NCBI RefSeq assembly: GCF_056712565.1
Contig: NZ_CM160072.1
DNA length: 64,000 bases
Direction: 5' to 3' (one strand)
Shown here: positions 1-64,000 of the stretch, one piece after another
Numbering within the stretch: the stretch's first letter is position 1
How the letters are laid out: every line of letters starts with the position of its first letter
Position numbers and translations under genes: made by a program
The notes under the pieces: generated by a model
What the model was told of the DNA's origin: nothing
Databases searched by the model: none
Seen by the model: the letters and a program-made list of their open reading frames with translations, nothing else

Positions 1-2
1 AC

Positions 3-839
3 GCGTGGGGTAAAGCCTATGGCGTCCTGGCTAATGTATTTATCAATCGCGAGGCGGAAATCTATAACGAAAACGCCAGCAAAGCCGGTGGTTGGGAAGG
101 TACTCGCGATTTCCGCATTGTGGCTAAAACACCACGCAGCGCACTTATCACCAGCTTCGAACTGGAGCCGGTCGACGGTGGCGCAGTGGCAGAATACCGT
201 CCGGGGCAATATCTCGGCGTCTGGCTGAAGCCGGAAGGTTTCCCGCATCAGGAAATTCGTCAGTACTCTTTGACTCGCAAACCGGATGGCAAAGGCTATC
301 GTATTGCGGTGAAACGCGAAGAGGGTGGGCAGGTATCCAACTGGCTGCACAATCACGCCAATGTTGGCGATGTCGTGAAACTGGTCGCTCCGGCAGGTGA
401 TTTCTTTATGGCTGTCGCAGATGACACACCAGTGACGTTAATCTCTGCCGGTGTCGGTCAAACGCCAATGCTGGCAATGCTCGACACGCTGGCAAAAGCA
501 GGCCACACAGCACAAGTGAACTGGTTCCATGCGGCAGAAAATGGCGATGTTCACGCCTTTGCCGATGAAGTTAAGGAACTGGGTCAATCACTGCCACGCT
601 TTACCGCACACACCTGGTATCGTCAGCCGAATGAAGCCGATCGCGCTAAAGGTCAGTTTGATAGCGAAGGTCTGATGGATTTGAGCAAACTGGAAGGTGC
701 GTTCAGCGATCCGACAATGCAGTTCTATCTCTGCGGCCCGGTTGGCTTCATGCAGTTTGCCGCGAAACAGTTAGTGGATCTGGGCGTGAAACAGGAAAAC
801 ATTCATTACGAATGCTTTGGCCCGCATAAGGTGCTGTGA
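3..839 (+). CDS. hmp: Flavohemoprotein (nitric oxide dioxygenase), C-terminal part; 5' end lies outside the window
   Basis: Translation from base 3 matches the Hmp FAD/NAD-binding C-terminal domain as recalled (…GPVGFMQF…[11 protein letters not shown]); the ORF-track start at 120 is an internal GTG. Confidence 0.9.
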
Positions 840-845
840 TTTGAT

Positions 846-871
846 GTTGCCGGATGGAAACATCCGGCAAC
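846..871. terminator. Bidirectional hairpin between convergent hmp and glnB
   Basis: Inverted repeat gttgccggatg-gaaa-catccggcaac seen in sequence. Confidence 0.5.
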
Positions 872-883
872 CCTTGACGCGTT

Positions 884-1258
<375 letters not shown>

Positions 1259-1282
1259 CTAAACGTAACACATAACGCCAAT

Positions 1283-2617
1283 TCATTCCTTGAAATCGTT
1301 TGCATCCAGTTCGTGTCGGGAAAGCAGTTTATAAAATTCTGTCCGGTTGCGCCCCGCCATTCTCGCCGCGTGGGTGACGTTGCCTTTGGTGATTTGCAGC
1401 AGCTTACGCAAATAGTTGAGTTCAAACTGATTACGCGCCTCAACAAAGGTTGGCAGCGCCGTGTTTTCGCCCTCCAGCGCCTGCTCCACCAGCGCATCAC
1501 TAATTACCGGAGATGATGTCAGCGCCACGCACTGTTCAATCACGTTGACCAACTGGCGCACGTTGCCCGGCCAGCTCGCAGTCATCAGGCGTTTCATTGC
1601 ATCGGTGGAGAACGCGCGGACAAACGGTTTATGTCGCTCTGCCGCCTGGCGCAACAGGTGATTTGCCAGTAGCGGAATGTCTTCTGTGCGCTCCGCCAGT
1701 GCCGGAATTTTCAGGCTGACAACGTTGAGGCGGTAATAGAGGTCTTCACGGAATTCCCCGCGCGTCATCGCTTTTGGCAGGTCGCGGTGGGTCGCAGAAA
1801 TAATCCGCACGTCGATATCAATATCGCGGTTACTGCCCAGCGGGCGCACTTTACGCTCCTGCAACACGCGCAGCAGTTTGACCTGCAACGGTGCGGGCAT
1901 ATCGCCAATCTCATCGAGAAATAGCGTACCGCCTTCCGCCGCCTGGAATAAACCTTCGCGATTGCTGACAGCGCCAGTAAACGCGCCACGTGCATGACCA
2001 AACAGCTCCGACTCCAGCAATTGCTCGGGTAATGCGCCACAGTTAATAGCAATAAATGGCTTGCTGTTGCGCGGGCTGGCGTTGTGGATAGCCTGGGCGA
2101 AAATCTCTTTCCCGGTGCCGCTCTGGCCGTTAATCAAAACGCTAACGTCTGATTGTGCCACCAGCCGCGCCTGTTCCAGCAAGCGCAGCATCAGCGGGCT
2201 GCGGGTGACAATCGCCTCGCGCCAACGTTCGTCGGTGGCTGGCGCGGATTGTTCCAGCGCATCGTCAATTGCCTGATATAGCGCATCTTTATCGACAGGC
2301 TTGGTGAGAAAACTGAACACGCCCTGCTGTGTTGCAGCAACGGCATCAGGAATAGAACCATGCGCGGTAAGAATAATTACTGGCATTCCCGGCTGCACTT
2401 TCTGAATTTCAGCAAATAGCTGCATACCATCCATTTCATCCATCCGCAGGTCGCTGATGACTAAATCTACTTTTTCGCGATTCAGTACCCGTAATCCTTC
2501 AACGCCACTTTCCGCCGTGACCACGCTGTAGCCTTCGCTGGTCAGGCGCAGGCCAAGCAGTTTCAGCAATCCCGGATCATCATCGACCAGTAATAAATGC
2601 GCAGGTTTATGGCTCAT
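1283..2617 (-). CDS. glrR: Sigma-54-dependent response regulator GlrR (YfhA)
   Basis: Receiver + AAA+ (GAFTGA) + HTH; start placed at MSHKPAHLLLVDDD (444 aa); the ORF-track N-terminal extension overlaps the upstream gene. Confidence 0.9.
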   Translation of the reverse strand: MSHKPAHLLLVDDDPGLLKLLGLRLTSEGYSVVTAESGVEGLRVLNREKVDLVISDLRMDEMDGMQLFAEIQKVQPGMPVIILTAHGSIPDAVAATQQGVFSFLTKPVDKDALYQAIDDALEQSAPATDERWREAIVTRSPLMLRLLEQARLVAQSDVSVLINGQSGTGKEIFAQAIHNASPRNSKPFIAINCGALPEQLLESELFGHARGAFTGAVSNREGLFQAAEGGTLFLDEIGDMPAPLQVKLLRVLQERKVRPLGSNRDIDIDVRIISATHRDLPKAMTRGEFREDLYYRLNVVSLKIPALAERTEDIPLLANHLLRQAAERHKPFVRAFSTDAMKRLMTASWPGNVRQLVNVIEQCVALTSSPVISDALVEQALEGENTALPTFVEARNQFELNYLRKLLQITKGNVTHAARMAGRNRTEFYKLLSRHELDANDFKE

Positions 2618-3326
2618 CAGGAGTGACCTCATCGGTGGATGGCGCGGGCTTTTCACTCTCGTGCGGCGTATCCGGCGAGAAATTTCCAGCCGGTTTGCGG
2701 GTCGAGAGCTGGCGTTCAATATCGGTCAGGTTTTCCAGCTTGCGGGTAGTGAGTTCCAGTTGCTGTTGTAGAACGTGATGTTGCTGGCGCAAAGTATCCA
2801 GCTCGCTGTCGCTGGACTGCTGGAGTTTGCTGTAGCGTTGGCGCTCTTCCGCCAGTTGCAGTTGCAGCGCCTGACCGTCGCGCCAGAGTTGATACAGTGG
2901 GCGAACCTGTGCCGGGATCTCGGTACTTAGCGCATCAATGCGCGCGACCAGCTGGCGGCGCTCATACGGCGTAATTTTGGCGTCGGCGAGCAAAATCCCT
3001 TGTTTAAAGGTATTTTGCCAGTTGCCGTCGTCATATTGGCGGGCTTGCTGACGCGACTGCGCAGGCATTAAACGATCAGCACAATCCATCGCCCGCAGCC
3101 AGTAAAGCGGATTGGTTTCGGTTGATTTACCTTGCAGCGCCCAGATGTCGCTACATTCAGTAGAAAGATAGTCAGCCAGTTGATAAACCGGAATTTTTTC
3201 TTCTGCTGGCGTATCAATGGCTGGCTTATTGTGACTCTGCACGCAACCCAGCAATGCCAGACATGGCAGCCCTGCCAGCCACAGCCGTCGGGGCAATAAT
3301 CGTTGAAAAATGTGTCGCATATTCAC
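2607..3326 (-). CDS. qseG: Lipoprotein YfhG/QseG-like, between glrK and glrR
   Basis: 239-aa ORF with signal/lipobox-like N-terminus (…LALLGCVQ…) and Q-rich coiled-coil; conserved position in the glrK-yfhG-glrR operon. Confidence 0.8.
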   Translation of the reverse strand: MNMRHIFQRLLPRRLWLAGLPCLALLGCVQSHNKPAIDTPAEEKIPVYQLADYLSTECSDIWALQGKSTETNPLYWLRAMDCADRLMPAQSRQQARQYDDGNWQNTFKQGILLADAKITPYERRQLVARIDALSTEIPAQVRPLYQLWRDGQALQLQLAEERQRYSKLQQSSDSELDTLRQQHHVLQQQLELTTRKLENLTDIERQLSTRKPAGNFSPDTPHESEKPAPSTDEVTPDEP

Positions 3327-3484
3327 CAGACTTAAAGCCTATCCCAGTGGGCGTAATTGTTGCAGGCAGTTTGGACATGGACAGCGCGGAGAAACCAGAG
3401 CGTACATGTCGTACGTGAAGATTTCGAGCACTGCCCGGGGCCGAACTGACAAATAAAATAGCCTGATGGGATGGGCTGTTAGCA

Positions 3485-4912
3485 TTATTTCGTGTTTTTC
3501 GACGACGGTAATTCAATGCGGAAACAAACGTCTTGCCCGCTCTCGTCGACCAGATACAGTTCCCCTTGCATACGGCGAATACAATCCCTGGCAATGCTTA
3601 ATCCCAGACCGCTGCCCTTCACCGCCCCTTTTCGCTGGTGGCTTCCCTGAAAAAAGGGTTCGAAGATCATGGCGCGTTCCTCTTGCGGAATGGGCGTGCC
3701 TGTATTGATGACATCAATATAAACCCGCGCACCATGTAAACTGCTGCGAAGGCAAATGTTACCGGATTCAGCCCCGTAGTGCACCGCATTGGAGTAAAGA
3801 TTATCCAGTACGCTCATCAGCAGCATTGGCTCCGCCAGGCAAGCTGTTGCTTTGAGATCAACGTCGGTATGCATCATTTTAGCCCGTGCGGGCAGGCTAT
3901 GAGCAGAAACCACTGTCTCCACCAGCGGTGCTAACTCAACATTCTCCAGTTCCACCGCACTGTCCGCCTGTTTACGGTTGTAATCAAGCAGTTGTTCGAT
4001 CAGCTTTTGCAAATTGCGGCTGCTGCTATCAAGAATGCTCACCACCTCTTTTTGCTCTGGCGTAAGCGGCCCGACAACCTGATCAGCCAGTAATTCAGTG
4101 CCCTCGCGCATACTCGCCAGTGGCGTTTTTAATTCATGAGATAAATGTCTTAAAAATTGATGGCGTTGGGATTCCAGCCATGACAGGCGCTCACTTAACC
4201 AAAGAATACGTTGCCCAACCGAGCGTAACTCGCTCGGTCCACTGAACGAGACGCTATTGCCCAGAGAACGCCCTTCCCCCAGCCGGTTGATCATGCGCTC
4301 GATATTTTTCACCGGACCGATAATCATCCTCGTGAAAAGCAGTACCATCACCAGACTCACCAGAAATAGCACCAGCGATTGCCAACCAAAATATTGCCCA
4401 CGTTCGGCGATTTCACGCTGAAGTTGCTGCCCACGAGAGAACACCACTGTGCGCGTGGCCTGCACCATTTCGGTATTGGCACTGGCAAAGGCTTCCAGAC
4501 GCGCGGCGGCAGCAGCATCGGGACCGCTGTTGTTACACTGAAGTTGAGCCAGATTATTCAAATCCTGACGTAATGCCTGGTAGAGTTTATCGTCCGGCAG
4601 CACGCCTGCGTGGGCATCGAGCATTTCGCTGTAACGCTTGCGCTGGCTTTGATAAACCTTCGCAAGCGTAGGGTCGTCCAGCACGCAGTACTGACGGTAG
4701 CTGCGCTCCATCTCCAGTGCCGCGTTGGTCATCGCTTCACTGCGCCGGGCATCAATAAGCGTAGTGCGGTTAACCAGCGCCGCCTGATCGCTAAGTGCAT
4801 TCAGGCTTTGCCAGGCTTGCCATGCCAGCACCAACAGGGGCAGCAGAATCAGCAAAAATGCCAGCATTACCAGTTGTCGTAATGAGCGGGGAAAAACGGG
4901 CCAGCGGTTCAA
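3485..4912 (-). CDS. glrK: Sensor histidine kinase GlrK (YfhK)
   Basis: TM-HAMP-HisKA-HATPase architecture; start set at an internal TTG (…NRWPVFPRSL…, ~475 aa) because the ORF-track start at 4975 lies inside the glmY terminator. Start is uncertain. Confidence 0.8.
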   Translation of the reverse strand: MNRWPVFPRSLRQLVMLAFLLILLPLLVLAWQAWQSLNALSDQAALVNRTTLIDARRSEAMTNAALEMERSYRQYCVLDDPTLAKVYQSQRKRYSEMLDAHAGVLPDDKLYQALRQDLNNLAQLQCNNSGPDAAAAARLEAFASANTEMVQATRTVVFSRGQQLQREIAERGQYFGWQSLVLFLVSLVMVLLFTRMIIGPVKNIERMINRLGEGRSLGNSVSFSGPSELRSVGQRILWLSERLSWLESQRHQFLRHLSHELKTPLASMREGTELLADQVVGPLTPEQKEVVSILDSSSRNLQKLIEQLLDYNRKQADSAVELENVELAPLVETVVSAHSLPARAKMMHTDVDLKATACLAEPMLLMSVLDNLYSNAVHYGAESGNICLRSSLHGARVYIDVINTGTPIPQEERAMIFEPFFQGSHQRKGAVKGSGLGLSIARDCIRRMQGELYLVDESGQDVCFRIELPSSKNTK

Positions 4913-4964
4913 GGCGTTACTCTCGTCAGACGCGAATAGCCTGATGCTAACCGAGGGGAAGTTC

Positions 4965-5154
4965 AGATACAACAAAGCCGGGAATTACCCGGCTTTGTTA
5001 TGGAATAAGGCGGTGCCTAACTCGACGTTTCGCCCGATGGTTGATATAGCTACGCTGATATCAGAAGTTGGACGGCAGGCACCTTGTTGTGCGTCATTCG
5101 AATTTTATGTAGCACCTCCCGAAGGGGCTGACATAAGTCGGTGAATGAGCCACT
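4965..5154 (-). ncRNA. glmY: GlmY small RNA
   Basis: Minus-strand sequence AGTGGCTCATTCACCGACTTATGTCAGCCCCTTCGGGAGG…AAAGCCGGGTAATTCCCGGCTTTGTTGTATCT matches GlmY as recalled, including the terminator hairpin. Confidence 0.8.
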
Positions 5155-5164
5155 GCTTACTATT

Positions 5165-5181
5165 ATGCAGTAACTGTGCCA
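5165..5181 (-). promoter_or_regulatory. Sigma-54 promoter (-24/-12) of glmY
   Basis: Minus strand reads TGGCACagttaCTGCAT immediately upstream of the glmY 5' end. Confidence 0.6.
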
Positions 5182-5270
5182 ATAAAGAAAATAGTTTGGT
5201 AACGTACTGATTATAAACTGCTTTGAGGGGTTTATGGCTTCTCCACTATTTGAATGTAAATCAGCCACTG

Positions 5271-5288
5271 TGTCGCTAAAAAGAGACA
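5271..5288. promoter_or_regulatory. Putative GlrR (NtrC-type) binding site, TGTC-N10-GACA
   Basis: tgtcgctaaaaagagaca seen upstream of the glmY promoter. Confidence 0.5.
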
Positions 5289-5333
5289 ACTTAAGATAAA
5301 CTTATTAGATAATATTAAAATCAATGAGTTAAG

Positions 5334-5351
5334 TGTCACCAAAAAGCGACA
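5334..5351. promoter_or_regulatory. Putative GlrR binding site, TGTC-N10-GACA
   Basis: tgtcaccaaaaagcgaca seen upstream of the glmY promoter. Confidence 0.5.
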
Positions 5352-5487
5352 CGGCAAACCACCCATTGTCGTGATTTAAAGACACAAAAAAGCTCCCGAA
5401 GTTGGGAGCTCATAATAGCGGTTGGTGCTTAATGCCGGATGCGGCGTGAATGCCTCATCCGGGCTGCAATACCAATGGGTTGACGAC

Positions 5488-8400
5488 TTACCCCAACTGC
5501 TTACGTGCATTGCGGAAAATGCGCATCCATGGGCCATCCTCGCCCCAGTTTTCCGGATGCCAGGAGTTGCTGACAGTACGGAAAACACGTTCCGGGTGCG
5601 GCATCATAATGGTGACTCGACCACTTTCAGTCGTGACTGCCGTAATACCATTCGGAGAACCGTTCGGGTTAGCCGGGTAGGTTTCAGTGACTTTGCCGAA
5701 GTTATCGACATAGCGCAGTGCCACCAGCCCTTTGCTTTCCAGTGCCGCCAGATGCGCCGCATCACGCACTTCCACGCGCCCTTCACCGTGAGAGACAGCA
5801 ATCGGCATCTGCGAGCCCACCATCCCCTGCAACAGCAGCGACGGGCTTTGGGTTACTTCTACCAGACTGAAACGCGCTTCAAAGCGATCGGAGGTGTTAC
5901 GCACAAAACGTGGCCACAACTCGCTACCCGGGATCAGTTCACGCAGATTAGACATCATCTGGCAACCGTTACATACCCCCAGCGCCAGCGTTTGCGGACG
6001 ATGGAAGAAGGTTGCAAACTCATCGCGTACACGGTCATTGAACAGGATAGACTTCGCCCAACCTTCACCAGCGCCCAGCACATCACCGTAGGAAAAACCA
6101 CCGCACGCTACCAGGACGTGGAAACCCTCCAGGCCCGTGCGTCCAGCCAGCAGATCGCTCATATGCACGTCGATAGCATCGAAGCCCGCACGGTGGAAAG
6201 CTGCCGCCATTTCAACATGGGAGTTCACACCCTGCTCACGCAGTACGGCAACTTTCGGGCGCGCGCCAGTGGCAATAAACGGTGCTGCCACATCTTCGTT
6301 GATATCAAACGACAGTTTCACATTCAGGCCCGGATCGGCATCGTTTGATTTCGCCTGGTGCTCCTGATCGGCACACTCCGGGTTGTCACGCAGACGCTGC
6401 ATCTGCCAGGTCGTTTCTGCCCACCAGACACGCAACGTGGTGCGGCTTTCGCTAAATACAGTCTGCCCGTTGGCGGTAATCACAAAACGGTCACCGGAAA
6501 CCGCCTGCCCAACATAATGGACGCAATCAGCAAGCCCATGCTGTGCCAGTACCGCTTCAACGGCTTCACGGTCAGCGGCTCGCACCTGAATCACCGCACC
6601 CAGTTCTTCGTTAAACAACGCCGCCAGGCGATCGTCACCCAGAGTGGCGATATCCGCGTCAATGCCACAATGACCAGCAAAGGCCATTTCCGCCAGCGTT
6701 ACCAGCAGGCCGCCATCAGAGCGGTCGTGATACGCCAGCAGCTTACGCTGTGCAACCAGCGCCTGAATCGCGTCATAGAAGCCTTTCAGTTGGGCAACAT
6801 CGCGTACATCTGCCGGTTTGTCGCCAAGCTGACGATAAACCTGCGCCAGTGCCGTTGCGCCCAGCGCGTTATTGCCTTTGCCCAAATCAATCAGCAACAG
6901 TGCGTTATCTTCGGTAGAAAGCTGCGGCGTAATGGTGTGACGTACATCTTCCACGCGGGCAAATGCGGAAATCACCAGCGACAACGGCGACGTCATTTCG
7001 CGCTCTTCGTTACCTTCCTGCCAGCGGGTTTTCATCGACATAGAGTCTTTACCCACCGGTATCGTCAGGCCCAGCGCCGGACAAAGTTCTTCGCCCACAG
7101 CTTTAACGGCTTCATACAGGCCCGCATCTTCACCAGGGTGGCCTGCCGCCGCCATCCAGTTGGCGGAAAGTTTGATGCGTTTGATATCGCCAATCTGCGT
7201 TGCGGCGATGTTGGTTAACGCTTCACCGACCGCCAGACGGGCAGAAGCGGCGAAATCCAGCAGCGCAACTGGCGCACGTTCGCCAATTGCCATCGCTTCG
7301 CCATAGTAGCTGTCGAGGCTGGCGGTAGTGACCGCACAATTAGCGACCGGCACCTGCCACGGCCCCACCATCTGATCGCGCGCTACCATGCCGGTTACGC
7401 TGCGGTCACCGATGGTCACCAGGAAAGTTTTCTCCGCCACGGTCGGCAGATGCAGCACGCGTTTCACCGCGTCAGCGATGGTGATCCCTTCACGGGCCAG
7501 CGCGTCGCCTTTCGCTTTCAGCGTTTGTACATCGCGGGTCATCTTCGGCGTTTTGCCAAGCAGTACGTCCAGCGGTAGATCAATCGGCTGATTATCAAAA
7601 TGACGATCGTGCAAAGAAAGATGCAGTTCTTCGGTCGCTTCACCAATCACCGCGTATGGCGCGCGCTCACGCTTACACAGTTCGTCAAACAGCGGTAACT
7701 GATCGGCAGCAACCGCCAGCACGTAGCGTTCCTGGGATTCGTTACACCAGATTTCCAGCGGGCTCATGCCCGGTTCGTCGCTCAGGATATCGCGCAGTTC
7801 AAATTTACCGCCGCGCCCGCCGTCGCTCACCAGTTCCGGCATGGCGTTAGAAAGACCGCCTGCGCCAACGTCGTGGATAAACAGGATTGGGTTGGCATCA
7901 CCAAGCTGCCAGCAACGGTCGATCACTTCCTGGCAGCGACGCTCCATCTCCGGGTTGTCGCGCTGTACGGAAGCAAAGTCGAGGTCGGCATCAGACTGAC
8001 CAGATGCCATAGAAGACGCCGCGCCGCCGCCAAGACCGATGTTCATTGCCGGGCCGCCGAGAACGACCAGCTTCGCACCAACGTTGATCTCGCCTTTTTG
8101 TACGTGATCGGCGCGAATGTTGCCGATCCCACCCGCCAGCATGATCGGTTTGTGATAACCGCGCAGCTCTTCGCCATTGTGGCTGTTCACTTTTTCTTCA
8201 TAAGTACGGAAGTAGCCGTTCAGTGCCGGGCGACCAAATTCGTTGTTAAACGCCGCGCCGCCCAGCGGGCCTTCGGTCATGATGTCCAGCGCGGTAACAA
8301 TGCGCTCAGGTTTACCGAAATCTTCTTCCCACGGCTGTTCGAAGCCAGGAATTCGCAGGTTGGATACGGAGAAACCAACCAGACCAGCTTTCGGCTTTGC

Positions 8401-9375
8401 GCCACGTCCGGTGGCACCTTCATCGCGGATTTCACCGCCGGAACCGGTCGCCGCGCCCGGCCACGGAGAAATCGCCGTCGGGTGGTTGTGAGTTTCGACT
8501 TTCATCAGAATATGCGCCGGTTCCTGATGGAAATCGTAGCGGCCCGTTTCGTGGTCAGCAAAGTAGCGGCCCACTTCAGAACCTTCCATTACGGCGGCGT
8601 TATCTTTATAAGCAGAGAGAACGTGATCCGGCGTGGTTTCGAAGGTGTTTTTGATCATCTTAAATAGCGATTTCGGCTGCTGTTCACCATCGATAACCCA
8701 GTCGGCGTTAAAAATTTTGTGGCGGCAGTGCTCGGAGTTCGCCTGGGCAAACATATACAGTTCGATGTCGTTCGGATTACGACCAAGCCTTGTGAAAGCA
8801 TCCTGCAGATAGTCAATTTCATCTTCCGCCAGTGCCAGGCCAAGACGCAGGTTAGCGTCGATTAGCGCCTGACGGCCCTGCCCCAGCAAATCAACGCTGG
8901 TGACCGGAGTCGGTTGATGGTGTGCAAACAGCTGCTCTGCATCATCTAAAGCAAAAAAGACCGTTTCCATCATGCGGTCGTGCAGTTCAGCGGTAACCTG
9001 CTGCCATTGTTCATTGGTCAGCGTACCGGCTTCTATATAGTAAGCAACGCCGCGCTCAAGGCGGTTTACCTGTTGCAGCCCGCAGTTATGGGCAATATCG
9101 GTCGCTTTCGAAGACCAGGGAGAGATGGTGCCAGGACGCGGGGTCACCAGCAGGAGTTTGCCTTGCGGGGCGTGGCTGGCGAGTGCCGGGCCATATTTCA
9201 GCAGGCGTTCAAGTTGTGCGTGCTCATCATCGTTTAACGGCGCATTGAGGTCAGCAAAATGGACATACTCGGCGTAAATAGTGTGAACCAGGAGCCTGGC
9301 AGCCTGAAAACGTGCCAGCAGTTTGTTGATTCGGAATGCCGACAATGCAGGCGAACCACGCAGAATTTCCATCAT
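5488..9375 (-). CDS. purL: Phosphoribosylformylglycinamidine synthase
   Basis: Start at [14 protein letters not shown] (1295 aa); FGAM synthase with C-terminal glutamine amidotransferase domain. Confidence 0.95.
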
Positions 9376-9453
9376 AAGTCTCTCGTCTTCTAAGCTTTCG
9401 GTGTACCCAAGGGGGGGGGAAACGGGCGTCATTATAAAGAATCTGATGCGCTG

Positions 9454-9469
9454 ACGAAACCGTTTGCGT
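9454..9469. promoter_or_regulatory. Putative PurR operator in the purL leader
   Basis: acgaaaccgtttgcgt resembles the PurR box ACGCAAACGTTTGCGT. Confidence 0.45.
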
Positions 9470-9634
9470 GGAAATAAAATCACCATCGTGAATTAGCAAC
9501 GCGTGCCGCCAATGGCTGTAATAAGTTGCCATCTGGCGCAGGTTTACGCAAAATGCCGCTCATTTATGAGTAAACCTTTCACTATTATTACGTTTTTTCA
9601 AGCTGGGACGCGCACGACACAGAGAATTAACTAA

Positions 9635-11736
<2,102 letters not shown>

Positions 11737-11748
11737 CTATGCTTTACT

Positions 11749-12384
11749 CTATTCCAGTTGCTGGAGTTCACCGCGCGGAGTTACTCGCCAACGATGCTGA
11801 CAGAAATAAAGCAGCGGGTTGTCCTGATTACTGTCGCTATAGCCACTGTACAGCCGCAGCGGCGTGCCGATTTTGCGCTCCAGTTGCGCGACCTTTTCAT
11901 GTCCCAGACAACGCATCGTCAATACCCAACCACCATAGCCACGCTGAATCTGACTGGCGATAAGATTAACCCGCGGCAGCCAGGGCGTATCGAAATAAAC
12001 CGCTTCAACCAGCGGCTGCGGAGAGCCGGTAATCAACCAGATATCAGCATCGGAACTTAACAGGTAGGTGGTTAATCGCTCCTGAACCAGCGGAAAGGCG
12101 GTAACATTGTCACGAAACCAGCGTACGAAATCGGCCTGCAACGCCTGCAAACGCGCTTCATTGTGACCAAAAGTGCATCCCCACAGAAGCAGACTCATCG
12201 GCCAGCGTGCCGCACGACCTTTTATCAATAACGCAATGGCTATGATCGGCAACAGCGGCAGAACAAGTAACGCATTCAGCGGTTGGCGACGCAGTAAATA
12301 ACGCAAAAAACTGCCGAACATATCCTGCTGATGCAATGTTCCATCTAAGTCAAAAAACACCACACGACGCTCGTGAGTTGCCAA
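11749..12384 (-). CDS. pgpC: HAD-family phosphatidylglycerophosphatase C (YfhB)
   Basis: 211-aa ORF with DLDGTL HAD motif. Confidence 0.85.
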   Translation of the reverse strand: MATHERRVVFFDLDGTLHQQDMFGSFLRYLLRRQPLNALLVLPLLPIIAIALLIKGRAARWPMSLLLWGCTFGHNEARLQALQADFVRWFRDNVTAFPLVQERLTTYLLSSDADIWLITGSPQPLVEAVYFDTPWLPRVNLIASQIQRGYGGWVLTMRCLGHEKVAQLERKIGTPLRLYSGYSDSNQDNPLLYFCQHRWRVTPRGELQQLE

Positions 12385-12592
12385 ACCATACTCCTCTGGA
12401 CTGAAACATCCTGATTAATTTTCGCTACTACATAGCCTAACAGATAGATCATCACTTTTCCGGCAACAATCGACCGCATCATGGCTAACTGGAATTTTTA
12501 ATTCATGGCAATTAGCGGCAATGGAATATAAAATTCACTCGCGTGTGTCTCATATTGCCTGTTGTCGCCATTATTTCATCGCGAGGAAAGAT

Positions 12593-13441
12593 ATGAACGG
12601 CTTACTTCGTATCCGTCAGCGTTACCAGGGGCTTGCCCAGAGTGATAAAAAACTGGCGGATTATCTGCTGCTACAACCTGATACGGCGCGCCATTTAAGC
12701 TCTCAGCAACTGGCCAACGAAGCCGGAGTCAGTCAGTCCAGCGTCGTGAAGTTCGCGCAAAAACTCGGCTATAAAGGTTTTCCGGCACTAAAGTTGGCGT
12801 TGAGTGAAGCGCTGGCAAGCCAGCCGGAATCTCCCTCCGTGCCCATTCATAACCAAATCCGCGGTGATGATCCGTTACGGCTGGTCGGCGAAAAACTGAT
12901 TAAAGAAAATACTGCCGCTATGTACGCAACGCTAAACGTTAATACTGAAGAGAAACTGCATGAATGCGTAACAATGTTGCGCTCTGCGCGGCGGATAATT
13001 CTGACCGGTATTGGCGCTTCGGGTCTGGTGGCGCAAAACTTTGCCTGGAAGCTGATGAAGATTGGCTTCAATGCTGCCGCAGTGCGCGATATGCATGCGC
13101 TACTCGCTACAGTACAGGCGTCGTCCCCTGACGATCTGTTATTAGCCATTTCCTACACCGGTGTACGACGCGAGTTAAACCTGGCGGCAGATGAGATGCT
13201 GCGAGTGGGCGGAAAAGTGCTGGCTATTACCGGCTTTACTCCCAATGCCCTGCAACAGCGTGCTTCTCATTGCCTGTATACCATTGCCGAAGAACAAGCG
13301 ACAAACAGTGCTTCAATCTCTGCTTGTCACGCGCAGGGAATGTTAACGGATTTGCTGTTCATTGCGCTGATTCAGCAGGATCTGGAACTGGCACCAGAAC
13401 GTATTCGTCATAGCGAAGCGCTGGTGAAAAAACTGGTCTGA
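12593..13441 (+). CDS. yfhH: RpiR/MurR-family transcriptional regulator (HTH + SIS domain)
   Basis: Start placed at MNGLLRIRQRYQGL; HTH followed by sugar-isomerase (SIS) domain. Confidence 0.8.
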   Translation: MNGLLRIRQRYQGLAQSDKKLADYLLLQPDTARHLSSQQLANEAGVSQSSVVKFAQKLGYKGFPALKLALSEALASQPESPSVPIHNQIRGDDPLRLVGEKLIKENTAAMYATLNVNTEEKLHECVTMLRSARRIILTGIGASGLVAQNFAWKLMKIGFNAAAVRDMHALLATVQASSPDDLLLAISYTGVRRELNLAADEMLRVGGKVLAITGFTPNALQQRASHCLYTIAEEQATNSASISACHAQGMLTDLLFIALIQQDLELAPERIRHSEALVKKLV

Positions 13442-13460
13442 GTAAAGAATGCGCGTATAA

Positions 13461-13757
<297 letters not shown>

Positions 13758-13950
13758 TATTCTGCTCTGGAAGTAGAGTGTTAATTATTTTATAGAAAAA
13801 TCTTAACGCTATTATATTTATTTAAATGATGATATTAGCATAATCATTCACTAAGTTAATTTATATAGTATCTGCCCAGACACTTATTTATAGTTATTAA
13901 AGGCGCGTCCGATTGGTTCACCGGACGCACCTTAAGTACGTTTCCTTGTG

Positions 13951-14031
13951 TTATAAGAACAAAAGGAGCAGCTGTAAAACAGCAATGATGATTTTGATGA
14001 CCCGTTTAATCAGGTATCGGCAATCAGTCAT
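13951..14031 (-). CDS. shoB: Type I toxin ShoB (26-aa hydrophobic peptide)
   Basis: Minus-strand ORF translates to MTDCRYLIKRVIKIIIAVLQLLLLFL*; too short for the ORF track. Confidence 0.7.
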   Translation of the reverse strand: MTDCRYLIKRVIKIIIAVLQLLLLFL

Positions 14032-14393
14032 TCGTTTTTCCTTAAACAAGGAATGCAGCCGTTCAGATTAGCCCTTACATCTCCCCAAAACTGAACGTGC
14101 GAGTTATTGGAATCGAGTGCTGCACTCCACACCAGAGCTTTGACGACACCACTCGTTTCAATGGGGGAATTCAGTGGCATGGTGTAAAGCACAGCAAAAT
14201 TGCCAATAACGAAACCGATTTTAATGTACTTATCAAAAAGCGGTCACGTTAATCTTTTCATCAATGTCGATTTCTTCGTAAAGGCTCGCGTTTTTTATGT
14301 CAGAGATTGCAAGTTGCTTGTACAGGTCAACGAAATTGATCCATAATCATTTTCGTTGGAATCGTGTGCTGCACAAAATTAAAGTTAAAAAGT

Positions 14394-14426
14394 AAAACCC
14401 CCGTTCCTTACCAGTTCGGGGGTTTT
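14394..14426. terminator. Hairpin terminator downstream of acpS
   Basis: aaaacccccg…cgggggtttt followed by a T-rich tract. Confidence 0.5.
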
Positions 14427-14451
14427 ACTTTATAAAGAGAACGGTATTATT

Positions 14452-14832
14452 TTAACTTTCAATAATTACCGTGGCACAAGCATAGTGGCGCTCATCGGCA
14501 AGCGTTACATGCATATTTACAACGCCGAGCTTTTCCGCCAGTTTTAATGCCTCACCCCATAGCCGTAGCCGTGGTTTGCCGAGCTCATCATTGAATACTT
14601 CAAACTGATTAAACGCCAGACCATTGCGGATCCCTGTGCCAAATGCTTTTGCCGCCGCTTCTTTCACAGCAAAACGCTTCGCCAGAAAACGCACTGGCTG
14701 GTGGTGCGTTTTCCAGATTTCCCATTCGTTATCGCTTAATACGCGGCGTGCCAGGCGCTCACCGGATCGGGCGATCACCGCTTCTATGCGAGCGATCTCT
14801 ACAATATCCGTACCTAAACCTAATATTGCCAT
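14452..14832 (-). CDS. acpS: Holo-[acyl-carrier-protein] synthase
   Basis: 126-aa [20 protein letters not shown]…. Confidence 0.95.
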
Positions 14833-15563
14833 TAGCCACGCGCTTCCAGCATCAGACGTTTCATTTCTGCCACCGCATCTTTCAGTCCGGTCATCACTGC
14901 ACGACCAATAATGGCATGACCGATATTCAGTTCATGCATCTCAGGGATGGCGGCAATGGCTTTCACGTTGTGATAGGTCAGACCGTGTCCGGCGTTAACT
15001 TTCAGACCGAGACTAGTGGCAAAGGTCGCGGCTTTGGCGATACGCGCCAACTCTTGCGCCTGTTCGGCGTCAGTTTTGGCATCAGCATAGCAACCGGTGT
15101 GGATCTCGATAAACGGTGCGCCAACCTCTGCCGCAGCTTTGATCTGCTCTTCATCGGCGTCGATAAACAGAGAAACCTGGATCCCGGCATCTGCCAGACG
15201 TTTGCAGGCATCGCGCATTTTTTCACGCTGCCCTGCGACGTCCAGGCCGCCTTCGGTTGTGACTTCCTGACGCTTTTCCGGTACCAGACAGCAAAAATGT
15301 GGCTTCGTCTCAACGGCGATCGCCAGCATCTCTTCGGTCACCGCCATCTCCAGATTCATGCGGGTATCCAGCGTCTGGCGCAGGATGCACACATCGCGGT
15401 CGGTAATGTGGCGGCGATCTTCACGTAAATGCACGGTAATGCCGTCCGCTCCCGCCTGCTCAGCAATAAACGCCGCCTGCACCGGATCCGGGTAAGCAGT
15501 ACCGCGCGCGTTACGCAGCGTTGCAATATGGTCAATGTTGACGCCTAACAGTAATTCAGCCAT
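14832..15563 (-). CDS. pdxJ: Pyridoxine 5'-phosphate synthase
   Basis: Start at [21 protein letters not shown] (243 aa). Confidence 0.95.
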
Positions 15564-15574
15564 GACAATCCTCA

Positions 15575-16303
15575 TCATTCATAATGTGTTTTCACCGTTC
15601 GCTTAGGCATAAACTGCCGGAACAGTTCCCTGCTCTTTAATGGTTTACCGCCAAGATACGGCTTAAGCGCCATGCGGGTAAAGCGTTTCGCGGCGCGCAG
15701 TGTGTCTGCGTCAGGAAATTCCCGCGCGTTTAACGCTTTTAACTGCCTTCCGGTGAACGTTTTATTGTCGATAACGACGCTTGCGATAAACCCTTTTTCT
15801 TCGCGATAACGATACGTCATGGTGTCATCTACCGGCTCGCCGCTACCCGCACAATGGGTAAAATTGACGCCATAGCCCAGATGCCCGAGCAGTGCCAGTT
15901 CAAAGCGGCGCAACGCGGGTTCTGGCGTACCAGTGACCCCGGCAAGAGACTGAATGCAGTGCAAGTAATCGAAAAAGAGTTCAGAGAAGCGCGTCTCGTA
16001 TTCCAGTACGCGGGAGAGAAGTTCGTTGATGTACAGACCGCTGTAAAGCGTGATACCGCTTAATGGCAGCGCCAGCGAGACAGCTTCAGCACTGCGCAGC
16101 GTTTTGACTTCGCCACGCCCGCCAAAACGTAGCAAGAGAGGGGTGAAAGGCTGTAATGCCCCTTTCAGAGTAGAGCGTTTAGAGCGTGCGCCTTTGGCAA
16201 CCAGACGCACGCGACCCGATTCCTCCGTGAAGACGTCCAGCATCAGGCTGGTTTCGCTCCACGGGCGACTATGCAGGACAAAAGCGCGCTGCCAGCCTTC
16301 CAT
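15575..16303 (-). CDS. recO: DNA repair protein RecO
   Basis: 242-aa ORF; conserved rnc-era-recO-pdxJ-acpS order. Confidence 0.9.
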
Positions 16304-16314
16304 CGGAGTTACTC

Positions 16315-17927
<1,613 letters not shown>

Positions 17928-18163
17928 TCAGCACACGAAACAGACCTGATATACATAGCTCTGCTAACTGCTTCGCTGCAGTTTAGCGGTATATGGGGAC
18001 CAACGCTGTTTCGTGTGCCGTGGCAACCTGGAGGTGCCAACCTTAAACTTCGGGGGAATATTCTATACACAACGACGGGGGATGTCGTTAGCCACGGGAG
18101 ATTTATCTCATAAATAATTCACGTTGTCGCCATAACGGCGACAACGTGAACGAAGATGGGCTA

Positions 18164-19138
18164 TTAATGGATGCCGCCAATGCGACTTAAGCGCACACCT
18201 GTCGGCCATTCGCCTTCTTGCTTATCGAAACTCATCCAGATAGCCGTTGCCCGACCGACCAGATTCGCTTCCGGCACAAAGCCCCAGTAACGGCTGTCCG
18301 CGCTGTTGTCGCGGTTGTCGCCCATCATGAAGTATTGTCCCGGCGGAACAATCCAGGTTGCCAGTTGTTGCCCTGGCTGCTGGTAATACATCCCCACCTG
18401 GTCCTGCGCAATCGGCACTGTCAGAATGCGGTGCGTCACATCACCCAATGTCTCTTTACGCTCGGAAAGACGAATTCCATTTTCTTTGGTTTCGTTTTTC
18501 GGCACTTCAAAGAATCCGCTGGTCGCTTCCCCACCATTACGGCGTGAGAAGGTCTGAACGAAATCGCTCGGTTCCACGTTGGAGTAAGTGACCGGTAGCG
18601 CGTTTTCACACGCCTGGCCGGAACTGCATCCCGGTTGAATCGTCAGCTCTTTTGAGACCGGATCATAAGTGACTTTATCGCCCGGCAAACCCACCGCGCG
18701 CTTGATGTAATCAAGCTTTGGATCTTCCGGATATTTAAAGACCACGATATCGCCGCGTTTCGGATGACCGGTTTCGATCAGCGTTTTCTGGTAGATAGGA
18801 TCTTTAATGCCATAAGCAAACTTCTCTACCAGAATAAAATCACCGATTAACAGAGTCGGCATCATCGAACCTGACGGGATCTGGAACGGTTCATAAATAA
18901 ACGAACGCACAATCAATACGATAGCCAGTACCGGAAAAACAGAAGCACCGGTTTCCAGCCAGCCAGGCTTCGGCGCAACCTTTTTCAGCGTTGCTTTATC
19001 CAGTGAGTCACCGGCAGCCGCCTGCGCCGCTGCCTGACGTTCCCGCCGTTTAGGTGCGAAAAAGAATTTATCCACGCACCATAAAATGCCCGTCACCAGT
19101 GTGGCAATCACCAGAATCAGGGCAAACATATTCGCCAT
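18164..19138 (-). CDS. lepB: Signal peptidase I
   Basis: 324-aa ORF with SGSMMPTL catalytic serine motif. Confidence 0.95.
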   Translation of the reverse strand: MANMFALILVIATLVTGILWCVDKFFFAPKRRERQAAAQAAAGDSLDKATLKKVAPKPGWLETGASVFPVLAIVLIVRSFIYEPFQIPSGSMMPTLLIGDFILVEKFAYGIKDPIYQKTLIETGHPKRGDIVVFKYPEDPKLDYIKRAVGLPGDKVTYDPVSKELTIQPGCSSGQACENALPVTYSNVEPSDFVQTFSRRNGGEATSGFFEVPKNETKENGIRLSERKETLGDVTHRILTVPIAQDQVGMYYQQPGQQLATWIVPPGQYFMMGDNRDNSADSRYWGFVPEANLVGRATAIWMSFDKQEGEWPTGVRLSRIGGIH

Positions 19139-19153
19139 GCCAACTCCTAAGGG

Positions 19154-20953
19154 TTATTTGTTGTCTTTGCCGACGTGCAGAATGGCGAGGAACGCTTCCT
19201 GCGGCAGCTCGACGTTACCGATCTGCTTCATGCGTTTCTTACCTTCTTTCTGCTTCTGCAGCAGCTTTTTCTTACGACTGATATCGCCGCCATAACATTT
19301 AGCCAGTACGTTTTTACGCAGCTGTTTCACGGTGGAGCGCGCAATGATGTGCGTACCAATCGCTGCCTGAATGGCGATATCAAACTGCTGGCGCGGGATC
19401 AGATCTTTCATCTTCTCCACCAGCTCGCGACCGCGGTTTTGCGAATTACCACGATGGGTGATCAGCGCCAACGCATCAACACGTTCACCGTTGATTAATA
19501 CGTCTACACGTACCATGTCGGACGCCTGGAAGCGTTTGAAGTTGTAATCCAGAGACGCATAACCACGCGAGGTAGATTTCAGGCGATCGAAGAAATCGAG
19601 CACCACTTCCGCCATCGGGATCTCGTACGTCAGCGCCACCTGATTACCGTGGTAAACCATATTGGTCTGCACGCCGCGTTTTTCTACGCACAGCGTAATA
19701 ACGTTGCCGAGATATGCCTGCGGCAGCAGCATGTGACATTCTGCAATCGGCTCGCGCAGTTCGTAGATGTTATTTACCGCTGGCAGCTTGGATGGGCTGT
19801 CGACGTAGATAACTTCTCTTGACGTGGTTTCAACTTCATACACTACGGTCGGCGCAGTGGTGATCAGATCCAGATCGTATTCACGTTCCAGACGTTCCTG
19901 GATGATCTCCATGTGCAGCAGACCGAGGAAGCCGCAGCGGAAACCAAAGCCCAGCGCGCTTGAGCTTTCCGGCTCATAGAACAGTGAGGCATCGTTCAGG
20001 CTGAGTTTACCCAGCGCGTCACGGAAGGCTTCATAGTCGTCGGAACTTACCGGGAACAGACCGGCGTATACCTGCGGTTTGACTTTCTTAAAGCCAGGCA
20101 GCGCCTTTTCTGCCGGATTACGCGCCAGCGTTAAGGTATCGCCTACTGGAGCGCCGTGGATATCTTTAATCGCACATACCAGCCAGCCTACTTCGCCACA
20201 TTTCAGTTCAGTGCGGTCAACCTGTTTTGGCGTAAAAATACCCAGACGGTCGGCGTTATAGGTCTGCCCGGTACTCATGACTTTCACTTTGTCGCCCTTA
20301 CGCAGGGTGCCGTTTTTAATACGGATAAGTGAAACAACGCCCAGGTAGTTGTCGAACCAGGAGTCGATAATGAGTGCCTGTAACGGGCCTTCCGGATCGC
20401 CTTCCGGCGGCGGAATGTCGCGCACCAGACGTTCGAGAACGTCCTGCACGCCAACGCCGGTTTTCGCTGAACAGCGCACCGCGTCAGTGGCGTCGATGCC
20501 GACGATATCTTCAATTTCTTCCGCCACGCGTTCAGGATCAGCTGCCGGCAGGTCAATCTTGTTCAGTACCGGCACCACTTCGAGATCCATTTCCATGGCG
20601 GTGTAGCAGTTTGCCAGGGTTTGCGCTTCTACGCCCTGCCCGGCGTCGACCACCAGCAATGCACCTTCACATGCAGCCAGCGAACGAGAAACTTCATAGG
20701 AGAAGTCTACGTGGCCCGGGGTGTCGATAAAGTTAAGCTGATAGGTTTCGCCGTCAGACGCTTTGTAGTCCAGCGTCACGCTTTGCGCTTTGATGGTAAT
20801 GCCACGCTCACGCTCAAGATCCATGGAATCGAGAACCTGCGCCTCCATTTCACGGTCAGACAGGCCACCGCAGATCTGGATAATACGGTCAGACAGCGTC
20901 GATTTACCGTGGTCAATGTGAGCTATGATCGAAAAGTTACGTATATTCTTCAT
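19154..20953 (-). CDS. lepA: Elongation factor 4 (LepA)
   Basis: 599-aa translational GTPase (AHIDHGKST). Confidence 0.95.
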
Positions 20954-21150
20954 AAAGTATGATTATTGTGCCTTAATGCCCGGTTAACCAGGCTTTTAGA
21001 AGTCGCTGTTCTGAGCTTAACGTCTGTATTAATAGAAACGCCGCATTCTACACTACAACATTGAGGCGAGGAAATGTTCATACCGTATGGATTGTGGTAT
21101 CTGGAAACGTCCTCGCATTTGTTATGCAAAATGCAACAAAGCCAGTGAAA

Positions 21151-21630
21151 TCACTGGCTCGCGTCTTCCGAAGATGTTTCAAATCGCACAAGGCCAGGCG
21201 GCAAGGCCACGCTTAAGATGATCGGTTGCCATTCTGCCCGGGCAGCAAACTTACGCGAGTAGCCGCGCGCAATCAGGAACCCGCCAAAACCGCCGAGGAT
21301 CGCACCACATAATGCTGCGACGTCAGAAGCAAAGAGTAGCTGAAATAGCGAAGCGATGAGGAATAATCCCACCAGCGGCGACATATAAACCAGTAATGCG
21401 GAGCTAAGCAGGCTGCCTTCGGCGATTCCTAATTCTACTTTTTGCCCCGGCACTAACGGCTCATCACAGGGTACGACAATGGTATGCGTGGTTTGCGGGC
21501 CAAGTTTATTCAACACGCGGCTACCGCAACCGGCGCGTGAAGCGCAGCTGCTGCATGAGGCTTTAACATCACAACTGACCAGCGCCTGCCCGTTTTGCCA
21601 GGAGACGACGGTAGCCCACTCTTTGATCAT
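21151..21630 (-). CDS. rseC: SoxR-reducing system protein RseC
   Basis: 159 aa; last gene of the rpoE-rseABC operon. Confidence 0.9.
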   Translation of the reverse strand: MIKEWATVVSWQNGQALVSCDVKASCSSCASRAGCGSRVLNKLGPQTTHTIVVPCDEPLVPGQKVELGIAEGSLLSSALLVYMSPLVGLFLIASLFQLLFASDVAALCGAILGGFGGFLIARGYSRKFAARAEWQPIILSVALPPGLVRFETSSEDASQ

Positions 21631-22583
21631 TGCGCTGCCCCGAACTTAATATTCTCGGCAATGCGTTTCGCCGTTTGCGGCGGCAGTTCACCGACAATGG
21701 TGATTTCGGCGTTATCACGTACGCTTGTACTGACGGTTCTGCGTCCGGTGCGCAACATCTGATCGCTGCTCGATGGCGTAGCGCGGTTAACGTTTACCGA
21801 GAAGCTGAATAATCCGTCGGAATAGAGACGTGATTCGATAGGCATGTTGTCCATCGTCGGTAGCGGACGTCGACTACTGGAAACTTCGCTAAAACCCTGT
21901 GGCAACCAGGTTGGCGTCCAGCTGAATTTAGCTTTTTCACCTACAGGAACAGAAAGCAACGGCGGCAAATTTGCCTTCGCCAGCGTCTGCATACTGCTGC
22001 TGATATCCTGATTGACGTTAAAAGCAATCACGCGAAATTGTTCCAGCGTTTCACCATCGCGATCAAGGAGATCAACCCGCATCGGTAATTTCGATTCGGT
22101 GTCCATCCACACAATGTAGCTGTAGCGTGTGCCATCACGGGCGACTACGCGAATGACTTCGCAAAGACGATCAGCAATACGCGTGCGTCCCACGGAGATA
22201 AAGTCGTAGTAAGGAGAAAGGCGTTTGAAATCGGTATAAATGAGCGATGGCAGAGAATCAACAATGTAATCGCCATTAAGCGTGAACGGTTCAAGGCCCG
22301 GCTCAAAGTAGCTGATTTCATTGCCGCGCTGTACCACTTCCCGGCGCGGGCCATCCATTTGCAACAGCTGTGCAAGCGGACGGTTATCGAGGCGTGCATG
22401 TCGATAACGCAGAGACTCAACACCCTGTTTATTGATGCTGATGAATGACAGCTCGTAATTCAGTGACTGACTGGCCAGGTTCATCTGCTGTAATAACGCC
22501 CCGGACGCGGGAGTGGCCGAGGCGTTAGCAGAGAATAACAGGCTACCTGTCACTAATGACATGGCAAACCAAAGTTGCTTCAT
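21627..22583 (-). CDS. rseB: Sigma-E regulatory protein RseB
   Basis: 318 aa with signal peptide. Confidence 0.9.
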   Translation of the reverse strand: MKQLWFAMSLVTGSLLFSANASATPASGALLQQMNLASQSLNYELSFISINKQGVESLRYRHARLDNRPLAQLLQMDGPRREVVQRGNEISYFEPGLEPFTLNGDYIVDSLPSLIYTDFKRLSPYYDFISVGRTRIADRLCEVIRVVARDGTRYSYIVWMDTESKLPMRVDLLDRDGETLEQFRVIAFNVNQDISSSMQTLAKANLPPLLSVPVGEKAKFSWTPTWLPQGFSEVSSSRRPLPTMDNMPIESRLYSDGLFSFSVNVNRATPSSSDQMLRTGRRTVSTSVRDNAEITIVGELPPQTAKRIAENIKFGAAQ

Positions 22584-23233
22584 TACTGCGATTGCGTTCC
22601 TAAAGTTTGAATTCCTGGCACCTGTACAGCGGCTTGCTGAGTTTGTGCCTGCTCAAACTGAAGCTGTTCAGAGTGGAGTCGGCGTTGCAGTTCGTAATCC
22701 TGCAACATTGCATTAATGCGACGACGCTGCTCCTGTACCTGCTGCTGTTGACCATTATTTGCGGTCGCTTCAGAAGGTACTCCCAGACTAACCGGGCTGG
22801 CTTTACCCATCATCGGCAGTGTATTAAATACTGGCGTTTCGGGCTGCCGGGACGTTTCAGATTGCCCATTATAGTGCTGGACGCCAACGATAACTGCAAG
22901 CGATACGCATGCTGCTACGCCCATTTGGGTAAGCTGTGCCGCCCACGGACGTACTTTCTGCCAGAATGGCATTTTCTGCCATTGATGCGGCGCAGGCTGG
23001 GCTTCCGGGATCAATGTCGCCGGTTGACGTACTGGCTCTTCTTCAATGGCGGCCATCACGCGTGAAGAGATATCGAAATGGAGCACCTCGGGAGTATCAC
23101 CCCGCATTGAGTCACGGATCAAGTGATAGCTTTCCCAGGTTTTCTGCATTTCTGGGTTATGAGCCAGTTCGTTAAGCAGCTCACTATCCAGCGTTTCGCC
23201 ATCCATTAAAGCGGAAAGTTGTTCTTTCTGCAT
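22583..23233 (-). CDS. rseA: Anti-sigma-E factor RseA
   Basis: Start at MQKEQLSALMDGETLD (216 aa). Confidence 0.9.
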   Translation of the reverse strand: MQKEQLSALMDGETLDSELLNELAHNPEMQKTWESYHLIRDSMRGDTPEVLHFDISSRVMAAIEEEPVRQPATLIPEAQPAPHQWQKMPFWQKVRPWAAQLTQMGVAACVSLAVIVGVQHYNGQSETSRQPETPVFNTLPMMGKASPVSLGVPSEATANNGQQQQVQEQRRRINAMLQDYELQRRLHSEQLQFEQAQTQQAAVQVPGIQTLGTQSQ

Positions 23234-23265
23234 GCCTAATACCCTTATCCAGTATCCCGCTATCG

Positions 23266-23841
23266 TCAACGCCTGATAAGCGGTTGAACTTTGTTATCAA
23301 TAGCTTCCCTCGCTCGGAAGATACGTGAACGCACCGTACCTACCGGACAATCCATGATAGCGGCTATCTCTTCATAGCTCAGGCCATCCAGCTCCCGCAA
23401 GGTTATTGCCATGCGTAAATCTTCCGGGAGGGACTCAATAGTTCGGAAAACTATCTGTCTCAGTTCTTCTGACAACATTAAGTTCTCAGGGTTCGAAATT
23501 TCTTTCAACGCGCCGCCACTTTCGAAGTTTTCAGCTTCAATGGCATCCACATCACTGGAAGGTGGACGACGCCCCTGAGCAACCAGGTAATTTTTCGCTG
23601 TATTTACAGCAATCCGATACAGCCATGTATAAAAAGCGCTATCTCCCCGGAACGAATCCAGCGCACGATAGGCTTTAATAAAAGCTTCTTGTACCACATC
23701 GGGAACATCACCCGACGGCACATAGCGGGAAACCAGACTCGCCACTTTATGCTGATAGCGCACTACCAGTAAGTTAAAGGCTTTCTGATCTCCCTTCTGG
23801 ACCCGTTCAACCAGGACCTGGTCCGTTAACTGCTCGCTCAT
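23266..23841 (-). CDS. rpoE: ECF sigma factor sigma-E
   Basis: Start at MSEQLTDQVLVERVQKGD (191 aa). Confidence 0.95.
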   Translation of the reverse strand: MSEQLTDQVLVERVQKGDQKAFNLLVVRYQHKVASLVSRYVPSGDVPDVVQEAFIKAYRALDSFRGDSAFYTWLYRIAVNTAKNYLVAQGRRPPSSDVDAIEAENFESGGALKEISNPENLMLSEELRQIVFRTIESLPEDLRMAITLRELDGLSYEEIAAIMDCPVGTVRSRIFRAREAIDNKVQPLIRR

Positions 23842-23923
23842 CCGAGGTAAAGTCTCCCCAAACCAAATTTCCACGCGCTATCGAAACGCCACTCCATTAG
23901 CTGCAATTTGAGCAAGCAAAGGG

Positions 23924-23951
23924 TTAGAGTGTCTCGTTTTTGTAAAGTTCC
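23924..23951 (-). promoter_or_regulatory. Sigma-E-dependent rpoE promoter (GGAACTT-N16-TCTAA)
   Basis: Minus strand reads cGGAACTTtacaaaaacgagacacTCTAAcc upstream of rpoE. Confidence 0.6.
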
Positions 23952-24239
23952 GTAACGCATCTGTTTTTGTTTGTCATGCTGTAGACGGATCATTATCTAT
24001 CATTATAAGTCTACAGAATCTGAACATCGCATTATCTGTGTAGAAATGCCCATTTAACTGCCTGAAGAGTAACCCAACGGCCTTTTTATTTCACCACCTA
24101 ATCCTCCACCAGCCAGTAACTTCTCGTTTTCTCGCCGCCCTGAGGCAGCGTGTTTAGTCACTGTAACAAATATTAAAATAGCAGGTGTTTATTCGCACAA
24201 CATGATGTTATGCTGACCAAACCGTGTTTAGTAAATTAA

Positions 24240-26593
<2,354 letters not shown>

Positions 26594-26724
26594 GAAAATA
26601 AAACCTTGCAGGAAAAACGGCGATAGCACCGGGTGAGAACAATACCCGAGAAGCGATATCCATACAAACAGATGAAGATTGCAGCCGTAACGTCTATAAT
26701 CAGCGCCCCACACAGAGGTAGAAC

Positions 26725-28059
26725 ATGACTGTAACGACTTTTTCCGAACTTGAACTCGACGAAAGCCTGCTGGAAGCCCTCCAGGATAAAGGTTTCACTC
26801 GCCCGACCGCCATTCAGGCTGCCGCCATTCCGCCTGCGCTCGATGGCCGTGATGTACTCGGTTCTGCGCCGACAGGCACCGGTAAAACGGCGGCGTATCT
26901 GCTGCCAGCGTTGCAGCACCTGCTCGATTTCCCACGTAAGAAATCCGGTCCGCCGCGTATTTTGATCCTCACCCCAACTCGCGAGCTGGCGATGCAGGTG
27001 GCCGATCATGCCCGCGAACTGGCGAAACATACGCATCTGGATATTGCCACCATCACCGGCGGCGTGGCTTATATGAACCACGCAGAAGTGTTCAGCGAAA
27101 ACCAGGACATTGTGGTCGCCACGACCGGACGTCTGCTGCAATACATAAAAGAAGAGAACTTCGATTGCCGCGCGGTTGAAACGCTGATCCTCGACGAAGC
27201 AGACCGTATGCTGGATATGGGCTTCGCCCAGGATATCGAACATATTGCTGGCGAAACGCGCTGGCGTAAACAGACCCTGCTCTTTTCGGCAACGCTGGAA
27301 GGCGATGCGATTCAGGACTTTGCCGAGCGTCTGTTGGAAGATCCGGTGGAAGTTTCTGCCAATCCGTCCACCCGTGAGCGCAAAAAAATTCATCAGTGGT
27401 ATTACCGCGCCGATGATCTTGAGCATAAAACCGCGTTGCTGGTGCATCTGTTAAAACAGCCGGAAGCGACCCGCTCAATTGTGTTTGTGCGTAAGCGTGA
27501 GCGTGTGCATGAGCTGGCAAACTGGCTGCGCGAAGCAGGCATCAACAACTGCTATCTCGAAGGTGAGATGGTACAAGGCAAGCGTAACGAAGCGATTAAA
27601 CGCTTGACCGAAGGCCGCGTAAACGTACTGGTTGCTACCGATGTTGCCGCGCGCGGTATCGACATTCCGGATGTCAGCCACGTCTTTAACTTCGATATGC
27701 CGCGCAGTGGCGATACTTATTTGCACCGTATCGGACGTACCGCGCGCGCCGGTCGTAAAGGCACCGCGATTTCGCTGGTGGAAGCCCATGACCATCTGCT
27801 GCTGGGCAAAGTTGGCCGTTATATTGAAGAGCCAATTAAAGCTCGCGTAATTGATGAGTTACGTCCGAAAACGCGTGCGCCAAGCGAGAAGCAGACCGGC
27901 AAGCCATCGAAGAAAGTGTTGGCTAAACGTGCCGAGAAGAAAAAAGCTAAAGAGAAAGAGAAGCCGCGGGTGAAAAAACGCCATCGCGACACTAAAAATA
28001 TTGGTAAGCGCCGTAAACCAAGCGGAACGGGCGTGCCACCGCAAACGACAGAAGAGTAA
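26725..28059 (+). CDS. srmB: DEAD-box ATP-dependent RNA helicase SrmB
   Basis: 444 aa with DEAD, SAT and HRIGRTAR motifs and a basic tail. Confidence 0.95.
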
Positions 28060-28063
28060 TCTC

Positions 28064-28092
28064 AATGCCGGGTTTAAGCCCGGCATTGTTTT
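28064..28092. terminator. Hairpin between convergent srmB and yfiE
   Basis: aatgccgggtttaagcccggcatt followed by a T-run. Confidence 0.5.
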
Positions 28093-28973
28093 TATCCCGG
28101 CAAAAAACACTCTTCAACACACTGAATAAAAGTGTGCATCGCCGGGCTAACCGCTTTTCCGGCATGGTGAGCGCACATTGCCGTAATGGTCTGCGACTGT
28201 TCGCCAAAAGGCAATTCAATTAATTCTCCGCACTTCAACTCTTTTACCACCGCAAAACGCGGCAGGTAACTGACTCCGATATTTGCCGCGACACAACGCT
28301 TGATGCTTTCGATACTTATAAGCTCAATGGTGTTTTCCACCGTGATCCGCCGCTGGCGCAGCGTGCTCTCAAATATCTGCCGGAAGACACATTGTGGTTC
28401 GTTGATAATAAAGCTACAGGCGTTATGTCTTCCCGGCTCAGTAAAATCGACATCTGCAATTTGCGGTGAAGCCACCAGCGCCAGCGGTTGTTCACCCAAC
28501 TCTCGTCGGTTCAGAGCATCATCATTCCCTACGCGATAAAAAACCCCGACATCGGCCTCATCATTCAGTAGCGCATCACGGATCACGTAACAGTTCAGCG
28601 ACTGCAACGATAAACGCACTTTTGGAGCGCGTTGCCGAAAACGCTGCAACACCTGCGGCATTCGATAAGAGAGCAACGTTTCGCCTGAAATAACGCGTAG
28701 TTCCCCGTCCGGATCCGACTCTTTTTTAGCAGCCTCACGAAGCGTATCCATCACTCGGGTAAGTTCATAGATGTGCGGCAGCAGCTTTTTTCCTTCGCGG
28801 GTAAGGCACATTCGTCGACCAATTTTCTCAAACAATTGTACCGAGAACTCCTGCTCAAGCTGCTGAATATGAAAAGTCACCGTCGATTGTGTGCAGCACA
28901 ATTTTTGCGAAGCTCGCAAAAAGGAACCCTCTTCCACCACGGTTTTAAGTGTAATAAAACGGCGCAGATCCAT
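28092..28973 (-). CDS. yfiE: LysR-family transcriptional regulator
   Basis: Start at MDLRRFITLKTVVEEGSF (293 aa). Confidence 0.85.
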   Translation of the reverse strand: MDLRRFITLKTVVEEGSFLRASQKLCCTQSTVTFHIQQLEQEFSVQLFEKIGRRMCLTREGKKLLPHIYELTRVMDTLREAAKKESDPDGELRVISGETLLSYRMPQVLQRFRQRAPKVRLSLQSLNCYVIRDALLNDEADVGVFYRVGNDDALNRRELGEQPLALVASPQIADVDFTEPGRHNACSFIINEPQCVFRQIFESTLRQRRITVENTIELISIESIKRCVAANIGVSYLPRFAVVKELKCGELIELPFGEQSQTITAMCAHHAGKAVSPAMHTFIQCVEECFLPG

Positions 28974-29075
28974 AACCCCAAACCTATCGAAAATATCGAA
29001 TTTAGAATGTAAAAACATTCATTTTTTTAAATGTTCCGTGTCGGGTACTGTCTACCAAAACAGAGGAGATAACAA

Positions 29076-29663
29076 GTGACACCGACCCTTTTAAGTGCTT
29101 TTTGGACTTACACCCTGATTACCGCCATGACGCCAGGACCGAACAATATTCTCGCCCTTAGCTCTGCTACGTCGCATGGATTTCGTCAAAGTACCCGTGT
29201 GCTGGCAGGGATGAGTCTGGGATTTTTGATTGTGATGTTACTGTGTGCGGGCATTTCATTTTCACTGGCAGTGATTGACCCGGCAGCGGTACACCTTTTG
29301 AGTTGGGCGGGGGCGGCATATATTGTCTGGCTGGCGTGGAAAATCGCCACCAGCCCAACAAAGGAAGACGGACTTCAGACAAAACCAATCAGTTTTTGGG
29401 CCAGCTTTGCTTTGCAGTTTGTGAACGTCAAAATCATTTTGTACGGTGTTACGGCACTGTCGACGTTTGTTCTGCCGCAAACACAGGCGCTAAGTTGGGT
29501 AGTTGGCGTCAGCGTTTTGCTGGCGATGATTGGGACGTTTGGCAATGTGTGCTGGGCGCTGGCGGGGCATCTGTTTCAGCGATTGTTTCGCCAGTATGGT
29601 CGCCAGTTAAATATCGTGCTTGCCCTGTTGCTGGTCTATTGCGCGGTACGCATTTTCTATTAA
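29076..29663 (+). CDS. eamB: Cysteine/O-acetylserine exporter (LysE/RhtB family)
   Basis: 195-aa polytopic membrane protein. Confidence 0.85.
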   Translation: MTPTLLSAFWTYTLITAMTPGPNNILALSSATSHGFRQSTRVLAGMSLGFLIVMLLCAGISFSLAVIDPAAVHLLSWAGAAYIVWLAWKIATSPTKEDGLQTKPISFWASFALQFVNVKIILYGVTALSTFVLPQTQALSWVVGVSVLLAMIGTFGNVCWALAGHLFQRLFRQYGRQLNIVLALLLVYCAVRIFY

Positions 29664-29670
29664 CGAAAAA

Positions 29671-29698
29671 AAGCGGAAGAGGTCGCCCTCTTCCGCTT
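29671..29698. terminator. Bidirectional hairpin between eamB and grcA
   Basis: aagcggaagagg-tcgc-cctcttccgctt. Confidence 0.5.
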
Positions 29699-29718
29699 AG
29701 TAACTTGCTACTTAAGCC

Positions 29719-30102
29719 TTACAGGCTTTCAGTAAAGGTACGAGCGATAACGTCGCGCTGCTGTTCCGGAGTCAGAGAGTTAAAGCGAACTGCATAACCG
29801 GATACACGGATGGTCAGCTGCGGATATTTTTCCGGATGCTTAACTGCATCTTCCAGAGTTTCACGACGCAGAACGTTAACGTTCAGGTGTTGACCACCTT
29901 CAACGCGAACTTCTGGTTTCACTTCTACTGGAACTTCACGGTATTCAATGTCACCCAGTTTGCTTACTGCAACCACTTCGTCTTCTGCAAAACCTGCTTT
30001 CGCAACGATGCAACGCGCTTCGCCTTTTTCGCTGTCCAGCAACCAGAAAGAGTTCAGCAGATCGTCGTTAGCGGCTTTAGTAATCTGGATACCTGTAATC
30101 AT
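29719..30102 (-). CDS. grcA: Autonomous glycyl radical cofactor (YfiD)
   Basis: Start at [15 protein letters not shown]-terminal RVSGYAV glycyl-radical motif; 127 aa. Confidence 0.95.
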
Positions 30103-30209
30103 GTGATGCCTCCCCGGCAAAATTATTTGATTTGTTCAGCCTGTCGCGGCCAATTGGTAAAACCATTGTTGCTTGAGTGTATATATACTCCTCAAACACC
30201 CTTGATTCT

Positions 30210-30223
30210 TTGATTTAAATCAA
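30210..30223. promoter_or_regulatory. FNR-type site TTGAT-N4-ATCAA upstream of grcA
   Basis: Perfect ttgatttaaatcaa palindrome in the grcA upstream region. Confidence 0.55.
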
Positions 30224-30406
30224 CAAAAACCACATATCAAGTGTGGTCACAAATGGATTTTATTGTTTTACATCAACTTATGCAGATGTGAAATTTTACC
30301 AATTTACATTTTTTTGCATGTCTTTTTGTCTATAAAATGAGCATGATTTTGTTCTGTAGAAAGAAGCAGTTAAGCTAGGCGGATTAAAGATTCGCAGGAG
30401 AGCGAG

Positions 30407-31096
30407 ATGGCTAACGAATTAACCTGGCATGATGTGCTGGCTGAAGAGAAGCAGCAACCCTATTTTCTTAATACCCTTCAGACCGTCGCCAGCGAGCGGC
30501 AGTCCGGCGTCACTATCTATCCACCACAAAAAGATGTCTTTAACGCGTTCCGCTTTACGGAGTTGGGTGACGTTAAAGTGGTGATTCTCGGTCAGGATCC
30601 TTATCACGGACCAGGACAGGCGCATGGTCTGGCATTTTCCGTTCGCCCCGGCATTGCGACACCACCGTCACTGCTGAATATGTATAAAGAGCTGGAAAAT
30701 ACTATTCCCGGTTTCACCCGCCCTAATCATGGTTACCTTGAAAGCTGGGCGCGTCAGGGTGTTCTGCTGCTCAATACTGTCTTGACGGTTCGCGCTGGTC
30801 AGGCGCATTCCCACGCCAGCCTCGGCTGGGAGACGTTTACTGATAAAGTCATCAGCCTCATAAATCAGCATCGCGAAGGCGTGGTGTTTTTGTTGTGGGG
30901 ATCACATGCGCAAAAGAAAGGGGCGATTATAGATAAGCAACGCCATCATGTACTGAAAGCACCGCATCCGTCGCCGCTTTCGGCGCATCGTGGATTCTTT
31001 GGCTGCAACCATTTTGTGCTGGCAAATCAGTGGCTGGAACAACGTGGCGAGACGCCGATTGACTGGATGCCAGTATTACCGGCAGAGAGTGAGTAA
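30407..31096 (+). CDS. ung: Uracil-DNA glycosylase
   Basis: 229 aa with GQDPYH motif. Confidence 0.95.
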
Positions 31097-31143
31097 ATTT
31101 GCGGGAAAATGCCGGATGGCAGAGTTGCCACCCGGCTGATTTA

Positions 31144-32181
31144 TCAGGCTTTATTCTGACGCCACCATTCGCCAAGAAGAACGCCGGTTGCGACAGAGAT
31201 ATTCAGCCCGGCAACGTTGCCAGTACCATCAATCTTCACGCGCAGATCGTTCGGATCGCGTGCGGCATCCGGTAACCCTTCATATTCCTGACCCAGCACC
31301 AGTACCATTTTCGCTGGCAGACTGGTTTTGAACAGCGGTTTACCCTGCTCGCTGGAAGTTGTCACTACGGTGTAACCCGCCTGACGGAAATCATCCAGCA
31401 CGTTAACAATGTTGTCGCCAGTAATCGGCTGAACGTACTCTGCGCCGCCTTCTGCGGTACGGATAGCCGCCCCAGACTCCAGCAGTGCTGCATCCTGCAC
31501 CACAACACCTTTCACGCCGAAGTGCGCACAGCTACGCATCATGCCGCCCAGGTTATGCGGGTTAGATTCGTTTTCCAGGGCCAGTACACAATCCTGCGCG
31601 CCTGCCTGGCTTACCCACTGCTGCACGGTTGTACCGTTACGCTTTTTGATCAGGAAGCAAACGCCGCCGTGATGTTCCGTGCCTGACGCTTTTGTCAGTT
31701 CCGCTTCATCCACCACATGGTACGCTTTGCGGTTTGCCGCCATCCAGCGCAAGGCTTCTTTAAAACGTGGCGTTACGCTCTGGATAAACCAGGCGCGAAC
31801 AATCGCTTCCGGACGGCTCTGGAACAGTGCCTGACAGGCGTTTTCGCCGTAGACGCGGGTTTCTTCCGCACGCTGACGACGCAAAACTTCCGGATCAATA
31901 AAACTTTTACCACTGATGCCACCGTGATCGGCCTTTTCCGGCGTCTCATCACCCGGCGCGCGGGAAACCGTGCGCCACGGCGAATCTTCCCACTTGCGGT
32001 CACGGTGCTGACTCTGTTTGTCATCGCGGGCGGGGCGACGGCCACCGTCAGCACGAGATTTTCCTGGACGCCCGCCCCCTTTCCCGGTACGCGGGTTGTG
32101 GGTACGTTTATCAGAATCATCATCACTGCGGACATACATCACTTTGACCTTGCCGCTTTTACCTTTCATTTCATCGTTCAT
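31144..32181 (-). CDS. yfiF: SpoU/TrmH-family RNA methyltransferase with basic N-terminal region
   Basis: Start at [18 protein letters not shown] (345 aa). Confidence 0.85.
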
Positions 32182-32387
32182 GCTTTTCTCCACCAGCGCT
32201 GCGCGAAGCGCGCAGATTACCCGAAGTCCGCGCGGTTCGCCATGATTTCGTTCCAAAGCCTGTGTCTATCATACCCATTGAATAAAACAGATTGTTGTCT
32301 GGAACAATGTCCCCGATAATATGTAACATATTAGAAACATACCGGCGTCGTTGCCGATAAGTCTCCTTACTCATCCCGAGGTTAGTT

Positions 32388-32807
32388 ATGAATACCGTTT
32401 GTACCCATTGTCAGGCCATCAATCGCATTCCCGACGATCGGATCGAAGATGCGGCAAAATGCGGACGCTGCGGTCACGACTTGTTTGACGGAGAGGTGAT
32501 TAATGCGACCGGTGAAACGCTCGACAAATTGCTGAAAGATGATCTACCTGTGGTGATCGACTTCTGGGCACCGTGGTGCGGCCCCTGCCGTAATTTCGCA
32601 CCAATTTTTGAAGATGTCGCGCAAGAGCGTAGCGGTAAAGTGCGCTTTGTGAAAGTGAATACCGAAGCTGAACGTGAATTGAGCAGCCGCTTTGGTATTC
32701 GCAGTATTCCGACGATCATGATTTTCAAAAATGGTCAGGTTGTCGACATGCTTAATGGCGCAGTGCCGAAAGCGCCGTTCGATAGCTGGCTGAATGAATC
32801 TCTTTAA
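32388..32807 (+). CDS. trxC: Thioredoxin 2
   Basis: 139 aa; N-terminal zinc-finger CxxC pairs plus WCGPC active site. Confidence 0.95.
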
Positions 32808-32875
32808 TCTTACCGGGGCGCATCTTGTGCCCCGTTTTCTCCTCTGCGACAATGGCGTTTTTTCGACGCTCCCTT

Positions 32876-33574
32876 ATGACCGAAAACGCTGTTCTCCAGT
32901 TACGCGCCGAGCGTATTGCGCGTGCAACACGTCCTTTTCTTGCCCGCGGTAATCGCGTTCGTCGCTGCCAACGCTGTCTTTTGCCAGAGAAATTATGTCT
33001 CTGTTCGACAATTACCCCAGCACAAGCAAAAAGTCGCTTCTGTTTGCTGATGTTCGACACCGAGCCAATGAAGCCCAGTAATACCGGGCGTCTGATTGCT
33101 GATATTTTGCCTGATACCGTTGCGTTTCAATGGTCGCGTACCGAACCCTCGCAAGATTTGCTGGATCTGGTGCAAAACCCGGACTATCAGCCAATGGTGG
33201 TCTTTCCCGCTTCGTATGCTGATGAGCAACGGGAAGTGATCTTCACACCACCTGCCGGTAAGCCTCCGCTATTTATCATGCTCGATGGTACCTGGCCAGA
33301 AGCTCGCAAGATGTTTCGTAAAAGTCCGTATCTGGATAATCTTCCCGTCATTTCCGTCGATCTTTCTCGGCTTTCTGCCTATCGCCTGCGTGAAGCCCAG
33401 GCTGAAGGCCAATATTGTACTGCCGAGGTAGCCATCGCACTGTTAGATATGGCCGGCGATACCAGGGCGGCGACAGGGTTAGGCGAGCATTTTACCCGCT
33501 TTAAAACACGCTATCTGGCAGGAAAAACGCAACATCCGGGAAGCATCACAGCAGAACAGTTAGAAAGCGTTTAA
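32876..33574 (+). CDS. yfiP: DTW-domain protein (tRNA-uridine aminocarboxypropyltransferase)
   Basis: Start at MTENAVLQLRAERIARA (232 aa); DGTW motif. Confidence 0.8.
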   Translation: MTENAVLQLRAERIARATRPFLARGNRVRRCQRCLLPEKLCLCSTITPAQAKSRFCLLMFDTEPMKPSNTGRLIADILPDTVAFQWSRTEPSQDLLDLVQNPDYQPMVVFPASYADEQREVIFTPPAGKPPLFIMLDGTWPEARKMFRKSPYLDNLPVISVDLSRLSAYRLREAQAEGQYCTAEVAIALLDMAGDTRAATGLGEHFTRFKTRYLAGKTQHPGSITAEQLESV

Positions 33575-33605
33575 AATCATTCGGTCACTTCTGCGGGAGA
33601 CCGGT

Positions 33606-36266
33606 ATGAGTCAGCGAGGACTGGAAGCACTACTGCGACCAAAATCGATTGCGGTAATTGGCGCATCGATGAAACCCAATCGCGCAGGTTACCTGATGAT
33701 GCGTAACCTGCTGGCGGGAGGCTTTAACGGACCGGTACTCCCGGTGACGCCAGCCTGGAAAGCGGTGTTGGGTGTGTTGGCCTGGCCGGATATTGCCCGC
33801 TTGCCCTTTACACCCGACCTTGCGGTTTTATGTACCAATGCCAGCCGTAATCTTGCTCTTCTGGAAGAGCTCGGCGAGAAAGGCTGTAAAACCTGCATTA
33901 TTCTTTCCGCCCCGGCATCGCAACACGAAGATCTCCGCGCCTGCGCCCTGCGCCATAACATGCGCCTGCTAGGACCAAACAGTCTGGGCTTACTGGCTCC
34001 CTGGCAAGGTCTGAATGCCAGCTTTTCACCTGTGCCGATTAAACGCGGCAAGCTGGCGTTTATTTCGCAATCGGCTGCTGTCTCCAACACCATCCTCGAC
34101 TGGGCGCAACAGCGTGAGATGGGCTTTTCCTACTTTATTGCGCTCGGCGACAGCCTGGATATCGACGTTGATGAATTGCTCGACTATTTGGCGCGCGACA
34201 GTAAAACCAGCGCCATCCTGCTCTATCTCGAACAATTAAGTGATGCGCGACGTTTTGTTTCGGCGGCCCGTAGCGCCTCACGTAATAAACCGATTCTGGT
34301 GATTAAAAGCGGACGTAGCCCGGCGGCTCAACGTCTGTTGAACACCACGGCAGGAATGGATCCGGCGTGGGATGCAGCTATTCAGCGTGCCGGTTTGTTG
34401 CGGGTACAGGACACCCACGAACTGTTTTCGGCGGTGGAAACCCTTAGCCATATGCGCCCGCTGCGTGGCGACCGGTTGATGATTATCAGCAACGGTGCTG
34501 CGCCTGCCGCGCTGGCGCTGGATGCCTTATGGTCACGCAATGGCAAGCTGGCAACGCTAAGCGAAGAAACCTGCCAGAAACTGCGCGATGCACTGCCAGG
34601 GCATGTGGCAATCTCTAACCCGCTCGATCTGCGCGATGACGCCAGCAGCGAGCATTATGTCAAAACGCTGGACATTCTGCTCCACAGCCAGGATTTTGAT
34701 GCGCTGATGGTTATTCATTCGCCCAGCGCCGCTGCTCCCGCAACAGAAAGCGCGCAAGTATTAATTGAAGCGGTAAAGCATCATCCCCGCAGCAAATATG
34801 TCTCTTTGCTGACGAACTGGTGCGGCGAGCACTCCTCGCAAGAGGCACGACGTTTATTCAGCGAAGCCGGGCTGCCGACCTACCGTACTCCGGAAGGAAC
34901 CATCACTGCTTTTATGCATATGGTCGAGTACCGGCGTAATCAGAAGCAACTACGCGAAACGCCGGCGTTGCCCAGCAATCTGACTTCCAATACCGCAGAA
35001 GCGCATCTTCTGTTGCAACATGCGATTGCCGAAGGGGCTACGTCGCTCGATACCCATGAAGTTCAGCCCATCCTGCAAGCGTATGGTATGAATACTCTCC
35101 CTACCTGGATTGCCAGTAATAGCACCGAAGCGGTACATATTGCCAAACAGATTGGCTATCCGGTGGCACTGAAATTGCGCTCGCCGGATATTCCACATAA
35201 ATCGGAAGTTCAGGGCGTCATGCTCTACCTACGTACAGCCAATGAAGTCCAGCAAGCGGCAAACGCTATTTTCGATCGCGTAAAAATGGCCTGGCCGCAG
35301 GCGCGGGTCCACGGCCTGTTGGTGCAAAGTATGGCTAACCGTGCTGGCGCTCAGGAGTTGCGGGTTGTGGTTGAGCACGATCCGGTTTTCGGGCCGTTAA
35401 TCATGCTGGGTGAAGGCGGTGTGGAGTGGCGTCCTGAAGATCAAGCCGTCGTCGCACTGCCGCCGCTGAACATGAACCTGGCCCGCTATCTGGTTATTCA
35501 GGGGATCAAAAGTAAAAAGATTCGTGCACGCAGTGCGCTACGCCCATTGGATGTTGCAGGCTTGAGCCAGCTTCTGGTGCAGGTTTCCAACTTGATTGTC
35601 GATTGCCCGGAAATTCAGCGTCTGGATATTCATCCTTTGCTGGCTTCTGGCAGTGAATTTACCGCGCTGGATGTCACGCTGGATATCGCGCCGTTTGAAG
35701 GTGATAACGAGAGCCGGCTGGCTGTGCGCCCTTATCCGCATCAGCTGGAAGAATGGGTAGAATTGAAAAACGGTGAACGCTGCTTGTTCCGCCCGATTTT
35801 GCCAGAAGATGAGCCACAGCTTCAGCAATTCATTTCGCGAGTCACCAAAGAAGATCTTTATTACCGCTACTTTAGCGAGATCAACGAATTTACCCATGAA
35901 GATTTAGCCAACATGACGCAGATCGACTACGATCGGGAAATGGCATTTGTAGCGGTACGACGAATTGATCAAACGGAAGAGATCCTCGGCGTCACACGTG
36001 CGATCTCCGACCCTGATAACATCGATGCCGAATTTGCCGTGCTGGTTCGCTCGGATCTCAAAGGGTTAGGCTTAGGTCGACGCTTAATGGAAAAGTTGAT
36101 TACCTATACGCGAGATCACGGACTACAACGTCTGAATGGTATTACGATGCCAAACAATCGTGGCATGGTGGCGCTGGCCCGCAAGCTCGGGTTTAACGTT
36201 GATATCCAGCTCGAAGAGGGGATCGTTGGGCTTACGCTAAATCTTGCCCAGCGCGAGGAATCATGA
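33606..36266 (+). CDS. patZ: Protein lysine acetyltransferase (Pat/YfiQ): CoA-binding, NDP-forming acyl-CoA synthetase-like and GNAT domains
   Basis: 886-aa ORF, three-domain architecture. Confidence 0.9.
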   Translation: MSQRGLEALLRPKSIAVIGASMKPNRAGYLMMRNLLAGGFNGPVLPVTPAWKAVLGVLAWPDIARLPFTPDLAVLCTNASRNLALLEELGEKGCKTCIILSAPASQHEDLRACALRHNMRLLGPNSLGLLAPWQGLNASFSPVPIKRGKLAFISQSAAVSNTILDWAQQREMGFSYFIALGDSLDIDVDELLDYLARDSKTSAILLYLEQLSDARRFVSAARSASRNKPILVIKSGRSPAAQRLLNTTAGMDPAWDAAIQRAGLLRVQDTHELFSAVETLSHMRPLRGDRLMIISNGAAPAALALDALWSRNGKLATLSEETCQKLRDALPGHVAISNPLDLRDDASSEHYVKTLDILLHSQDFDALMVIHSPSAAAPATESAQVLIEAVKHHPRSKYVSLLTNWCGEHSSQEARRLFSEAGLPTYRTPEGTITAFMHMVEYRRNQKQLRETPALPSNLTSNTAEAHLLLQHAIAEGATSLDTHEVQPILQAYGMNTLPTWIASNSTEAVHIAKQIGYPVALKLRSPDIPHKSEVQGVMLYLRTANEVQQAANAIFDRVKMAWPQARVHGLLVQSMANRAGAQELRVVVEHDPVFGPLIMLGEGGVEWRPEDQAVVALPPLNMNLARYLVIQGIKSKKIRARSALRPLDVAGLSQLLVQVSNLIVDCPEIQRLDIHPLLASGSEFTALDVTLDIAPFEGDNESRLAVRPYPHQLEEWVELKNGERCLFRPILPEDEPQLQQFISRVTKEDLYYRYFSEINEFTHEDLANMTQIDYDREMAFVAVRRIDQTEEILGVTRAISDPDNIDAEFAVLVRSDLKGLGLGRRLMEKLITYTRDHGLQRLNGITMPNNRGMVALARKLGFNVDIQLEEGIVGLTLNLAQREES

Positions 36267-36379
36267 GTAAGGTACTGGAAATGTTGACCACTTAATCGGG
36301 ACTGGTGTTATTATTGCCCGCTTATGTCGTCTGCATTGCACAGAGGACCCTTCAATGAACAGAGAAGAAATGCACTGTG

Positions 36380-37735
36380 ATGTTGTCAAAATTTAAGCGT
36401 AATAAACATCAACAACACCTTGCCCAACTACCCAAGATTTCTCAATCAGTTGATGATGTCGATTTCTTTTACGCTCCCGCCGACTTCCGGGAGACGCTGC
36501 TGGAAAAAATAGCCAGCGCGAAGCAGCGCATTTGCATTGTCGCCCTGTATCTCGAACAGGATGACGGTGGCAAAGGCATTCTGAACGCGTTGTATGAGGC
36601 TAAAAGGCAGCGTCCGGAACTGGATGTGCGGGTGCTGGTCGACTGGCATCGTGCACAACGTGGACGCATTGGCGCTGCGGCATCTAACACTAACGCTGAC
36701 TGGTACTGCCGCATGGCGCAGGAAAATCCGGGCGTAGATGTTCCGGTTTATGGCGTTCCAATCAATACCCGTGAAGCCCTTGGTGTTCTGCACTTTAAAG
36801 GCTTTATCATCGACGATAGCGTACTTTATAGCGGTGCCAGCCTGAACGATGTTTACCTGCATCAGCACGATAAATATCGCTACGACCGTTATCATCTGAT
36901 CCGTAACCGTAAGATGTCAGACATTATGTTTGAATGGGTTACACAGAATATTATGAATGGCCGCGGCGTTAATCGTCTGGATGATGTTAATCGGCCAAAA
37001 AGCCCGGAAATCAAGAACGATATTCGTCTGTTCCGCCAGGAGCTGCGTGATGCCGCTTATCATTTCCAGGGCGATGCCGACAACGATCAGCTTTCCGTAA
37101 CGCCGCTAGTGGGGCTGGGGAAATCGAGTCTGTTGAACAAGACCATTTTCCATCTTATGCCTTGTGCCGAGCAGAAACTAACCATCTGTACGCCATACTT
37201 CAACCTGCCAGCAATCCTTGTGCGCAATATTATCCAGTTGCTGCGCGAAGGGAAAAAGGTCGAAATTATTGTTGGTGATAAAACCGCGAATGACTTCTAC
37301 ATTCCGGAAGATGAACCTTTCAAGATAATTGGCGCATTGCCTTATCTCTATGAGATCAATCTGCGTCGTTTCCTGAGCCGTTTGCAGTATTACGTCAATA
37401 CTGACCAGCTAGTGGTTCGGTTATGGAAAGATGACGACAACACCTATCACCTGAAAGGGATGTGGGTTGATGATAAGTGGATGTTGATCACCGGTAATAA
37501 CCTGAACCCACGCGCCTGGCGTCTGGATCTGGAAAACGCCATTTTGATCCACGATCCACAACTGGAGCTTGCGCCGCAGCGAGAGAAAGAACTGGAGCTG
37601 ATCCGCGAGCATACCACCATCGTTAAGCACTATCGCGATCTGCAAAGTATTGCCGATTATCCGGTGAAGGTTCGTAAACTCATCCGCCGTTTGCGCCGTA
37701 TCCGCATCGACCGATTAATTAGCCGCATCCTGTAA
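36380..37735 (+). CDS. pssA: CDP-diacylglycerol--serine O-phosphatidyltransferase
   Basis: Start at MLSKFKRNKHQQHL (451 aa); two PLD-like HKD motifs. Confidence 0.9.
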   Translation: MLSKFKRNKHQQHLAQLPKISQSVDDVDFFYAPADFRETLLEKIASAKQRICIVALYLEQDDGGKGILNALYEAKRQRPELDVRVLVDWHRAQRGRIGAAASNTNADWYCRMAQENPGVDVPVYGVPINTREALGVLHFKGFIIDDSVLYSGASLNDVYLHQHDKYRYDRYHLIRNRKMSDIMFEWVTQNIMNGRGVNRLDDVNRPKSPEIKNDIRLFRQELRDAAYHFQGDADNDQLSVTPLVGLGKSSLLNKTIFHLMPCAEQKLTICTPYFNLPAILVRNIIQLLREGKKVEIIVGDKTANDFYIPEDEPFKIIGALPYLYEINLRRFLSRLQYYVNTDQLVVRLWKDDDNTYHLKGMWVDDKWMLITGNNLNPRAWRLDLENAILIHDPQLELAPQREKELELIREHTTIVKHYRDLQSIADYPVKVRKLIRRLRRIRIDRLISRIL

Positions 37736-37740
37736 TCACA

Positions 37741-37768
37741 ACCCCGTCCTGTACGGGGTTTGTTTTTT
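37741..37768 (+). terminator. Hairpin terminator after pssA
   Basis: accccgt-cctgt-acggggt followed by ttgtttttt. Confidence 0.5.
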
Positions 37769-37780
37769 GGAGGCCACGTT

Positions 37781-38104
37781 TTGCGTATTCTTTTTGTCTG
37801 TTCGCTATTGTTACTTTCTGGATGCAGCCATATGGCTAACGATAGCTGGAGCGGGCAGGATAAAGCTCAACACTTTATCGCCTCGGCGATGCTTTCCGCC
37901 GCCGGAAATGAATATTCACAGCATCAGGGGATGAGCCGGGATCGCAGTGCCATGTTTGGATTGATGTTCTCTGTCAGTCTGGGGGCGTCAAAAGAGCTTT
38001 GGGATAGCCGCCCTGAGGGGAGCGGCTGGAGCTGGAAGGATTTTGCCTGGGATATCGCCGGTGCAAGCACCGGCTATACCGTCTGGCAACTGACCCGTCA
38101 CTAA
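37781..38104 (+). CDS. yfiM: Small lipoprotein YfiM
   Basis: Start at (TTG)[14 protein letters not shown] with lipobox; 107 aa. Confidence 0.75.
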
Positions 38105-39399
38105 AGCCGCATCCCTTTTCCTTTACGGTGCAATGTTAGTGAAACCAGAAACGCCACCACGGCCATCAAGGTCACATACCAGAAGAAGGCTGTTTCCATT
38201 CCTATTGATTTCAGCGACAACGCTACGTACTCCGCCGAACCACCAAATATAGCATTGGCGACCGCATATGACAGACCAACGCCTAATGCGCGAACCTGTG
38301 CCGGGAACATCTCAGCCTTCAGTATTCCACTGATTGAAGTATAAAAACTCACTATCAGCAGGGCGCACATCACCAGACCAAAAGCGGCATAAGGCGAGGA
38401 AACGTTCTGCAATGCTGAGAGAATAGGAACGGTAAAAATGGTTGCCAGAGAACCGAAACATAACATTGAGGTACGGCGACCAATCTTATCCGACAGCGCG
38501 CCAATAAGTGGTTGAATAAGCATGAATACAAACAATGCGGCAGTCATAATGCCACTCGCCACGTTGGCATGCATTCCCGCAGTATTTACCAGATACTTCT
38601 GCATATAAGTGGTGAAGGTATAGAAACAAAGGGAGGCCGCAGCGGTAAAACCGAGAACCATGATGAATGCACGGCGATTGCGCCATAATCCTTTCAGAGA
38701 TCCAGCTTCTTTTAAAGCGCGTGTTTCTTGTTGTGAAGTTTCATCTAACTGACGACGTAACCACAACGCCACAACAGCTAACACAGCCCCTAACGCGAAA
38801 GGAATACGCCATCCCCACTCTCTGAGTACAGCGTCTTCCATGGTGTGTTGTAAAACCACGACAACCAGTAGAGCTAGCAGTTGCCCGCCGATCAACGTCA
38901 CATACTGAAATGATGCGTAAAAACCTTTGCGCCCTTCAACGGCAACTTCACTCATATAGGTGGCGCTGGTGCCATATTCTCCGCCAACGGATAATCCCTG
39001 GAATAAACGAGCAAGAAGCAATAATGCCGGAGCCCAGGTACCGATTGTTTCGTAGCCTGGCAAACAGGCGATAACCAGTGAGCCGAAACACATCATACAC
39101 ACCGATAATAGCATCGATTTTTTGCGACCATGTTTATCGGCTATGCGGCCAAATAGCCAACCGCCTATTGGGCGCATCAGAAATCCCGCAGCAAAAACAC
39201 CTGCTGTTTGCAGTAGTTGAGTCGTCGTGTTCCCGGAAGGGAAGAAGATGTGGGCGAAGTAGAGTGAACAGAACGAGTAGACATAGAAATCGAACCACTC
39301 GATCAGATTACCTGAAGAGGCCCCAACAATTGCCCAAATACGGCGACGAGTATCACTACTTGTCAGTTTGCTGTCTGCCGTTACAGTACTTTCAGCCAT
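38101..39399 (-). CDS. kgtP: Alpha-ketoglutarate permease (MFS)
   Basis: Start at [15 protein letters not shown] (432 aa). Confidence 0.9.
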
Positions 39400-39741
39400 G
39401 CCATTATGTCTCCTGCCGTAATCCGATGCTTTTGTCGGTCGCTTTTGTTTATTTTTTGGTAAGAAAAATGTTATACATTTGTTGCATATCATTATGCAAC
39501 CTTAACCATGAATTTAGTTAGCAGGAAAATGGTTATTAAGGAGCTTAAGGATAGATTTCTGGTAAGGAGGAAGTATGGAAGTGGGCAATTTGGGGAAGAC
39601 GTATTCGCTGTTGAATCTGGCTTATGTGGGAGCGTAGATACTGTTACGGCCAGCAAGTTTTTTCCTGGTCCAGTCTCCCGGATTGCAGGCATGCCAGACA
39701 CAGCGCCGTCAGGCGCTGTTGTTTCATCCCTTCCGCGATTT

Positions 39742-40902
<1,161 letters not shown>

Positions 40903-40918
40903 TCGGATAAGATGCGGC

Positions 40919-41674
<756 letters not shown>

Positions 41675-41778
41675 ATCAGCATACTTGTCCTTAGCCTTCT
41701 GCAGTGACAGCTGGTAGTACAGCGTGCTTCTGGCCAGCCCTGCGGCCTTTAACAGGTCAGACTGGCAGTGTCCGTACC

Positions 41779-42299
41779 TCAGGCTCTGGATGACTTTCGT
41801 TTTTTCTCCAGCTCCTGGCGCTTTTTTTCCAGAAGATGCTCCTGCATGGCTTTCAGATATGCATTTTCTGCGCGAAGATAACGCAGCTCATTCTTCATCT
41901 CTTCCGGCGTCATGTTTGCCTCGTTTTCATGGGTATCATCAGAACGGGTCATGCTTTTCTCCTTCCTGCGCCTGATAAAGGCCTCATTACCAGATTTGCG
42001 GTAGCCTTTTATCCAGTTTTTAACCGTGTTGTGGCTGGGAATGTTAAACCGGGCAGCTACCCGGGGTAGAGACTCAGAATGCCCGAGAGCATAAAGAACC
42101 ACGCAAAGTTTATCTTCAGGAGAATAGCTACGCTTGTGTCTGCAATCCAGTGCCGAGGACCGTGAAGAAGAAAAAGATTAATCCAGTGTGAGAGGCTGGT
42201 GTGAGAAAGTTGAAAGAGTTTTGCCGTAGAAATGATGCCTGCATGACCAGCCAGGTAATGATTTACAGCGGCAAGTTTTATTTCAAATGAATGTTTCAT
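41779..42299 (-). pseudogene. IS3-family OrfA (two-HTH, IS150 InsJ-like), interrupted by a frameshift near 42100-42157
   Basis: N-terminal part (MKHSFEIKLAAVNHYLAGH…) and C-terminal part (…SLPRVAARFNIPSHNTVKNWIKGYRKSGNEAF…leucine zipper) are in different frames. Confidence 0.55.
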
Positions 42300-42427
42300 A
42301 AACTGCACCTTCAGATGTCAGATTATGTCCAACATTTGGGGTGCAGTTCAGCAGCGTCGCATCCGGCATTTATTCCGCACCAACGCAAAAAAGCCCAGTC
42401 TTCCGACTGGGCTCTTCGCTTAATTTG

Positions 42428-42547
42428 ATGCCTGGCAGTTCCCTACTCTCGCATGGGGAGACCCCACACTACCATCGGCGCTACGGCGTTTCACTTCTGA
42501 GTTCGGCATGGGGTCAGGTGGGACCACCGCGCTAAGGCCGCCAGGCA
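42428..42547 (-). rRNA. rrf: 5S ribosomal RNA
   Basis: Reverse complement matches E. coli 5S rRNA (TGCCTGGCGGCC…GGGAACTGCCAGGCAT). Confidence 0.95.
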
Positions 42548-42640
42548 AATTCTGTTTCATTAACCCGCTTGTCGCCGGTTAATCTAATCTGTATCAGGCT
42601 GAAAATCTTCTCTCATCCGCCAAAACATCTTCGGCGTTGT

Positions 42641-45544
<2,904 letters not shown>

Positions 45545-45737
45545 TCACAACCCGAAGATGTTTCTTGCGATTCATCATCGTGTTGCGAAAATTTGAGAGA
45601 CTCACGAACAACTCTCGTTGTTCAGTGTTTCAATTTTCAGCTTGATCCAGATTTTTAAAGAGCAAATATCTCAAACATCACCCGAAGATGAGTTTTGAGA
45701 TATTAAGGCAGGTGACTTTCACTCACAAACCAGCAAG

Positions 45738-45813
45738 TGGCGTCCCCTAGGGGATTCGAACCCCTGTTACCGCCGTGAAAGGGCGGTGTCCTGGGCCTCT
45801 AGACGAAGGGGAC
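45738..45813 (-). tRNA. gltW: tRNA-Glu (UUC) in the 16S-23S spacer
   Basis: Reverse complement reads GTCCCCTTCGTCTAGAGGCCCAGGACACCGCCCTTTCACGGCGGTAACAGGGGTTCGAATCCCCTAGGGGACGCCA. Confidence 0.95.
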
Positions 45814-45898
45814 GTATCAGTCTGCTTCGCAAGACGCCTTGCTTTTCACTTTCTATCAGACAATCTGTGTGAGCACTGCAAAGTACGCTTCTTTAAGG

Positions 45899-47440
<1,542 letters not shown>

Positions 47441-47621
47441 AAAAGTTTGATGCTCAAAGAATTAAACTTCGTAATGAATTACGTGTTCACTCTTGAGACT
47501 TGGTATTCATTTTTCGTCTTGCGACGTTAAGAATCCGTATCTTCGAGTGCCCACACAGATTGTCTGATAAATTGTTAAAGAGCAGTGCCGCTTCGCTTTT
47601 TCTCAGCGGCGCGGGGTGTGC

Positions 47622-47649
47622 ATGATACGCTTTCCCGCTACAGAGTCAA
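47622..47649 (-). promoter_or_regulatory. rrn P2 promoter
   Basis: Minus strand TTGACT-N17-TATCAT upstream of the 16S leader. Confidence 0.6.
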
Positions 47650-47740
47650 GCATTTATTTTTGCTTTCTCTGCCGAAGTTCTCAGGAGAACCCCGCTGACC
47701 CGGCGGCGTGTTTGCCGTTGTTCCGTGTCAGTGGTGGCGC

Positions 47741-47768
47741 ATTATAGGGAGTTATTCCGGCCTGACAA
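47741..47768 (-). promoter_or_regulatory. rrn P1 promoter with AT-rich UP element just upstream
   Basis: Minus strand cTTGTCAggccggaataactcccTATAATgcgccaccactg, the classic rrn P1 arrangement. Confidence 0.75.
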
Positions 47769-47852
47769 GCAAAAAATATAAAAACTTTATTGTTCGCTCA
47801 TTTTTCAGGCAAAACATCTTTAATATAGTCTTTTCCGTCTAACTTATAGACA

Positions 47853-47877
47853 AAAACGAGCCCCGAAGGCTCGTTTT
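47853..47877. terminator. Hairpin terminator downstream of clpB
   Basis: aaaacgagcc-ccgaa-ggctcgtttt. Confidence 0.6.
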
Positions 47878-47881
47878 ATCA

Positions 47882-50455
47882 TTACTGGACGGCGACGATC
47901 CGGTCTTCATTAACTTCCAGGCGAATAACTTTACCCGGAACCAATTCACCAGACAGTATTTGCTGTGCCAGCGGGTTTTCGATCTGCTGCTGGATAGCAC
48001 GCTTCAGAGGACGTGCACCATAGACCGGATCGTAACCGTTCTCGCTCAGCAGTTTCAGCACCTCGTCAGAAATGTGGATTTCATAACCACGTTCTTCCAG
48101 ACGTTTGTACAGACGTTTCAACTGAATCTGCGCAATCGACGCAATGTGTTGTTCACCCAGCGGATGGAAGACGACGACTTCATCGATACGGTTAATGAAT
48201 TCCGGACGGAAGTTATGGCTTACCACACCGAGCACCAGCTCTTTCATGTGCGCATAATCCAGTTCACCAAAACGTTCCTGAATCAGATCAGAACCGAGGT
48301 TAGAGGTCATAATGACGACCGTATTACGGAAGTCGACCGTTCTCCCCTGCCCGTCAGTCAGACGCCCATCATCCAGTACCTGCAACAGAATGTTGAAGAC
48401 ATCCGGATGCGCTTTTTCCACTTCATCCAGCAGGATGACGGAATACGGACGACGACGCACCGCTTCGGTCAGATAGCCACCTTCTTCATAACCAACATAT
48501 CCCGGAGGCGCACCAACCAGACGAGACACCGAGTGTTTCTCCATAAACTCGGACATATCAATACGGACCATCGCCTCGTCGCTATCAAACATAAAGTTCG
48601 CCAGCGCCTTACAAAGCTCTGTTTTCCCCACACCCGTTGGGCCGAGGAACAGGAATGAACCAATCGGGCGATTTGGATCCGCCAGCCCCGCACGGCTACG
48701 ACGAATAGCGTTAGATACCGCATCAACCGCTTCGTTCTGACCAATAACGCGATGATGCAGTTCTTGCTCCATACGCAGCAGTTTTTCGCGCTCGCTTTCC
48801 ATCATGCGAGAAACCGGAATTCCCGTCCAACGCGCCAGCACTTCAGCAATTTCGGCATCGGTCACTTTATTACGCAACAGACGCATAGTTTTGCCTTCGA
48901 GCTGCGTTGCGGCTTCCAGTTGCTTTTCCAGTTCCGGGATTTTGCCGTATTGCAGTTCAGACATCCGCGCCAGGTCACCCACACGGCGAGCCTGTTCAAT
49001 AGCGATTTTCGCCTGTTCCAGTTCCGCTTTAATGGTCTGCGTACCAGAAAGCGAGGCTTTCTCTGCTTTCCACTCTTCTTCTAACTCGGAGTACTGACGT
49101 TCTTTGTCGCTCAGTTCTTCGTTGAGCATATCCAGGCGTTTTTTACTGGCTTCATCAGACTCTTTCATTAACGCCTGTTGTTCCAGTTTGAGCTGGATGA
49201 TACGACGATCGAGTCGGTCGAGTTCTTCTGGTTTTGAGTCAATCTGCATACGAATGCTGGATGCTGCTTCATCGATCAGGTCGATGGCTTTATCCGGCAG
49301 CTGACGGTCAGCAATGTAGCGATGAGACAACGTCGCCGCTGCAACAATTGCCGGGTCAGTAATTTGCACATGGTGGTGCAGCTCGTAACGTTCTTTCAGG
49401 CCACGCAGAATCGCAATGGTATCTTCAACAGAAGGCTCGGCAACAAACACTTTCTGGAAACGACGTTCCAGCGCAGCATCTTTTTCGATGTACTGGCGAT
49501 ATTCGTCAAGCGTCGTGGCACCTACGCAGTGCAATTCACCACGCGCCAGCGCCGGTTTCAGCATGTTTCCGGCGTCCATTGCGCCATCGGCTTTACCCGC
49601 GCCGACCATGGTATGTAATTCGTCGATAAACAGGATGACGTTGCCTTCCTGTTTGGCAAGATCGTTAAGTACGCCTTTTAAACGTTCTTCAAACTCACCG
49701 CGATATTTCGCCCCAGCCACCAGCGCGCCCATATCCAGCGCCAGTACGCGGCGGCCTTTCAACCCTTCGGGCACTTCGCCGTTGATAATACGCTGCGCCA
49801 GACCTTCAACGATGGCAGTCTTACCGACGCCTGGTTCACCAATCAGTACCGGGTTATTTTTAGTACGACGTTGCAGCACCTGAATGGTACGGCGAATTTC
49901 TTCATCACGACCAATCACCGGATCGAGTTTACCCTGTTCGGCTCGTTCGGTAAGGTCGATGGTATATTTTTTCAAAGCCTGACGTTGGTCTTCAGCACCT
50001 TGATCGTTCACGCTTTCACCTCCACGCATTTGTTCAATCGCTTGAGTAATGTTGGCGGTGGTCGCCCCTGCTGCTTTCAGGATGTCGGCCAGCGTGCCGC
50101 GAGACTCAAGTGCCGCCAGAACGAACAGTTCTGACGAGATAAAGTTATCACCACGTTTTTGCGCCAGCTTGTCGCAAAGATTAAGAACGCGCACCAGATC
50201 CTGTGATGGCTGGACATCACCACCAGTACCTTCAACCTGCGGTAAACGATTTAATGCCTGATTGATATCTGTGCGCAACTGGCCAGCATTTATGCCAGCG
50301 GATGTTAATAAAGGACTAACCGAACCCCCTTCCTGATTCAGCAGGGCGCTCATTAAATGAAGTGGTTCGATGAATTGGTTGTCGTGCCCGAGTGCAAGTG
50401 ATTGGGCATCGGCAAGAGCAAGCTGGAATTTATTAGTAAGACGATCCAGACGCAT
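47882..50455 (-). CDS. clpB: Chaperone/disaggregase ClpB
   Basis: Start at [18 protein letters not shown] (857 aa); two AAA+ modules. Confidence 0.95.
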
Positions 50456-50489
50456 AACTCCTCCCATAACGGATCAAAGTTGCTACTGG

Positions 50490-50525
50490 AGATTAAATGA
50501 GGTCATCCCTCAATTATTCAAGGTT
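50490..50525 (-). promoter_or_regulatory. Sigma-32 heat-shock promoter of clpB (approximate)
   Basis: Minus strand CTTGAAtaattgagggatgacCTCATTTAat resembles the sigma-32 consensus CTTGAAA…CCCCATnT. Confidence 0.5.
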
Positions 50526-50584
50526 ATTGACCAGATTAATGTGAAAAGAAAATCACGCGTACCGGATCGTCTTGATTCTTTAGG

Positions 50585-51316
50585 TTATATCAGCCAAATG
50601 AAACTTGCCATACGACCGGTGGTCTTGTCGCGACGATAAGAGAAGAAAGTCTCATTTTCCGTATATGTACAACGGTCGCCGCCGAAAATTTGTTCAACAC
50701 CAACGCTCGCCAGACGCTGCCGGGCAAGCTGATAAATATCCGCCAGATACTTATCACCATGCTGAATGAAAGCTGTACTCGCTTCGGCGTCTACTGCCAT
50801 AAACGCCTCGCGAACCTCCGCCCCCACTTCAAACGCGCGTGGACCAATTGCCGGCCCTAACCAGGCGAGAATATTTTCTGGATTATCAGCAAAACAGGAA
50901 ACTGTCTCTTCCAGCACGCCTGCGCACAGTCCACGCCAGCCAGCATGAGCGGCGGCGACTTCCGTTCCCGCACGATTGCAAAACAGCACGGGCAGGCAGT
51001 CGGCAGTCATCACAGCGCAAACCGTGCCAGGCGTATTGCTATAAGAGGCATCTGCTCGTTTTGAGGCATAAGGTTCGCCAATAAGCTTAAGCACGTCTTT
51101 GCCGTGTACCTGCTCAAGCCAGACCGGTTTAGAAGGCAAATTGCCCGCAGCAAAAAGTCGCTTGCGATTCTCCTCAACGTGATCCGGGTTATCGCCACAA
51201 TGGGCACCGAGGTTGAGCGAGTCATACGGGGGTAAGCTCACGCCGCCGATACGGGTAGAGCTACAGGCCGCAACACCTTTTGGCAGCGGCCACTGCGGGA
51301 CAATCAGCTTACTCAT
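50585..51316 (-). CDS. yfiH: YfiH-family purine nucleoside phosphorylase / multicopper oxidoreductase
   Basis: 243-aa ORF. Confidence 0.85.
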   Translation of the reverse strand: MSKLIVPQWPLPKGVAACSSTRIGGVSLPPYDSLNLGAHCGDNPDHVEENRKRLFAAGNLPSKPVWLEQVHGKDVLKLIGEPYASKRADASYSNTPGTVCAVMTADCLPVLFCNRAGTEVAAAHAGWRGLCAGVLEETVSCFADNPENILAWLGPAIGPRAFEVGAEVREAFMAVDAEASTAFIQHGDKYLADIYQLARQRLASVGVEQIFGGDRCTYTENETFFSYRRDKTTGRMASFIWLI

Positions 51317-52293
51317 AACCAGTCCACTTCATCCTTATGCTCTTCGAAATCGGCGCGCATCACCTCAATCAGCTCCACCATATCTTGTGGAATAGGCGCA
51401 TGCCATTCCATTTCGATACCGGAGATCGGGTGATAAAGACGCAGCATGGTTGCATGAAGCGACTGGCGGTCAAACTTACGCAGCGTGGAGATAAACGCTT
51501 CCGAAGCACCTTTTGGCGGACGCGGACGGCCACCATAAACCGGATCGCCCACCAGCGGATGAGTGATATGGGCCATATGCACGCGGATCTGGTGCGTACG
51601 TCCAGTTTCCAGACGCAACCGCAGACGCGTGTGCACACGGAAGTGTTCCATGATGCGATAGTGAGTGACCGCCGGTTTACCCATCGGATGCACCGCCATG
51701 TGAGTACGTTTGGTCGGGTGGCGGCTGATTGGTTCATCTACTGTACCGCCAGCGGTCATATGACCAATTGCCACCGCTTCATACTCACGAGTAATTTCAC
51801 GCCGTTGCAAAGATTCGACTAAACGCGTCTGAGCCGGAACGGTTTTTGCCACAACCATCAGGCCGGTGGTGTCTTTATCCAGACGATGGACGATGCCCGC
51901 ACGCGGTACATCGGCAATGGGCGGATAGTAATGAAGCAACGCATTCAGTACCGTACCATCCGGGTTACCCGCGCCAGGATGTACCACCAGGTCGCGTGGT
52001 TTATTAATGACGATGATATCTTCATCTTCATAGACGATATCCAGCGGGATATCCTGCGGTTCAAAACGCGCTTCTTCTTCAATCTCAGCGTTGATGGCCA
52101 TCTGCTCGCCACCCAATACTTTTTCTTTCGGCTTATCACAAACTTTGCCGTTAACCAGCACGCGCTGGTCGAGGATCCATTCTTTTATTCGCGAACGTGA
52201 ATAATCCGGGAACATTTCGGCCAAAGCCTGATCTAAGCGTTGACCGAGTTGGTTTTCGGACACCGTTGCAGTGAGCTGTACTCGTTGTGCCAT
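51313..52293 (-). CDS. rluD: 23S rRNA pseudouridine synthase D
   Basis: 326 aa with S4 domain and HRLDKDTTG catalytic motif. Confidence 0.95.
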   Translation of the reverse strand: MAQRVQLTATVSENQLGQRLDQALAEMFPDYSRSRIKEWILDQRVLVNGKVCDKPKEKVLGGEQMAINAEIEEEARFEPQDIPLDIVYEDEDIIVINKPRDLVVHPGAGNPDGTVLNALLHYYPPIADVPRAGIVHRLDKDTTGLMVVAKTVPAQTRLVESLQRREITREYEAVAIGHMTAGGTVDEPISRHPTKRTHMAVHPMGKPAVTHYRIMEHFRVHTRLRLRLETGRTHQIRVHMAHITHPLVGDPVYGGRPRPPKGASEAFISTLRKFDRQSLHATMLRLYHPISGIEMEWHAPIPQDMVELIEVMRADFEEHKDEVDWL

Positions 52294-52427
52294 ATATACT
52301 GCTTCTTCGTTTATCGTTGGGGTTTTACGGCTTTGCCGTTTAATATAGTGTGCTATTGTAGCTGGTCTTAACCGGGAGCAGGAACAGAGAATCTCCCGTA
52401 TTACATTTTGAGGAAAGTCAAAACGTC

Positions 52428-53165
52428 ATGACGCGCATGAAATATCTGGTGGCAGCCGCCACACTAAGCCTGTTTTTGGCGGGTTGCTCGGGGTCAAAGG
52501 AAGAAGTACCTGATAATCCGCCAAATGAAATTTACGCGACTGCACAACAAAAGCTGCAGGACGGTAACTGGAGACAGGCAATAACGCAACTGGAAGCGTT
52601 AGATAATCGCTATCCGTTTGGTCCGTATTCGCAGCAGGTGCAGCTGGATCTCATCTACGCCTACTATAAAAACGCCGATTTGCCGTTAGCACAGGCTGCC
52701 ATCGATCGTTTTATTCGCCTTAACCCGACCCATCCGAATATCGATTATGTCATGTACATGCGTGGCCTGACCAATATGGCGCTGGATGACAGTGCGCTGC
52801 AAGGGTTCTTTGGCGTTGACCGTAGCGATCGCGATCCTCAACATGCACGAGCTGCGTTTAGTGACTTTTCCAAACTGGTGCGCGGCTATCCGAACAGTCA
52901 GTACACCACCGATGCCACCAAACGTCTGGTATTCCTGAAAGATCGTCTGGCGAAATATGAATACTCCGTTGCCGAGTATTATACAGAACGTGGTGCATGG
53001 GTTGCTGTCGTTAACCGCGTAGAAGGCATGTTGCGCGACTATCCGGATACCCAGGCTACGCGTGATGCGCTGCCGCTGATGGAAAATGCATACCGTCAGA
53101 TGCAGATGAATGCGCAAGCTGAAAAAGTAGCGAAAATCATCGCCGCAAACAGCAGCAATACATAA
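52428..53165 (+). CDS. bamD: Outer-membrane protein assembly factor BamD (TPR lipoprotein)
   Basis: 245 aa with lipobox LAGCSG. Confidence 0.95.
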
Positions 53166-53188
53166 CAGAAACCTGAAACACAAAACGG

Positions 53189-53201
53189 CAGCCTTGAGCT
53201 G
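53189..53201. repeat. IS4 target-site duplication, left copy
   Basis: cagccttgagctg is repeated exactly at 54628..54640 immediately outside the IS4 ends. Confidence 0.8.
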
Positions 53202-54627
53202 TAATGCCGATCAGTTAAGGATCAGTTGACCGATCCAGTGGCTGTGTAAGAATCCGGAAACGCTCACTTGTTTCCGGATTTTTTTATGCACATTGGACAG
53301 GCTCTTGATCTGGTATCCCGTTACGATTCTCTGCGTAACCCACTGACTTCTCTGGGGGATTACCTCGACCCCGAACTCATCTCTCGTTGCCTTGCCGAAT
53401 CAGGTACTGTAACGCTACGCAAGCGCCGTCTTCCCCTCGAAATGATGGTCTGGTGTATTGTTGGCATGGCGCTTGAGCGTAAAGAACCTCTTCACCAGAT
53501 TGTGAATCGCCTGGACATCATGCTGCCGGGCAATCGCCCCTTCGTTGCCCCCAGTGCCGTTATTCAGGCCCGCCAGCGCCTGGGAAGTGAGGCTGTCCGC
53601 CGCGTGTTCACGAAAACAGCGCAGCTCTGGCATAACGCCACGCCGCATCCGCACTGGTGCGGCCTGACCCTGCTGGCCATCGATGGTGTGTTCTGGCGCA
53701 CACCGGATACACCAGAGAACGATGCAGCCTTCCCCCGCCAGACACATGCCGGGAACCCGGCGCTCTACCCGCAGGTCAAAATGGTCTGCCAGATGGAACT
53801 GACCAGCCATCTGCTGACGGCTGCAGCCTTCGGCACGATGAAGAACAGCGAAAATGAGCTTGCTGAGCAACTTATAGAACAAACCGGCGATAACACTCTG
53901 ACGTTAATGGATAAAGGTTATTACTCACTGGGACTGTTAAATGCCTGGAGCCTGGCGGGAGAACACCGCCACTGGATGATACCTCTCAGAAAGGGAGCGC
54001 AATATGAAGAGATCAGAAAACTGGGTAAAGGCGATCATCTGGTGAAGCTGAAAACCAGCCCGCAGGCACGAAAAAAGTGGCCGGGACTGGGAAATGAAGT
54101 GACTGCCCGCCTGCTGACCGTGACGCGCAAAGGAAAAGTCTGCCATCTGCTGACGTCGATGACGGACGCCATGCGCTTCCCCGGAGGAGAAATGGGGGAT
54201 CTGTACAGTCATCGCTGGGAAATCGAACTGGGATACAGGGAGATAAAACAGACGATGCAACGGAGCAGGCTGACGCTGAGAAGTAAAAAGCCGGAGCTTG
54301 TGGAGCAAGAGCTGTGGGGTGTCTTACTGGCTTATAATCTGGTGAGATATCAGATGATTAAAATGGCGGAACATCTGAAAGGTTACTGGCCGAATCAACT
54401 GAGTTTCTCAGAATCATGCGGAATGGTGATGAGAATGCTGATAACATTGCAGGGCGCTTCACCGGGACGTATACCGGAGCTGATGCGCGATCTTGCAAGT
54501 ATGGGACAACTTGTGAAATTACCGACAAGAAGGGAAAGGGCCTTCCCGAGAGTGGTAAAGGAGAGGCCCTGGAAATACCCCACAGCCCCGAAAAAGAGCC
54601 AGTCAGTTGCTTAACTGACTGGCATTA
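53202..54627 (+). mobile_element. IS4 insertion sequence, 1426 bp
   Basis: 18-bp terminal inverted repeats TAATGCCGATCAGTTAAG / CTTAACTGACTGGCATTA (16 of 18 match), 442-aa IS4-type transposase, 13-bp direct repeats. Confidence 0.9.
53286..54614 (+). CDS. insG: IS4 transposase (DDE)
   Basis: Start at [22 protein letters not shown] (442 aa). Confidence 0.9.
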
Positions 54628-54640
54628 CAGCCTTGAGCTG
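54628..54640. repeat. IS4 target-site duplication, right copy
   Basis: cagccttgagctg. Confidence 0.8.
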
Positions 54641-54819
54641 CCGTTTTTTTATTCTGTTAGTTGTGAAACTGAAGCGATTTAGTCACTATCGATCTCATCA
54701 AATATGGCTCGCTTTGAGATATTCCTCAAGTAAAAAAACACCTCTTCCTGCGATTTCTCACAAAAAAGATTCGTTGACAAAAAGTGACAAAATTATGAGA
54801 TTTCCATCACACATTTTGA

Positions 54820-55215
<396 letters not shown>

Positions 55216-55238
55216 TCCTTTATATTGAGTGTATCGCC

Positions 55239-55264
55239 AACGCGCCTTCGGGCGCGTTTTTTGT
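55239..55264 (+). terminator. raiA terminator
   Basis: aacgcgcc-ttcg-ggcgcgtt followed by tttttt. Confidence 0.6.
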
Positions 55265-55318
55265 TGACAGCGTGAAAACAGTACGGGTACTGTACTAAAG
55301 TCACTTAAGGAAACAAAC

Positions 55319-55366
55319 ATGAAACACACACCGTTTTTCTTCGCATTCTTTTTTACCTTCCCCTGA
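55319..55366 (+). CDS. pheL: pheA leader peptide (Phe-rich attenuation peptide)
   Basis: atg…tga encodes MKHTPFFFAFFFTFP*, seven Phe in 15 aa. Confidence 0.85.
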   Translation: MKHTPFFFAFFFTFP

Positions 55367-55414
55367 ATGGGAGGCGTTTCGTCGTGTGAAACAGAATGCG
55401 AAGACGAACAATAA

Positions 55415-55444
55415 GGCCTCCCAAATCGGGGGGCCTTTTTTATT
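55415..55444 (+). terminator. pheA attenuator terminator
   Basis: aggcctccc-aaatc-ggggggcct followed by ttttttt, between pheL and pheA. Confidence 0.7.
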
Positions 55445-55464
55445 GATAACAAAAAGGCAACACT

Positions 55465-56625
55465 ATGACATCGGAAAACCCGTTACTGGCGCTGCGAGAG
55501 AAAATCAGCGCGCTGGATGAAAAATTATTAGCATTACTGGCAGAGCGACGCGAACTGGCCGTCGAGGTGGGAAAAGCCAAACTGCTCTCGCATCGCCCGG
55601 TACGTGATATTGATCGTGAACGCGATTTGCTGGAAAGATTAATTACGCTCGGTAAAGCGCACCATCTGGACGCCCATTACATTACTCGCCTGTTCCAGCT
55701 CATCATTGAAGATTCCGTATTAACTCAGCAGGCTTTGCTCCAGCAACATCTCAATAAAATTAATCCGCACTCAGCACGCATCGCTTTTCTCGGCCCCAAA
55801 GGTTCTTATTCCCATCTTGCGGCGCGCCAGTATGCTGCCCGTCACTTTGAGCAATTCATTGAAAGTGGCTGCGCCAAATTTGCCGATATTTTTAATCAGG
55901 TGGAAACCGGCCAGGCCGACTATGCCGTCGTACCGATTGAAAATACCAGCTCCGGTGCCATAAACGACGTTTACGATCTGCTGCAACATACCAGTTTGTC
56001 GATTGTTGGCGAGATGACGTTAACTATCGATCATTGTTTGTTGGTCTCCGGCACTACTGATTTATCCGCCATCAATACGGTCTACAGCCATCCGCAGCCA
56101 TTCCAGCAATGCAGCAAATTCCTTAATCGTTATCCGCACTGGAAGATTGAATATACCGAAAGTACGTCTGCGGCAATGGAAAAGGTTGCACAGGCAAAAT
56201 CACCGCATGTTGCTGCGTTGGGAAGCGAAGCTGGCGGCACTTTGTACGGTTTGCAGGTACTGGAGCGTATTGAAGCGAATCAGCGACAAAACTTCACCCG
56301 ATTTGTGGTGTTGGCACGTAAAGCCATTAACGTTTCTGACCAGGTTCCGGCGAAAACGACGTTGTTAATGGCGACCGGACAACAAGCTGGTGCACTGGTT
56401 GAAGCGTTGCTGGTACTGCGCAATCACAGTCTGATTATGACCCGTCTGGAATCACGTCCGATTCACGGTAATCCGTGGGAAGAGATGTTTTATCTGGATA
56501 TTCAGGCCAATCTTGAATCAGCGGAAATGCAAAAAGCATTGAAAGAGTTAGGGGAAATCACCCGTTCGATGAAGGTATTGGGCTGTTACCCAAGTGAGAA
56601 CGTAGTGCCTGTTGATCCAACCTGA
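55465..56625 (+). CDS. pheA: Chorismate mutase / prephenate dehydratase
   Basis: 386 aa. Confidence 0.95.
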
Positions 56626-56667
56626 TGAAAAAGTGCCGGATGATGTGAATCATCCGGCACTGGATTA

Positions 56668-57789
56668 TTACTGGCGATTGTCATTCGCCTGACGCAATAA
56701 CACGCGGCTTTCACTCTGAAAACGCTGTGCGTAATCGCCGAACCAGTGCTCCACCTTGCGGAAACTGTCAATAAACGCCTGCTTATCGCCCTGCTCCAGC
56801 AGCTCAATCGCCTCGCCGAAACGCTTATAGTAACGTTTGATTAACGCCAGATTACGCTCTGACGACATAATAATGTCGGCATAAAGCTGCGGATCCTGAG
56901 CAAACAGTCGCCCGACCATCGCCAGCTCAAGGCGGTAAATCGGCGAAGAGAGCGCCAGTAGTTGCTCAAGCTGAACATTTTCTTCTGCCAGGTGCAGCCC
57001 ATAAGCAAAAGTAGCAAAGTGGCGCAGAGCCTGAATAAACGCCATATTCTGATCGTGCTCGACAGCGCTAATACGATGCAACCGAGCGCCCCAGACCTGA
57101 ATTTGCTCCAGAAACCATTGGTATGCTTCCGGCTTACGTCCATCACACCAGACCACAACTTGCTTTGCCAGGCTACCGCTGTCCGGGCCGAACATCGGGT
57201 GTAACCCCAGCACCGGGCCATCGTGCGCCGCCAGCATGGCCTGTAATGGTCCATTTTTCACCGATGCCAGATCAACCAGAATACAATCTTTCGGTAAAGG
57301 CGGTAATTTGCCGATAACTTGCTCAGTAACGTGGATGGGCACACTAACAATCACCATTCCGGCATCGGAAACAATATCAGCCGCTCGATCCCAGTCATGT
57401 TGCTCCAGAATCCGCACCTGATAACCCGAGAGTGTCAGCATCTTCTCGAACAGACGTCCCATCTGACCGCCACCACCGACGATAACCACCGGGCGCAGTG
57501 ACGGACAAAGCGTTTTAAATCCTTTGTCGTTTTCACTGGAGTAAGATTCACGCATCACCCGACGCAAAACATCCTCAATCAGATCTGGCGGTACACCCAG
57601 AGCTTCCGCCTCTGCACGACGCGAGGCCAACATAGATGCCTCGCGCTCCGGAACATAAATAGGCAGTCCAAAGCGGCTTTTCACCTCGCCCACTTCAGCA
57701 ACCAGTTCCAGACGCTTCGCTAATAAATTCAGCAGCGCTTTATCGACTTCATCAATTTGATCGCGTAATGCGGTCAATTCAGCAACCAT
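56668..57789 (-). CDS. tyrA: Chorismate mutase / prephenate dehydrogenase
   Basis: 373 aa. Confidence 0.95.
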
Positions 57790-57799
57790 AATAAACCTC

Positions 57800-58870
57800 T
57801 TAAGCCACGCGAGCCGTCAGCTGCCCGTTCAGATCCTGATGAATTTCACGCAGCAAGGCATCGGTCATTTCCCAGCTAATGCAGGCATCGGTTACGGATA
57901 CACCGTATTTCATTTCACTGCGCGGTTGCTCGGAAGACTGATTGCCCTCGTGGATATTACTTTCGATCATCAGACCAATAATTGAGCGATTGCCATCTTT
58001 GATTTGAGCAACCACGGATTCTGCCACCGCAGGCTGACGGCGATAATCTTTATTGGAATTACCGTGGCTGCAATCTACCATCAGAGACGGGCGCAGTCCC
58101 GCCTGTTCCATCTCTTTTTCACATTGCGCAACATCCGCAGGGCTATAGTTTGGCGCTTTACCACCGCGCAGGATCACATGCCCGTCCGGATTCCCCTGAG
58201 TTTGTAGCAACGCAACCTGCCCTGCCTGGTTAATGCCAACAAAACGGTGCGGCTGGGCGGCGGCACGCATAGCGTTAATTGCCGTTGCCAGACTGCCATC
58301 GGTGCCGTTTTTAAAACCAACCGGCATGGAAAGCCCGGAGGCCATTTCACGGTGAGTTTGCGATTCCGTTGTACGAGCACCAATTGCTGACCAGCTAAAC
58401 AGATCGCCCAGGTATTGCGGGCTATTCGGATCTAACGCTTCCGTCGCCAGTGGCAGTCCCATATTCACCAGCTCAAGCAGCAATTTACGCGCGATCTGCA
58501 GCCCGGCTTCTACATCAAAAGAGCCATCCATATGGGGATCGTTAATTAACCCTTTCCAGCCGACAGTGGTACGGGGTTTTTCAAAATAGACGCGCATTAC
58601 CAGATAGAGGCTATCGCTGACCTCTGCGGCAAGGGCTTTAAATCGACGAGCATATTCCAGAGCAGTTTCCGGATCATGAATGGAACAAGGACCACATACT
58701 ACCAGCAGACGAGGATCGCGCCCGGCGATAATATCTGAAATGGTTTTACGCGAGTCAGCAATCTGGGCTTCTTGTTGCAGGCTTAATGGAAAAGCGGCCT
58801 TCAGTTGTTCCGGAGTCATTAAAACCTGTTCGGCGGTAATATGTACGTTATTCAGCGCGTCTTTCTGCAT
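57800..58870 (-). CDS. aroF: Tyrosine-sensitive DAHP synthase
   Basis: Start at [15 protein letters not shown] (356 aa). Confidence 0.95.
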
Positions 58871-59016
58871 GATGGCGATCCTGTTTATGCTCGTTTGCGA
58901 TAGTTGATCCTCAGCGAGGATGACGTAACGATAACACATAAAGTAAAGTTTTCAATCCATATTTCGTACACATTTCTTTACATAAGCAATTTATTCGCGC
59001 TTTTTCCCCTTATTTC

Positions 59017-59034
59017 TGTATAAATAAATTTACA
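59017..59034. promoter_or_regulatory. TyrR box (TGTAAA-N6-TTTACA-like) in the aroF upstream region
   Basis: tgtataaataaatttaca; a second, weaker box lies near 58955-58975. Confidence 0.5.
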
Positions 59035-59079
59035 CCAGCTTTAAAAACAATCCGCTATGCTTTGAAAAAGGAGAAAGAA

Positions 59080-59445
59080 ATGATGAAAAAATTTATCGCC
59101 CCCTTGTTGGCTTTACTGGTTAGCGGATGTCAGATTGATCCTTATACTCACGCGCCAACCTTGACCAGCACCGACTGGTATGATGTTGGTATGGAAGATG
59201 CGATATCGGGCAGCGCCATTAAAGATGACGATGCATTTAGCGATTCACAGGCGGATCGCGGTCTATACCTTAAAGGATATGCCGAAGGGCAAAAGAAAAC
59301 TTGCCAGACCGATTTTACTTATGCCCGGGGACTTTCTGGTAAAAGCTTTCCTGCCAGCTGCAATAATGTTGAAAATGCCAGCCAACTGCATGAAGTATGG
59401 CGAAAAGGGGCTGATGAAAATGCCAGCACAATACGATTAAATTAA
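59080..59445 (+). CDS. yfiL: Lipoprotein YfiL
   Basis: Start at MMKKFIAPLLALLVSGCQ with lipobox (121 aa). Confidence 0.8.
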   Translation: MMKKFIAPLLALLVSGCQIDPYTHAPTLTSTDWYDVGMEDAISGSAIKDDDAFSDSQADRGLYLKGYAEGQKKTCQTDFTYARGLSGKSFPASCNNVENASQLHEVWRKGADENASTIRLN

Positions 59446-59593
59446 TTACCCCCCCAAAATCAATTAAGCATGAGATTTTACTCATTATGTTTTATTTTTC
59501 ACATTGATGACGACCGCATGAAAGGATGATATTTTAATGAGCATTCTGAAAAAATATCGATGCATTTCGAGCGAAGATGGTGAGGATCCCTGA

Positions 59594-60112
59594 ATGCGTT
59601 TTTCTCACCGACTGTTCTTACTGCTGATTCTCCTGCTGACGGGAGCACCAATACTCGCTCAGGAACCTTCTGACGTTGCGAAAAACGTGCGTATGATGGT
59701 TTCCGGTATTGTCAGTTACACCCGCTGGCCTGGGCTATCAGGGCCACCAAAGTTATGTATCTTTTCATCTTCACGTTTTAGTACCGCCTTACAAGAAAAT
59801 GCTGCTACATCTTTGCCTTATCTGCCTGTCATCATTCATACTCAACAAGAGGCGATAATTTCAGGCTGCAATGGTTTTTATTTTGGCAACGAGTCACCGA
59901 CATTCCAGATGGAATTAACCGAACAATATCCGTCAAAGGCGTTATTATTAATTGCCGAACAAAATACCGAGTGCATTATTGGTAGCGCCTTTTGTCTGAT
60001 CATCCACAATAATGACGTCAGATTTGCCGTAAACCTGGATGCTTTATCTCGTAGCGGTGTAAAAGTCAACCCGGATGTCTTAATGCTCGCACGGAAGAAA
60101 AATGATGGATAA
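59594..60112 (+). CDS. yfiR: Periplasmic repressor YfiR of the YfiN diguanylate cyclase
   Basis: 172 aa with signal peptide; conserved yfiRNB operon. Confidence 0.85.
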
Positions 60113-61328
60113 CGATAATTCTCTTAATAAGCGCCCCACGTTTAAAAGAGCATTACGCAACATCAGTATGACCAGCATATTTATCACTATGATGCTGATC
60201 TGGCTGCTGCTTTCCGTGACGTCAGTGCTGACCCTGAAACAGTACGCGCAAAAAAACCTGGCACTGACAGCAGCAACAATGACTTACAGTCTGGAAGCAG
60301 CTGTCGTTTTTGCCGATGGCCCTGCAGCAACTGAAACACTGGCAGCGCTGGGCCAGCAAGGCCAATTTTCAACTGCAGAAGTGCGTGATAAGCAGCAAAA
60401 TATTCTGGCATCCTGGCATTACACCCATAAGGAACCAGGCGATACTTTCAGCAATTTCATAAGCCACTGGCTCTTCCCTGCCCCCATCATTCAGCCGATT
60501 CGCCACAATGGTGAAACTATTGGCGAAGTACGCTTAACTGCTCGCGACAGTTCAATCAGCCATTTTATCTGGTTTTCGCTCGCTGTCCTGACCGGTTGTA
60601 TTCTGCTGGCATCAGGCATCGCAATTACCCTCACCCGCCATTTGCACAATGGCCTGGTGGAAGCGCTGAAAAATATCACCGATGTCGTACATGATGTGCG
60701 TTCTAACCGCAATTTTTCCCGACGAGTTTCGGAAGAACGTATCGCTGAGTTTCACCGCTTCGCTCTCGACTTCAACAGTCTGCTGGATGAAATGGAAGAG
60801 TGGCAGCTTCGTTTACAGGCCAAAAATGCGCAGCTTCTACGTACCGCGCTACATGACCCATTAACCGGGCTGGCTAACCGCGCAGCGTTTCGTAGCGGCA
60901 TCAACACGTTGATGAACAATTCCGATGCCCGAAAAACGTCGGCGTTACTATTTCTTGATGGCGATAATTTCAAATATATCAATGATACCTGGGGTCATGC
61001 GACGGGCGATAGAGTCTTGATTGAAATAGCAAAACGGTTAGCTGAATTTGGCGGGCTGCGACATAAAGCATACCGCCTGGGCGGCGATGAATTCGCTATG
61101 GTGCTCTATGATGTACAGTCGGAATCTGAAGTGCAGCAGATATGCTCAGCACTGACACAAATTTTTAATCTCCCGTTTGATCTTCATAATGGCCATCAAA
61201 CTACCATGACATTAAGCATTGGTTACGCGATGACTATTGAGCACGCCTCTGCGGAAAATTTACAAGAGCTTGCCGATCACAATATGTATCAGGCCAAACA
61301 CCAGCGTGCCGAAAAGCTGGTGAGATAA
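60102..61328 (+). CDS. dgcN: Diguanylate cyclase YfiN/DgcN (TM-HAMP-GGDEF)
   Basis: 408 aa; GGDEF-domain active-site motif present as RLGGDEF. Confidence 0.9.
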
Positions 61329-61343
61329 CAAGGATATATCGAT

Positions 61344-61826
61344 ATGATAAAGCACCTGCTAGCACCCCTGATTTTCACCTCGCTAATACTTACTGGCTGC
61401 CAGTCCCCTCAGGGAAAGTTTACTCCTGAGCAAGTCGCCGCTATGCAATCTTATGGATTTACTGAATCCGCCGGCGACTGGTCGCTGGGCTTATCAGATG
61501 CCATTCTGTTTGCAAAAAATGACTACAAATTGCTCCCGGAAAGCCAGCAACAGATCCAAACCATGGCAGCCAAATTGGCCTCGACAGGGCTAACACATGC
61601 CCGTATGGATGGACACACCGACAACTATGGTGAAGACAGTTACAACGAAGTCTTATCATTGAAACGGGCGAATGTCGTGGCCGATGCATGGGCTATGGGT
61701 GGACAAATTCCGCGCAGCAATCTCACCACACAGGGTTTAGGAAAAAAATATCCCATAGCCAGTAACAAGACCGCCCAGGGCCGCGCCGAGAACCGCCGCG
61801 TCGCAGTGGTGATTACAACCCCTTAA
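61344..61826 (+). CDS. yfiB: OmpA-family outer-membrane lipoprotein YfiB
   Basis: 160 aa; lipobox LTGCQS; OmpA-like C-terminus. Confidence 0.9.
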   Translation: MIKHLLAPLIFTSLILTGCQSPQGKFTPEQVAAMQSYGFTESAGDWSLGLSDAILFAKNDYKLLPESQQQIQTMAAKLASTGLTHARMDGHTDNYGEDSYNEVLSLKRANVVADAWAMGGQIPRSNLTTQGLGKKYPIASNKTAQGRAENRRVAVVITTP

Positions 61827-61998
61827 AACACGAGCAAACAGACAAAAAAAGGGCCAGCCAATTGGCCAGCCCTTCTTAACAGGATGTCGCTTAAGCGAAA
61901 TCTTAGTTAAGACGCTCCTATTAACACCCCGCAACAAACAAACGCTTACCATATAAAACAATTAGTTAAAGTAATTTTTAATGCAATGAATTGCAGTG

Positions 61999-63048
61999 TT
62001 ATGCAACCTCTGCCGCCATATTGTCGCCAACATACAGCGATAACGGATTAAGGGTTACAGCTTGTTCAAGGTGGTCAGGAGCAAAGTGTGCATACTTCAT
62101 TGTTTCTCGAATATTGGCATGCCCGAGAATTTTCTGCAGTACCAGTATATTCCCGCCGTTCATCATAAAATGCGCACCAAAAGTATGACGCAAAACGTGC
62201 GTCTTCTGCCCTTCCGTCAATTCAATATTCGTTAGTTTGAGCATCTTCTTAAACTCCTGATAGCAGGGTTTAAACATTCTGCCTTGACGTACGGACAACT
62301 CGTCGTACAGCCATTTAGGAATAGGAACTGTGCGATTCTTCTTACCTTTGGTTTTGGTGAACGTCAGTTTATATGGAGAAAGTTGAGGGCGGGTCAATCT
62401 CTCCGCTTCCCCCCATCGAGCGCCGGTTGCAAGGCACACCTTAACAATCATGGTGAGGTCTTCTTTGCCGTATTGCTCGCAGGCTCGAAACAGCTCCGGG
62501 AGCTGAGACAAAGTTAGCCAGGACATTTCTTTCTCAGCCTCTTTGAATACTCGGATCCCATCAAGTGGATTGGGTAGGCTCCACTCCCCTAACCGGCGGA
62601 GCTCATTAAACACTGCTTCTAGGTATTGTTGTTCGCGATTGACGGTTATAGGTTTGGCGATCCATTTCGAGGGGTCTTTATGATAACCGTTGTCTATTTC
62701 ACCACGTAATCGACGGTCACGATAATGAGCCCAGTCTTTCGCGGTAAGGCGAGATGCAATCGGGTCACCAAGCCCATTACATACGATTTGAAGCTTTGCT
62801 AACCTCGACTTACTGGCGACTAACGCTTGACCGTGCAAATTGTGCCAAAGCTGAATAATCTCGCTTAAGCGTCGGCGGTCTTCTTTCTTGCCAAGCCACG
62901 GCTTATCTTCACTCTCGCTTTTGGTAAATGCTTCGAATGCCTCGGCCTCACCTTTGGTATTGAATTGCCGACGTATACGCCGCCCTTCTCGACCATTTGG
63001 ATAGAGCTCGCATAACCATTTGCCATTTTTTTGCTTACTTACAGTCAT
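61999..63048 (-). CDS. int: Tyrosine integrase, phage 186/P2 type
   Basis: 349 aa; MTVSKQKNGKWLCELYPNGREGRRIRRQF…, …CLATGARWGEAERL…, …HVLRHTFGAHFMMNGGNILVLQKILGH…YAHFAP… closely parallels 186/P2 Int as recalled. Confidence 0.85.
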   Translation of the reverse strand: MTVSKQKNGKWLCELYPNGREGRRIRRQFNTKGEAEAFEAFTKSESEDKPWLGKKEDRRRLSEIIQLWHNLHGQALVASKSRLAKLQIVCNGLGDPIASRLTAKDWAHYRDRRLRGEIDNGYHKDPSKWIAKPITVNREQQYLEAVFNELRRLGEWSLPNPLDGIRVFKEAEKEMSWLTLSQLPELFRACEQYGKEDLTMIVKVCLATGARWGEAERLTRPQLSPYKLTFTKTKGKKNRTVPIPKWLYDELSVRQGRMFKPCYQEFKKMLKLTNIELTEGQKTHVLRHTFGAHFMMNGGNILVLQKILGHANIRETMKYAHFAPDHLEQAVTLNPLSLYVGDNMAAEVA

Positions 63049-63070
63049 AATGTCACCGAGGCAACTCTAA

Positions 63071-63409
63071 TTATTCGCAAAGTGCTGTTGCGGCATCCAT
63101 TACAGGATCCAAAGGAATTTTTACACCTGCATACTCTGGACTGTCTTTCCAAACAGCATCAATATTGCTCCCCTCAAGCTTTCCAGACTTTACTCCATCA
63201 ATAGCAAAACCATTTAATGGGTATCGGTCATCAGTTGCTTTGTCGTATACAAAGGCATACTTACCGTTAACGCAAGACACCGTAGCTTTTTCAAAAGTTA
63301 ACGGCCAATCCTCACCAAACTTAGCGCCATCTAAATCCTGTGTTTTTTCAGCGGCTAAGGAGCCAAAAGAAAAGGTAAGAAGCATAGCTAAAAAGAGTTT
63401 ACGTTTCAT
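63071..63409 (-). CDS. Small exported protein of unknown function (prophage cargo between int and repressor)
   Basis: Start taken at MKRKLFLAMLLTFSFGSLAA (signal peptide, no lipobox); mature ~90 aa with two Cys; sits in the int-cI lysogenic transcription unit. Start codon is inferred; the track ORF extends further upstream. Confidence 0.55.
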   Translation of the reverse strand: MKRKLFLAMLLTFSFGSLAAEKTQDLDGAKFGEDWPLTFEKATVSCVNGKYAFVYDKATDDRYPLNGFAIDGVKSGKLEGSNIDAVWKDSPEYAGVKIPLDPVMDAATALCE

Positions 63410-63417
63410 AATTTCCC

Positions 63418-63984
63418 TTATACGTGTTTTTCCAATGTGAAAACTACAACCCCGGCAGGCGTAATGTCGGTAATGTTGCATTCAAACTCAGCAGACTTAT
63501 TTGACAACCTGACTTTTCCACCAGGTAAACGAATTACATCAAAAACATCAAGAGCGCCGTCGATATCAATTAACCAGCGACCATTACTTATATTCGAAGC
63601 AGAACAGTCGACAAGCCAAGAGGCAGCTACACCGTCAACAAAAATCAATTCCCCTGAGTTAGAAGGAATCATTGAGGGGTCAGGATGCCACGTTCCTGCA
63701 TCCTTAAGCTCACCAGATTCAAGACGAGATTTTTTAATAGAAAAACCAGATGTGACATCTTCCCTGTTAGCTCGCATTTGCCCCTTGCCTGTTGCTAACC
63801 ATTCCAGTGACGTATCGGTATCAAGAGCGCATGTAACAACAACATCACCAGGGAAAAAATCTCGCCTTACCCATGTGCTAATTGTGCCAGAGGAAATGCC
63901 GAGCAAATCACCGAGCTCCTTTTGCATGGTAAAGCCATACGCATCAAGAATCCTACGCAAAACGGTTTTACCACCATTCGTCAT
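63418..63984 (-). CDS. Phage CI-type repressor (N-terminal HTH, C-terminal oligomerisation domain), 186 CI-like
   Basis: 188 aa; N-terminus LRRILDAYGFTMQKELGDLLGISSGTISTWV is an HTH; size and position match 186 cI. Confidence 0.7.
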   Translation of the reverse strand: MTNGGKTVLRRILDAYGFTMQKELGDLLGISSGTISTWVRRDFFPGDVVVTCALDTDTSLEWLATGKGQMRANREDVTSGFSIKKSRLESGELKDAGTWHPDPSMIPSNSGELIFVDGVAASWLVDCSASNISNGRWLIDIDGALDVFDVIRLPGGKVRLSNKSAEFECNITDITPAGVVVFTLEKHV

Positions 63985-64000
63985 AATCTCGTCATAAAGC

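What the first reader, a model, noticed from the sequence alone, without database searches (positions are those of the whole stretch)
61827..62000. Candidate attL / integration junction between the yfiB terminator and the integrase 3' end
The integrase stop is ~170 bp from the yfiB stop. P2/186-type prophages place attP immediately 3' of int, so the junction and core repeat should lie in this AT-rich interval. There is no tRNA here, so the element probably uses an intergenic or protein-gene-adjacent core sequence.
Basis: inference. Interest (0 to 1): 0.4.

Follow-up and report, generated by a model that had tools for sequence, protein, structure and literature searches.

The report
Prophage attachment junction in rplS tail
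The interval holds the integrase-side junction (attL) of a 31-kb PSP3/186-like prophage that inserted into the last four codons of the ribosomal protein gene rplS and rebuilt the gene from phage DNA, which is an ordinary, textbook kind of phage integration.

Summary
The host/prophage junction lies inside 61827-62000. Comparing attL (window), an empty site and attR of the same lysogen gives one perfect shared core, AGTTAAGACGCTC, at window 61905-61917. The core also sits 31,360 bp away at the far prophage end, outside the window.

The target is not intergenic. The core is the complement of the last four codons of rplS (E-R-L-N) plus the first base of its stop codon. At attR the phage supplies a new stop (TGA in place of TAA) and its own terminator, and protein L19 is unchanged.

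The reconstructed attP is contiguous in free phages SW9, SI22, PSP3, SEN1, Midge and RCIP0057. Paired 186-type Int arm repeats (62011-62018, 62022-62029) lie inside the last codons of int, so the functional attL runs past 62000.

In one-per-species genomes, 20 of 20 integrases at 68% identity or more sit next to an rplS tail, against 0-1 of 59 at 62% or less. About 1% of complete E. coli genomes are lysogens at this site.

A 2019 paper already lists a PsP3-like prophage at "yfiN-rplS". Ordinary; low interest.

The parts
61834..61877 (-). Native intrinsic terminator of rplS (hairpin 61877..61846 followed by a T-run on the - strand). After integration it is cut off from rplS and lies downstream of int.
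   Evidence: The terminator scan finds a 14-pair stem plus T-run on the - strand. RNAfold gives -22.3 kcal/mol on the - strand against -14.7 on the + strand, with the U-run only on the - strand. The sequence is identical to the empty-site sequence.
61882..61898 (.). Host rplS 3'-UTR segment GGATGTCGC overlapping the 12-bp palindrome TCGCTTAAGCGA (61887-61898). GGATGTnGC is also present at the same distance from the core in every attP examined. Its role is unknown.
   Evidence: Alignments; coordinates checked. The motif is absent from the Yokenella host flank, so it is probably not required for integration.
61903..61917 (-). Orphaned tail of rplS: codons E-R-L-N plus the TAA stop (61903-61905), preceded in frame by the phage-derived stops TAA and TAG.
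   Evidence: Translation of window 61903-61962 on the - strand ends '...GC**ERLN*'. L19 ends ...KERLN*.
61905..61917 (.). Common core (O) AGTTAAGACGCTC, the only stretch identical in attL, attB and attR. The strand-exchange (overlap) region must lie inside it.
   Evidence: Three-way comparison. The 13-mer occurs exactly at both prophage ends. Empty-site genomes match the window up to 61917.
61918..61998 (.). Phage P' arm spacer, 69% A+T. It contains an IHF-consensus-like site AAACAATTAGTTA (61956-61968, one mismatch to WATCAANNNNTTR) and a conserved inverted repeat TGCAATGAATTGCA (61982-61995).
   Evidence: Composition and IHF scan. Conservation across attL/attP of seven phages and lysogens. 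The stretch is contiguous with the P arm in free phage genomes. Binding of IHF or any other protein is inferred, not shown.
62011..62029 (+). Two arm-type Int-binding repeats, TGCCGCCA (62011-62018) and TGTCGCCA (62022-62029), 11 bp apart and inside the last 10 codons of int.
   Evidence: They match the published 186-type arm consensus tgccGCCActt (PMC3448106). The same oriented repeats stand at three positions on the far (P) arm, 87-119 bp from the attR core. They are invariant across relatives and hold their distance from the core in lysogens where 1.1 kb of cargo separates them from int. The 8-mer on its own is common in the window (21 copies), so the evidence is the paired, positioned, conserved arrangement.
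61999..63048 (-). int, a tyrosine integrase of the P2/186/HP1 family (349 aa).
   Evidence: Pfam Int_N and Phage_integrase. The best solved relatives are HP1 integrase (1aih) and an integrase of entry 5c6k. It is 91-98.6% identical to Int of PSP3, SEN1, SW9, SI22, Midge and RCIP0057. Box motifs ATGARWGE, HVLRHTF, LGHANI and KYAH are visible in the translation.

Best explanation
Window 61827-62029 is attL (the int-proximal BOP' junction) of an apparently complete 31.4-kb PSP3/186-like (Eganvirus-type) prophage.

**Integration.** The phage tyrosine integrase recombined attP with a chromosomal attB that is the 3' tail of the essential ribosomal protein gene rplS. Strand exchange took place inside the 13-bp identity AGTTAAGACGCTC (61905-61917).

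**Effect on rplS.** attP carries a copy of the last four rplS codons followed by its own stop codon and its own intrinsic terminator. The intact rplS at the far junction (attR, outside the window) therefore still encodes an unchanged L19. Its stop changes from TAA to TGA, and it acquires a phage 3' UTR and terminator.

**What attL retains.** It holds the orphaned ERLN-stop tail and the native rplS terminator, which now follows int.

**Inferred assembly.** By analogy with P2, 186 and lambda, the N-terminal domain of Int binds the paired TGYCGCCA arm repeats in the int tail and on the P arm, the core-binding domain binds the rplS tail, and the AT-rich spacer is bent, probably by IHF. Excision would recombine attL with attR, directed by the phage excisionase/Apl-like factor.
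For: **Shown**
- Empty-site genomes (5,378 of 5,425) match the window only to 61917.
- attL-left and attR-right are base-for-base identical to attB, and the three share only 61905-61917.
- The core occurs exactly at the two ends of a 31,360-bp element that carries a full P2-type gene set running from int to an ogr-like gene.
- The attP rebuilt from the two junctions is contiguous at 82-93% identity in free phages SW9, SI22, PSP3, SEN1, Midge and RCIP0057.
- rplS translates to the same 115-aa L19 in the lysogen and the non-lysogen, under the same RefSeq protein accession.
- Six diverse E. coli lysogens all read TATCAG at attR, which gives a TGA stop.
- In GTDB species representatives, 20 of 20 integrases at 68% identity or more are followed by an rplS tail remnant, against 0-1 of 59 at 62% or less. 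Fisher p is about 1e-17 to 4e-19.
- In Enterobacter and Yokenella the gene beyond the tail differs, so the target is rplS and not yfiB.

**Supporting the inferred parts**
- The arm repeats match the published 186-type consensus, are paired at 11-bp spacing on both arms, and hold their position relative to the core.
- In both the native and the phage hairpin, sequence variants keep G.U pairs on the - strand but give C.A mismatches on the + strand.
- Int domain identities track arm type (N-terminal domain) and target (core-binding domain) separately.
Against: - No recombination was observed. Integration, excision competence and the cleavage positions are all inferred from sequence.
- The identity is only 13 bp here, against 17 bp (TCTTAGTTAAGACGCTC) for the Salmonella phages. 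The recognised core is therefore certainly wider than the identity block, and its limits are unknown.
- The IHF-like site has one mismatch, and similar matches occur nearby.
- The arm 8-mer is frequent in this genome.
- The dyad symmetry I looked for around the core gave no consistent placement of a 6-8 bp overlap.
Confidence: 0.93

Rival explanations
1. The attachment core is intergenic, or merely adjacent to yfiB, and no gene is touched. This is the alternative the first reader offered.
For: There is no tRNA here, and the interval lies between two annotated CDSs in the lysogen.
Against: The core is the complement of GAG CGT CTT AAC T, the last four rplS codons plus the first stop base. In Enterobacter and Yokenella the junction follows the rplS tail although yfiB is about 2 kb away.
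Confidence: 0.02
2. The functional core is substantially larger than 13 bp. It would be either the 17-bp TCTTAGTTAAGACGCTC seen in Salmonella phages, or an imperfect segment of about 36 bp that includes GGATGTnGC. On this reading the 13 bp is only what polymorphism leaves identical in this E. coli phage lineage.
For: SW9 and PSP3 share 17 bp with E. coli attB, and GGATGTnGC is invariant in attB and all attP examined. By established knowledge, core-type Int sites of lambda-family integrases flank a 6-8 bp overlap, so recognition must extend beyond the identity block.
Against: Six E. coli lysogens all carry the 13-bp version, so it is sufficient for integration. The Yokenella host flank lacks GGATGT. 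Relatives such as L012 appear to shorten the identity on the other side, to about GCGTCTKAAC.
Confidence: 0.35
3. The junction is a fossil. The prophage is defective or locked in, and attL no longer recombines.
For: No experimental evidence of induction is available here. I did not examine the excision factor, which lies outside the window.
Against: The element has the complete P2-type gene set with no annotated pseudogenes. Its int is 100% identical to that of a deposited phage record, vB_EcoM-613R3. Both junctions and the arm repeats are intact. Lysogens occur in many unrelated strains.
Confidence: 0.12
4. The 13-bp repeat is a chance match, and the element entered by another route such as homologous recombination or transposition.
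For: None beyond the shortness of the repeat.
Against: The empty site is clean, the far-end repeat is exact, attP is contiguous in free phages, and 20 of 20 related integrases sit at the same target in about a dozen genera.
Confidence: 0.01

Closest known systems
Salmonella phage PSP3 and its relatives SW9, SI22, SEN1, Escherichia phage Midge and Klebsiella phage RCIP0057 (Peduoviridae; PSP3, SW9 and SEN1 are classified as Eganvirus)
   Same: The ogr-like gene, attP, int, DUF2511 gene and CI are arranged the same way. Int is 91-98.6% identical and the attP DNA 82-93% identical, including the ERLN-stop mimic, the terminator hairpin and the arm repeats.
   Different: The E. coli prophage lineage carries TATCAG (TGA stop, 13-bp identity) where SW9 and PSP3 carry TCTTAG (TAA stop, 17-bp identity). 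Midge and RCIP0057 carry the CTG Leu codon, which matches Enterobacter-type rplS.
Prophage phiSPU2 of Salmonella Pullorum (PsP3-like, 31.1 kb, insertion site listed as 'yfiN-rplS'; PMC6449608, Table 1)
   Same: Same phage type, size and chromosomal locus, so the site is already on record at locus level.
   Different: The paper gives only a table entry. It does not say that the core lies in rplS codons, that the stop changes, or that the terminators are exchanged.
Coliphage 186
   Same: 186-type CI repressor domains, 186-type arm-repeat consensus tgccGCCActt, and attP next to int (PMC3448106).
   Different: 186 integrates into tRNA-Ile genes. This Int is about 50-60% identical to other 186- and Fels-2-group integrases and targets a protein-coding gene.
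Phage P2
   Same: attP lies between ogr and int, there are paired arm repeats on both arms, IHF is required, and Int belongs to the same structural family (the IHF requirement is from established knowledge of P2).
   Different: The P2 arm repeats are tgTGGaCa, and its preferred sites lie between genes. A sub-branch of the rplS-targeting clade (for example L012, L015, L025) does carry P2-type arms and a matching N-terminal domain.
Phage 21 and e14 at icd (integration into the 3' end of a protein gene, with a phage-borne replacement end). This comparison rests on established knowledge and was not tested here.
   Same: The logic is the same: the core overlaps the 3' coding end, and the phage supplies a substitute end so that the gene stays functional.
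   Different: At icd the replacement end alters several codons. Here only four codons are replaced, and the protein is unchanged.
Group B Streptococcus prophages of integrase type GBSInt3 (insertion site 'rplS-3' end'; PMC7487436, Table 1)
   Same: Unrelated phages of Gram-positive bacteria use the same host gene end.
   Different: The core sequence, integrase lineage and host are all different. This is convergence, not homology.

Membership tests
Prophage attL (BOP') of a tyrosine-integrase site-specific recombination system | The same core sequence as a direct repeat at both ends of the element | tested here: met
   AGTTAAGACGCTC lies at window 61905-61917 and at L001 10603-10615, and nowhere else in 44 kb.
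Prophage attL (BOP') of a tyrosine-integrase site-specific recombination system | An uninterrupted attB in strains without the element that equals attL-left + core + attR-right | tested here: met
   5,378 of 5,425 E. coli genomes match only to 61917. The flanks are base-for-base identical to strain Es_ST80.
Prophage attL (BOP') of a tyrosine-integrase site-specific recombination system | attP (attR-left + core + attL-right) contiguous in the free phage genome | tested here: met
   There is 100% query coverage at 82-93% identity in SW9, SI22, PSP3, SEN1, Midge and RCIP0057.
Prophage attL (BOP') of a tyrosine-integrase site-specific recombination system | An adjacent tyrosine recombinase gene with a catalytic domain | tested here: met
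   Pfam Int_N and Phage_integrase. PDB hits to HP1 integrase 1aih and to entries 5c6k and 5dor. R, HxxR, H and Y motifs are visible in the translation.
Prophage attL (BOP') of a tyrosine-integrase site-specific recombination system | Demonstrated integrative and excisive recombination at this site | not testable with these tools
   This needs induction with junction PCR, or in vitro recombination.
P2/186-family attP architecture | At least two direct arm-type repeats on each side of the core | tested here: met
   P' arm at 62011 and 62022. P arm at three positions 87-119 bp from the attR core, all in one orientation. The repeats are conserved across relatives. The consensus comes from PMC3448106.
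P2/186-family attP architecture | An IHF-binding site between the core and the arm repeats | tested here: inconclusive
   AAACAATTAGTTA at 61956-61968 has one mismatch to WATCAANNNNTTR and is conserved in relatives, but other one-mismatch matches lie nearby.
186-type (as opposed to P2-type) regulatory and integration module | CI-type repressor and tgccGCCActt arm repeats | tested here: met
   Pfam Phage_CI_repr and Phage_CI_C. Arm repeats.
tRNA- or tmRNA-targeting integrases (186, Fels-2, HP1) | The core overlaps the 3' end of a tRNA or tmRNA gene | tested here: not met
   There is no tRNA or tmRNA in 55000-64000, nor in 32 related loci. The core lies in rplS codons.
Integration into the 3' end of a protein-coding gene with reconstitution (phage 21/e14-icd type) | The core overlaps terminal codons, and the phage supplies a replacement end that keeps the ORF intact | tested here: met
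   The last four codons and the stop are supplied by attP. L19 is identical in lysogen and non-lysogen.

The most novel reading that the evidence does not exclude
The rplS tail is the dedicated attachment site of a whole clade of Peduoviridae integrases across about a dozen genera of Enterobacterales. Members of the clade have exchanged their arm-binding module (186-type against P2-type) while keeping their core specificity. Integration also swaps terminators: the int terminator becomes the rplS terminator, and the rplS terminator becomes the int terminator. That swap could measurably alter the 3' UTR, stability or read-through of the essential rpsP-rimM-trmD-rplS operon, or it could act as a lambda-sib-like switch on int expression between the phage and prophage states.
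Probability: 0.15. Interest if true: 0.45.

Novelty: already known. Interest (0 to 1): 0.2.

Why it matters
The result places a prophage boundary to the base: the prophage runs from 61918, just past the attL core, to beyond the window end. It corrects two labels. The target is the rplS tail, and the hairpin is the rplS terminator. It also gives a simple rule that anyone annotating P2-like prophages in Enterobacterales can use: an Int at 68% identity or more to this one implies an attB at the rplS tail. Biologically it is one more case of a phage choosing a very conserved gene end and carrying a spare copy of it, here in an essential ribosomal protein gene. It opens no new question on its own.

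Tried and rejected
- **tRNA/tmRNA target.** ARAGORN found none in the window tail or in 32 related loci.
- **Known RNA element in the interval.** An Rfam scan at E<=1 gave only two sub-threshold chance hits.
- **The arm 8-mer as evidence on its own.** Rejected, because TGYCGCCA occurs 21 times in the window against about 7 expected. This is probably compositional. Only the paired, oriented, conserved arrangement counts.
- **Placing the 6-8 bp overlap by dyad symmetry.** I tried TCTTA-GT-TAAGA in attB and GTTAA-N10-TTAAC in attP. Either centre puts a mismatched base inside the overlap, so the overlap is bounded only to 61905-61917.
- **GGATGTnGC as a required recognition element.** Doubtful, since the Yokenella host flank lacks it.
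- **Literature.** Seven searches used, plus one call that errored (69). They found no base-level description of this site. They found one locus-level table entry (PMC6449608) and a 2011 survey that lists no site for PsP3 (PMC3448106). A hit in an Edwardsiella genome paper was irrelevant.
- **First ERLN motif scan.** It missed relatives whose phage side reads AAAAGCGTC, so it was relaxed.

Full report
**Observation.** The window tail reads aroF, yfiL, yfiR, dgcN and yfiB (61344-61826, + strand). A 172-bp gap follows, and then three genes on the - strand: a 349-aa integrase (61999-63048), a DUF2511 gene, and a 186-type CI repressor that runs off the window. ARAGORN finds no tRNA or tmRNA in 55000-64000.

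**Mapping the junction.** A megablast of 61344-62300 against 5,426 complete E. coli genomes matched 5,425 of them. Only 47 carried the integrase part. The others matched up to window 61917 and then continued into rplS. Window 60001-64000 is identical to strain SF-468, where a P2-type gene set lies between yfiB and rplS. It runs from int, CI and CII through the replication, capsid and tail genes to D and an ogr-like gene. I aligned attL (window), attB (strain Es_ST80, L002) and attR (SF-468, L001). attL is identical to attB on the left, attR is identical to attB on the right, and all three share only AGTTAAGACGCTC at window 61905-61917. This 13-mer occurs once in the window. It occurs exactly twice in the 44-kb lysogen locus, 31,360 bp apart. 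The far copy (attR) lies about 29 kb beyond the window end.

**What the target is.** The complement of the core is GAG CGT CTT AAC T, the last four codons of rplS (E-R-L-N) plus the first base of its stop. In attL the tail is orphaned. The frame reads ...GC**ERLN*, with phage-derived stops directly upstream. At attR the phage contributes the rest of the stop, so TAA becomes TGA. L19 is the same 115-residue protein, with the same RefSeq accession, in lysogen and non-lysogen. Six lysogens spanning 94-100% identity at attR all carry the TGA form. By established knowledge rplS is an essential gene, so reconstitution is a precondition for lysogeny at this site.

**attP in free phages.** Joining attR-left, the core and attL-right gives a sequence that is contiguous over its full length in Salmonella phages SW9 and SI22 (93%), PSP3 and SEN1 (84%), Escherichia phage Midge (83%) and Klebsiella phage RCIP0057 (82%). 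In each it lies between the ogr-like gene and int. Int is 91-98.6% identical to the integrases of these phages and about 60% identical to Fels-2 Int. SW9 and PSP3 read TCTTAGTTAAGACGCTC, which gives 17 bp of identity with E. coli attB and a TAA stop. Midge and RCIP0057 carry the CTG Leu codon found in Enterobacter-type tails. The phage core therefore follows the host codon.

**Anatomy of attL, left to right** (coordinates checked):
- 61834-61877: native rplS terminator.
- 61882-61898: host 3'-UTR segment GGATGTCGC overlapping the palindrome TCGCTTAAGCGA.
- 61903-61917: orphan rplS tail.
- 61905-61917: core.
- 61918-61998: AT-rich P' spacer, with an IHF-like site (61956-61968, one mismatch) and a conserved inverted repeat (61982-61995).
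- 61999-62001: int stop codon.
- 62011-62018 and 62022-62029: two arm-type repeats, TGCCGCCA and TGTCGCCA, 11 bp apart, inside the last ten int codons.

The arm repeats match the published 186-type consensus tgccGCCActt (PMC3448106). The same motif, in the same orientation, stands at three positions 87-119 bp from the attR core. About 20 E. coli lysogens, such as EC1, have 1.1 kb of AT-rich cargo inserted next to a shorter int allele. In these the repeats (cCGCCGCCActtTGCCGCCActt) stay at the same distance from the core, not from int. The 8-mer alone is common in this genome. The argument therefore rests on pairing, position and conservation. Binding of Int and IHF is inferred.

**Terminator exchange.** The native hairpin folds at -22.3 kcal/mol on the - strand against -14.7 on the + strand, and its U-run is on the - strand. 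It is therefore the rplS terminator rather than a yfiB terminator. attP carries a second hairpin (GGGGTTAGC...GCTAACCCC followed by a U-run on the - strand) on the other side of the core. Across eleven variants, substitutions keep G.U pairs on the - strand and give C.A mismatches on the + strand. That strand is the sense strand of both int and rplS. I infer that in the free phage this hairpin ends the int transcript. After integration it would end the rplS transcript, and int would then end at the old rplS terminator. No transcript data were available to test this.

**Generality.** A scan of one genome per species (GTDB) with Int returned 79 loci. All 20 integrases at 68% identity or more are followed by an rplS tail remnant (CGTCTNAAC plus stop). 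The remnant usually lies 85-130 nt after int, and in three loci it lies beyond 1.3-2 kb of cargo. The records are named Escherichia, Enterobacter, Yokenella, Citrobacter, Franconibacter, Kosakonia, Pectobacterium, Winslowiella, Pantoea and Chimaeribacter, plus one soil metagenome genome and one record labelled Chryseobacterium. None of the 59 integrases at 62% identity or less has the remnant, apart from one match in an unrelated context. Fisher p is about 1e-17 to 4e-19. In Enterobacter and Yokenella yfiB lies about 2 kb from the junction, so the specificity is for rplS.

Within the clade there are two N-terminal domain types. They are 48-58% identical to each other and go with either 186-type or P2-type arm repeats. 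The core-binding domain stays 71-89% identical. Conversely, a non-rplS integrase (L040) keeps 72% identity in the N-terminal domain but only 57% in the core-binding domain. This fits the accepted division of labour between Int domains (PMC3448106).

**Frequency.** 67 of 5,426 complete E. coli genomes carry a phage-type attR at rplS, and 47 carry this int allele at attL.

**Literature and novelty.**
- A 2019 Salmonella Pullorum paper lists a 31.1-kb PsP3-like prophage with insertion site 'yfiN-rplS' (PMC6449608).
- A 2011 survey of P2-like integrases gives no site for PsP3 (PMC3448106).
- Group B Streptococcus prophages of an unrelated integrase type also use the rplS 3' end (PMC7487436).
- I found no base-level description of the enterobacterial site in the held library.

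The kind of system is textbook and the locus is on record. The coding-tail core, the stop change, the terminator exchange and the clade rule are incremental additions.

**Shown and inferred.**
- Shown: the position of the junction, the extent of identity, the far-end repeat, the empty site, attP in free phages, the unchanged L19, and the clade-wide association.
- Inferred: the cleavage positions (bounded only to 61905-61917), Int and IHF binding, terminator function, and present-day excision competence.

**Leads that failed.** The Rfam scan of the interval gave nothing above chance. Dyad-symmetry arguments did not place the overlap. The GGATGTnGC motif shared by attB and attP is missing from the Yokenella flank, so it is probably ancestry rather than a requirement.

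Noticed in passing
L092 1-960 and L093 1-1470 (E. coli EC1, NZ_CP058574.1); also L014, L020 and L023 downstream of int: About 20 E. coli lysogens at the same rplS site carry a 1.1-kb AT-rich insert, with a 161-aa hypothetical gene, between the P' arm repeats and a shorter int allele (81% DNA identity). Three other species have 1.3-2 kb between int and the rplS tail. The int/attP boundary looks like an accessory-gene hotspot.
   Followed up: partly
L012, L013, L015, L025 (int 3' end and the 120 nt after it) compared with window 62011-62029: Some rplS-targeting integrases have P2-type arm repeats (TGTCCACA/TGACCACA on the int-sense strand, 11-bp spacing) and a different N-terminal domain (KKLxSGEWLxDFRVDG). 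Their core-binding domain stays 71-89% identical to the window Int. This is an arm-module swap within one target-specificity clade.
   Followed up: partly
window 61982-61995: The inverted repeat TGCAATGAATTGCA just 3' of the int stop is nearly invariant in all attL and attP sequences examined. Its 2-nt spacer is too short for an RNA hairpin loop, so it is probably a protein-binding site of unknown partner.
   Followed up: no
window 61918-61923, and the same position in every attP: An in-frame stop codon (TAG, or TAA in Pectobacterium fontis) directly precedes the ERLN codons on the phage side of the core in every attP or attL seen.
   Followed up: no
window 63071-63409 (- strand): A DUF2511 gene, encoding a predicted secreted or lipoprotein-like product, sits between int and CI. 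It is conserved at this position in PSP3, SW9, SEN1, Midge and the E. coli lysogens. It may be a lysogenic-conversion gene co-transcribed with CI and int.
   Followed up: no
L001 39602-40462 compared with window 63418-63984: RefSeq annotates the CI repressor as 286 aa. The 188-aa ORF that starts at window 63984 already contains the complete Phage_CI_repr and Phage_CI_C domains, so the annotated start may be over-extended.
   Followed up: no
hit H18 (NZ_CM151361.1), yfiB-rplS spacer: One E. coli genome has an IS200/IS605 transposase inserted in the same yfiB-rplS spacer.
   Followed up: no
L020, L033, L042: Records labelled Chryseobacterium sp. 18061, Martelella alba and a Bacillota MAG carry enterobacterial-type P2-family integrases. 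L020 even has an rplS tail with an E. coli-like flank. These are probably contamination or misbinning.
   Followed up: no

What the first reader, a model, noticed from the sequence alone, without database searches (positions are those of the whole stretch)
63071..63409. Uncharacterised exported protein encoded between the integrase and CI repressor of a 186-like prophage
A ~113-aa ORF with a cleavable-looking signal peptide (MKRKLFLAMLLTFSFGSLAA|EKTQ), two cysteines and no recognisable motif lies between int and the CI-like repressor, co-oriented with both. In 186/P2-family phages this unit is transcribed in the lysogen, so a gene here would be expressed from the prophage state, which is the typical niche for lysogenic-conversion, superinfection-exclusion or envelope-modifying factors. 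I cannot assign it to a known family from sequence alone. Within this window it is the best candidate for something not previously described.
Basis: partly seen in the sequence, partly recalled or inferred. Interest (0 to 1): 0.65.

Follow-up and report, generated by a model that had tools for sequence, protein, structure and literature searches.

The report
Prophage copy of periplasmic YebY protein
The small exported protein encoded between the repressor and integrase genes of this prophage is real. It is not new: it is gene 28 of phage PSP3 and belongs to the YebY/DUF2511 family, which has a solved structure, and only its job in the phage is still untested.

Summary
The ORF is real. It lies on the minus strand at 63409..63071 and encodes 112 aa. 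It sits 8 bp after the stop of a 186-type cI gene and 22 bp before int, next to host yfiB.

- It matches Pfam PF10709 (DUF2511/YebY) at E=2.7e-17.
- Both disulfide cysteines align with those of YebY.
- It is 100% identical to a protein of phage vB_EcoM-613R3 and 97% identical to PSP3 gp28.
- RefSeq annotates it in about 1% of complete E. coli genomes.
- A 2022 YebY paper already notes homologues between a recombinase and a phage CI repressor.

What the survey adds:
- The gene is a fixed, purifying-selected part (dN/dS about 0.1–0.3) of the cI–gene–int operon in every PSP3-type prophage examined, down to 32% identity.
- Alleles are shuffled independently of the flanking genes.
- Unrelated Bifidobacterium prophages carry a DUF2511 lipoprotein in the equivalent slot.

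My preferred function is periplasmic superinfection exclusion or envelope protection, by analogy with K139 Glo. This is inferred, not shown. Modulation of copper import, as for host YebY, is the main rival.

The parts
63071..63409 (-). YebY/DUF2511-family gene (112 codons plus TAA), equivalent to PSP3 orf28/gp28.
63350..63409 (-). Sec-type signal peptide (residues 1-20, MKRKLFLAMLLTFSFGSLAA). Cleavage is predicted after SLA or SLAA. There is no lipobox.
   Evidence: n-, h- and c-region features. Low pLDDT for residues 1-20 and at least 96 afterwards. Signal peptides across the family and periplasmic localisation of E. coli YebY are reported in PMC8689200. Cleavage itself was not tested.
63074..63349 (-). 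Mature domain of about 92 aa (about 10 kDa, pI 4.4) with the YebY/MlbQ alpha/beta fold. C46 and C111 align with the YebY disulfide Cys48-Cys113.
63414..63419 (-). Shine-Dalgarno-like AAGGGA. It overlaps the cI stop codon and ends 4 nt before the ATG.
   Evidence: Read directly from the sequence. Midge annotators mark an RBS at the same place.
63418..64000 (-). 3' part of the 186/PSP3-type CI immunity repressor gene. The reading frame continues beyond the end of the window. The full gene is 286 codons in the identical phage record.
   Evidence: PHROG 4 and 34054 transcriptional repressor. L002 annotation. Pfam Phage_CI_repr and Phage_CI_C on homologues.
61999..63048 (-). PSP3-type tyrosine integrase (349 aa), the last gene of the inferred cI-yebY-like-int operon.
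   Evidence: PHROG 1 integrase at E=2.4e-74. 100% identical to ON470592 int and 91% to PSP3 int.
61846..61877 (.). Strong bidirectional GC-rich hairpin between yfiB and int. It is the first strong (14-bp-stem) terminator-like site downstream of int on the minus strand; two weak stem-loops also match inside int (62173-62203). It lies in or near the prophage/host junction.
   Evidence: Terminator scan of the window and of L002. The exact attL position was not mapped.
61344..61826 (+). Host yfiB (OmpA-family lipoprotein), preceded by dgcN/yfiN and yfiR. This marks the chromosomal insertion site of the prophage.
   Evidence: translations. The same flank is present in ON470592 and in loci L003-L007.

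Best explanation
The gene encodes a phage-type member of the YebY/DUF2511 family. It is the same gene as PSP3 orf28.

Proposed mechanism, step by step:
1. It is co-transcribed with cI and int from the prophage's lysogenic promoter(s), so it is made in lysogens. This is inferred from the operon layout.
2. The Sec system exports it and its signal peptide is removed. This is inferred from sequence and from experiments on E. coli YebY.
3. It folds in the periplasm into a soluble, acidic domain of about 10 kDa, with a four-stranded sheet plus helices, stapled by a C46-C111 disulfide. This is predicted and matches the YebY crystal structure.
4. It has no catalytic motif, so it most likely works by binding something in the cell envelope.

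My preferred role is protection of the lysogen at the envelope, in practice superinfection exclusion: it would block an incoming phage after adsorption, during passage through the periplasm. This is what the unrelated periplasmic protein Glo is annotated as doing from the same cI-int slot of the P2-family phage K139.

Likelihoods for each step:
- Family identity: about 0.95.
- Export and disulfide: about 0.85.
- Expression in the lysogen: about 0.8.
- Exclusion or protective role: about 0.35.
For: Identity:
- Pfam PF10709 at E=2.7e-17.
- phmmer hit to 7N0J YebY at E=3.7e-7 with both Cys aligned.

Real, selected gene:
- dN/dS 0.08-0.27.

Operon:
- Gaps of 8 bp and 22 bp, with no promoter-like or terminator-like site between the three genes. 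The first strong (14-bp-stem) terminator-like hairpin comes after int; two weak stem-loops also match inside int.
- Annotated lysogenic operons of 186 and K139 have the same layout.

Conserved residency in the lysogeny module:
- All 10 phage records with a PSP3-type int carry the gene.
- 59 of 78 IMG/VR loci show cII<-, cI->, Y->, int.
- Homologues at 57%, 37%, 34% and 32% identity sit in the same slot.

Pointers to a protective or exclusion role:
- K139 Glo ('periplasmic protein; involved in phage exclusion') occupies the same slot.
- Rousset 2022 calls the cI-int interval of K139-like phages an antiviral hotspot.
- An 'abortive infection family protein' lies just after int in ev040, and a different cargo gene lies between cI and int in Klebsiella phage 4LV2017.
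- The Y alleles are mosaic. They are 77% identical between Midge and RCIP0057, whose cI is 99% and int 98% identical.
- Within Enterobacterales the phage subfamily spans 100% to 32% identity, whereas host YebY is 66% identical across genera.
- Family member MlbQ is proposed to be a protective binder of an external toxin (PMC8689200).
- Bifidobacterium prophages carry a DUF2511 lipoprotein between the repressor/ImmA module and int.
Against: - No experiment of any kind addresses this protein. Transcription, export and phenotype are all inferred.
- It matches no model in PADLOC.
- It is not homologous to Glo (hhalign probability 0.3%), so that argument rests on position and compartment only.
- Defence hotspots usually hold variable cargo. 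Here the same gene is fixed in the lineage, which fits a housekeeping-like lysogen function as well as it fits exclusion.
- The only experimentally studied Gram-negative family member acts in copper import, not phage defence (PMC11923076).
- Low dN/dS shows no sign of ongoing positive selection.
Confidence: 0.35

Rival explanations
1. Copper-homeostasis modulator. The phage protein acts like host YebY. It interacts with the host CopD-type importer YebZ and/or YobA in the periplasm and damps copper import. This would change copper-dependent signalling in the lysogen, for example mar regulon activation and antibiotic tolerance.
For: - It belongs to the same family and fold as E. coli YebY, with 33% identity and family-wide conserved residues retained: W35, Y63-P64-x-N66, S75-G76-K77, D89-x-P91, C46 and C111.
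- YebY lowers YebZ-dependent copper accumulation and is proposed as a 'safety valve' (PMC11923076).
- The enterobacterial hosts carry AZY operons, for example L013/L014.
Against: - The phage type and the host type are distinct subfamilies. They are only 32% identical within one genome, while host orthologues are 66% identical across genera. The host-type signature motifs WAFNREEV and IQIDDP are replaced by WPLTFEKA and VWKDxP.
- Hadley et al. class the recombinase-CI context as 'unrelated to copper homeostasis'.
- YebY binds copper only weakly and only when reduced, and a single yebY deletion had no reporter phenotype.
- The wide allelic diversity is unexpected for a protein aimed at a conserved host transporter.
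Confidence: 0.25
2. Immunity against an external envelope-targeting toxin, in the manner of MlbQ. The periplasmic protein would sequester a bacteriocin, lantibiotic-like peptide or other lipid II/envelope-directed agent. This would give the lysogen a competitive advantage unrelated to phages.
For: - MlbQ is proposed to bind NAI-107 directly (PMC8689200).
- Bifidobacterium prophages carry lipoprotein versions. Surface exposure on a Gram-positive cell would suit peptide binding.
Against: - There is no lipid anchor here.
- There is no linked ABC transporter or bacteriocin cluster.
- Lantibiotics do not normally cross the enterobacterial outer membrane (my own background knowledge).
- No candidate ligand is known.
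Confidence: 0.15
3. A role in the phage's own lysogeny cycle. For example, it could be a periplasmic factor that affects establishment, maintenance or induction of lysogeny. It would be made together with Int and CI from the establishment promoter, rather than benefiting the host.
For: - It has a strictly conserved position inside the cI-int operon in every PSP3-type prophage examined, rather than being variable cargo.
- Its GC content is like that of cI (0.41 versus 0.44) and lower than that of int.
Against: - 186, Fels-2 and other 186-type phages lysogenise without any gene in this slot.
- A soluble periplasmic protein has no obvious link to the cytoplasmic switch.
- In L084/L085 the homologue sits at the other prophage end, next to ogr.
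Confidence: 0.1
4. A neutral passenger or decaying remnant with no current function.
For: - The gene is rare in E. coli, present in about 1% of complete genomes.
- One 90%-cluster representative carries a C111W change that would abolish the disulfide.
Against: - Purifying selection, with dN/dS 0.08-0.27.
- An intact 112-113-aa reading frame is kept down to 32% identity in the same slot.
- The signal peptide, both Cys and the family motifs are retained.
Confidence: 0.05

Closest known systems
Salmonella phage PSP3 orf28/gp28 (NP_958085), with identical or near-identical proteins in phages vB_EcoM-613R3, SEN1, Midge, SW9, SI22 and RCIP0057
   Same: It is the same gene, at 97.3% identity to PSP3 gp28 and 100% to the 613R3 protein. 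It occupies the same cI-gene-int position, and in 613R3 the same yfiB insertion site.
   Different: Nothing of substance. None of these copies has been functionally studied, and the annotations read 'DUF2511 domain-containing', 'putative periplasmic protein' or 'hypothetical'.
E. coli YebY (PDB 7N0J), the third gene of the yobA-yebZ-yebY (AZY) copper-uptake operon
   Different: - The genomic context is a prophage lysogeny operon, not copC-copD.
- It belongs to a distinct subfamily with different signature motifs, only 32% identical to the host copy in the same genome.
- The mature protein is more acidic (net charge -7 versus -1).
- A link to copper has not been tested.
MlbQ (PDB 2MVO/6QFP), the lantibiotic NAI-107 self-resistance lipoprotein of Microbispora
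   Different: MlbQ is lipid-anchored through a long disordered linker and is encoded in a lantibiotic/ABC-transporter cluster. The prophage protein is soluble, has no lipobox and has no such neighbours.
Glo of Vibrio cholerae phage K139 (NP_536629). P1 Sim is a further example of a soluble periplasmic exclusion protein, recalled from my own knowledge.
   Same: Glo is a small signal-peptide protein with two cysteines. It is encoded between cI and int on the lysogenic PL transcript of a P2-family phage, and is annotated as periplasmic and involved in phage exclusion. This is the closest positional and compartmental analogue.
   Different: There is no sequence or profile similarity (hhalign probability 0.3%). 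It is an analogue, not a homologue.

Membership tests
YebY / DUF2511 (Pfam PF10709) | Significant match to the family profile HMM over the whole domain. | tested here: met
   PF10709 at i-E=2.7e-17, model positions 5-87 of 87. The profile built from 90 family members hits 7N0J at 1.3e-21 and 2MVO at 6.5e-13.
YebY / DUF2511 (Pfam PF10709) | Antiparallel four-stranded beta-sheet packed with helices, superposable on YebY and MlbQ. | tested here: met
YebY / DUF2511 (Pfam PF10709) | Two strictly conserved cysteines forming the Cys48-Cys113 disulfide. | tested here: met
   C46 and C111 align with YebY Cys48 and Cys113. C46 is invariant and C111 is at least 90% conserved across 90 sequences. Disulfide formation itself cannot be tested with these tools.
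YebY / DUF2511 (Pfam PF10709) | N-terminal signal peptide and extracytoplasmic location. | tested here: inconclusive
   The sequence has a canonical n/h/c signal peptide with an SLA(A) cleavage motif. The family-wide prediction and the periplasmic localisation of E. coli YebY are reported in PMC8689200. No dedicated predictor or experiment was available here.
AZY-operon YebY orthologues (copper-linked subfamily) | Encoded immediately downstream of copC/yobA and copD/yebZ. | tested here: not met
   The neighbours are cI and int. A true AZY operon with its own YebY lies elsewhere in the genomes of L013/L014.
AZY-operon YebY orthologues (copper-linked subfamily) | Orthologue-level similarity and the host-type motifs WAFNREEV and IQIDDP. 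| tested here: not met
   Only 32-33% identity to host YebY, whereas host orthologues are 66% identical across genera. The motifs are replaced by WPLTFEKA and VWKDxP.
AZY-operon YebY orthologues (copper-linked subfamily) | Modulates YebZ-dependent copper import. | not testable with these tools
   This needs copper uptake or reporter assays.
MlbQ-type lantibiotic immunity lipoproteins | Lipobox cysteine anchor, and location in a lantibiotic/ABC-transporter cluster. | tested here: not met
   There is no lipobox (signal peptide ends ...FGSLAA|EK). The neighbours are phage genes.
Periplasmic superinfection-exclusion proteins of P2-family phages (K139 Glo type) | Encoded between cI and int on the lysogenic transcript, with a signal peptide. 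| tested here: met
   The layout is the same as the K139 PL-cI-orf2-glo-int operon. Transcription here is inferred, not measured.
Periplasmic superinfection-exclusion proteins of P2-family phages (K139 Glo type) | Homology to Glo. | tested here: not met
   hhalign probability 0.3%.
Periplasmic superinfection-exclusion proteins of P2-family phages (K139 Glo type) | Confers exclusion of superinfecting phage. | not testable with these tools
   This needs plaque, adsorption and DNA-entry assays.
Catalogued anti-phage defence systems (PADLOC-DB 2.0) | Match to any defence-protein model. | tested here: not met
   Zero families at E<=1.

The most novel reading that the evidence does not exclude
Phage-type YebY/MlbQ-fold proteins may be a widespread but unrecognised class of prophage-encoded envelope guards that provide superinfection exclusion or toxin immunity. 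They would be soluble periplasmic proteins in PSP3-like prophages of Enterobacterales and lipoproteins in Bifidobacterium prophages. In both cases they are placed next to the immunity repressor, so they would be made in lysogens. If true, this would also suggest that the poorly understood host YebY and MlbQ act by the same kind of binding at the membrane surface.
Probability: 0.3. Interest if true: 0.55.

Novelty: already known. Interest (0 to 1): 0.22.

Why it matters
As a discovery it matters little. The sequence, its family, a homologous crystal structure and even its placement between a recombinase and a CI repressor are already on record.

Its residual value is as a well-defined, cheap experimental target.
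- It is a 112-aa gene fixed in the lysogenic operon of a whole lineage of P2/186-type prophages.
- It shows allele shuffling, and it has a counterpart in Bifidobacterium prophages.
- It belongs to a family whose two studied members, YebY and MlbQ, still lack a clear molecular mechanism.

Showing what the phage copy binds could clarify the whole DUF2511 family. It would also show whether this prophage changes phage sensitivity, copper signalling or antibiotic tolerance of its E. coli or Salmonella host.

Tried and rejected
- **NCBIfam:** no model matches the protein.
- **PADLOC:** no defence model matches it, nor the neighbouring bPH/SHOCT cargo gene seen in some relatives.
- **BFVD viral structure library:** no hit at E<0.001. 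The fold is essentially unrepresented among catalogued viral structures, so this gave no functional lead.
- **Rfam, tRNA and promoter scans of 61.8-64 kb:** no RNA family, no tRNA attachment site and no internal sigma-70-like promoter for the gene.
- **Domain fusions of long DUF2511 proteins:** mostly disordered linkers, with single fusions to OmpA, SH3_3 and Sel1. A weak bPH_3/GRAM hit could not be linked by BLAST to the phage bPH/SHOCT neighbour, and that neighbour has no signal peptide or transmembrane segment. I dropped the idea that the two act together.
- **Recent capture of host yebY:** rejected. A prophage remnant does lie 3.5 kb from an AZY operon in L013/L014, but its copy is only 32% identical to the adjacent host YebY.
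- **Homology between K139 Glo and this protein:** rejected.
- **Proteomics papers mentioning a DUF2511 protein:** these could not be tied to the prophage copy.
- **Nesper et al. 1999 on Glo:** the paper is not held in the library. Glo's role is therefore cited from the GenBank annotation and from my own recollection of that paper.

Full report
**1. Observation**

The ORF is present as described, but on the minus strand. The ATG is at 63409 and the TAA at 63073-63071, giving 112 codons.

The product begins with a textbook Sec signal peptide. It has the basic stretch MKRK, a 12-residue hydrophobic core, the motif SLAA and no lipobox. It contains exactly two cysteines, C46 and C111.

Upstream, 8 bp away, a 186/PSP3-type CI repressor ORF ends, and that ORF runs off the end of the window. 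Downstream, 22 bp away, a 349-aa tyrosine integrase starts. An AAGGGA Shine-Dalgarno-like sequence overlaps the cI stop codon.

Beyond int lie a strong bidirectional hairpin (61846-61877) and the host genes yfiB, dgcN and yfiR. The window therefore holds only the left 2 kb of a prophage inserted next to yfiB.

The 136-aa ORF that the ORF listing reports from 63481 overlaps cI and is not conserved. The 112-aa form is the gene, as RefSeq also calls it.

**2. Identity**

- The protein matches Pfam PF10709 (DUF2511, named YebY in the current Pfam release) at E=2.7e-17 over the whole model. It also matches PHROG 2950 at E=1.8e-52.
- A sequence search of the PDB finds E. coli YebY (7N0J) at E=3.7e-7. 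BLASTP gives 33% identity over 83 residues, and both YebY disulfide cysteines align.
- An AlphaFold2 model built on a 90-sequence alignment has mean pLDDT 90.7. Confidence is low only in the signal peptide.

**3. Already on record**

- tblastn against phage genomes finds a 100% identical protein in Escherichia phage vB_EcoM-613R3. That record even includes the same yfiB/dgcN flank.
- It finds 97.3% identity to gp28/orf28 of Salmonella phage PSP3 (genus Eganvirus), and copies in SEN1, Midge, SW9, SI22 and Klebsiella phage RCIP0057.
- RefSeq labels these copies 'DUF2511 domain-containing protein'. The Midge annotators write 'putative periplasmic protein' with an HHpred probability of 99.97%.
- In 5,426 complete E. 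coli genomes, 43 carry this allele group and 17-24 carry a second allele group. All are chromosomal and all are annotated.
- Hadley et al. 2022 (PMC8689200) solved the YebY structure. [quoted passage not shown]

Both the object and its arrangement are therefore known. Its function in the phage is not.

**4. What the comparative survey adds**

(a) The gene is a fixed feature of one phage lineage, not a sporadic insert.
- All ten phage records whose integrase is at least 91% identical to this one carry it. None of about 300 records with integrases at or below 60% identity does.
- Of 78 IMG/VR loci recovered with a family alignment, 59 show the order cII (divergent), cI, YebY-like, int. Five loci (four of them among the 59) have an extra cytoplasmic bPH/SHOCT gene after the YebY-like gene.
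- Representatives at 57%, 37%, 34% and 32% identity still sit in the cI-int slot of 186-like prophages.

(b) Other 186-type phages have cI abutting int directly. These include 186 itself, Fels-2, Klebsiella phi4.1 and Yersinia MLG42. They carry cargo after int instead, for example 186 orf69 and an 'abortive infection family protein' in ev040. Klebsiella phage 4LV2017 has an unrelated 349-aa gene in the cI-int slot.

(c) The gene is under purifying selection. dN/dS is 0.08-0.27, compared with 0.02-0.04 for int and 0.05-0.2 for cI.

(d) Alleles are shuffled independently of their flanks.
- Midge and RCIP0057 share 99% identical CI and 98% identical Int, but their YebY-like proteins are only 77% identical, with saturated dS.
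- SW9 has 98.6% Int identity but 72% YebY-like identity to the window.

(e) The phage type and the host AZY type are separate subfamilies.
- In one genome (L013) the prophage copy is 32% identical to the host YebY 3.5 kb away. That host YebY is 66% identical to E. coli YebY.
- The phage type keeps the general family consensus (WPLT..., VWxDxP), which it shares in part with MlbQ. The host type has WAFNREEV and IQIDDP.

(f) A distant DUF2511 lipoprotein (26-32% identity, lipobox LASSAAC) lies between a repressor, an ImmA-like metalloprotease and a small membrane protein on one side and the integrase on the other, in high-GC temperate phages. An exact-pattern scan places this group in Bifidobacterium. 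Another P2-like phage has a copy between two HTH repressor-like genes. In two loci the copy sits by ogr at the other end of the prophage.

**5. How it most likely works**

*Shown or strongly supported:* it is a real, conserved gene, a YebY-fold protein, and it has a signal peptide and the disulfide cysteines.

*Inferred:* it is co-transcribed with cI and int.
- The gaps are only 8 bp and 22 bp.
- The scan found no promoter-like site for the gene and no terminator-like site between the three genes. The only strong terminator-like hairpin (14-bp stem) lies after int; two weak stem-loops also match inside int.
- The annotated lysogenic operons of 186 and K139 have this layout.
- The protein should therefore be present in the periplasm of lysogens as a soluble, acidic domain of about 10 kDa (pI 4.4) with no catalytic motif. 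That makes it a binder.

*Preferred role (probability about 0.35):* envelope-level protection of the lysogen, most simply superinfection exclusion after adsorption. The reasons are:
- The same slot of the P2-family phage K139 encodes Glo, annotated 'periplasmic protein; involved in phage exclusion'.
- Rousset et al. 2022 identify the cI-int interval of K139-like phages as an antiviral hotspot.
- A 2026 preprint counts the int-primase interval among P2 defence hotspots.
- The allele mosaicism and the deep divergence of the phage subfamily suit a protein facing variable partners.
- MlbQ is proposed to be a protective binder.
- An unrelated Gram-positive phage lineage places a family member in the same module.

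*Against:*
- Glo is not homologous.
- PADLOC has no match.
- The gene is fixed rather than variable.
- dN/dS is low.
- There are no experiments.

**6. Rivals**

- **Copper modulation through YebZ/YobA (about 0.25).** This is the only function shown for a Gram-negative family member (PMC11923076). The subfamily split, the weak and probably non-physiological copper binding of YebY, and the published judgement that this context is unrelated to copper all weigh against it.
- **Toxin or bacteriocin immunity in the MlbQ manner (about 0.15).** This fits the fold, but there is no lipid anchor and no linked cluster.
- **A role in the phage's own lysogeny cycle (about 0.1).** This fits the fixed position, but sister phages manage without the gene.
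- **A neutral passenger (about 0.05).** This is contradicted by selection and conservation.

**7. Verdict**

This is an already catalogued member of the YebY/DUF2511 family: PSP3 orf28. Its placement has been noted in the literature.

The remaining open question is what the phage copy binds. It is genuine but modest. I score interest at 0.22. The most novel reading that the evidence does not exclude is a cross-phylum class of prophage envelope guards, at about 0.3 probability.

Noticed in passing
L087:2201-5953, also L086-L102; L108 (Bifidobacterium sp. MAG): High-GC temperate phages of Bifidobacterium carry a DUF2511 lipoprotein (127 aa, lipobox LASSAAC, PHROG 2950). It sits between an HTH repressor, an ImmA-like metalloprotease and a small membrane protein on one side and the tyrosine integrase on the other. 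This is the same lysogeny-module position as in PSP3-like phages, despite unrelated phage backbones.
   Followed up: partly
L008:5168-5668; L013:5475-5975; L060-L063; L082: Some PSP3-like prophages have an extra 166-aa gene (bPH_3/GRAM plus SHOCT domains, no signal peptide or transmembrane segment) inserted between the YebY-like gene and int. It has no PADLOC match and its function is unknown.
   Followed up: partly
L013 and L014:1-5975: A decayed prophage (integrase fragment, cI, YebY-like, bPH/SHOCT) lies only about 3.5 kb from the host's own copC-copD-yebY operon. One genome therefore has a host-type and a phage-type YebY almost side by side, only 32% identical to each other.
   Followed up: yes
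Protein P0001 (representative of a 101-member cluster, 94% identical to the window protein): This E. coli variant has Trp instead of the C-terminal disulfide cysteine (…ATALWE). In E. coli YebY, mutating either cysteine abolished expression (PMC8689200). This may be an inactivated copy or a sequencing error.
   Followed up: no
L022 (Midge) versus L023 (RCIP0057); L024 (SW9) versus window: The YebY-like gene is mosaic relative to its flanks. In Midge versus RCIP0057, CI is 99% and Int 98% identical but the YebY-like protein is 77% identical. In SW9 versus the window, Int is 98.6% identical but the YebY-like protein is 72%. This suggests replacement of this one gene by recombination.
   Followed up: partly
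L020:755-1804 (Klebsiella phage 4LV2017); L019:3743-4561 (Escherichia phage ESSI2_ev040); L018:3523-5073: Other 186-type phages use the lysogenic operon for different cargo. 4LV2017 has an unrelated 349-aa protein between cI and int. ev040 has an 'abortive infection family protein' just after int. Klebsiella phi4.1 has a 516-aa hypothetical protein overlapping the end of int.
   Followed up: no
window 63418-64000 (minus strand) and L002:3132-3992: The PSP3-type CI repressor is annotated at 280-290 aa, with two Phage_CI_repr hits plus Phage_CI_C, against 192 aa in phage 186. In the window the reading frame continues upstream of the internal ATG at 63984 to the window end, so the repressor is truncated by the window.
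   Followed up: no
L084:2832-3194 and L085: In two P2-like prophages the YebY-like gene (120 aa) is not in the cI-int slot. It lies next to ogr at the opposite prophage end, directly abutting host rpoD-mug.
   Followed up: no
window 61846-61999: The prophage is inserted beside yfiB with no tRNA gene at the junction (ARAGORN found none in 61000-64000). The yfiB terminator hairpin probably doubles as the terminator of the lysogenic operon. The att core was not mapped.
   Followed up: partly
window 63071-63409: The gene is markedly AT-rich. Its GC is 0.41 and GC3 0.31, compared with int at 0.47/0.48 and the window average GC of 0.51. It resembles cI (0.44/0.37), so the immunity region and this gene share a compositional history distinct from int.
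   Followed up: yes
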